From assembly GCA_001938485.1 (NCBI GenBank), contig MQRK01253347.1:27797-78323 (forward strand): DNA of 50,527 bases, given 5' to 3'. The translations under genes were made by a program, and so were the position numbers. The notes under the pieces are model-generated. The model worked only from the letters and a program-made list of their open reading frames with translations. It had not been told where the DNA came from and made no database searches. The stretch comes from Girardia tigrina. Lineage: Eukaryota. Shown one piece after another: positions 1 through 50,527 of this stretch (position 1 is its first letter; the number at the start of each line of letters is the position of its first letter).

Positions 1-309
1 GTACGTGTTAATATATGTAAAATTTTAAATTGTAATAAATGTTATTTTTCTGTTGTATATTCATTTTTTGAACTTTATGTCATTTTGTTCTCAAATAGCT
101 GCCGCACCCTGTATGTGAGTATGTTTGTAGACTATATAGCATTCATGTGTGTGTAAATGAAACGAACATGTCATTTTTTATGTATAATAAAGTGTTAATA
201 AGTTATTGAAATGACCAATGAAAAGGCATTTAGCTATCATATAAAGGAACTTAATGGAAAAAAATCATTATCCATTGATTCAAGGTCACACTGACTAAAT
301 TCATCAATA

Positions 310-1403
310 ATGGGAAGAAAGGGAGACATTAACAGCAATAAGAAAGCTAAAATTAAGATTCTGCTTGACGGAGGCAAGCAAAGTGTTCGAGAAATTGCAG
401 CTTTAGTTGGTGTAAGCCATACAACAGTGCAGCGTTGCAAAAATGCCCCTATCCAGTCCCATAGAATTGGTCACTGTGGAAAGAAGAAGTTGACTACCAG
501 TGTTGATGAGAGAGCTATGATGCGGGTGATATCAAAAAACCCAACTGCGAAGGCAAAAGATGTTAAATCAGTTCTACAGGCAGCTGGAACAAGATTATCT
601 TTGAGGACAACTCAACGCAGATTGAAAGAATTAGACTGCAAGTCAGTCAAAGCGAGGCGGGTACCTGTGTTGACTACCAGGATGAAGAAACAAAGATTGG
701 AATGGGCAAGAAGTCACAGACATTGGACAGCAGAGGATTGGGAAAAGGTTAAAATTAATTTTTATTCATTAAATACATCATATTTGTGGGATTTTTTGTG
801 TATTCACATCATTTTAATATTTCTTTCATAACAGGTTGTTTTCACAGATGAATCGATTTTCGATTGTGGGACTTCCAGTGGCCATACAGTGTGGAAACTG
901 CCCAATCAACCTGCTCCAGTACATCAAGTTCAACGCCATCCAACCAAGGTGATGGTGTGGAGCTACTTTAGTGCAAAGGGGTAGGTCGTCTTCATATTTG
1001 TGAGGGAATGATGAATGCCACCAAGTATGTTGACGTTTTGAAGAACCGTCTGGTGCCCCAAATGCGTCAGTGGTACCCTGACAATGGTGGTATGCTACTT
1101 CAGGACAAAGCACCATGCCACACAGCTAATATTGTTGCCAAATTCATTGAAGACAACAATATTCAGTTACTTCCATGGGTAGGGAATAGTCCTGACCTCA
1201 ACCCCATCGAAAAGCTTTGGGGTATCATCAAAAGAAAGCTAAAGGAGTAGACGAAAACATCAAAACAAGAATTAATTGGAAGAATTTTACATTTTTGGAA
1301 CCATGACGTATCAGTTCAACAAACCTTGATTAGTTTGGCCAATTCAATGCCAAATAGAGTCGAAGCAGTTATCAAAGCAAAAGGAGGCCCAACAAAATGC
1401 TAA
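310..1403 (+). mobile_element. Tc1-family (DD34E) transposase pseudogene with one spliceosomal intron (748-834)
   Basis: N-terminal HTH (SVREIAALVGVSHTTV). The WEK|VVFTDES join across GT748..AG834 restores the first catalytic D. QD-x34-E (QDKAPCH...SPDLNPIE) and C-terminal SMPNRVEAVIKAKGGPTK are present. 1-nt frameshift near 980 and TAG at 1248. TIRs not resolved (window edge, N gap). Confidence 0.93.
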
Positions 1404-2096
1404 TTTTCTAAATTACAAAAAAATGAACTATTTGTTTTTTTTCTATATTGTTATTTGTATGCTTTTATTTCTTATGTCTGTAATTATGTTATCAATTAAA
1501 TATATTATATATTCATTTGTTTGGCAGTGTCTCATTNNNNNNNNNNNNNNNNNNNNNNNNNNNNNNNNNNNNNNNNNNNNNNNNNNNNNNNNNNNNNNNN
1601 NNNNNNNNNNNNNNNNNNNNNNNNNNNNNNNNNNNNNNNNNNNNNNTATATATATGTATATATATAGATTATTTGTTTGTGCTCTTCAATGTTTTCTTCC
1701 TATAATCCTTTCTTAACTTGTTTTTGTGTACATAATTTGTCCAAGGTTACATCACTAAGGTTACAATGGATAAAACACGGGTTAGGAAAGTTTTACTAGA
1801 AGAAAACATTGAAGAACAAAAACAAATTATCAATCTATTTTAATGGATTTGAAATTAAAAGGCTTCTAATGTTTTAGAATAAAATGTTTTTTTTAATTTC
1901 AAAGTAAGTATTATTTTTGAATAATTACAATAAATTAAAATCGAATTAAATATTACTTTTAATTTACAGTTTTTTTAAAAAAAAATAATTATGATTAAAA
2001 ATAAAAAGTTTATTTAAAAAATAAATATCGGTGCTTGATTATTAAAAGGAAGTTGAAAATTTTTTTTAATTAGTTCGTAATAAAAGTTCATTAGAA

Positions 2097-2400
2097 ATCA
2101 AGAACCTTTGCGTCATTGTACTGTACAGTCTCAATCATTGATAATGAAGAAGGAAACAGAATTGAAGAATATAATAAAACATCTTCTTTAGAATAAGAGT
2201 ATTATTAAAATATTTGAGAAACTCTTGACATATGAACTGTTCACAATCAGCTAAATTATATTGGCTTACTAAAATACATAAAGCTGGACATCCACTCCGT
2301 CGTATTATCAATGATTGAGACTGTACAGTACAATGACGCAAATGTTCTTGATTCATTATTGAGTCCTTTGATTTTTAATGAATTTGACATCAGGGATAGC
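2097..2400 (+). mobile_element. Penelope-like RT fragment (KIHK..HPLR region) with an upstream inverted copy of about 50 bp
   Basis: 2270-2375 aligns by eye with 20496-20605 of the Penelope element. 2097-2146 is the near-perfect reverse complement of 2305-2353. Confidence 0.75.
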
Positions 2401-4229
2401 TTATATGTTATTATATGTTATTCTAATTGAGCTTTATTAGTTTTGCTTCAATGTTTATATTTATTTTTATTGTGATTTTGATGAATTTATAAACAATAAA
2501 TGACGACTATATTTGTGCTTTACGGATGAACAATTTTTCTTCAATAGAAATGAAATTTATGTTAAATGAAAACAAGTTTTGTTAAGAATAATATAAACCT
2601 TTCGTTCTAAGTTTCATTGTTGGTCTTTTCTAAAATATTATTTGGTTTTAATATTTTATATATTTTCTACATACATATATATGCTTATATGACAATCATT
2701 TAAAATGGGAACAGTCAAAATAACGAAAATAACATAATGTCAGCAACATAGGTATAGTAAAATATCTATAGTAAAAGGGTAGTTATTCTGAATACTGATA
2801 TATACCATATTTATAGTGGCCCTTGGAAAGCATTTTGTCTATTTTTGTGTTTATTTTTCTTTCGATGAAGCCCTATTCTCTTCATTTAACGACATTTATA
2901 ATGTTGTATATTTGGAAGTAGAATAAACATATTGGAGAAAAATTGTTTCATATTATAGCATGCATTGAGAAAAGTTGATTAAAAAATTTTTTGGAACATT
3001 TGTGAATAAACTGTCACATATCTTAAAACTATAACTTAATTATGATTACACTAACTGCTATAACATAAAAATTACAGTTGAGTTATAGGAAGTCTCAAAT
3101 TTAATAGATCCACAACTTCTCTAAGATAAGTAGAGATTGATAAAGAGTTTTATTCTACTTTCGTCACCTTTTAATTTGAGAAAGTTTTACGACAAATCTT
3201 TAAGCTGATGAAATTTCATCATTTAATCATGCTATTACATCCTCTAAACTTGATTGAGGAGGATTCAATGTTATAGTTAAGCCTCTTTCTGTGCTGCTTA
3301 GATTTTTGCCTAACAAATTCCAGTCATGATCTATTATTCTAGGTATTTAATTTAGTCAACTGATGTACAATTATATGTTAAAAAGACATGATCATTTAAA
3401 TATCCATTTGATATGGATAAAACCATCAAACAGTACTTGGTCATAATACTTCACAAAATTATTATAATCTTTTCGTGATCATGTTTTGAATATCTTGCAT
3501 CTTGTAGTAATTAATTTGAGTGTGATGACCCTATGGAAGCAGAAAATAAAAACGACGAGTCTGAAGAATTGAAAAATTGCAACCACCACCAGGAAAGCTA
3601 GCAAAAGGAAAAGAGGAATAAAAGGCAAAATTTATTTGCAAAAACAAATCAATTCAACAACACATTTTTTCATTCTCAGGTGAGTTAAACATAAACTATG
3701 ATTTTGTCAGTTCGTTTCCCGAAAGCCAAAGCCTGTCGATTTCTTTTCATCCTACCTACATTTTGTGCAACAAACAATGCAAGACGTGGGGTCCAACAGC
3801 ATTGAGGATAGTGATTTATTAAGATCAGGACGTTTAAATTCGGAAAACTCAAATCTCCTTCGTCTGAAGTTAATAGCTTCAGACATTAAATAAAATCATA
3901 TTCCAGCCACTGAACGAAATCCAAAACCTTGAAGAGAATGCGTTGTTTGCAAGTATTACTAAGAAGGAACAGGCAGACGAAGGATAAAAGGCGAATCTCA
4001 CGAACGAGTTGAAACTTAGTACATCTGTGGGGGTTATGAAAGGAAATATGCTTTGTATATATCATCTTGTTTCGATTTGTACCATATCTGTAGATACTAC
4101 TGAGGTTCTGTATACAGAAATGATACAATTGTCAGCAAAATTTCTCTTTTTTATTTCCAAGTTATGAGTTTATGCAACGAAATCATTTAAACAAAGTAAT
4201 TTGCGTTTTAGATACATTTTTTTGACCTT

Positions 4230-4650
4230 AGCCATTAGACCGTGGGTGTACCAAATTATGTACAAGCCTTATTTCATATTTTTGAGTGTATGAATATTCA
4301 TGTAACCTTGTGGCCCTATCTCCTCTCCAGGTATGGATGACCGTTGACCTTAAGGAGCTCATCCCCTCTTTGCCAGGTTTTGATTTTCATTCTGTTGGGT
4401 ATCCAAACACCCTCTTCACACAGGTTGCTCTGGGTGAAGGAACCAGTTTTGTTGTCAACCATCCGACCATGGGACAGGTAATGCAGATTTACATGGTGTC
4501 TGTTGCAGGCATGCTTAGCTGACCTGACCTGAATAGTCAATTGCCTAGTTTATTCCCTATCAGTTACTCATATAAGTAACTTAACTTTATAAGGTGCTTC
4601 CCTTCTGAGATAGGGCTGGATCCGGTGAACCCAACCGCAGCCATTAAGGG
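4230..4650 (-). mobile_element. Probable 5' end/5'UTR relic of an RTE-like non-LTR retrotransposon
   Basis: GC-richer structured island carrying an HDV-like fold at its 5' end, followed by a degenerate 'KNMK.G..' start resembling an APE endonuclease N-terminus. The family assignment is inference. Confidence 0.45.
4555..4644 (-). ncRNA. Candidate HDV-like self-cleaving ribozyme (degenerate or non-canonical)
   Basis: Minus strand order: P2 CCCUA, P3 UCU/GGA around loop CAGAAG, P1' AGCACC, P4 UUAC-UUAUAUGA-GUAA, J4/2 CUGA, P2' UAGGG. The 5' strand of P1 is only partly complementary. Confidence 0.45.
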
Positions 4651-4938
4651 TTAATATTTGTTTTGGTGGTAAGATAATTGACTGTAAGTTTTGACTAAGT
4701 TTTTTGTTGTAGTATCAAATATTTGCCTTAATAAAATTTGTATAAATAGGTTTTCTAATCCTGTCCAATAGTTAAATTATTTGATGCAAAAATTATTTTT
4801 CACGAAAAAAGCCTAATGTCATTATAATAATTACCTTTAAAAATAATTTTCAGTAAAGTTTTTCTTATTTCTTTGAATATTTTTTATTTAATAATTTATT
4901 TAATGTAAACTTATTTAATAAATCATTTTAATTTACAG

Positions 4939-5201
4939 TCCTTTAAGACGCATGACTATTGGAATTGCATTTACGTGCCTGGCATTTTTCGCTGCATTTG
5001 CTCTTCAGAAACAGATTGAAGCCAAACAACCCCTGCCTTTGATGAAGGGTTATGCAAGGATATCTTTGGTTAATACACATCCTTGTGAAGTTCGATTACA
5101 CACCACAGATAATCGAGTTCTGATAGCTGCTAACTATCGAGCTTCAATTACCATTGATCTACCTGTTGAATCAAATATTTTTCATTTGACCTATCCAAAA
5201 T
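4939..5201 (+). CDS. SLC15A: SLC15/PepT-type proton-coupled oligopeptide transporter (POT/PTR2), internal exon (TM9 and start of extracellular domain)
   Basis: tttacAG acceptor; PLRRMTIGIAFTCLAFFAAFALQKQIE matches the PepT TM9 motif; GTTAGT donor at 5202, phase 1, compatible with the next exon. Upstream exons are not found in the window. Confidence 0.9.
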
Positions 5202-5305
5202 GTTAGTTATAAATATTGAAAACATTTTGATAAAATATTGATATTTATTTAAAGTATTTTTGAATAACAAAATTATAGACTCGATAAGATAAATTAGCAA
5301 AACTA

Positions 5306-6584
5306 TGTGGTGCGTTTAATAATAAAAATAATAAATAATAATAAAAAATAAAAATTATTACACAACATGACAAAGAAAATGAATTCCAAAAAGCGTCATT
5401 TTTATAACACAACAAGCTCATAGTATGTAAGCGTCATTGTTCAACATAATGTCCGTTTCGTTCCATACACTTCCGCTAACAAATAATCAGCTCAAAAAAG
5501 ACCTTTTTAAAAAATTATGTGGAGCATGCGGCGAAGAAATTCTCCACGGAAACCTTCGAATTATCTATTGATCCAAATTAGATGCATCTCAAATACTTTT
5601 TTAAGTGTCTAAAGAAGTAAAAATCGCTCGGTGCCAAGTCTGGGCTGTACGGCGGACGATTAACAAGCAATAATCCAACTCCTTCAGTTGTGGCCCGACA
5701 AATCCCCACTGTGAGCACCGACGCATTGACGCGAAGAAACCATAGTAGTGTGTTCTTCTGCTTCCGTCTAATCTTCATGACGGTTGCAATGAGTTGGCTG
5801 TAATTTACAGCGTTGATGGTGATGTCTTTAAATTAATGAAAATGGAAAGTATCATCGTTCGTTCATTTATTGTCTCCTTTCGAGTCTTCAAAGATAGCCT
5901 CTCTTCTGACAGTTTCTACTATGTCGATTCATGATTTGTTCCGGAAAATGCATACTGAGTGGGGTTTCACTCTCCATAATATTATTTGCCAGGAAAGTCT
6001 CCCAATGCTGGTCCCACAGGTTCAATTTTCACCAGTCCAAGTTATTTCGCATCATTTCACCAGTCAAGAAGCGGGGCACAAATTTGGAGCTCTGTTTTCT
6101 GATACCCATGGATTTCAATTTGGTGTGGGATATATCGACACTGATGTTGAGCTTCGTTTACAGCATTTTCATGATAATTCGAAGCTATTCTTGGACCTCA
6201 ATTGTGTGAAAAATTTATTCTTTCTGAACTAATTTTTCTTGATCGAAAATTGAATTGCAGCCACTTTTAAACTCTCTGATCCAATATTTAACATTTGTCA
6301 GAAATAGGGAATTATGTAAGTAATTTGACTACAAAAGATCGTTGATTTCCTTGCATGTCTTTTTCTGTAATACAAAGAACTATATAACGCTGCGATATTC
6401 GACGTCTGAAATTATCGCACTGACGAAAATTCAAAATATCGCCATAAAAATTTTAATTCGTTTGATAAAATAAATCAATTAATGAAATTAAAACCTATTT
6501 TAATTTATTAAATCACACAAAAAAACTAAAATTTGCTATTAAATTTTTTTACCTTAGTTCTTGGTACTTATTTAACGCACAACG
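5306..6584 (-). mobile_element. Degenerate full-length mariner element (1,279 bp)
   Basis: PYSPDLAPSDFYFF motif at about 5610-5660. Imperfect TIRs (TGTGGTGCGTTTAATAA vs CGTTGTGCGTTAAATAA) flanked by TA at 5304-05 and 6585-86. Confidence 0.85.
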
Positions 6585-6769
6585 TATATTATGATTTATT
6601 AACTTTACGACTTATGATAATTTTGATGTCGGTGGTCGTTATTTTTTTCACATGGTCTTTCTTTCAATATAAACCCAGACAATTTGTATCCATACCATAC
6701 CTATGTAGATTATTTACTGTTTGCCATCGTGCGTTTATTAATTAAGGTTTGGAGTAGTTTAATCGATAC

Positions 6770-7209
6770 TGTGAGGAATATTTTGAATGTTTGATGTTTT
6801 GTGTTTGAATGTGTATGTTGATTTGGAAATGTGTCTCTCCTACCCAGATGGATGATTAATGTTTTAATTCTTATTATTTAAAATATTTAATGTTTAAATA
6901 TTTTTTTAATTTCATATAATTTTAAAATTTTAAATAAGTTAATTAAGTTTTATAATATTTAATAAATAAATCAAATTAATATTTTTTAAATAATTAATTA
7001 TCATTTTAATTATTATCCAATAAGTTTTGAGTGAATATTTTATTTAAATACTTATTTCCCCATTTTCTAAAAAAGTGATGAGAATTAAACCATTAATCAA
7101 TTTTCGCTTTGAATGCAAACGTACGAAAGTTTTGACAAAGATTGTTTTGAGGACAATCAAAATTGTTGTTTAAATAAAAATATAAAAATTCAAATTGGTG
7201 TTCTTAATA
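6770..7209. mobile_element. Solo LTR (TGTGAGGAAT... family)
   Basis: TG start, end TTCTTAATA (decayed CA), 5-bp TSD GATAC at 6765-69 and 7210-14. The first ~100 bp recur, inverted, at 22200-22290 and 32335-32441. Confidence 0.7.
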
Positions 7210-7832
7210 GATACAATAGTGATTCTTAAGTTTTTTTACTAAAATAATTAAGATTCGCTAAATAAAGACAATATTTTTCGGATTAAATGGACATAAATTA
7301 TGATAGTTTCGTTTTTAGTGGTGAAGTCAATAAGTGAACTCTTTAATGTAGAGTGAAAAACTATAGTTTACTTTGATTAATAAATTTCTGAAAGAAAAAA
7401 CTGATTCTGATTACGAAAACATTTTTCCCAATTTATGTAAAAATAAATGTCTTCATAAATGTTGCAATTATGCCTTCGAAAGTGAATAAAATAGTTTTTT
7501 TGTAAAATGTATTCAAATCTTTGTATGAATAACAAATTAGTTTCAATAAAATTTAAATATTACTGAAAAATTAATGACAAAAATATGCTTAATTTATTAA
7601 ATGATTTGTGAAATAGCTCTTAAATTGCATTTTTTACGAATATTCTTTTAAAGAAAACTTGTCGGATTATTTACGATCCGGTTTATCTATTTATTTGGAA
7701 TTGAACAAAAATAGTGGCGGTAAAATTAACAGTAAATCAAAAAATTTGGTTGTTTTGTACTGAAAATAATTATTAAAAAACCATTTTGTCATTTAATGAC
7801 ATTTACGTTTTGTATTGTGATTGTGACAATTG

Positions 7833-10127
7833 ATTAATAATGACAATTAATTAATGTTGTTTGAATAAACGCATTTTAGTAGAAATTAAAAATATGTGTA
7901 ATTTCAAGACAAATACATTTTATTGTTGTTAGGAATTAAAAATTCTATGAAAATTTTTGAAAGAAGGTTATATTAAATATGCACAAATTAAAATTTTTAT
8001 ATAATTAAATATGTAACGTTTGAAAAAATAAAATTACTAAAATTAAGATCAATTAAATTGCTAATAATAAAAATTTTTTGAGAGTTTTTAATATAATATA
8101 AAAAGTAAAGTGTATATTTTTTATATGTGGAATAATTTAAAAAAAATAATAAAATTAAATGTTTTAAAATGTTATCGTAATTTAAAATTGATTTATAAAA
8201 GTAATAAAAAAAATCAAATATGAATATTTATAAGTATTTTATTTATATCAGTTTAAGATTTATAAAACAAATTGTTTCTCAAAAAAAATAATAAGTTTGT
8301 TTAAATATTAGATTTAAACATTTTTGTGAGGTATAATAAAAGTTTTAATGTCAGAAATATCTCATAGTAATAATTCCGACGATGTTCCAAAGAACCTCTA
8401 ATAATTGTCAATTATTTTATTTTCTTATTAAAAGCTATCACGACGAACAATGCATATTAAATTGGGCGATATTTTTGGAGATACTACGAATCGAACGATT
8501 TTTCAGAGTGGCTGGCAAAGTTCGAGTAGATTGCCCGCCTACAGAAGTTGAAGGATTTTGAGTCCATGCTGCTGCTGTTTTGGTCGAAGGGAGCCTTTGT
8601 TGTTTATGACGTATTATCAGATGAAGAGAAACAGGATTACGAAAAACTGAAACGTGCGATGGAGAAAGCGTTTTGCGTCGACAGGGCTACGGCATTTGAA
8701 GAACTATGTCGCAGGAGGATCAGAGAAAATGAACGTGGGGTTTGAAGGAGATTGAGATTATGTGTGACTCAGCGACAGTCTGTTCATGGGTGCGGTCGGT
8801 TATTACGGGAAATAAGCACACAGACTCTCAGAATCTCTGGTAAGGCGATGACTGTTTGTGTTATAGGAGTTGGTGAAGGAACGTGGTGTAATTGTAACGA
8901 TCTCTTTAGTGAAATCAGCTGAAAATAAGTCCGATGATCTGATCAGAGTTCCGTGAAATGGTGGAAAGAGTCCCACAACTGTTTGCTGTCGGTTAGTTCT
9001 GGAACCTTGAAGATGTAAAGTCAGTTCACTCGATTCACTACTGTGGCGTTGATAGAACACTCTACTCAGTTCGCAAGATTTATAGGACAGCAAATGAAGG
9101 ACTTGTAGAGAAAGTAATAAAAGAATGTGATCGCTGTTTATCGATAGATCCAAGTGCGGTGCGTTGGAGCAAAGGTGAATTGGGAGTCGCGAATAACTGG
9201 GGAAGCCTTGCGTGTGATATTACTCACTATGGTGGAGTGATTTATTTCTCTTGTGTTGATTGTGGACCAAGCCGGTTTGAAATTTGGAGACGGTTAAAGA
9301 ACGATAGTGCTGAATGTGTAGTAGAAACACTGGCTGGAATATTTAGAAAGAGGAGACTGCCCACCGAATTGTTGTGCGACAATGGCAAATATTTCCGATC
9401 GGATAAATTGCAAAGCTTTTGTAATACTTGGAACGTAATAGTTAGATACCGTTGCACTTGCAGACCATCCCGAAATGGTATCGTTGAGAGGAATCATCGG
9501 ACAATAAAGAAAATGACAGCAATATCTGGAGATGATGTGTTGGATATGGTATTCTACTACAATATAACTCAAAAAAGCGGGACAAATGAGGAATCAGCTC
9601 CCAGTAATGGAACTTGTTCGTAAAACTGACGTTTGCCGATGGTTAAGCTGAAAGAAAACTGTTCTTACAGGACCGATTTCAAATTATGTGACAGGGTCTA
9701 CGTGAAACCCGCGGAGCGCGATGCACAATTCAGTGGCAGAGAGAGATCGTGTCGCGGGTCAACTCTGGAACGTCAGTCGAAGTGGATGGAGTCCCAAGGC
9801 ATGTAACATATATCAGACCTGAGGCATGAGAGCCGGAAAATATGTTTACCGGAGGAGTATCGGAACGTGAAGATGAATCGGCAACTGAGGAGGTGAGTTG
9901 CTAGATGATGATATTATGGAGGTTTCAAGTATTGTTCATTCATCGGCGAGACCGCAAAGGATTCGCAGACCGCGCGGTATGCTCACAGACTACATAATGT
10001 ATGATGATGAGATCACGGGGGCGTGTGATGATGACAATTAATTAATGTTGTTTGAATAAACGCATTTTAGCAGAAATTAAACAATACATGTAATTTCAAG
10101 ACAAATAAATTTTATTGTCAATTATCA
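7833..10127 (+). mobile_element. Internally deleted, degenerate Gypsy LTR retrotransposon with ~100-bp LTRs
   Basis: Direct repeats 7840-7926(+8409-8414) and 10031-10124. Purine tract GAGATCACGGGGGCG precedes TG at 10024. gag relic 8450-8745. Integrase core (ACDITHYGG..VDCGPSRF..LLCDNG..NGIVERNHRTIK) at 9159-9623. RT is missing. Confidence 0.85.
7927..8403. mobile_element. Solo LTR nested inside the 5' LTR of the Gypsy element
   Basis: Termini TGTTAG...CTAATA; 5-bp TSD ATTGT at 7922-26 and 8404-08. Removing it restores colinearity with the 3' LTR. Confidence 0.7.
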
Positions 10128-10419
10128 ATTTTGGATTGATAAAATATTTTTATTAACAATTGTATAAAATTATTATTATCCTTTTTTTGTTTTAAAAACA
10201 AATTTTAAAACACCTTTTCAAATTCGATGGTGTTTAATACGTTCACATAAAATCCTAAATTATTTCAATATAAAAAAATACCTTAACCAATCTAAAAAAG
10301 GGGAAATTATTCTTACATAAAAACATATCCGATTTTATTGTTTTTATTCATTCATCATCAAAGCACAATATCATACCAATTAAAAATTTTAATATGGGTG
10401 GGTTTATGCTAATGTTTCT

Positions 10420-10718
10420 TATGCAGATCATACGAGGGAAAAACATACCAGAGCTAAAACAAAACTTTCGCTATGAAATTCGAGCCATAACACGAGAAAT
10501 TTTACGAAAAGTTATGGAAAATGTACTGAAAAGAGCACGAGTGTGCAAAGCCACAAAAATGACCACAACTTGCGGGATATAATTTTTCATATTTAAGCAA
10601 AAATATTCCTCATTAATATGCTGTATAACAAAATAATAATAATAATAATAATTAACCATTAAATAAAAAAGTTAGTAAACATTCAAACCATATCGGTAGT
10701 TGTGTGCCATCTTGTATA
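10420..10718 (+). mobile_element. 3' fragment of a Tc1/mariner (rosa/maT-like) element
   Basis: IPELKQNFRYEIRAITREILRKVMENVLKRARVC resembles the C-terminus of these transposases; ends in a TIR-like CCATCTTGTATA. Confidence 0.55.
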
Positions 10719-12375
10719 TATGACTTTTTTAAATAGATACTGTGTTTTTTTTGCTCCCACAATGTTTCTCCTTGCCTCCGGTTTTCTCTATTTAATTGTT
10801 TTTTCTTCCCAATTACAGAGGCAGAAAAGACGATTTAATTTCAACCAATTACATTCTTTTTAATTAATAATTTTTATTAACAGATTTTCATTTATTAAAA
10901 ATAATTAGTTTGAACTCAGAAATAAATTGATCAAGAGAGATGTCAAATAGTGAATGCACTTGTGATAATAATAAATGTTGCAAAACTCATACTGATGTTG
11001 TTAATAGTAAAAAAAGAATTATTCTTCAAATTCACAAATTATTTACCTTTTACAAAAAATAATGGTACCCGGTATTCGTTAAAACATGTAAGGATTTGGC
11101 AATTAAGTGCTCTAAATTTCTCAATTAAATCATGATGGGACTGCTGTTCCTCGGAAAGTGTTTTTAAATAATATCTAATGGAAATTAGGAATTAAATTCA
11201 ATTTTTTCAATTACTTTAGTAAACAAGAATTTCATGTCTACAAGAATTTGTTCTGAGGACATACATAGAAAAGTCAGTAAATTTTTATATCAATTAAATT
11301 ATTACAAGGAAATTGTTTTTTCAATTGATTTGTACATTAAATAAAGAAAAAAGTTATATTTGATAAGGGTAATTATATTTTGTTTAGGCTACTTATACTT
11401 ATTTTTCCTCCATTGAACAAAATTAAAAGGAAGGTAACCAAAATTAGCTGGAAAGTAATACAACATTTAATAATGCAATTTCTGTTGAAGCATATTTTAT
11501 AAACAAAATCAAAAATATCAGATGAAAAATCTTTTTAAATTAAACTACTATATACGTGAATTGAGCTAACTCTAAATTTTTGTTATTTTTTTGTAATATT
11601 GTGTCTATTATTAACAAGAATAGCACTCGTTGTTACCAGATACAACTGATTTTATAAATATATGTATTTGTACATGTAGACAATGCCGCAATATTAACAT
11701 GTTTTTTCATATTTTAGATATTTAAAATGTCACCTAGTGCAAGTAGTTTGAAAAAAGTTTATCATTTCTGTTATATCTGTTGTAGTTAGGTGATATTTAA
11801 ACAAAGACTAATTGTAAATGAATTTGCATAAAGAGGATGTTGATGTCAGCTAATTTTACGCAGTTGCGGCATTGTGATGTTGGTTTGTGGTGTCTGGGTA
11901 GTGGGAAAATTATAAATTTTGTTGCACCTCGATGAGGGATGTTCTCGAAATGACAATTCCACTCATCGGGATCAATTTTTAAGATATTTTCTGTTGCCCG
12001 AAAATCTATTGATTTATCCACATGCTCTTTGCGAAACAAAAACTTTTTATTCAAATTTCTAACATTCTCATTTTTAAGACGAGCACAGCTATGTTTTTGA
12101 AATTCAACATGAGATTTCTCAACAATTTACAATTGATACCTCCCACTTTAATGCCCAAAACGTGCTTTGTTTTAGAGTCATTTAATATTTTTTTACAGTT
12201 AGGTTGAATTCAAAAAATAACTTTCAAGCTTTCTCTTAAAGTTTCAATTTGAACAGTTTTATTTTTTATCACATTTTAAATTTCGAAGCGCAAATTTTAA
12301 CGAATCAAAATTTCATAATTTAAAAATTTGACTGTTTCAAAATCAATTGAACAAATCGTAATAATGTATTGTACA

Positions 12376-14824
12376 TAAGGTTGCCAGATGTCCGGTTTTG
12401 AACCGGACAGTCCGTTAATTCAACTGGTTGTTCGGTATAAAAAAATTATAAAAACCGGACTTACATTTGACGGTATTTCTCCCGAAGCTTATTTCCACAA
12501 TCTTCAAATATGAGGTATTCGTATTTTTTTATTTTTTTGGTCGCTCAAAGTTTTTAAGGACAAATAAACATTCCTAAATGGTAATTTTTTTTATCGTAGT
12601 GGGCTATGGAAAAATTTATTTTGGTTTAATACGAAATACAAAATATTAAAGTATTAATTCAAAGTTTTCTGCTGGTGTAAAGGGATAAATTAAATAATAA
12701 ATTTTGTGGTATTTAGAGTTTGAACTATTAAGTGAAAACTTTATTATTAAATTTGTTTTTTTTATAATACTCAACTTTGTCTGTATAACTTTACTATCCA
12801 AATAATTTTAAATTAATTTATTAATTCTAGGTAAGAAATGAGTGAGGTAGAAGAAGGTTCAACAACAAAGAGAAGGAAATGCAATTACAATGCCGATTGG
12901 CAAAAAATATATAATTGGGTCAGCGAAGGCTATGTTGGAAATAAAAAATCCAACAGCAAAGCAAGATGCAAACTGTGCAATGTAACGTTTACTGTTATGT
13001 ATGATGGCATTAAAGCCCTAACACAACATGCAGCCTCAAAAAAACACATTGAAGCTGAAACCGTTGCAACTTCTTCTCAACGATTAACATCTTTCTTTGC
13101 ATCGATGCAGTAGCCCTCGCTGAATTGTTGCATATTTATCATGGTGTAAAACACCATTTATCATACTTGGCTCAGGAATGTGGAATTAAAATTATAAAAC
13201 AGTTCTTTTCTGATTCTCAAATTGCTAAAAATGTTACAGCTGGACGTACAAAAGCTTCGNCAGTTGTACAAAATATTTTGTACCCTTTTTCAATTGAACT
13301 TGTGATAGAAGATTTGAAAAACAACGTACCGTTTTCTATTGCTACGGACGCGTCGAACAAAGGTAATCGTAAGCTATTTCCTGTAGCAATTCAATTTTAT
13401 TCTTTACAAAATGGATTGAGCTTTAAAATATTAAATTTTTATGAAGATGCTTTCGAAGATTCAAGATCAATTAAAGATCAGCTGTTCCGAGTATTAAATG
13501 AGAACGGACTAAATTGGAAAAATATTACTGCATATGGAGCTGATAATTCTAGTGTGAATTACGGAGTAAACAATTCGGTTTTTCAAAAATTAGTGAAGGA
13601 AGAAAATAANNNNNNNNNNNNNNNNNNNNNNNNNNNNNNNATAATTCATAATTGTGCTAAAAATGCTTTGAAATTATTATCTTTTGACATTGAAAACGTT
13701 ATATTGAAAGTGTTTGCTGAGTTTTCCAATTCGGCTAAAAAGCGAGAAAATTTGAAAGAATGTTATGCTTTTTACGAATCAGAATTTCATGAAGTGGTTC
13801 GACATGGTCCTACTAGATGGCTATCTTTATTTAAAGCAGTTGATCGATTGTTACTAAGCTGGCAGCCACTCAAATATTATTTCTTAACTTTGGGCAAAGA
13901 CGAATGTCCAACAACAATATGGACAATGATATCGGATCAAGAACATGAAATATCGCCATTGGATGAACCTACAATTTCCAAAATTTATATTTATTTCGTT
14001 CACTCATTTATGTCTTCATTTCAAAAAATTTTACTGATTCTAGAAACTCGTACAACTCTGGCATGTGATCTTTATTTAATATCGGTAAAATTTCGAGACT
14101 CTTTGAAAAATAAAATGGACACCGAATTTTTTGGCATGAAAGTAAAATTTGCAATGATGAAAAACTATTTAGATCCTTGCCAGGTAAATAAATTCAAAAA
14201 AGAAGCCTTAAATGTATATGCTAGAGCATTGAACTACTTGGAAAAATGGTTTGATTTACGGAATTCTCCATATATGCACTTTCAAACTTTGAGTCTCTCA
14301 GACGGTAAAAAAATCTATAAGTCTGGATGAAATTTAAAAAATTTGGATGTTGTCGCCAATGAAGGACGAAGTTCCACCCGATTGTTTACATACCGAAATA
14401 TGTGCGTTGAATTTGGTAATGGAGACACTTGAAGGAACATCTTCTCTTGAAAAGTGGAATTATTTCTTTCAAAAAGAATCGGCACCAAATTTATTGAAAC
14501 TAGCTCAATTCGTCTTTTCGATTCCAGTTTCGANNNNNNNNNNNNNNNNNNNNNNNNNNNNNNNNNNNNNNNNNNNNNNNNNNNNNNNNNNNNNNNNNNN
14601 NNNNNNNNNNNNNNNNNNNNNNNNNNNNNNNNNNNNNNNNNNNNNNNNNNNNNNNNNNNNNNNNNNNNNNNNNNNNNNNNNNNNNNNNNNNNNNNNNNNN
14701 NNNNNNNNNNNAAAAATATAAAAAGAACCAAAAATAATAAATAAAAATATATGGAAAATAAAATTTTGTTGTTTTATTTTTAAATTTTGTCCGGTATTCT
14801 TCGAAGTTTCAACTGGCAACCCTA
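12376..14824 (+). mobile_element. hAT DNA transposon (Blackjack-like TIRs) with disrupted transposase at 12838-~14720
   Basis: TIRs TA(A/G)GGTTGCCAG; 8-bp TSD ATTGTACA/ATTGTATA. BED-type Zn finger (CKLC..HAASKKH), FSIATDASN, YGADN, TRWLSL and start of the hATC dimerisation domain (FSIPVS). Stop/frameshifts near 13113 and 14330. Confidence 0.93.
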
Positions 14825-17129
14825 ATTGTATATCAAATTTTCATCGTAACAATTTCTCACAAGCAAATATACGTGACTAAATTACACAATCGATATCCTA
14901 AAATTGTCACGTATTATTTTTACAAATCATAATTTAAATTCGTGCCAAACATAAACAATGATTTCATTTCAAAATCTTTTCAATAATATTATACAAACAA
15001 TTAATTTCAAATAACAACAAATTCAATGAAAATTTAAATTCCACGACTCGTATTAAAAAATCAACTTCTTTTAAACAATTTAAATTAAATTTTGTTGTTG
15101 AGTTCATAAAATTTTTGAATTTACAATCTTATTAAATTAATAATTAAACAATTACATTCCGTAAAATATTGTTATTGATATGTTAAAATAAGATTTTCAA
15201 AAATTTGATGTAAAAATTAATTTATGTAAGAAATAAAATAAATTTTACGGTAGGTTTATTAAAAGATTTATGCAAAGATTTATTATAAAGTAAAAAAGTT
15301 AATTTTCAATTTTGATAAAATATTTAATTGAAATAAAATCAAAAGTAATATAAAGTTTAATATTTTATTTGCGAAATAAAAATAAACTAAACTATTTTTT
15401 GTAACTTTTATTTTACACGATTAAATTGAAGTAAATTAAAAATATAATTATAATTTTAATTTTGGAAATTGTAATTGGAATCAAAATATAATTGTAAAAC
15501 AATTAATCGACTTAAATGAAAATGCGATTTTAATTTTATTTAGGATTACGTAATTATTAATGGAAATATAATTTTATTTTTTATGTAAAAAAGGGGTAAT
15601 TTAAAAGTTGTTAAATTAAAAGAAATTGCGATTTTAAATTCAATTTTCAAAACATTATTTTATCTAAAGTAATATTTAAAACTATTATGAAAACGAAATG
15701 AAAAATGCTATTGTATAGAATTGGGAAATTTAATTGAGAAACAGGTAAATTTAAAGGTACAATAAAATTGAAATTTAATAAAAGACGCAACAAAATCTTT
15801 GTGACAAAATTTTAATAAATTCACTTTATAATTTTTTATTAAAAAAAGTATAGAATTTTAATTCGTAAAAAATACAATAATCATATTTATATTTATATCA
15901 ATTCTTATTTATAATGGTTTGTGTAAAAAGAAAGTGCAAAAGTTCCTCGAAAATATTTGTTTAAAAAAACTTAAATTGTGGTAGAAATAAAGTTTTGTGT
16001 TAATGACAACTTCTTTTGATCAAGAACCCAATAGGGATCAAGATTTTGAATGTTTGTGTTAGGGACAATGACCCAACTTAAGTGTGTTCATTTGAGTTGA
16101 ACTGCTATATATGGCAGAGGTGAGAGCTTTTTTGTATGTTGGATCCCAAGTTCTGTAACTCAGTTTGTTTGGTATCACGATTGCTGTCTTTTGTGTTTCT
16201 GCTTTGAACATAGAAGAAGATGAACGCTTGCAATTGTGAGTCCATGGGTGCTGGTCTGCTCGCCTGCTCCGCAAAGTTCCAGTGCTGATAATTAGGAGCC
16301 CTTCTCTCTTTCTCTTCTTTGCCCCCCATTTTTACCTTCCACTCAGAAAATGTGCCGTAAAGCACTAAAACTAAATTGTAACAAATCACTGTGTTTACAA
16401 TAAACAATTTGCAAAAAAAAGACTTTCTACACATAGATCATTTACTTCAAAAGATAATAATTAGTCGTTTTTTAAAATATGCCTCATCGAAGAAAGACTT
16501 TGAAAGTTGTTTTTTATTTGAAGTTTATTGATGAATTGGCTTAATTCGTTCTGAGCATTTTATGGCACTTCTCTTCGTTTATCGGTCACACTTGATGTTA
16601 TCGAAATTATATCAATAAAGATTTATCTGATTTTTAAAATAAATATTCGATTTGCATATTTTACATATTTACATTGGGAAAATTGGATGATTAAGCAATA
16701 TACGAAATCAGGAAATTTGAAGAGAGCTTCATGCGAAGAGATTTGTCAATGGATATCAGAGTCGTGAGATTCAGTTCTAGTTTCTGCCATCAACAATGGC
16801 TTCAAGAAGACCACAGTCATTTTTTAGCCGAATGAACACGAAGACGTTGAAGATGTAGTTATTGAGGAAAGCGATGAAGAATTTGAAGAATCTAAAGATG
16901 AGGTAGATGAAGATCAAGGTATTCGTGAGGAGCTCATTGATATTTTGTTGAATGAAAATAATTTTGGTAGCGAAGATGAAGATTATGATGATTAAAAAAT
17001 ATAATTGAAAAAGATGGAAATTTTTTTTTAATTTTTGTTTCGTTTTACTAAGGTGCTACTTTTAACTAAGGTTCCACTGTTTACTAAGATGCTTTTAGGG
17101 TAAAATTTTGTCTTTTAAACTTGATTGTT

Positions 17130-17310
17130 ACATGAGCTCAAAGTTCATTTCCTGTACAGTCTTTCTTCTTTGCGGAGAATCTCTGAGGCAATGAGTGACG
17201 AACAGGAAGAAAAATTTAACAATATCTCAGGACGATGATAAAGAGTATCATGGAAGATAGTCCGAGTCGATGCTGGCTGAATATTGCTGGACTTGAAACA
17301 TGAATCTTAA
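17130..17310 (+). mobile_element. Sola2-like transposase C-terminal relic
   Basis: Degenerate reading MSSKFI...FFAENL.AMSDEQEEKF...RYHGR..SMLAEYCWT matches the Sola2-type motif MSLKIHFL..FFPENLGAVSDEHGERFHQ..MLADYCW. Confidence 0.6.
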
Positions 17311-17359
17311 AAATCTCTATTACAAAATCAGATAATTACATGTATAAAAAGAACTTTTT

Positions 17360-17840
17360 ATATTACCACGTTTTTAACAATAAATTTTTTCCACTATATT
17401 GTCCTTAAAATTTCAGTTTTCTATTTTAAAATATTTAATCACTCTATTCTCACTAAACTTATTCTCACTCTATTAGCGTTAACTAGAATTGATAAAATAA
17501 AATGATGAATTAAAATTAATTTATATCGTAAGATATAATCTGATTTGAGCTATTAATAATTATTAATTAACAACAACGGAGATTCAAATTTGATCAAAAC
17601 AAAGATTCAAATCATTTTATTATACAAAATTTACCCATATAAATTGTCCCCATACAAACTGTTTTTGGCCAAAGGGACAATTTAGACATGTCCGATCAAC
17701 TTGAAATATTTTTTTCATGCATTGTCTTATGGTTTTGATCTATTCTGAAAATTTCAACCCGATAGCTAGTCAAATTTCAGTTGAAAGATTTTTCCCGGAC
17801 ATATCGACAACAAGTGAAGTTTATAAAAACGTGGTAAAAA
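17360..17840. mobile_element. Non-autonomous Helentron/DINE-1-like (or MITE) element
   Basis: TTACCACGTTTTTA (17363-76) is the inverted repeat of TAAAAACGTGGTAA (17825-38); T-run/A-run termini. Confidence 0.5.
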
Positions 17841-20439
17841 TCCAAAAATGAACATTGTCGCAGACAAGCTTGTATTCAATGATGACGACATGTTAAACTT
17901 TTGTTTGAAACTCACGACTCGTTCTGGTGAAAAACGTTTTAAAATTGAAAAATAATTGAAAGATACATAAACATTTTCACCTATTTGTAATCATTGATGA
18001 CGAACCCTTTAATGAGACATGGTACTTTTAGACTTGCACAACCTTTGCGTTGTTTACATTTTACATGGTGACTTTAATCTGTTGTTGGTATTTCTGTTGT
18101 ACTGGAGAAAAACTGGCTGTAAATTTGAAATCAGCAAAAATTTGAAAAACAGTAAATAAATTATCGAAAAATTTCGAAAATAAGAGACTTTTTTTAAAAT
18201 GGTTATTAATAAAATGATTAAAAGAATGATAAGTTTGATGAATACATTAAAAATTTTAAATTGTCTGAGCGATGTAATATTAAATCAGCTGTTTATTATT
18301 ATCGACTATTGCCGAAAATTTTATTTTAATTTTGTATTAAGGGAAACATATGTAGATTAATAAGCACTGTGTTTCCATATACTCTTTCGGCCATCATTAC
18401 AAATTTATTCGGAGTTTATTTGCTTTCTACTGCACCCAGACAAGAAAATGACTATCTGACATTATTTTGCCAGAAGTAAAACCGGTATTCCAAAAGTCTT
18501 GTGAATGAGATGCATTTTATTTCAGGGAAAGTTTTTTATGAAAATTTTTAAATATTAAGATCCGAAACTATTTTATTATTTGAAGTTTGAATTAAAAACT
18601 TCTCCTAAAGAAGTAAAGTGTAAATGATTTAGTGTAGTAAAACTCAGTTTATTTATCCAAGTGAATCTGCTAACCTAATAAAATGAAATGTCTCATCAAA
18701 TATAACATTTATTTAAAGGTCAATACATTTCTTCACTGTTTGATGTCCTTTAAGTAACGTGTAGCCTTATTTATCGTGAGTAAGAACAAACAGATGATTA
18801 TCAAAGGTACACAAGATACCAGTGTAATAAGGTGTCACCCTGTTGCTGAAGACCTAGATAAAGTCGCTGTCTCATTTACGTGTTCTGCTATTTTCAAGCA
18901 GCATAAGACTCTGATTTATCGTGCAATAAGTAAACTATTAGTGAATGTTCTTTTGTGAGTTTTGTTGTAAACTTGACCAAAAATGCGAATTGAAAGTGAC
19001 ATATTCCAAACATGTTCAATGAAAATGTTCTTTCGATTTTGCCAATCACTTGAAATACATGAAGGTATTTCAAGTTCTAGTCCTAAGACTATTCTTAAAT
19101 ATCTTTTACCTTTTTTGAATAAATAATTTTGTTATCTATAAGAAATTCACATTTAATGGAATCTTTTGTTAACCTAAGAAAAAACAGAACATTCGTTACT
19201 TTTTAGGTAGAATATATTTCTTTCCAATGTGTAAGAAGTATCCACTGAACACAACCAAGATTAGGATGACAATTATTTATTTAAATAATATTAGGTTGTA
19301 CAAAAACATATTATTTTGACTTTTATTCTAAAACTTTATTTAACATGGTTTATGTTGTCCTATTTTGGTCAAATGTGTACCATTTTGTTTTATAATTTGT
19401 TGCCACTAATATATCATGTCAAAAACATATTCTTTACAAACAAATCGTTTACTGTTTTGATTATTCAACACAGTTTTGAGTCTGACATCTTTCATTATTA
19501 GAGACCGAAGCTTTTATTACAGAGGCATTATAAATTTAACTATAAATTGACAACAAATTATAAAAGAAAATGGTGCCCTGTTGACCCGATTCGGATAATG
19601 TTCACTATAGTAAATAATGTTTTGAAATAAAAGTTAAAATAAATGATTTTTACCAATGTAATATTTTAAATTTAAAAATATTATTAAATTAATGCATGAT
19701 GATTTACTTTATAAATATTTTAAATCCATAATAATACTACGTGTAGTTCATTTGAAAATGCATCAGACTACCCATGATAGATAATAATAAAGTAATGAAA
19801 GGAGATGCTTTAACAATCAGTATATATTAGCTAAGAATACATAGCTATAACCTTCCTAAGCCTTGCCATTGACCGCTATAAACTTTCTCAAGTGTAGTGC
19901 CAGTTCTCGAGTGCTTTATTGAAGAAAGTATGATTTTTCTTAACAATCCAGTTGTGAATATTTTTTTGGACTTTATTGGTATCAGTAAATGCATCTAAAG
20001 CATTTCTTTTATCAGGTGCTTAAAAATACAAGTTCAATGGTGCACGAAAGGCAGATGATCGAGGGATATGAAGCCGAAATCTTAGATTATTAAAATTCCA
20101 ACATTAGAGAAATGCACCGAAGAAAAGTCCAAAACAACCAAATCGATGAGATTCCTTTTTTCACACTTCGATGTATAGATTGGACTAATAATATAAGATT
20201 TTCGAGGCATGTATCGATATGGGTAACACTTATTTGATCCCAGGACACAGACAGCATTAAAAAATCGCGAAATGAGAGTCCAAATTTCAATTTCAACATA
20301 GGTTTTCACCAGTCTTTCACCGCTTATTTGAATTACGCTTGTCGACTGATAAACAAAGTTCCAGAGAAAAATCATCCGATTATTAAATTAGAAAAATGTG
20401 CTCATTTTAACTGTGAAAAAGTTTAAATAAGCATTGCAC

Positions 20440-22090
20440 ATAAACGTAAAGCACATGCCAGGGTTCACAACCAGTTAAACTGTATGGTTTAACTAAAATA
20501 CATAAATCTGGTCATCCACTCCGCCCTGTTTTATCAATGATTGACACGGTTCAGTACAGAGTCGCGAAGGTTCTTGATTCACTATTGAGTCCTTTAATTT
20601 CAAATGATNNNNNNNNNNNNNNNNNNNNNNNNNNNNNNNNNNNNNNNNNNNNNNNNNNNNNNNNNNNNNNNNNNNNNNNNNNNNNNNNNNNNNNNNNNNN
20701 NNNNNNNTATTCACAAACGTACCTATCGATGAAACCATTGATTTGTGTGAAAAGATGTGGGATGAAAACTCTAGCTCTGTGAATGAATTAATGAACAAGC
20801 AGGCACTGAAAGAATTTCTAAAATTTAGTGCCAAAATTGTACCTTTTCTTTTTAATGATGAATGGTACATTCCCCATTAGCACCAACTTTGGCATCAATA
20901 TTTATGAAGTCGCTTGAGGATAAAATGAATGCATACCCTGATGAAAAACCTGTGTTGTACAACAGATATGTGGATGATGTCTTTTTGGTTTTCAGAAATC
21001 AATCCCTCATAAAACCATTCCTAACATTCATGAATGGTCTTCATCCGAATATTAAATTTACCACAGAATTGGAAGTAGATAATAAACTTCCCTTTCTGGA
21101 CATTCTTGTCACAAGAATGAATGGAGACTATAAAACTGAATTATTCATTAAGACAACAGATACAGGTCTTTACACAACACCACAGAGTTTTTGTGAGGAA
21201 AAATACAGAGAGGGTATGATAAAAGGGCTTGTTCACAGAGTTTGGAATTTGTCGTCCAGTTTTGAAATTGCAAATCAGGATTTAAATATTCTTAAAAGGC
21301 GCTTGAGGGACAATATGTATACAAACAAGCAAATAGAACACAACATTAGGATAACATTAGACAAATCATGTACAGATGCACGAGTTAAAAAAAATTAAAA
21401 GAAGAAAATACTGAAGAATACAAACAAATCATTAAAATTCCATATTCTGAAGGATTTAGAGCGTTTAAGAAGAGTATTTGTAGAACNNNNNNNNNNNNNN
21501 NNNNNNNNNNNNNNNNNNNNNNNNNNNNNNNNNNNNNNNNNNNNNNNNNNNNNNNNNNNNNNNNNNNNNNNNNNNNNNNNNNNNNNNTGTCACGGGTGTC
21601 AAAACTCGTACATCGGAGAGACAAATCGTCATCTCAAAACCCGGATTAGCGAGCACTCGCAAATGAGTCGATCGAGTAAGGTTCTTGACCATTGGTTATG
21701 TTGTAATGATAGAACCTCATCCATTTCAAAAGATGAGTTTTCTGTTCTACAAAAGGGTGTTGATTCACATTACGAACGACAGTTTTGTGAATCTCTACTA
21801 ATAAGACACTACAACCCATCAATTAACATTCAGAATGGGCAAAGTAAGGTTATTTCAATACTTAAAATTTTTAATTAAAATATTTTTTGCCATTATTACC
21901 CAATAATACTTTAATAAATAATAATATTTAATCCCTATTATACCTTTTAAAGTTAATGTATCTATTAAAATTGTTTTCAAATTGCTGATGATGATGTATA
22001 TAAACATCGAAACATGTCCAATAATTATATAAAAAAAGCTTTAATCAAATTATATTTTCGAAATACTAAACTTGCGTTCACAAGACTCAA
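20440..22090 (+). mobile_element. 5'-truncated Penelope-like element (RT + GIY-YIG endonuclease), disrupted
   Basis: GSQPVKLYGLTKIHKSGHPLRP, FTNVPIDETI, SPLAPTLA, YNRYVDDVF, LPFLDILV, and CHGCQNSYIGETNRHLKTRISEH (YIG motif). ORF ends at 21878; hammerhead ribozyme downstream. Confidence 0.93.
21981..22022 (+). ncRNA. Minimal type I hammerhead ribozyme in the Penelope 3' pseudo-LTR
   Basis: Stem I ATTG/CAAT; core CTGATGA (21985-91); stem II GATGT/ACATC; GAAA; palindromic stem III ACATGT; cleavage triplet GTC (22016-18). Confidence 0.85.
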
Positions 22091-22199
22091 TATAATATAT
22101 TAAAATTTAAATTACATTAAAAAATAAATAATACAAAAATTATTTTAAATCTTTTTACTTTAAAATTAAATTATTTTTAATTAGTAGAAATCAAAGAAA

Positions 22200-22290
22200 A
22201 TACCAATCATCCATCAGTGTAGGAGAGGCGCAATCCGAATCAACATAAAACATGCGCAATATCAACACACAATTCAAAACATTCCTCACA
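22200..22290 (-). repeat. Partial copy of the TGTGAGGAAT solo-LTR family
   Basis: Reverse complement aligns with 6770-6860 (..TATGTTGATT.GGA.TG.G.CTCTCCTAC...GATGGATGATT). Confidence 0.7.
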
Positions 22291-23129
22291 ATAGAGATGT
22301 TTGTATTTAAACTTATAATGCCTACTAGCGCGCTCTGCGAGAAATTAATATTTTTAAATAATTAATTTTTATTTCCATTTTAACCAATTAAATTTGTAGT
22401 AAATATTTTTAGAGATTTTTCAGGTTGAAATTAGTTCAGATAATTGAATAAAAATAATCAATTGTATGATGCAAAATTACGAAAGTTTTCGTAATATTTG
22501 TCCTCATTAAAAATCAATTTGTAATAATTGTGTTGAAAATTATAACGAATTTTTTTTAATTTTGTTGATTTCAAAGTAAATAGTTGTCTTTATTAGCGTA
22601 CATCATATAACGAAATATTTCCTGATTTTTCTAATTCAGCAACAAATCAAAATTTTATTACATTTCGGTATTCTACATCGTCGACTTTCATGGAATTCAA
22701 AAAAATGTAAATCAACATACACATGCACTATATGAAGTATAATTAGTGTGTTAAAACCACTACTTAATAGCCTCATCAATACCGCAAAATTAATTAACTA
22801 ATATTTCTTTTTTCCTATGTATTCCGAGGAATTTTAGAATATAAATATTGATTTGTAATTTTTTATCATTACGCAATGTAATAACTAATGATTTTTAATT
22901 AATGTATGAAATCGTTAATTTAAAGAGATTATTATTATTAGTTATTTAAATATTTGAATTAATCAATAGCAAACAAATTTTCAACTTTTTTTACTTATTT
23001 AACAATTATTTTGCAGATCTATATTATAAAAAATTATTTAAAAAATTTATTATAATTTTATTATTATTGTTATTAGAATTCCTTCAAATATTTTACTGTC
23101 AAGTATAATTTTATTTTTTGTCTATTTAG

Positions 23130-23433
23130 GTGATATAATTAAAACAGAGATATCTGAAACAGTAAATGTGAATCTAATTTCTCAAAAAGTCAACTTTTTG
23201 GTAGTCAGTTTGAGTAATTCTAATCAGATTTCCTTGAAGAGCTTTGAAGAGAATAAAAAACCAAATCGTAAAGGTCATCCTTTAATACAACTAGTAGCTC
23301 TATCTGATACTTTTAAAAACCATCAATTTCAACTGAAACTCAGTACATCTCAGGATATTTTGGAAAATGTTGAAATTAAATCAAACGAAACGTTTTATCG
23401 TAGTGAATGGAAATCATTAAATAACCCTGGAAG
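23130..23433 (+). CDS. SLC15A: SLC15/PepT exon (extracellular domain)
   Basis: tttAG acceptor at 23128-29; phase 1 join gives T|GT (Cys); open frame to GTAAGG donor at 23434 (phase 2). Confidence 0.8.
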
Positions 23434-23567
23434 GTAAGGATGATCTCTTAATATATTCCTCTTATTTTTATAAAATAATTCTCATAAAAGTTATATTCTG
23501 AAAGAATCGTGAATTTGAAGGATATACAATTTTGGATTAGTTAATTAAGCAGAATTTGATATATTAA

Positions 23568-23796
23568 CCTGTTAACCTGGCATGACGTGTATTATGTCAA
23601 GTGCAAAATTGGAAGAACGTATTTAGATGTCCTAAAATAGCAGTTGTGATCTTGAACTTGCATAGAATAATTCATAAATAGAATAAATCATAAATCAGGT
23701 TTGCATACTTTAATCATACTAACTTAAAATGTACTTAAAATAAATAAGCGACCGTTATAAATAACATAATAGCAGAGAAGAACGCCGGTTAACAGG
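23568..23796. mobile_element. piggyBac-type MITE (229 bp) in an SLC15 intron
   Basis: TIRs CCTGTTAACC(T)GGC; TTAA TSD at 23564-67 and 23797-800. Confidence 0.8.
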
Positions 23797-23905
23797 TTAA
23801 CAAAAATTTCACCGAATATTTTACTATAAATTTATATTTTGAGACATCAGATTTAATCAATAAAAATTTTTTAAAGTATATTTAAATGTCAAATTGTGTA
23901 TATAG

Positions 23906-24089
23906 GTATATTTGGCATGTTAAAACTCCATCAGATCCGAAGATTTCCTCAAATGTTTCCAAATGGGTTGGGGTACTCAGCTCAAATGGAAACAGTTTAG
24001 AAACTATTCCAATTAAAATCAGATCATCTGAAGTTGCCATATTTTTTATGACAATGTCGGTTCCTGACAATTTGGTGATTGTGATTCCT
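23906..24089 (+). CDS. SLC15A: SLC15/PepT exon (extracellular domain)
   Basis: tatAG acceptor, phase 2 join AG|G (Arg), open frame, GTTAGT donor at 24090 (phase 0) matching the next exon. Confidence 0.75.
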
Positions 24090-24939
24090 GTTAGTTTTAT
24101 TGGTTTTTATTTGATTAATAAAAGAATATACATATTGCCTGGTGTTCTTTGTGGACTAGATCTTTGAAAAAATTATCGTCGACGTACATTTTACCCACAG
24201 ATTGTTGTCCTCTTGTATATTCGTTTATATGATTTTCAGATAACTGCATGGAAATTTAGGATGGCCCATAACTATATCATTCCTTTAATATATCATCCCT
24301 CTTTGTAAGAAATGAAACTTTTTTCAGATTTTTATAGTTCAGTCAAAATCTTTGAAAGGTGTTTACGGTGTTGCAAAATATTCCAGGCATTTAAGAATTT
24401 CTATACTTTTGTTTAAATGCGTCAATTACATCCTTAATTTTTGAATATTTCAGAAAAATAGAGTTGCTTTAGTCGTTGATTATTCTTTTTAAATAATTTT
24501 AACCAACAAAATTCGAGCATTACAAAGTGAATGGATCATCAATAAGACTGCATCAACAAGTCAGGTATCGACAAAAATGGAACAGTTAGCATGATGAGTC
24601 CACAAATGGAAGACAATGATGAATATCGATGTTTATTTAATTGTTATTTATGTTTGTTTTTGTAAAATATACATTAGAAATGACCGGAAGCTTTTACAAC
24701 ATTCTAATAAATTTTTAATTCGTCGATTATGGTTTTTCCCCATAGTTTTGCAGATAGTGGAATAATTCAGGGTTAATATTGGTCAATAAGCCGATTCCGT
24801 GTACTTTCGTCATTAAATTTCTATAGACGTCAATTCTTTTAAAAAACTTCAATATTTTGTTTAGATTTAATTGAACTGTTATTCCATCATAAGTCTATTC
24901 ATTTGAATTTTAAATGAACGATTTTTTTCATCATTTATA

Positions 24940-25270
24940 ATTAAGCCTTCCCCGACTGGACGGATAACTGAGTATCGTAGAGACTACAGTACAAGCATTG
25001 GCATACTGGGTAATGAGCCATAGACTCTGTATCGGGTAGAAACCATAAATAGACAATACAGAGCCTACTGACTTTCTCGCACGGTTGAAGATGCAAGAAT
25101 GCGAGCTTTCAGTGCACGGGCATGCTTCGGTTTCCCAGTCAGAAAGGACCAGTCATGATCCCTCTTACTGTGATTCTGTAGAGCTTTGGCTGCGTAAACA
25201 CATTTTGTACAATCAGTAAAGGGACACCGAAATATCCCGACTTCAGTTGTATTACTTAACCGAAAGTCTG
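24940..25270 (-). mobile_element. 3' end of an RTE-like LINE (C-terminal C2H2 finger plus ~120-nt 3'UTR)
   Basis: FRCPFTDCTKCVYAAKALQNHSKRDH before the stop at 25065. The 3'UTR recurs at 35055-35130 and 37160-37222. Confidence 0.6.
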
Positions 25271-26584
25271 AAGAGATATTTGCAATTAATTTTTTTAATC
25301 CATCAATGAATAAACAATTACCTTTGAGCAAACAAGATATTCCCTATATCGAATTTTTAATCATTTAAAATTTTTTATTTAATTTTCTTAATGACATTTG
25401 TTTAATTTGTATAAAAGAATTCAGAACGATTTTTGAATTTTTATTATGATTATTTCTAATGTTTTCATAATTATTATTACAATTAACTAATTACAGTTAA
25501 CCGTTAACTGATTCTATTTTAGCTCTCGATTTTCAATTGTTTGATGATTCTTAAATGTCGTGGTTTTGGCCATACTTTAGATTTTCATGTGTGATCTCTT
25601 ACTAGGTAATCCGACAAATTAATATCACTGCAATTTCGCTAAATTTATTAAAAAATACGGAACATATGATTTAATATAAAAGGAAAACAGTAAAAATGTC
25701 CAGAAATAAATAAGTAAAATTAGAGCTGAGTTTCAGATGATAATCGGTCAGTTTTAAATAAGGTTTTATAAATTCATTATGAGGAGTTAGTTTATTTTCA
25801 GTTCACTGATCGAAATTTAAATAATTTAAAAAAATTGAATTTAAATCAAATTTAAAATTTAAACTTAGAATGATACTTAAATATTTTAAATTTGAATTTG
25901 AAAATATTCTTTATAAATTAATTTGAATTAAAATATTATTTTAGTAGAAATATGAGTTCACCAAAACATATCTGATTAAGTACTTTTAAAATTAATAATT
26001 TTAGTCAAAATTTGAATTCTATTAAAAAATTTATTAATATTTTTAAAAATTTATTTTTTAAATTTTAAATTGAATTAAAGATATGATTAAAAAATTAAAT
26101 ATTTAAAATATAAAAAATTGAATATTAAATATAAGGTATTTTCAAAAATTTCAAAAAAATTAGTAAAAATGATTTCTGAAATCGTTGTTACAAACATCAC
26201 TAACATTCATAAAGGAGTTTGATATTTAAAACTTTCAGTTGTAATTTCATATCCTTTTATTTTCTGATTAAGTTTTTGGTTAGTACTTAATTTGTATATG
26301 TTATTCGTAAACTTTTTTTCATCATTTCTTGTAGTTCTAATTTATTATACATCGTCCGATATGTTTAGCTACCATGTTTTGACTGCCATACATAAACTCG
26401 GACACATCTTACATTCTTATTCTGCACTTAAATACATAATCCTACAAAGAAAAATTATTATCTAATCTACAATCCCATTTTAAAACTTCCTCAATGATTA
26501 CTACTTCATAGCAGTGTTTGAAATAGTTATATTATTTGAAATTCAAATTAAGAAGTTTTTCATTTTTGACTGAAATCTTTTCAG

Positions 26585-26809
26585 CTTCTATTGAATAACG
26601 GATCTACTATTAACATAATGTGGCAATTTCCTCAATATCTTTTGATCTCAATCGGAGAGATTTTGGTAAGTATCACCGGCCTCTCATTTTCTTATGACCA
26701 AGCTCCCGATGGAATGAAGTCTTTAGTAAATGCCTTTTGGTATTTATCTAATGCATTTGGTAATGTCATAGTAATGATTGTGGCTAAAATGGATCTTGTC
26801 GAAAAACAA
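26585..26809 (+). CDS. SLC15A: SLC15/PepT exon (TM10-TM11)
   Basis: INIMWQFPQYLLISIGEILVSITGLSFSYDQAPDGMKSLVNAFWYLSNAFGN is the PepT hallmark. tttcAG acceptor; GTTAGA donor at 26810. Confidence 0.96.
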
Positions 26810-27149
26810 GTTAGATTTTGTTCATTGGTTTAATTCCTTAATATATATTATTTATAAAGAAGTTAAAAAAAGTATTACGAACCAATATGATTTTCAACAC
26901 TTTTATTCTCATTACAATTGAAATTGTATTTAGGAAAATTCTCTGTAAAACTTTCATCATTCGACATCCAGTTAAATTGATAAGAACAAACTTTCATTTA
27001 AATTATTTTCAGATTTTTTAAGAAATTTTTACTTTAATAATTTCTTCAATAATCTTTATAAAAATTATTTTCATTTCATGTTGTATTTTAAAATTTAAAT
27101 CATCCTCGAACAATTAATAATCACGAACATCTAAAATACCGATTTTTCA

Positions 27150-28440
27150 TCTGATCATAGAATGAGAAGTTAGGCGGTTTAAATTCTGACAGAGGCAGGT
27201 GTTTTCGTGGTGTGGGCAAACAAGTTGGCACTTTCTTGTTACTGGAAGATTACGACTCGCGTGTAGTCTGATGAAGCGAATCGTGAGCGAGCTGAAGTTG
27301 GATGATAAGATTCATGGAACAAGTACTAAAATTTTGATGAATATTCAGAAGCGTTTGAATGAATGTGATCGGTGGGCGAATTCTGGACTATTCCGAAGTT
27401 GAAAACGGCTCGTGTATGGTGTCATGTGAGGAGCCTTTTAATTGGTGTATGTATGGAGGTGGATCACATCGTTGTAAAGGATAATTGGTGGTTACGGAAG
27501 AAAAATGATGTCTGCAACATTATTCTGGCAGAATTAGAAGCGGTGTTAAAGGGAGTCAATATGGCTCTGGTGTGAAATGTAACTGGGTAGAATCTGCAAC
27601 AGTTTGCTCTTGGATATGTTCGATCATTTAAGGTACAGGTTCAAGGATTGTTTGAGATGTTGATTAGAAGGCGAAAGAATGTAACACGACTTTGTCGATT
27701 TCCTTGGGGAAATCTATTGAAAACAAATCCGATGTCTTGACCTCGAAGAGTCCCTTCGAGTTGGTTCAAGAAGGCGAAATGTTTGATGTCAGTTAGTAAT
27801 GGGAGCGTTCCTTCTATCGAAAATGTGGAAGCTGTCCATTTGATGCATCATTTCTGTGGGAATAGAGCAGTGTCTCAGTCAAAAAGATCTACATGACTGT
27901 GGATGAGAGTGTAGTCACCAAGGTAGTTGCAAACTGTAACCGTTATTTGTCTATCAATCCATATGCTGTGAGGTGCATCAAAGGCGAGTTATAAGTCTCA
28001 CAAAATTTGCAACACCTGGCGTGTGACATCACGCATTTCGGCGGAGAGATGTTCTTTACGAGTGTCGATTGTGGGCCGAGTCGTTTCGTGATCTGGAGAC
28101 GGTTGAAAAACGAGAGAGCAGAAATCATTGAGGATATTCAGGGAGAGAGGACGTCCAGATGAACTGCTATGTTACAATGGGAAAAGCTTCCGTTCAGAAT
28201 TATTACAGAAGATGTGTGAATCGTTGAATGTGACAGTGCCGTACCGCTGTGCATATCGCTCTTCAGGAAATAGTGTTGTTGAGAGAAACCATCGCACCAT
28301 TAAACGGATGGTGGTGAGATCTGGATGGGACTTGCTAGATATGGTATATTATTATATTTTTACCCCAAAATCAGGTTCCAGTGCTGATTCGGTTAAAAGC
28401 AACGGGATATTCTCGTACGTATGGTGGTTTCCAATCATGA
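27150..28440 (+). mobile_element. Gypsy RNase H/integrase relic, same family as 7833-10127
   Basis: WWLRKKND..IILAELEAVLKGVNMAL; ACDITHFGG..VDCGPSRF; RERGRPDELL; VERNHRTIKRM; many stops and frameshifts. Confidence 0.85.
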
Positions 28441-28749
28441 AAGATTGTAATCTTCTAGCATTATTTAAATACTGAATAATTTAAATTGATAAAAGAAAAG
28501 ATCGGTTATTTGAAAAATTTATTAATAACAAAATCTATCGATTTAAACAATCGATAAAAAAATCATTTTTTTACTTAACAAAAATTAAATTAAAAATCAT
28601 TATTTTTAATTCGAAAAAATTGAATTAAAAATAATTTATTGATTAAGTAATGTTGTCACTTTACAATCTTAATTAATCAATTCAATCAACTAAATTACAA
28701 AAATGAGTTACACAACGAAATTAATTCAATTTGAAGCAGAAATAAATGA

Positions 28750-30154
28750 GTAATAATTACACGAACTGTTCAAAATGACCCCCTTCGACAGTGACACAAC
28801 GTTCCAGACGCATTTCTAGCTGATTTTGCAGTTGACATTTTCCAAGTTTCCTCTAATTTCTTCGAATGCTTCATTTATTCTATCAATCAGCTCCTTCTTA
28901 GAATTAGGCTTACTTTTACCGTAGACAATAGTTTTTACCTGACCCCAATAGTAAAAATCTAGCGGATTCAAATCCGGTGATCTAGCCGTCAAGTGAATAG
29001 GTCCATTTTGACCTATACATCGATTGGGAAATTTGTGATGTTGGAAATCCGTTACAACATCTCTGTAGTGTGATGGGGCTCCGTCTTGTATGTACCACAT
29101 CGATGCTCTCGAAGATAGTGGCACCTCGTCCATTAAAAAGGCAAACTTCCTCTAAAAATTCTCTGTACATTTTGTAATTTAAGTCAAAAAAATTTAAGTC
29201 CCTGAAAAATGTGCGGTCCTAACAAATGCTTTTCGATTATGCTAGTCCAAAAATTGACAGAAACCCGATATTGAAACTTCGATTCAATAATTACATGAGG
29301 ATTTTCTGTTGACCAAATGTGCTGATTGTGAAAGTTGTTCATTCCATCTCGCGTTAACAAGCTTCATCACAAAAAAAGAATTTTCTATATCAAATTCCGA
29401 TTCTCAATTAGCCAATTACATTAAGTTAGTTGTTGTCTAAAATCCTGATCAAGTAAATTTTGTACTGGATGCAAATGAAATGGGTGAAATCCATATTCAT
29501 GAAGAGTTCTAACGATGGATGTTTGGGATTGACCAGTTGCAGTTGAAATTCTTCTCAGGCTTGTTTGATTGTCGACTTCGATTTGTTAATGTAAAAAATT
29601 TAAAAATCTAAATTTTCGTCGGCAATGTCCCTTCTCGATACTTTGCGATTACATATTTGTGTCGGAAAATGGACATTTTCAATTAGTGCCATGAAGCATT
29701 GACAAATTGTTTTTCCACAAAGAGATCGATGGATTGGATACTTATTTTTATACTTTTCCGCGACTTTCACTGAACTACCGTTACAAAAACCGTACATTAA
29801 AAACCATGTCAGGTACTCTTTATTAGAGAATTGAAAAGGCATTTTAAAAATAACACGTGAATTGATTTTATCAATTTATCAATAGAATTTATGAATGAAT
29901 TTATCATGATTTGACATGATAACTGCGAAAACGAACTAAGAACTTCAAGCAATGACTAACTAAGCAATGACTAAGTAAATCATTGGATCTATGGAGTACA
30001 TTCACTTAATGATGTATGACTTCAACGTTTGAAGTTCAACCGTCATTATCTCGAAAACGGTTGAGAATTGGACAAAAGTACATAGAGTAATTTTTGCTTA
30101 GAATCACATCAAAAATCAGTGCGCCAATTTTTGTACCGTCGTCGCAGAACACTG
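28750..30154 (-). mobile_element. rosa-family (DD41D) Tc1/mariner element, degenerate
   Basis: QD-x41-D (QDGAPSHY...SPDLNPLDFYYWG); N-terminal FSNKEY..MYGFCNG; one TIR ending CACTG|TA at 30154. Confidence 0.85.
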
Positions 30155-30535
30155 TATTATAATGGGGGTCATAGAGTAAACAATAAATTTATTTGACAAA
30201 TACTATGTTAACACTAGGACAACCAAGAGATTATTTTTTTTCAACGAGTCAATTTAAATGACGCCCGTTGTAAGACAATAATTACTATCGGTTTGATTTT
30301 TAGTATTTGTCATGACTTTCAGATTTTGAAATTGTTGGTAGGGTGTTTCAAAAATTAAAATGATAGGAATTATTGTCCCAAAATTGGGCGATTTAGAATT
30401 ATCTGGTGATCGAACAGGACATTTCGCTGTCTTAGTTTTAATTAATTAGCATTTTATAAATTTTAAATGGCATTAAAAATTAAATTATTTATATTACATT
30501 TAATCCCAATATTGAAGCATAAATAAACATTTCAG

Positions 30536-30670
30536 AGCTGGGAGTATCTCATATTTGCCATTCTTTGTATCGTTTTTAACGTCATATTTGCTGGATTGGC
30601 ATTCTTTTATCGAATGAGCAAAAAGGAAGAATATGAGCGGATGATGGAAGTTACTGAGCACGTTGAGTGA
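30536..30670 (+). CDS. SLC15A: SLC15/PepT terminal exon (TM12 and C-terminal tail)
   Basis: tttcAG acceptor, phase 0; SWEYLIFAILCIVFNVIFAGLAFFYRMSKKEEYERMMEVTEHVE*; AATAAA at about 30911. Not in the ORF track. Confidence 0.9.
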   Translation, partial: SWEYLIFAILCIVFNVIFAGLAFFYRMSKKEEYERMMEVTEHVE

Positions 30671-32334
30671 TGAGCATTGATTTACGCAACATTCAGTCGT
30701 ATCTATCGCGTACTCGTACTCGTTTTGTCGGTTGTCATAATCAAATTAGTCTCGTTAACCTCGACCTTTTGTTATTTTTATTATCGCGTATTATTGCAGA
30801 GTCTATATTTGTCCTGTGGTTTTGTCTGATGTACGAATTACTTATCTCAGTACATTGAACTAATCTGTGTCGTTTTTTAATATTAATTTTCGAATATTTA
30901 TTGATTAAAAATAAAAAGAAAATAAATTTCTTTGAAATTTCCTTCAATTATTCCTTATTAAATTATTGATCCACATTGATCCAATCTTTGGTTGTGAGGA
31001 AGAGATCACATTATACTTGTGGTCCAAGATTTTAATAAAATAAGTATTTATCTCTTGTTTTTTTTATTTAATTTTTTATTTATTGATTTAAATTTTTTAT
31101 TTACTCTGAATCTGGGTTGTAGATTTTTGAAATTTATTATTTTAATAAGTAAGAAATATTAGAAATTGAAAATTTTTAACATATTTTAGCAAAAAAATCA
31201 TGTTAAAGTTTCTGAGTGTTATTTATATAATCTTGGGTGGCAGTCGATCTAGCCAAGAAGATGTCTTCACCGGCAACTTAATACGACCATCTTCATTGTT
31301 GTGGTACGAGTGGCTGATATTAATTGTACTCTGATAGTACTTGAATAAATGTTTGATCGAGCAGCTTTTAGAAATGTCCTTGTACCCGAATCGATGTATC
31401 TTGATCATCATCAGGAATTATTTATTTAATAACGCAAAGAAATATCGATTGAATAAATATAATTATTTTAATTAGATTTTATTAGAAAAAATAATAAATT
31501 TCTAAAATTAAAACAAACAATGTGGAGTTATTCTACTGATGCAAGCAAATTTTAGCACCAAAATTAAAGAAAATATAAAAAAAACAAAAAACTTAATATC
31601 TCAGTACTAATCATATCCTCCACGAAATTCCTGATCACTGGTGTCAAGATCACTCGAATGACATTTAGCAGGAATATCAACAATTGACTCTTCATCATTT
31701 TCGTCATAGATCATATCGCCTTCAGTCCCATCTATCAGGTTTTATATTCCAGTCTTCCTTAATGACAACCTTAATCTTCACCGAGTCTTACGGTATTTTG
31801 TTGGAATATAGGTGAGTTATAAAGTAAGTCAACAAGAAAATCAAAAACACGAAGGTTTATATTTTCAAAATATATTTATTTATGTACAATACAATCTTTT
31901 TAGATATTTAAAAACTACCTATTCTATTTAAGAATTTGTATTTTGGGTAGTGTTGGAAGAGGATATGCTCTTGCCCACTGTTAAGAGAACTCACACATTT
32001 GACAGAATATTTATTACATTCACAATTTTTATCATCTTTATGATGATCAATATTATTGCTTTTACTAGCATCCATCAATCAATTTTCAATATCTCCCATT
32101 ATAATCGGAACTATACTTGATAAGATTATTTTATTTAAAAATATTTAATTTAAATTTGATTGGCTGAAATAAAATATTTTTATAGTCATTTTTAAACATT
32201 AATTTGATTTTAATTATTTAAAAATTNNNNNNNNNNNNNNNNNNNNNNNNNNNNNNNNNNNNNNNNNNNNNNNNNNNNNNNNNNTATTAAATCTAAATTT
32301 AAATAAATTAGTTTCAGATTATAAAAAATTAAAT

Positions 32335-32441
32335 ATTGATAATCCATCTGGTTAGGAGAGGCACAATCCCAAATCAACATACAACATTTGAACATGCAAA
32401 AAAACTACACAAAAACATACACACACCAAATATTCCTCACA
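32335..32441 (-). repeat. Partial copy of the TGTGAGGAAT solo-LTR family
   Basis: Reverse complement aligns with 6770-6860. Confidence 0.7.
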
Positions 32442-32520
32442 ATAATAAAATTTTCCATTTACGTTAATATACCTTAAAATATTATAAATTTATAAAAAAA
32501 TTTCTCTCACTTTTTTCAAC

Positions 32521-33630
32521 ATGAATCTTCAATTCTTTACTTCAAAATCTGGAAATCCGATTGTTGCGTATGCAGGCTATTCTCATCGCTTGAATTAAAG
32601 GCTGTTTTTTTCATCGGAACCAATCAATTTGGAAAAAAATAAAAGAAACATCAAATCTTCCAGATCTCTATTCAAACAATGATGAAATTAGAACCATTCT
32701 GAAATCAATAATGACCTTAGCGTTTGTTCCTGTGGATGATGTTATCACTGCCTTTTTTGTTTTACTTGACCTTTCCAATGATTATCCAAACTCGATGATG
32801 TCTTTGTATATTTTGAGGATACATATATTGGCCGTGCTCGTGCAGAACGAAGATTACGTCCTCGATATTCCATTCAGTGTTGGAATGTATATGACCGCGT
32901 TATTTCTCATCTACCAAGCACAAACAATGCAATAGAAAATTTGCATCGTGCGTTTCAAAATTCTATTGCTTGCAATCACCCAACTGTTTATAGTTTGATA
33001 AATCAAATTCGTACTGAACAAGATTTTGTTGATCTAATTTTGCAGCGCATTAAACTTCTCTTTAGAATTGAAGAATTCCCACAATTCTCATCGCAAATTT
33101 ATGCCAAAGTAAGTGAGAGGATTGAATGTGTCGTTGAGCAATACAATAAAATGCCAATATTAGATTCTCTTAGAGGCGTTGCTCATAATTTAAACTTTTT
33201 GTATTAAAGTATATATTTACTATTTCATTATTTTAATATATCAGTTTAATGTTTTTGTATCTATCTTCTATTTACACATCAATTTTTTTGGTGTTTTATT
33301 CATTTGTTCTAGAATGTTATTTGAATTTTTTAAATTAGGAATTTACTAATTTTTCGTATGTTGTTTGTTTATTTTTTATATTAAAAAGAATAATTAAATA
33401 TCATGTCGATCTGAAATTTTCTATCCATTTATGTTTTAAAATTAAGCCTGTGTTTTATCATAACATAATTAAAATTTTTTATTCATATTTTAGATGATAT
33501 TTTAAATTCTTTTTTGACTATTTTGTTGTAAATTTTCCGCAGTAAAGTCGCCCGCTGTAAAGTCACCTGTGGTAAAGTCGCCGGCGGTAAAGACGTCTGC
33601 GGTAAAGTCGCCGCGGTAAAGTCGGCGTAC
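32521..33630 (+). mobile_element. Internally deleted MULE (Mutator-like) element with subterminal tandem repeats
   Basis: FLYWCH-like start (FTSKSGNPIVAYAGY); LAFVPVDDV; YFEDTYIG..WNVY..PSTNNAIENLHRAF..HPTVY; six ~15-bp GCGGTAAAGTCGCC repeats at 33538-33627. Confidence 0.8.
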
Positions 33631-34049
33631 TAAGAAAAGTATAAAAAATTAAATATCTATTTAAAAATAAAAAATATATTTTAATGTATCTATTAAATAT
33701 CTTAAAATTAAAAATGTTAAGAAAACTATAAAATATTAAATATTAAAAATATATAAAATATTATAAAATATATTAAATATTAAATATATTTTCTATAAAA
33801 GCAGTTCGAATGCAAGAATCAAAAAAGTGAAAGAAAAAGAGGAAAAGCAAAAGTGTGAATTAAATATTAATTATATATTTTGCTTAATAAATTTTTATAT
33901 ATTCCAAAATCAGTGGGGTAGAAGAATTTCTTCTCCCTTTTTATCTAAATTGTAAATTCACAGATAAGTTAAGCTCCTAAAATTTTTGTATTTGTGCAGT
34001 TTGTATATAATAAATAAATTTTATTTATAAAGACAACTCTTTGTTTTTA

Positions 34050-34722
34050 ATCTTTATTTTATATAAAATCACATAATATCCCAGCACTTTTATTAATGTA
34101 TTATTGAGGCTTTCATCTTCTTTATTCTCAATGATTTTAAATGCTTCGACCCAAAATATTTTTGTCGTTTCAACACTAACAATTTCCCATGCTGCCTTTG
34201 TAAAATTTATTGCATCAAAAAGATCAAATTTATCTATTACAACATCTTTATCAAGACTTTCATAGGAAATAATTTTATTGTTATAATAATCCTTTAATTA
34301 TTTCCATATCTAACGGTTGCAATAAAGATGTTGTATTTTTTGGCAATTTTATCAAATTATCATTACTCAGAAACATTTGAACGTGTGGTGGGGCATTATC
34401 CACTATTAATAAAAGTTTTCTCTTTTGGATTGTCATCATTTCATTTAGATTAGAAGCCCAAAGTTGAAAAATATTTGAATTTGTCTAAGCGCTTTTACTA
34501 ACAATAAAATTTACGTTGTATGTCTCTAAATTAATATTTTTTTTAACTTCTTTGATTTTTAGATTTGTCAATAATCTTTTAAATTTAATCTTTTTATTTT
34601 TCGCCTGTCATACTAATACTTAACATTAATGTGAGTCTTTCTTTAGATTCTGTGTTATTTTTTGCATCATCATTCTCTTTTACACAACTATAAGAACCAA
34701 GTTTTCAATAATATAATGAAGT
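34050..34722 (-). mobile_element. Tigger/pogo transposase, C-terminal half (DDE_1)
   Basis: TSLYY.KLGSYS..SKERLTLMLSISMTGEK; RKLLLIVDNAPPH; PKNTTSLLQPLD. Confidence 0.85.
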
Positions 34723-35054
34723 TTAAACGACCGTTTAAACGTTTTCGTTTTTTAGGACGTTTAAACGTTTAGCGATTTCTAAACGAGCGTATAATTATTA
34801 AGTTTGTATTTCAAAACTCACAACATGAGTTATACTTTTTTTGAAACTTTAATCAGACTGCCTAAGGCCTATTCATTGGTAAAGAACACATTGTCCCAAT
34901 CTATTTAGCTTTTTCGTGGGACTAGAGGTTGGCAAATTTCGCGTTTAAACGTTTTCGATTTTTAAGACGTTTAGCAATTTATAAACGGGCGTATATTTCT
35001 TAAGTTTGTATTTCGAATTTTCAATAATTAGAATTACAAATCAACAGATTTACT

Positions 35055-35130
35055 CTGTTACTCGGTATGCCTATGCTGGTACTGTAATCTCTACGATACT
35101 CAGTTATCCGTTCAGTCGGCGAAAGCTTGT
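35055..35130 (+). repeat. Copy of the RTE-like 3'UTR
   Basis: TACTGTAATCTCTACGATACTCAGTTATCCGTTCAGTCGG matches the reverse complement of 24950-25000. Confidence 0.75.
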
Positions 35131-35444
35131 TACATCAAGGTCATACAATTCCGTCAGAAACCATGTCATCAAAATTTTGTCGAATGCACAGTTCCACATC
35201 TTCATATGTTTGCTCACTATCACCATAATCATTTATAATAAAATGAATTGATAAGTTTTTCCATATTTTGATTTATAAAAAGTTTAAGAATTCATTTCAT
35301 GTAAGAACAAGTTACAATTTCATTGTTATACTATCAAACTTATAGGAGAGTTAAATTGCTCCGGATGTCTAAAGAAACCAGACTTAAAATGTTTTCAAAA
35401 ATAGCATTACGATTCAAACAAGTTAATAAAAAGTCTAGTGACAA

Positions 35445-36242
35445 TTTAAGCGCAATTTCCTTATGTTATTCGGTGCCCAAATATTAAAACGTTTATATCA
35501 GTATTTGACTATGATTAATTTTTTGTGACCNNNNNNNNNNNNNNNNNNNNNNNNNNNNNNNNNNNNNNNNNNNNNNNNNNNNNNNNNNNNNNNNNNNNNN
35601 NNNNNNNNNNNNNNNNNNNNNNNNNNNNNNNNNNNNNNNNNNNNNNNNNNNNNNNNNNNNNNNNNNNNNNNNNNNNNNNNNNNNNNNNNNNNNNNNNNNN
35701 NNNNNNNNNNNNNNNNNNNNNNNNNNNNNNNNNNNNNNNNNNNNNNNNNNNNNNNNNNNNNNNNNNNNNNNNNNNNNNNNNNNNNNNNNNNNNNNNNNNN
35801 NNNNNNNNNNNNNNNNNNNNNNNNNNNNNNNNNNNNNNNNNNNNNNNNNNNNNNNNNNNNNNNNNNNNNNNNNNNNNNNNNNNNNNNNNNNNNNNNNNNN
35901 NNNNNNNNNNNNNNNNNNNNNNNNNNNNNNNNNNNNNNNNNNNNNNNNNNNNNNNNGTAAATGTTTCAAGTCGCTAAGTGGTCTGGTTGCCGAGATATAG
36001 GCCAAAAACTGCATTTTTTCGAGGTTTTTTGGCTTTTTCGGGAAATCCAGGAAGGAATTCCGGGAATTTTTTTGGCCCACAATCATCCTCCAAACTTACT
36101 TAACATATTTGCTTTTTGAACTAGCCCTCGATATTGCTTCGTTGAGGAGGAGATACCTACTTAAAGCTGCGGACACACATCCATCCACACAGAAATAACC
36201 AATTAATAATCGCAATTGTCAGTATGGAAATTGCGCTAAAAA
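35445..36242 (+). mobile_element. Non-autonomous Helentron/DINE-1-like element (interior partly N)
   Basis: Inverted repeat AGCGCAATTTCC / GGAAATTGCGCT; 3' hairpin CGCAATT..AATTGCG; ACAC/CATC microsatellite near the 3' end; T-run and A-run ends. Confidence 0.65.
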
Positions 36243-36669
36243 CAAGAACAGATGTCTAAAACAGAATGATTAAAATGCATTTATCTGAATTTATTAAATG
36301 ATATATGAAAATAAATTTACATGTATTTCTATACAATAAGTTATTAATTAATTAATCGTAAATATTATAAATTTTGAGAACATGACAAAAAATATTTTCT
36401 TTCAATAATAAACGAAAAATTTTTACCAACTAAAAAAATAAATGATAATTATTTAAAATAAATATATTTCGATTAAATAATCGATTGATAAATTTAAATA
36501 ACATTTTTTATAGATATATCATCAATTATTTATAATATATTATAATTTTCATATCGAAAATTGTTTCTTTTTATACAATTTGTTTAATACAAATATTTAT
36601 AATTTGTTTAAATACTTTAATTTTATCATTTTAGTGATTTGAATGGCAATTTGAGCGACACTTAAAATT

Positions 36670-36775
36670 TGGTATGGCGGTCGTCAAACTGTATGTGTGT
36701 CAACTATTTATTATTGTTATTATTATTACTATCGAAGGGAGAATACGTTTATCCTTTCATGAGGACCGCCTAAAA
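36670..36775. mobile_element. Very short Helentron-like or MITE element
   Basis: GGCGGTCGTC vs GAGGACCGCC inverted repeat, with internal hairpin GAAGGGA..TCCTTTC. Confidence 0.35.
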
Positions 36776-37311
36776 TAAAAATCTTAATGTAACTGAAGGG
36801 CATCTTATAGTGCTTTTTGTTATAATTCGAGATGACAATTGTGTATAAATAGGAGATATTGATTTTTATTGATTGTGGTAACATTTATTAAAAAAATTAA
36901 CTAATCATGGATAATCCCGCCTACCTTTTTCTNNNNNNNNNNNNNNNNNNNNNNNNNNNNNNNNNNNNNNNNNNNNNNNNNNNNNNNNNNNNNNNNNNNN
37001 NNNNNNNNNNNNNNNNNNNNNNNNNNNNNNNNNNNNNNNNNNNNNNNNNNNNNNNNNNNNNNNNNNNNNNNNNNNNNTAATTAATTATGATATAAATTAA
37101 ATAATGATAAAATTTATAAATAATTATGAACTATTTTATTGAAGTATATGATAGTTTCGAAGTCTCCCCCAACTGGACGGATAACTGACTATCACAGTGA
37201 CTACAGTACCAGAATTGGCGTATGTTGGGTTCTTGATCAATATTAGAATTCATAACACCAAAAATTTATTCAAAAATTTAAAGGATGAACTTTTCACATG
37301 AGTCCTTCACA

Positions 37312-40300
37312 TTCCCCCCGTTTTTGAAATTTTTGAATTTTTCAACATTCCGTATTATTTGTCTATCATTTTTATCCTTCAGCCTATAACTCTTATCATA
37401 GATCTCTTCTATGATTTCATATGGTCCCTCAAATCTGTCTTCGCCTTTCGTCCTTATTTCCTTCTGTATCTTTTATTCTTTTTCTTATATCCTCTCGGTC
37501 TATTTTGCTTTCATTGTGCCACTGTTGTCTGTCTATTTTCTTACCAAACATCACTTCCGCTGGACTGCACCCAATTGTTTTTTGTTTTGTTGCATTTAAT
37601 GCGAATTCCACTTCTGGTAATATATCTGCCCAACTCATGGCATTTCTTTCTTTTAAACTAGCTTGAATAAATTCTCGAATGGTACTGAATTGTCTTTCGA
37701 TTATTCCGTTTGTATTGTGGTGGTATGGACTGGAGAAAATTATTTTAACGCCTTTATTCTCCAACATTTCTCTAACTTTTTTTGCCTCAAAACTCTTACC
37801 ACAATCAACATGTATCTCTTTTGGTGCACCAAATTTTAATATCCATTTTTGTAATATTGTTTGTACAATTGTGTCTTCGTCCTGTCTCTTGATTGCCATC
37901 AAGCTGATGTACTTGCTAAAATGGTCTATCATTCCGAGAATGTATATTTCTCTTCTTACTATTTCATGCCACGGTCCACATATATCTATATAAACCTTTT
38001 CAAATATTTCTGACTCTGTTATTTTAACGTTTTCTTCCTTTGTCTTCGTGGTCATTGTCTTTGTTCCGACCACTTCCTTTACTGTTTTCTTTTCCTCCTC
38101 CATATCAAACTTGTCCCTCAGATATTCGTATACTTTTTCTGCTCCTGCATGATACAATAATCTATGTGTTTGTATGATTAAATCGTTCCGTTTTTCTTTT
38201 GGTATTCATTCTTTTTGACCAGCTCTCGCTTGGCTCCTTGTAGTCACTGCTAATAATCTAGTCTTATTCTTACCCTTTTTAGCTTCTTCATGTTCCATTT
38301 GACACTGGGTACACGTGTCGCAGTTTCGTCTGGATAGCATATCCACGTTGTTGTGTAGTTCTCCTTTCCGGTATTCTATTTCTATATCTAAACTACTCAA
38401 GTAATTCATCCACGTTTAGAATTAAGCTGTTAATGGTTTCTTTGTATGAAACATGAACGTTATAGCTTTATGGTCCGTTCTCAGTTTAAATTTTTTCCCG
38501 TACAAGTAATAATTGAAATGCTGACAGAAATAAAAAAATTCCAAAAGTTCTCTTCTTGTTATGCAATATCCTTTTTCGTGTGCTGTCATTGAATGTGATC
38601 CATATGCTATTATTTGCTCCGTGCCTGATTCACCTATCTGCGATAGTACGGCCCCTATGCTGCCAAACTAGCGTCTGTATCTAGAATAAACTGTTTTTTT
38701 TGAAATTTGGAAAACTCAATATTGGTGCCGTTATCAATGCTTTCTTCATGTCCTGAAAAGCTATTTCACATGCATCTGTCCAAATTATTTTTTCTTTATT
38801 CGAGCCACACATTCCTTCCAATATTTTAGCTTTCTTCGCATATCCATTTATAAACATTCTGTAGTAATTGCAAATTCCTAGAAAACTTCTTAAATTTTTG
38901 ATACATGAGGGTCTTTGAAAATTCTCTACTGCTGCTATTTTTTCTGGATCAGTCTGTATCCCTTTATCATTTATAACGTGTCCTAAAAATTTTACTTCTT
39001 GTCGTAATATTTTACATTTCGATGGTTTGATTCTTAATCCTGTCTCCTTTATTCTTCCAAATACTTCTTTTACTACGTTATAATGTTCTTCCTTTGTGCT
39101 TGTTGCTATTAATATGTCGTCCAGATAAACAGATGCTCCCTTCTTTATCGGTTTTAATACTTTATTCATTAGTTCCTGAAATGTTCCTGGGGCCGCTGCT
39201 ATCCCGAAAGGCATCCGTTTAAAACAGAAAAACCCTGATTTAGTGGAAAACGCCGTTTTTCCTGTGATTCCTTGTCCAATTCTATCTGGTAATATGCATT
39301 TCCTAAGTCTATTGTACTGAAATATTTGGTTCCATGTAGCCTATCCATCATTTCCGTTATATTTGGCATGGGTAATGCCTGTCTCTTTGTAATTAAGTTT
39401 AACTGTCTGAAATCTAGACATAGTCTGATTTCGTCCTTGTCTTTTTTCCAAACGCATACTATTGGTGTGTTCCATTATGAATTACGTGGCTTTATTATTC
39501 CATTTTCCTCTAAATTTTTTATTGCTTCTTCAAGTTTGTCCTCTAAATGTACCGGCTGTCTTCTTGGTTTTATGTTTATAGGTCCCACTGTTGTTTCTAT
39601 TCTGTGTCGTAACAAGTTTGTACACCCGATATCCCAGTCGTTTGCATGAATATGCCTTGATATTGGTGAATTATCTCTTCTAGTGCTTTATCATTTCGCG
39701 TATCGATCATTTTCAATGCTTCTTTTCTTCGTTCTTCGTCTGTGATTCCTTTCCCAAACTTGGCCTCGATTTCACATATGTTAATTTTACTCTTATCCTG
39801 TTGTTTATATTCTTTCCATTTTAGCTCTATTCCGAATTCCTTCATTAATGGCATGCCCCCAATCATGTCTGGTCTTAAATTCTTTACTATTATAAATCTT
39901 ATTTTCTCTGATTTCTTCCCAATTTTTTCAGTGTTTCTATTTCTCTTCTAACATCCATTTTTAATCCATTTGCTGCTGTCAATTTCTGATTTGTTTGTTC
40001 CATTCGTGTGCTCTTCAATTTCTTGAGTATTTCTTCTGTCATTACGTTTATGGCTGCTCCCGTATCTAATAGACATTCAATTTCCGTGTCCTCAATCATG
40101 ACTCTGATACTTGGTCGACCCTCTAATCTGTTGTATACAATTGGTACATTTTCATAATTCGTTATTATTAACAATTCCCTTTCATCATACGTGTCTTTTT
40201 TTATGAATTTCGCAACTTTGTGACTTGTTTCTGGTTCCTGATAGAAGTTCGGCTCACCCATGAATTCTGACTTATTTTCATTAATTTCATATTTTATGTT

Positions 40301-40400
40301 ATTTATATTTAATTTATTATTTATATTATTTATATTATTAAAATTATTACTACTATATATATAATTTATATGATCTGGTCTATCTTTAAAAAAACTTACT
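37312..40400 (-). pseudogene. pol: Gypsy pol (protease, RT, RNase H, integrase with GPY motif), several frameshifts and stops
   Basis: LLDTGAAINV; LCLDFRQLN; MPFGIAAAPGTFQ; VYLDDILI; RTDHKAI; YIDICGP..IHVDCG..NGIIERQF; GPYEII; the frame runs through the PPT. Confidence 0.93.
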
Positions 40401-41484
40401 CCAATGCCAAGATCGGTTCCTCGTCGTCTTGGCACGACTCGTTTTTTTCTGTATTTTCTCGCTTTTCTCGGTATTCTTCCTTCTCCATCATCGCGATCTG
40501 TCTTCCTCTTTCGAATCCTCTTCTGTAGTCGTCTGAGTTCCGATTTTCTGGACTCTTCGTTTGTGAATCTGAGAATTGCTGGCAATCTCTTTGGGTTCTC
40601 CTTTGATAATCCGTTCTCCCTTGGTATCGTTTGTTCAGATTCGTGTAACATTCCTCAGCTCTATGTCCTGGATTGTTACATCTTCCACATCTTACCTTTT
40701 TGCATTCTCGTCGCACATGACCTTCTTCTCCACATGCATGGCATGTGATCTTCCTCTGACGTTTACATTCAAAGCTCTTATGTCCAACTGCCTTACAGTT
40801 CCAACATGTGATGTTGTTCTGCATCGAATATTGTCTTCCGAAGGTATATCCTTTCCTCATTATATTTTTTGTTGCCAGTTCCGTCGTCGTGGTTGTTTTG
40901 ACCACATCTCTATATGTTGGTCGTATTGCGTGCACCGGATTTTCCATTCTCCGGACTTCGTCTACTTTCCTAATGACGTTTTTCACCTCTGCTAATTCTT
41001 TCACATCTCTAAATTTGATTTCTTTCTTCACGTCACTATCTTTTGACGCGTGAATCAGAAGGCATTTCTCTATCTCCGTCTCTGTCCACTCATGCTTCAT
41101 CAATTTTGCCGCCAACTTTTTTGCTTTAACAAAGAATTCCTCCACTGATTCTCCCGATCTCTCGAAGTTCACCGCTTCTATTAAATCATCCATTAACGTG
41201 CTTTTCGTCTGAAAAGCTTGTCGTAACCGGGCTTCATATCCCTTCACTTCGGGACCCACACTTTCGTATATTGGTACGAGTTCGTGTGACAATAACCCAA
41301 TTACCAAAATCTCTTGCATACTTTCCGATACTTTGGCCACTTTGAAGTATCTTACGCAAGCCGAAATGAATGTTTCCACATTATTTTGTCGCCTAAATTT
41401 GTCTGGTATAAGCCTCGAAATTAGTTGTTCGGAGCTGCTGGCGATGGTCGACATGTTGGGTTCTTGATCAATATTAGAATTCAT
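40396..41484 (-). CDS. gag: Gypsy Gag with three CCHC zinc knuckles (intact ORF)
   Basis: CWNCKAVGHKSFEC, CHACGEEGHVRREC, CGRCNNPGHRAEEC; 362-aa ORF starting inside the 5' LTR. Confidence 0.93.
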   Translation of the reverse strand: MNSNIDQEPNMSTIASSSEQLISRLIPDKFRRQNNVETFISACVRYFKVAKVSESMQEILVIGLLSHELVPIYESVGPEVKGYEARLRQAFQTKSTLMDDLIEAVNFERSGESVEEFFVKAKKLAAKLMKHEWTETEIEKCLLIHASKDSDVKKEIKFRDVKELAEVKNVIRKVDEVRRMENPVHAIRPTYRDVVKTTTTTELATKNIMRKGYTFGRQYSMQNNITCWNCKAVGHKSFECKRQRKITCHACGEEGHVRRECKKVRCGRCNNPGHRAEECYTNLNKRYQGRTDYQRRTQRDCQQFSDSQTKSPENRNSDDYRRGFERGRQIAMMEKEEYREKRENTEKNESCQDDEEPILALE

Positions 41485-42186
41485 AACACCAAAAATTTAT
41501 TCAAAAATTTAAAGGATGAACTTTTCACATGAGTCGTTCACAGCGTACATGGTAGTGAGTGATGTATAGTGATGCATAATGTTGTCAGTGCATCACATTA
41601 TCTCTTTCTGCTAAACGCGATGGAATAACATTTAAAAAATGTTTCGATATCTGACAGATTAATGTTGGGTCATCGTCATAGACGACAAAACAGTGACAAA
41701 CTATAATGATCAACCACACTGACACTAACCCTTTTATAAATTTATTAATTATATATTTATGCTTGAATCAAATTTCAATTTGAAGCAATGTTATATCCTT
41801 GGATGTTCCTCGAAATATTGTTTTTAGCAAATCTCACCTTTATTACAGATAGTAATAATTTTGTGTCGATAGTGATGCAAGTATCACATTGAGTGTTTCT
41901 ATGACTAGTAAAATATTTACTAGGAAGTGTTTACTTTCACGCCTTAAATGTAAATTAGCGTATTTATATGTTATACAATAAATTCTTAAAACCGATTTGA
42001 CTATTTATTAATCTTAAATTGAACAATATAAAAGGTATAAAATCAATATTCATAGTAAATGATAGTCAAGAAAATAGTATTCCAAGTAATAGAATGTCGA
42101 ATAATAATTTTTCGAGATGAACTAAAATCTCATCAAATACAAGTTTGGATTTTATAATTTAACTCTAAATATAGATTCTTCGAGCA

Positions 42187-42300
42187 TTAATTATAGACAT
42201 TTAGATTAGCTACATATTTAGACAAAATATCAATTCCAGTTAATTAATTATAGACATTTAGATTAGCGACATATTTAGACAAAATATCAATTCCAGTTAA
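42187..42300. repeat. 57-bp tandem duplication
   Basis: Two adjacent copies differing at one base (TAGCTAC/TAGCGAC). Confidence 0.9.
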
Positions 42301-42741
42301 TTATTTATCTTAAATTTTCAAATAACGAATATTTATTTACCGCGTTTTATGTACCTTAGCTCATTTGGTCTGTTATATAGTAATTATTTGCCGCAATTTT
42401 TATAGCCTGTGCCATGAAATTTTGCAAACTTATTCATTTAACAATGTATTTAAATACTAATTTATCTATACATTTACCAATTCAAAATAAAAAATTATAT
42501 AAGCTCCAGATTATTGAGGAATATAATCACAATAAACAAAATCTTTAAAGAATCGATTGATTATTCGTGTTAAATTACCATCTAGATATTTTTTTAAAAA
42601 ATAATATTTTAAATATAATTTTTTTGATCATTAACCACAGAATCCGTTAGCGACATAAAATATCAATTTTATTATATTTAACCACCCTCATTTGACGAAA
42701 TTTCAAATTTATTATTCAATTTGTTGTATTATAAATTAGTG

Positions 42742-42948
42742 CAGTGGTTTCCAGCCTTTTTTGTACCGGCGCCCCCCTTTTAAAAATATTGGTGCGCCCC
42801 CCTTTAAAAAAATTTTTGATTCATTTTTTGTGACACCTATTCGAATTTTTTGGTTGTATTCAAAAATGATATTTTGGAAACAGCTGTATGTCCCCTTGCA
42901 ACAGTCTCGTGCCCCCTGGGGGTGCGCTTCACAGGTTGGAAACCACTG
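42742..42948. mobile_element. hAT (Charlie/Buster-type) MITE, 207 bp
   Basis: TIRs CAGTGGTTTCCA(G/A)CCT; 8-bp TSD AATTAGTG/CATTAGTG with central TA. Confidence 0.9.
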
Positions 42949-43029
42949 CATTAGTGTATCACCATTTCATACAACGGCAAACAATTAAATTATTACGTGA
43001 ATAATACCGAATAAAAATATTTAATTTAC

Positions 43030-43170
43030 AGTGACTTGCAGTTAACAGCAAATTATTGTCGGTCATGTTGCTACATATTAGGATTGTGATTCTTTCTTTC
43101 GACATTTTCCAACCAATGCATTTGTCTTCTTTGAATTTGACTAACAGATGGATGGTGAAGATCTTCATGA
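43030..43170 (-). mobile_element. Second Tigger/pogo fragment
   Basis: KEDKCIGWKMSKERITILICSNMT motif. Confidence 0.7.
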
Positions 43171-43513
43171 CTTCATCAGCAATCAAAAAATTCGAAATAA
43201 GACCAAATGAAGGAAACTATAGACAAGTAATGTTTACAGATTATAGACAGGTATATGACAAAGACCAAGAAAACGAGGATGCATGATCACAAGGAGTGGT
43301 GATCAGTGTCCTTCATTAAAAAGTAAAAATGTTGGTGTATGTGATTGTGTGTGTGTGTAATGATTGAGTGTTGGAAGATACCCCTATCGCAGTTTGCGAA
43401 TTAGATTGTTGGAAAGAAGTATATGATACATACTGTTTTAATAAAGAAACGTTTAATTTGCTAAACGAAGACCGTTTAAACGTTTAGAAAATTTTAAAAC
43501 GTGCCCACGTCTA

Positions 43514-43870
43514 ATCTCATCACAATTAAAAATAATTTTTGGTGCGTAATTTTTAAAATTTAATTCAATATCTTTTAAAAATTTTCTGCGCTTTTATATC
43601 AGAAACTTTGTTTATCAGCACATTTTTGTTCTCCACTTAATTTTACCCATTCTATATTGTGTGGGCTTTTAAAATTTATCAACCATCCATTTGAAGCAGC
43701 AAATCCTTTTATCTTAAGAGTTGTCGAAATTTTTTAAGTCAGTTCTGTTTACTGGTTTGTTAGATTCTCTCGTTTTTCTATAAATCTGAAAAACTTTTAT
43801 TTTGAATTTCTTTATAAATTCTGATTTATGTGGAATTTCATAAAAATTTTTTATGATTGTCCGTAATATT
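43514..43870 (-). mobile_element. Tigger/pogo transposase, N-terminal half (CENP-B-type HTH to first catalytic D)
   Basis: GFAASNGWLINFKSPHNI and NYAPKIIFNCDE ending at 43514; continues at 34722. Confidence 0.85.
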
Positions 43871-44589
43871 CATATTTCGCTTCAATGAGTTTTTGTTTAT
43901 TTTATGTCTAACCGAAGGAAGATCAATTATCTCCGGTGTATTAAAAAGATATGAATAAAAAGCAAAGAGGTGCAGATGACATTGCGTTAAGCTAAATGTC
44001 AGCACAAAGCGATGATTCAAACTGGAACACATAGTTTTAGTAACATCTTTCCAAGCTCCCAAGAATCTAACACCAAATGAGAAAATAAATAACGAAAAAA
44101 TTTTTTATGTTTTATTTTTTATTTTCTTTTGATGTGGCGAGGCTTGTGCATGATTGGGTTCATCAACGGCCCAACGGCTAAGGTCCAAAAGAAGAATCTT
44201 AATTTAAAACTTATATTGTGCTTACTTTGTTTATCACTAATTAAAATGTCTTTTGCTTATATAATTAATAAACTATATTATTAACTCGCATGTTCGTCTG
44301 TTATTAATAAATTCTGATGATAATTCTTCTTTGAAAACTTCACTGAATTGAGGTCATCGAACCAGTTTGTTTTCCAAGTGAAAGGAATTTTACTAAAGTA
44401 CTACTTTTTTTACTCAGAGCACTAGTAGTATCATAATAGACTATACGAGAGAATTTCGTACAGAACAGATCTTTAGTGATTATGTTGGTCTCCTAAATTA
44501 AGTAAATAAGAGAAAGCGGTCTCTGAAAAGTAATTAATACTCCTACCACCAAATTCCACAAATCTGTATCACAACTTTAACAACGTTCT

Positions 44590-44830
44590 ATTGTACAAAA
44601 TATTCACCATTCGTGTCAACCAACGTCTTCCATCGTTCAATTAGCAAGACATGCCGCATAAATATAAAGTTGGAGTGATTGATTCATAAAGCTTAATTCA
44701 TAAAAGATTGATTCATATTTTTGATATGATGTTTTGTAAAGTTGAGGTTTACCAGGAAATTCAATTTTGACCGAAAAAGATGGAATATTCTTGGAGATGT
44801 GTGCGCTATACGGCGGATGTGACAGATTAC
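44590..44830 (-). mobile_element. mariner 3' fragment
   Basis: SHPPYSA.. and LIERWKTLVDTNGEYF motifs. Confidence 0.6.
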
Positions 44831-45539
44831 TTAAACGAACTTTAATAATATTGTCACTGGTCTTGTTTGCAATACACAGTTGTGCATTATGGCGGGGCAG
44901 TAGAATCCATTTTCAGTTTACCAAAGAAGCTTAGGATTCGAGCAAAACTTTTGGTTAATTATAGCACTTTTAGCACAAAACACATCAGAAAAATTTGTTT
45001 GGCGTCGAAGAAATAATACAGATGAAAGATCTACTTAAAGTCCACCAAACTGTCACCCCAATCTTTCTCTGATGAATATTTTCATCCGAACACTTTACTG
45101 AAAGCGTTTCGTAATGTCCTTGCAGTTTCAGATAAGCGAGCACAAATCATTTTGCATCCACAAAGCGAAGCAGCAACATGTGCAATCTTGAATATGCGCA
45201 CTGTCCCGCATATTGTTCTCGCACTTTATTTACACGTGTTTTCATGAAAAGATGCAAAGCAAAAGTTTTCGAAAACTACACGATTTTGTAGTATGATTGT
45301 GATTGTTAATGGAGCACAGGCGAACGTTGATCGCCTTGCACCACCTAATGGAAGAGCGAGATGTTCGCTTCATTGTACCAAATTTCGTCTTGCAACAACT
45401 TTAATCGCAATGAAACATGTTCACAATTTAACGCACGTCATGAACAAATAATACCAATAATCAAAAAGAAATACAAAAGGATCAAGAGAGAGAAAATAAA
45501 GACAATTATACATATTTTATTAGACAAATCGCTGAGAAA

Positions 45540-48420
45540 TGCGTAGTCAGACAGAACAGAGTCAAAGTCCGTATTCTCTGTACAGATCATCGGTCTCCTG
45601 GTCTCTGCTGTTCCCGACCGCGTTCCACATGAATCCCATCGCCTGGTTGACGACAGTGGGCTTAACGGAGAGACTGTCGATTTCATCGAAGTGCTCGAGA
45701 CAAAGCTTGTCAGTGGCCGTGTGGCGGTTGCGGCTCCAATGTTTGGTCGACAGCTCACAAAACTCACTATCACCCAAGGCCAAGTCACACATGGGAGCTA
45801 TCTGTGAATGGAATTTTGTCGTTGCCAGTCGTTCCTGTCCAACGCGACAGAGACGTTCTCGGCCGCTCTGATGAGGCTTGTTTGGCTTGTAGTGCGGACA
45901 AATTATCTCGGTACGTCCAGAACTGAACCGAGCGAGGAAACACATCCAAATCGATATCATAGTTGTCGTAATTGTCGAACAGCTCGTCAGAATCTTCCAA
46001 GCTGTCATCGTTGAGCCGACTGGCCCTCTTACTGATCAGCCACATCGGTTCCAACAGTTGCCTCACCATTCTCTGAATGTTAACAAATCGCCAGCACCGG
46101 TCCCAAAAAACATTTTATATTATCATCCTTCAGTACGAATTGAAGTAACAAATCAAATTGTAAGGAAGATCAATGTCTCAATAGAGATATTGATCTGCGA
46201 ATCTACATCATGTGTTTCATCGCGAGTATCTTACAAGAGCGACATTAATCGCGACTGCACTACATCTTGGAGTTCTGCTGCCACAGTGTTGTGGATCCTG
46301 CGCTCCAGAGAAGATCTCCTGTCTCTCAATAAGATCGAGAAGCACTTATACACAAGTCAGCACCCTTGAATTATCAGTGCGTGTGAGCAGAGAACCTGGC
46401 CTTATTCGTCCAGGATGTCCGCATGACTGGCACGGTCGCTGATCTGAGCTGAGTCAGTAACTGAATGTTGCCAATGGAGCTGCTGGCTCAAAGGAGATTG
46501 TTTCAGGCGCTAACAACCTCTGGCGATCGAATATGAGATACACAACCATTGGCGATAAGAGACAGTGGTCTGATGATGATGGCCCGATTCAATAGATAGA
46601 TTTGCATACTTTTAGTTCAGTCATGAAATAATATTAACAATGTGCATTTAATGTGAAAAAATATCGATTTAATATGGAAAAATATCGTTTTAATATTGAA
46701 AAATATCGATTCAATATAGAAAAATATCGATTTAATATGGAAAAATATCGATTTAATATGGAAAAATATCGATTCAATATGGAAAAATATCGATTTAATA
46801 TGGAAAAATATCGATTTAATTTGAAAAAATATAAATTAAATAAGAAAAAATTTTCATTTTATATGAACAAATATCGATTTAATATGAAAATATATCGATT
46901 TATTATTCGAAATTGACTCCAAATGTGACAAAATTACTCAAACGAGTGTATTTTTAAAAAATTTTCCTCATTTTAAATCTATATTTGTTCACATTCAATG
47001 CGAGTTGTTAATACCATTTCATGACTGAATTGAAAGTATTGAAGAGTTGCAGAGATCGCGAATCGGCAATAAATGTATCCGTGTGTGTGTGTGTTACAGA
47101 AACATTCTTACAACACTTATTACTGTGCATGTCTCGCGACTTCATTCTCGATCGCCGCCAACCACCAAGTAATGTGTCAGGTAATGAGACGATAATTCGC
47201 GGGAGCTTCCCTCTGTAAATGCCTAATTTGTCAGCACTTGTTGGATATTGGCGCCACAAGTCGGTGCAGCTCCATTGGTAACATTCAGTTACTGACTCAG
47301 CTCAGATCAGCGACCGCGCCAGTCATGCGGACATCATAGACAAATGAGGCCAGGTTCTCTGAAATATCCAAGTAGCGTTCACGTGACTTACAAGATATGT
47401 GCGAGACACGAGCAAGTGGTTCTGCCATCTGCAGCACGAACTTGCTGCACATTAGCGACACCCATATGAGTTTGTGCACATTTATTAACACCACAAGCGC
47501 CTCACTATTGGACTTTGTTCTCGATTGATATATTTCTGAATCCATACTAATTCTCTTCAATGAATGAAGACATTTATTACACATTACTAAATACAGAGAT
47601 TCTAATTGGTTAAAATTAAATCTAAACATTTTAAAAAAGTTCCAATTAAATTAATAAATTAAAATTATAAATTACATAAAAATTAAATGATACATTGAAG
47701 AATTATTTCAATTGGTGGAGTCAAAATAATGACCGATCTGGACGGAGAGACAATCCCAATCGACACAGTTCCAATCATTCCTCACACCGCAGACGGCAGA
47801 ATCTCGCGCTTGTGTCTTTCCCTTGACAGTGGAGTAGTACAATGGAATTCAGACAGGTATTATAAGATGCCATGCGATGTTCGCACCGGTCCCCTCGCAG
47901 ATCTACCGCCAGTTGATTAAATTAAGTCCCACTTCAACTTACCCAGTAGCCAAGTTCCTTCACAAAATCAATCTTCCCCCTTCCTTAAATTTGTTATGAC
48001 ACTCGAAATTTAAAGGGTAATTTATCGACATATGCGCTGATTGTTTAATGAGAGTTCTTTGTTACATTGGGGAAGAGAATGAATACATAAATCGATTACA
48101 CGAACCTGGTAGAGCGGCACAAGGAAATGCGCACTGAAAGCGGCCGTCCTGAAAAGAGCCTGATGGTACGCCTCCCGGAATGAATCGCTACCCGAGACGA
48201 TGTTGTGCCGAGGCGTCTCGAATTGGAATGAGTCTCAGACGAGGTCAAATTATCGAGGAGGCGCGGCAAAAAGACAGACAGCAGCTAAATGGAGGGACGC
48301 GATCCAACAACATGATAGCAGAGTGGCCCTGTGATTCCGTTAGCTCCAGCCAAACTGCGACCTCGCCAAGTAGTTCATGAGACGCGCACCACACACAACT
48401 CGTACCTGACTGGAGCTCTC
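45540..48420. pseudogene. Less AT-rich block of unidentified, decayed gene fragments with very short intron-like segments, partly in inverted duplicate
   Basis: Coding-like composition; GT..AG segments of 25, 33 and 35 nt; 96-bp inverted paralogous block beginning at an acceptor; stops in all plausible frames; no protein family recognised. Confidence 0.4.
46653..46905. repeat. 21-bp tandem array (AATATGGAAAAATATCGATTT), about 12 copies
   Basis: Directly visible; degenerates toward the right end. Confidence 0.95.
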
Positions 48421-48443
48421 ATTGCCGGGCAGTTGAATATTCG

Positions 48444-50527
48444 ATGACCCAGTCCACCATAATAACTACATCCGGCAATCATTCTCCATTATCCACAATC
48501 ATTCTCCGTCATCCACAATCATTCTCCGTCATCCACAATCATTCTTCATCCTACGCAATCATCCACCATCATCCACAATTATCGCAGTCTGATCATTTTT
48601 ATCTTAGTTTTATTAATATAAATAATTATGTTATACAAACAATATTGTTAAGAAAATTATTATAATTCAATATAATGCCACAAAAATTAAAATTTTATTG
48701 AAAAATCTAAAAATAAGAAAAACAATAATTAATAATCAGCATTGGAAAGAGATTCAGGTCTTCCTATATCATTAACCTGTCTATTTTATAGAGGTTCTAC
48801 TTTCGGGCAGTTGAATATTCGATGACCCAGTCCACCATAATAACTATATCCGGCAATCATTCTCCATTATCCACAATCATTCTCCGTCATCCACAATCAC
48901 TCTCAATCATCCAAAATAATCCTCCATCCTACCCAATTATCCTCCAACCTCCACATAGATTCTCCATCATCCATAATCATTCTTCATCATCCTCAATCAT
49001 TCTCCATCATCTTTAATTATTCTCCATCGGCCACAATCATACTCTATCATCCACAATCATTCTCCATCATCGTTAATCATTCTCCATCATCCACAATCAT
49101 TATCCATCATCAACAATCATACTCCATCATCCACAATCATTCTTCATCCTCGGCAATCATCCTGCATCATACAAAATCATACTCTATCATCCACAATAAC
49201 TCTCCATCATCGTTAATCATTCTCCATCATCCACAATCATTATCCATCATCAACAATCATACTCCATCATATGCCATCATCCATAATCATTCTCCCCATC
49301 ATCCACATTCACACTCCATCCTCCCCAATATCCTCCTACCTCCACAATGATTCACCATCATCCACAATCATTCTTCATCCTCCGAAATCATTCTGCATCA
49401 TACAAAATCATTCTGCATCATCCACAATCATTCTCCATCATCGTTAATCATTCTCCATCGGCCACAATCATTCTCCATCAAAGGCCATCATTTTCCATCC
49501 TCCCCAAACATCCTCCATCATCCACAAACATTCTACATNNNNNNNNNNNNNNNNNNNNNNNNNNNNNNNNNNNNNNNNNNNNNNNNNNGAAACATCCTCC
49601 ATCATACACATTTATTCGACATTATCCGCAATCATTCTCCATTCTCCAAAATCATACTTCATCATCCATAATCATACTCCATCATCGACCATCATTCTCC
49701 ATTATCCGCAATCATTGTACATCATCAACAAGCATATTCCATCATCCATAATCATTCTCCATCATCCACAATCATTCGTCATCCTCCGAAATCATTCTGC
49801 ATCATACAAAATCATTCTGCATCATCCACAATCATTCTCCATCATCGTTAATCATTCTCCATCGACCACAATCATGCTTCATCAAAGGCCATCATTTTCC
49901 ATCCTCCCCAAACATCCTCCATCATCCACAAACATTCTACATTATCCACAATCATTCTCCATCCTCCACAATCATTCTCCATCCTCCACAAACATCCTCC
50001 ATCCTCCCCAATTATCCTCCAACCTACAAAATGATTCTCCATCATCCACAATCATTCTNNNNNNNNNNNNNNNNNNNNNNNNNNNNNNNNNNNNNNNNNN
50101 NNNNNNNNNNNNNNNNNNNNNNNNNNNNNNNNNNNNNNNNNNNNNCCACAATCATTCTTCATGATCCTCAAACATACTCCATCATCAACAATCATCCTCC
50201 AACCTCCACAATGATTCTCAATCATACGCAATCATTCTCCATCCTCACGAAACATCCTCCATCATACACATTTATTCGACATTATCCGCAATCATTCTCC
50301 ATTCTCCAAAATCATACTTCATCATCCATAATCATACTCCATCATCGACCATCATTCTCCATTATCCCCAATCATTGTACATCATCAACAAGCATATTCC
50401 ATCATCCATAATCATTCTCCATCATCCACAATCATTATCCATCATCCATAATCATTCTTCATCATCCTCAATCATTCACCTACAGCCACAATCATTCTCA
50501 ATCATACACAATAATCCTCCATCCTAC
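48444..50527. repeat. 21-bp satellite (CATCATCCACAATCATTCTCC) with duplicated head and higher-order repeats
   Basis: Two array starts share a ~95-bp head (48426-48520, 48804-48898). Variant blocks recur at 49377/49781 and 49589/50249. The array runs off the window end. Confidence 0.95.

Follow-up and report, generated by a model that had tools for sequence, protein, structure and literature searches.

The compact retrotransposon on the minus strand of the Girardia tigrina window (contig MQRK01253347.1; the window is the whole analyzed stretch of 50,527 nucleotides) is a pol-broken copy of a Ty3/Gypsy family, and its 89-bp long terminal repeats (LTRs) are the remnants of normal ends of ~790 bases, not a new compact design. 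Each LTR consists of the first 48 and the last 48 nt of the family's LTR, which were probably joined during reverse transcription by misannealed minus-strand strong-stop DNA; about 700 bases were lost, likely by a recurring copying slip, which would leave the copy without a promoter. The deletion bears microhomology, short-LTR copies are a minority that originated repeatedly, and the right-hand breakpoints of such deletions pile up at one place near the LTR end. The original prediction had proposed an overlooked lineage that accommodates promoter, R and polyadenylation signal in 89 bp, a view contradicted by the longer LTRs of the sisters, the deletion join, and the scarcity and polyphyly of the short form.

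The element spans 4,320 bp and is flanked by a perfect target site duplication (TSD), GCGTA, at 41543..41547 on its 5' side and 37218..37222 on its 3' side. The 5' LTR (41454..41542, minus strand) and the 3' LTR (37223..37311, minus strand) measure 89 bp each and are identical at 88/89 positions, as had been described. Direct TG...CA terminal repeats with a TSD in the range of 4-6 bp (5 bp here), a pol with the order PR-RT-RH-IN and integrase last, a CCHC gag, a primer binding site (PBS) complementary to the 3' end of a host tRNA and a polypurine tract (PPT; 37312..37325, minus strand, within the integrase tail and adjoining the 3' LTR) are features shared with Ty3/Gypsy elements (Metaviridae). 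RT and RH are nearer to Ty3 (325 bits) than to retroviruses or caulimoviruses (next non-Ty3 match, 163 bits), and Ty3 provides the best solved-structure match (7q5b, E 7e-96; also 4ol8) of the close homolog P0001. The lineage, comprising 36 rows at 60-96% RT-RH identity, contains no named member among the matches found; RT and gag searches returned almost only unnamed metagenome proteins, an atlas search gave generic RT clusters and a metagenome scan yielded two contigs with no LTR pair.

An open gag frame extends between 41496 and 40396 and encodes 362 aa counted from the LTR ATG (40396..41484, minus strand). Both start codons described at first were verified: the in-frame ATG within the LTR (41482..41484, minus strand), 31 nt upstream of the LTR end and the same codon at which the P0121 alignment begins, and the junction ATG (41452..41454, minus strand), formed by the final A of the LTR and the TG that opens the PBS. 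The PBS (41435..41453, minus strand) lies inside the gag frame and is translated as gag codons. It had been regarded as a mutated tRNA-Arg-like site, and comparison with host tRNA 3' ends bore this out, the match being an imperfect complement of tRNA-Arg(ACG), genes for which are present in the host genome. The imperfections include a mismatch at base 3, one bulged base and 3' mismatches, and the PBS-tRNA duplex reaches -25.1 vs -44.5 kcal/mol for a perfect site. CCHC zinc knuckles occur in two Pfam stretches of gag, and a third CCHC array shows no variation among the aligned sequences. Gag has a separate stop codon, and pol overlaps it in the -1 frame; a predicted -1 frameshift heptamer, A_AAA_AAC (40441..40447, minus strand), is followed after 5 nt by a predicted stimulatory hairpin with a 9-bp stem (40404..40435, minus strand; z -3.2), which is kept in sister families.

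This leaderless layout holds across related families regardless of LTR length: throughout the lineage the gag frame opens at the ATG within the LTR and at the one formed by the LTR/PBS junction, gag codons run through the tRNA-Arg(ACG) PBS, and the integrase frame continues into the 3' LTR. In the 36 short LTRs compared, all but one of the indels lie upstream of the LTR ATG, representing ~10 distinct events, too few to serve as evidence.

The claim that integrase runs through the PPT into the 3' LTR is correct for the lineage but not for the present copy, whose 258-aa integrase ORF ends at 37429, 118 bp short of the LTR; only an out-of-frame tail past a 62-bp deletion crosses the PPT, with a stop at 3' LTR position 32-34. 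Nor is this copy coding from LTR to LTR. Compared with P0001, its pol remnant (37278..40447, minus strand, -1 frame) is broken into six segments by five frame changes (near 39928, 39646, 39260, 38700-38668 and 37471) and contains four in-frame stops, and it has lost 21 bp (around 38066) and 62 bp (around 37471), stretches that are both present in 2/2 sisters compared; with pol broken, the copy does not have the intact gag and pol of an autonomous element. The near identity of the LTRs, from which the element had been called young, stands as an observation but is weak evidence of age: one difference in 89 positions has a 95% interval of 0.03-6.1%, and the internal region is 3.6-3.8% different from two sisters.

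Sisters with longer LTRs, named beforehand as evidence against an ultra-compact design, were found at 93-95% RT identity. Their LTRs are AT-rich and 780-810 bp long (786/787 bp in L190, ~808/777 bp in L194), and the 9/30 long-start loci that could be traced to the LTR end gave 654-816 bp. In the 89-bp LTR the initial 48 nt and the final 48 nt of these sequences are fused on the 7-nt microhomology AATAAAT, with ~698 bp missing; the junction lies at 41495..41501 in the 5' LTR and at 37264..37270 in the 3' LTR (both minus strand), the deletion being identical in the two. In keeping with a deletion, contigs from three independent runs diverge from the window at 41501. The AATAAA pointed out originally is indeed present, at LTR positions 42-47, but it is the deletion junction itself. 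Microhomology of 5-13 nt occurs at all LTR deletion junctions, and both LTRs are short and in the same junction register in six of the eight elements with two ends seen. Two loci fit poorly: in L041 a deletion extending into gag truncates the 5' LTR at the junction, and L044 combines a long start with a short 3' LTR and has no TSD. Another family, a sister with 87% RT identity and LTRs of ~740-790 bp, also includes a copy with 66/62-bp LTRs and a TSD that shares the right anchor. As other sources of the deletion, splicing was rejected (the junction has no GT/AG or CT/AC), as was an excised DNA transposon (the 691-bp interior has no inverted ends). As a caution, LTRs that are short, nearly identical and flanked by a perfect TSD can be the product of a deletion.

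Exact junctions counted genome-wide comprise 26 short vs 283 long starts (26/309, about 8%), and the 89-bp form was seen in 0/40 copies picked by their PBS, figures that exclude the short LTR as the normal state of the family. On a 42-row gag tree the short-LTR copies require eight changes and their monophyly is rejected (AU p=1e-7); they fall in the shallow, youngest group alongside long copies, while the deeper family branches have long LTRs or other deletions. The mean distance between short copies (4.6%, minimum 2.0%) is no smaller than that between short and long ones (4.3%). The short-LTR copies are, then, a polyphyletic minority that has not spread as a lineage. A search seeded with the short element had given another picture, with nearly all of the best 40 of 944 candidates short and bearing their own TSDs; the apparent family norm of 89 bp was attributed to the query and dismissed, since RT-seeded and PBS-seeded samples gave long LTRs. 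A search of this kind returns mostly copies like its seed and mimics a lineage. Among the perfect-PBS loci L116-L135, 15/20 are without an RT match and an LTR pair was seen only in L131.

These counts and the tree already largely refute the idea that the short LTR is ancestral and autonomous and that the long form arose when 691 bp were inserted and 7 bp of target were duplicated. AATAAAT on both sides of the interior would agree with such an insertion, as would the TG...CA ends, polyadenylation hexamer and gag ATG retained in the short form, the 141-bp LTR of one related element (L185) and an interior without clear homology between families. The deeper branches, however, are long or otherwise deleted, the sister family has likewise LTRs of ~740-790 bp, the interior has no terminal inverted repeats and the present copy, one of a polyphyletic minority, is broken in pol; an ancestral short LTR is accordingly highly improbable. 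The LTR interior does not significantly resemble its counterpart in the 87% family (global scores 198 and 210 vs shuffle maxima of 218 and 226), so that a cross-family ancestry of the interior is not supported.

An assembly artefact, by which the LTR interior (14% GC) was dropped and the ends merged on a short overlap, is also quite improbable. The symmetric 48+48 nt is what a k-mer assembler could leave, and the assembly is fragmented with N-runs within many long LTRs; among the rows listed from the contigs of other runs only the long form appears and none spans the short junction. Against this, contigs ending in LTRs stop variably (about 90-500 nt past the motif) and not at 48, N-free complete long LTRs were assembled in L194, L197, L213, L219 and L234, private substitutions lie inside the overlap at the short junctions of L008, L009 and L027, a +4 register is matched between both LTRs of L032, and other deletions have the same right anchor but no 48-nt left arm.

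It is the right anchor that points to a mechanism. Of the right-hand breaks located in the last 180 nt of the LTR, a set that includes breaks at 141-179 nt, some of which may be subfamily divergence, 9/20 fall at -45 to -52, and 6/17 after merging like junctions (binomial p 6e-5 under a crude uniform null); a second small cluster lies at -75 (2/20). The left partners of the right-anchored deletions vary, and deletions of differing kinds anchored 45-52 nt from the LTR end occur in two families. These right-anchored deletions would most likely reflect a mis-aimed minus-strand transfer, in which minus-strand strong-stop DNA anneals to an upstream AATAAAT in U3 rather than to R; their anchor would then mark where the RNA begins. 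RNAs polyadenylated too early, at the first AATAAA (10 nt past the integrase stop), may supply the wrong acceptor. The daughter would have both LTRs shortened, probably without promoter, and would be transcriptionally dead; the anchor at 45-52 nt would correspond to the RNA 5' end, the RNA would start at -48, and the right half of the 5' LTR junction (41495..41501) would represent the start of R.

A biological deletion by another route, namely template switching between short U3 repeats or a deletion at microhomologies within the 3' LTR of a parent already integrated, which would also give daughters with both LTRs short, is rather unlikely. The microhomology at all junctions, the many further internal deletions in the family and the structure of L044 are in its favor, and the pile-up could arise because R and the polyadenylation signal must be retained; keeping R, however, permits any break upstream of -48 rather than a pile-up there. 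In addition, AATAAAT also occurs at LTR position 552 and 0 joins to position 42 were found on this identical 7-mer, and the short copies have no common parent. Mis-aimed transfer of strong-stop DNA thus stays the preferred explanation. Self-inactivating (U3-deleted) retroviral vectors and TRIM-type derivatives are comparable in that a U3 deletion at the RNA 3' end is copied to both daughter LTRs; unlike these, the present deletions are natural, recurrent and share one right anchor, and the internal region is near full length. If the mechanism is true, fossil junctions map the transcription start of LTR elements without RNA data.

In the parent family, translation of gag likely begins at an ATG ~20 nt from the cap, or else at the junction ATG, and would run over the PBS to which tRNA-Arg(ACG) anneals as primer; a -1 frameshift likely gives access to pol. 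About 8% of copies have a tRNA-type PBS, which shifts the gag frame. Tentatively, a Gypsy lineage with a U5 start codon and a coding PBS may pay two replication costs: self-inactivated mini-LTR daughters through mis-aimed minus-strand transfer onto AATAAA-like sites, with junctions that record the RNA 5' end, and tRNA copying into the bulged PBS, which would put about 8% of daughters out of the gag frame. Genome sequence alone would then read out both strand-transfer steps and, provided that the mechanism is true, give in-genome rates for two reverse-transcription errors otherwise studied in vectors.

Ty3 itself uses a +1 frameshift; the present lineage differs in its predicted -1 slip and in a gag frame that opens within the LTR and extends over the PBS. 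The Mag clade is compact, with several CCHC knuckles, and Bombyx Mag has a 77-bp LTR and a tRNA-Arg PBS. The lineage resembles it in tRNA-Arg PBS, compact size and multiple CCHC knuckles, while its RT motifs CLDFR and TAFST differ from those of Mag. Mean LTR lengths are 174 nt in Mag C and 213 nt in Mag A (PMC3601003). The literature covered, a weak sample from which most subscription papers, Repbase and GyDB were absent, held no account of the lineage or of right-anchored LTR deletions.

The leaderless layout with gag in the LTR and a coding PBS has precedents in Ty1 and in the Gypsy elements of Anncaliia. The Ty3/gypsy consensus elements of Anncaliia algerae are similarly compact (3.1-4.3 kb; Table S1 and File S1 of PMC4202319); counted by eye, the ORF begins inside the 5' LTR in 43/50 complete elements, LTRs are below 100 bp in 4/50, and retro V, also read by eye, has a 105-bp LTR with an ATG at 69 and another across the LTR end. 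These elements and the microsporidian Ty3/gypsy groups 1-3 encode a single polyprotein, unlike the separate gag and -1 pol overlap seen here. The PBS start TGGCGACC had 0 matches in File S1, where line breaks can hide some, and the sections of that account consulted describe no deletion derivatives (PMC4202319). In Ty1 of Saccharomyces cerevisiae (Copia; PMC5454406) the leader is 53 nt, and GAG contains the PBS (nt 95-104) as well as signals for packaging and reverse transcription; the absence of non-coding room for a packaging signal, noticed at first, is therefore no anomaly. Like Ty1, the present lineage has its PBS inside gag coding; Ty1, however, belongs to another superfamily and is primed by tRNAi-Met, and here the putative leader is shorter and the LTR/PBS junction makes an ATG. 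Two-ORF animal Gypsy elements thus also include a leaderless layout of the Ty1 type, in which coding constraint acts on the PBS.

The Gypsy element, which occupies 41542 to 37223 on the minus strand, comes from an AT-rich, repeat-rich host genome of 1.43 Gb, and its basic structure was recovered as originally described: 4,320 bp, 89-bp LTRs with one mismatch, and a target-site duplication (TSD), GCGTA. Its domains follow the Gypsy order (zinc knuckles, protease, RT, RNase H and integrase, by Pfam), and every Ty3/Gypsy feature tested was found except autonomy. The gag frame is open from 41496 to 40396 (minus strand) and contains both expected start codons, one inside the LTR at 41484 and a second spanning the LTR/PBS junction (the junction ATG). 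The proposed coding from LTR to LTR does not hold, since pol is broken: it aligns to a 96%-identical homolog (P0001) in six segments with four in-frame stops, and carries 21-bp and 62-bp deletions relative to both compared sisters. The integrase was said to run through the PPT into the 3' LTR; its uninterrupted ORF terminates 118 bp short of the LTR, and the PPT is crossed only by an integrase tail read in a different frame. The proposed youth is loosely supported, since one mismatch in 89 positions spans 0.03-6.1% divergence. The element is a dead deletion derivative within a lineage of known Ty3/Gypsy type.

The ultra-compact short-LTR lineage of the original prediction is not real. A search seeded with the 89-bp LTR returned nearly all short forms among the best 40 of 944 candidates, several with their own TSDs; this sample is biased by its query, and loci were therefore re-sampled, 100 of them (60 chosen by RT match) being scanned for LTR pairs at a low minimum length, with several pairs corrected by hand. 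A candidate pair was found in 22, and two sisters at 93-95% RT identity proved to have LTRs of ~780-810 bp with an interior of 14% GC. Positions 1-48 of the 89-bp LTR match the start of these sister LTRs and positions 42-89 their end, the two parts overlapping on AATAAAT. Exact-pattern counts across the genome gave 26 for the short junction against 283 for the long start; 9 of 30 long-start loci could be traced to an LTR end (654-816 bp), and the 89-bp form occurred in none of 40 copies picked by PBS among 100 listed of 173. LTRs measure ~740-790 bp in related families at 87-91% RT identity and 230-363 bp at 65-73%. One related family (L185, 88% RT identity) has 141-bp LTRs ending in TA, with TSD GATAT, which may be a normal length or another deletion form. 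Contigs of three independent runs diverge from the window at 41501, and the one loose contig end listed follows the long form. An assembly artefact, kept alive by the 48+48 symmetry of the short LTR, is improbable as its source; deletion very probably produced it.

Short LTRs originated more than once in this family, without spreading as a lineage. In a phylogeny built from the 5'-most 480 nt of gag (42 of 49 rows, seven with short alignments being excluded), the 13 short copies require eight changes and their monophyly is rejected (AU p=1e-7). All 13 fall within the shallow, star-like youngest group, alongside nine long copies, and distances between short copies (mean 4.6%, minimum 2.0%) are not smaller than those between short and long ones (4.3%). 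By eye, with identical-flank contigs merged, about two dozen short-LTR insertions were counted. Where both ends were seen, six of eight elements have two short LTRs in identical register (the window element, L030, L031, L032, L015/L016 and L023-L026; exceptions, L041 and L044), so that the loss of LTR sequence most likely preceded integration. The derivative at L016:807-1537 spans 730 bp: both of its LTRs are short, 550 bp of gag is left, the TSD is TAAGG and there is no PPT. L023-L026 (e.g., L023:1090-1591), four contigs sharing flanks, hold a TRIM-like mini-element of ~500 bp in the order short LTR, tRNA-type PBS, inverted short-LTR-junction piece, integrase tail, PPT and short LTR. L042:3964-4058 is a 95-bp solo short LTR with TSD CAAAC.

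Deletions share a right-hand breakpoint. In half of the PBS-picked copies (20/40) the sequence departs from that of intact relatives somewhere in the last 180 nt of the LTR, and one further copy ends at an N-run. Nine of the 20 breaks fall at -45 to -52 from the LTR end, or 6 of 17 once like junctions are merged (binomial p 6e-5 against a crude uniform null), and their left partners vary (deletions of ~356, 597 and 789 nt, plus 698-nt and +4-register forms). A sister-family element (L184; 66/62-bp LTRs, TSD CCATA) has the identical right anchor, in one exact match. No match was found for a join of LTR positions 42 to 552, though the AATAAAT 7-mer also occurs at 552. The simplest reading is that the RNA 5' end would lie at about -48. 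If so, strong-stop DNA would end in the complement of AATAAAT and might occasionally anneal to an A-rich stretch farther upstream in U3; the wrong acceptors could perhaps be RNAs prematurely ended at the first AATAAA, located 10 nt past the integrase stop. The daughter would keep 41 nt of U3 and lack its promoter, resembling a self-inactivating vector. We lean towards such mis-aimed strand transfer as the mechanism; against it, 2 of the 20 breaks group at -75 and similarity of the LTR interior between families is not significant. These anchored deletions deserve specialist attention, as does back-conversion of the PBS.

The primer is tRNA-Arg(ACG), and the PBS is, as proposed, an altered tRNA-Arg site, with a base-3 mismatch and one bulged base. 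By eye, 74 of 100 listed copies carry both changes, 13 match the tRNA at position 3, six lack the bulge and seven differ otherwise; exact-pattern genome counts gave 15 tRNA-type sites versus 166. The tRNA-like states are each polyphyletic (13 changes over 13 rows for one, six over seven for the other), the pattern predicted if the primer's own sequence is copied back during plus-strand synthesis, a process established for retroviruses. Bulge loss throws gag out of frame. A second abundant Gypsy family (G000; loci L088, L090-L092, L094-L101, L103-L107, L109-L114 and L131) has an RT ~65% identical and LTRs of about 230-240 bp; its perfect 18-nt tRNA-Arg(ACG) PBS supplies six gag codons, the first to follow the junction ATG (219 junction matches, 30 of them read). 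In the related family L155, L157 and L160, the PBS begins TGGTGGCAG, which apparently pairs with a different tRNA, and the junction-ATG layout is the same. At PBS-like junctions in L048 and L052 the tRNA complement extends ~35 nt beyond the usual 18, which suggests reverse transcription past the primer's modified base; ARAGORN called no tRNA gene at these junctions. Four tRNA-Arg genes lie in tandem at L053:116-1274.

The lineage is a supported group (36 of 53 tree rows, none a named element), and its leaderless layout has precedents. In 11 of 12 LTR types, which are related and hence not independent, an LTR ATG is open into the junction-ATG frame (other frames, 2/12 and 0/12; shuffle expectation, about 0.10-0.20 per shuffle); three of the 12 (L087, L089 and L108) have no gag downstream in that frame. 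Gag homologs start 10-14 residues ahead of the junction methionine in five of eight cases, and integrase stops 3-34 nt into the 3' LTR in 8 of 9 readable elements, the bounds of the ninth (L155) being wrongly set. The gag/pol overlap holds the heptamer A_AAA_AAC followed, 5 nt on, by a 9-bp hairpin (z -3.2), both kept by sister families, a predicted -1 frameshift site. Ty1 has a 53-nt leader, with its PBS and packaging signals within GAG (PMC5454406), and Anncaliia algerae Gypsy elements of 3.1-4.3 kb likewise start their ORF inside the LTR in 43 of 50 cases, with LTRs under 100 bp in 4 of 50 (PMC4202319); an 80-bp minimum has been applied in LTR searches (PMC6238403).

Elsewhere in the window, a Tc1/mariner transposase fragment (HTH_Tnp_Tc3_2) occupies 295-831, two related integrase-core fragments lie at 8997-9623 and 28107-28475 (rve match for the first only), and a Penelope-like remnant with weak RT and GIY-YIG matches at 20862-21878. 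Transposase-like ORFs at 13059-14721 and 32782-33207, which we take to be hAT-like and MULE-like, gave no match in a Pfam search. A degenerate, strongly skewed tandem repeat at 48844-50411 contains open frames rich in His, Ser and Ile.
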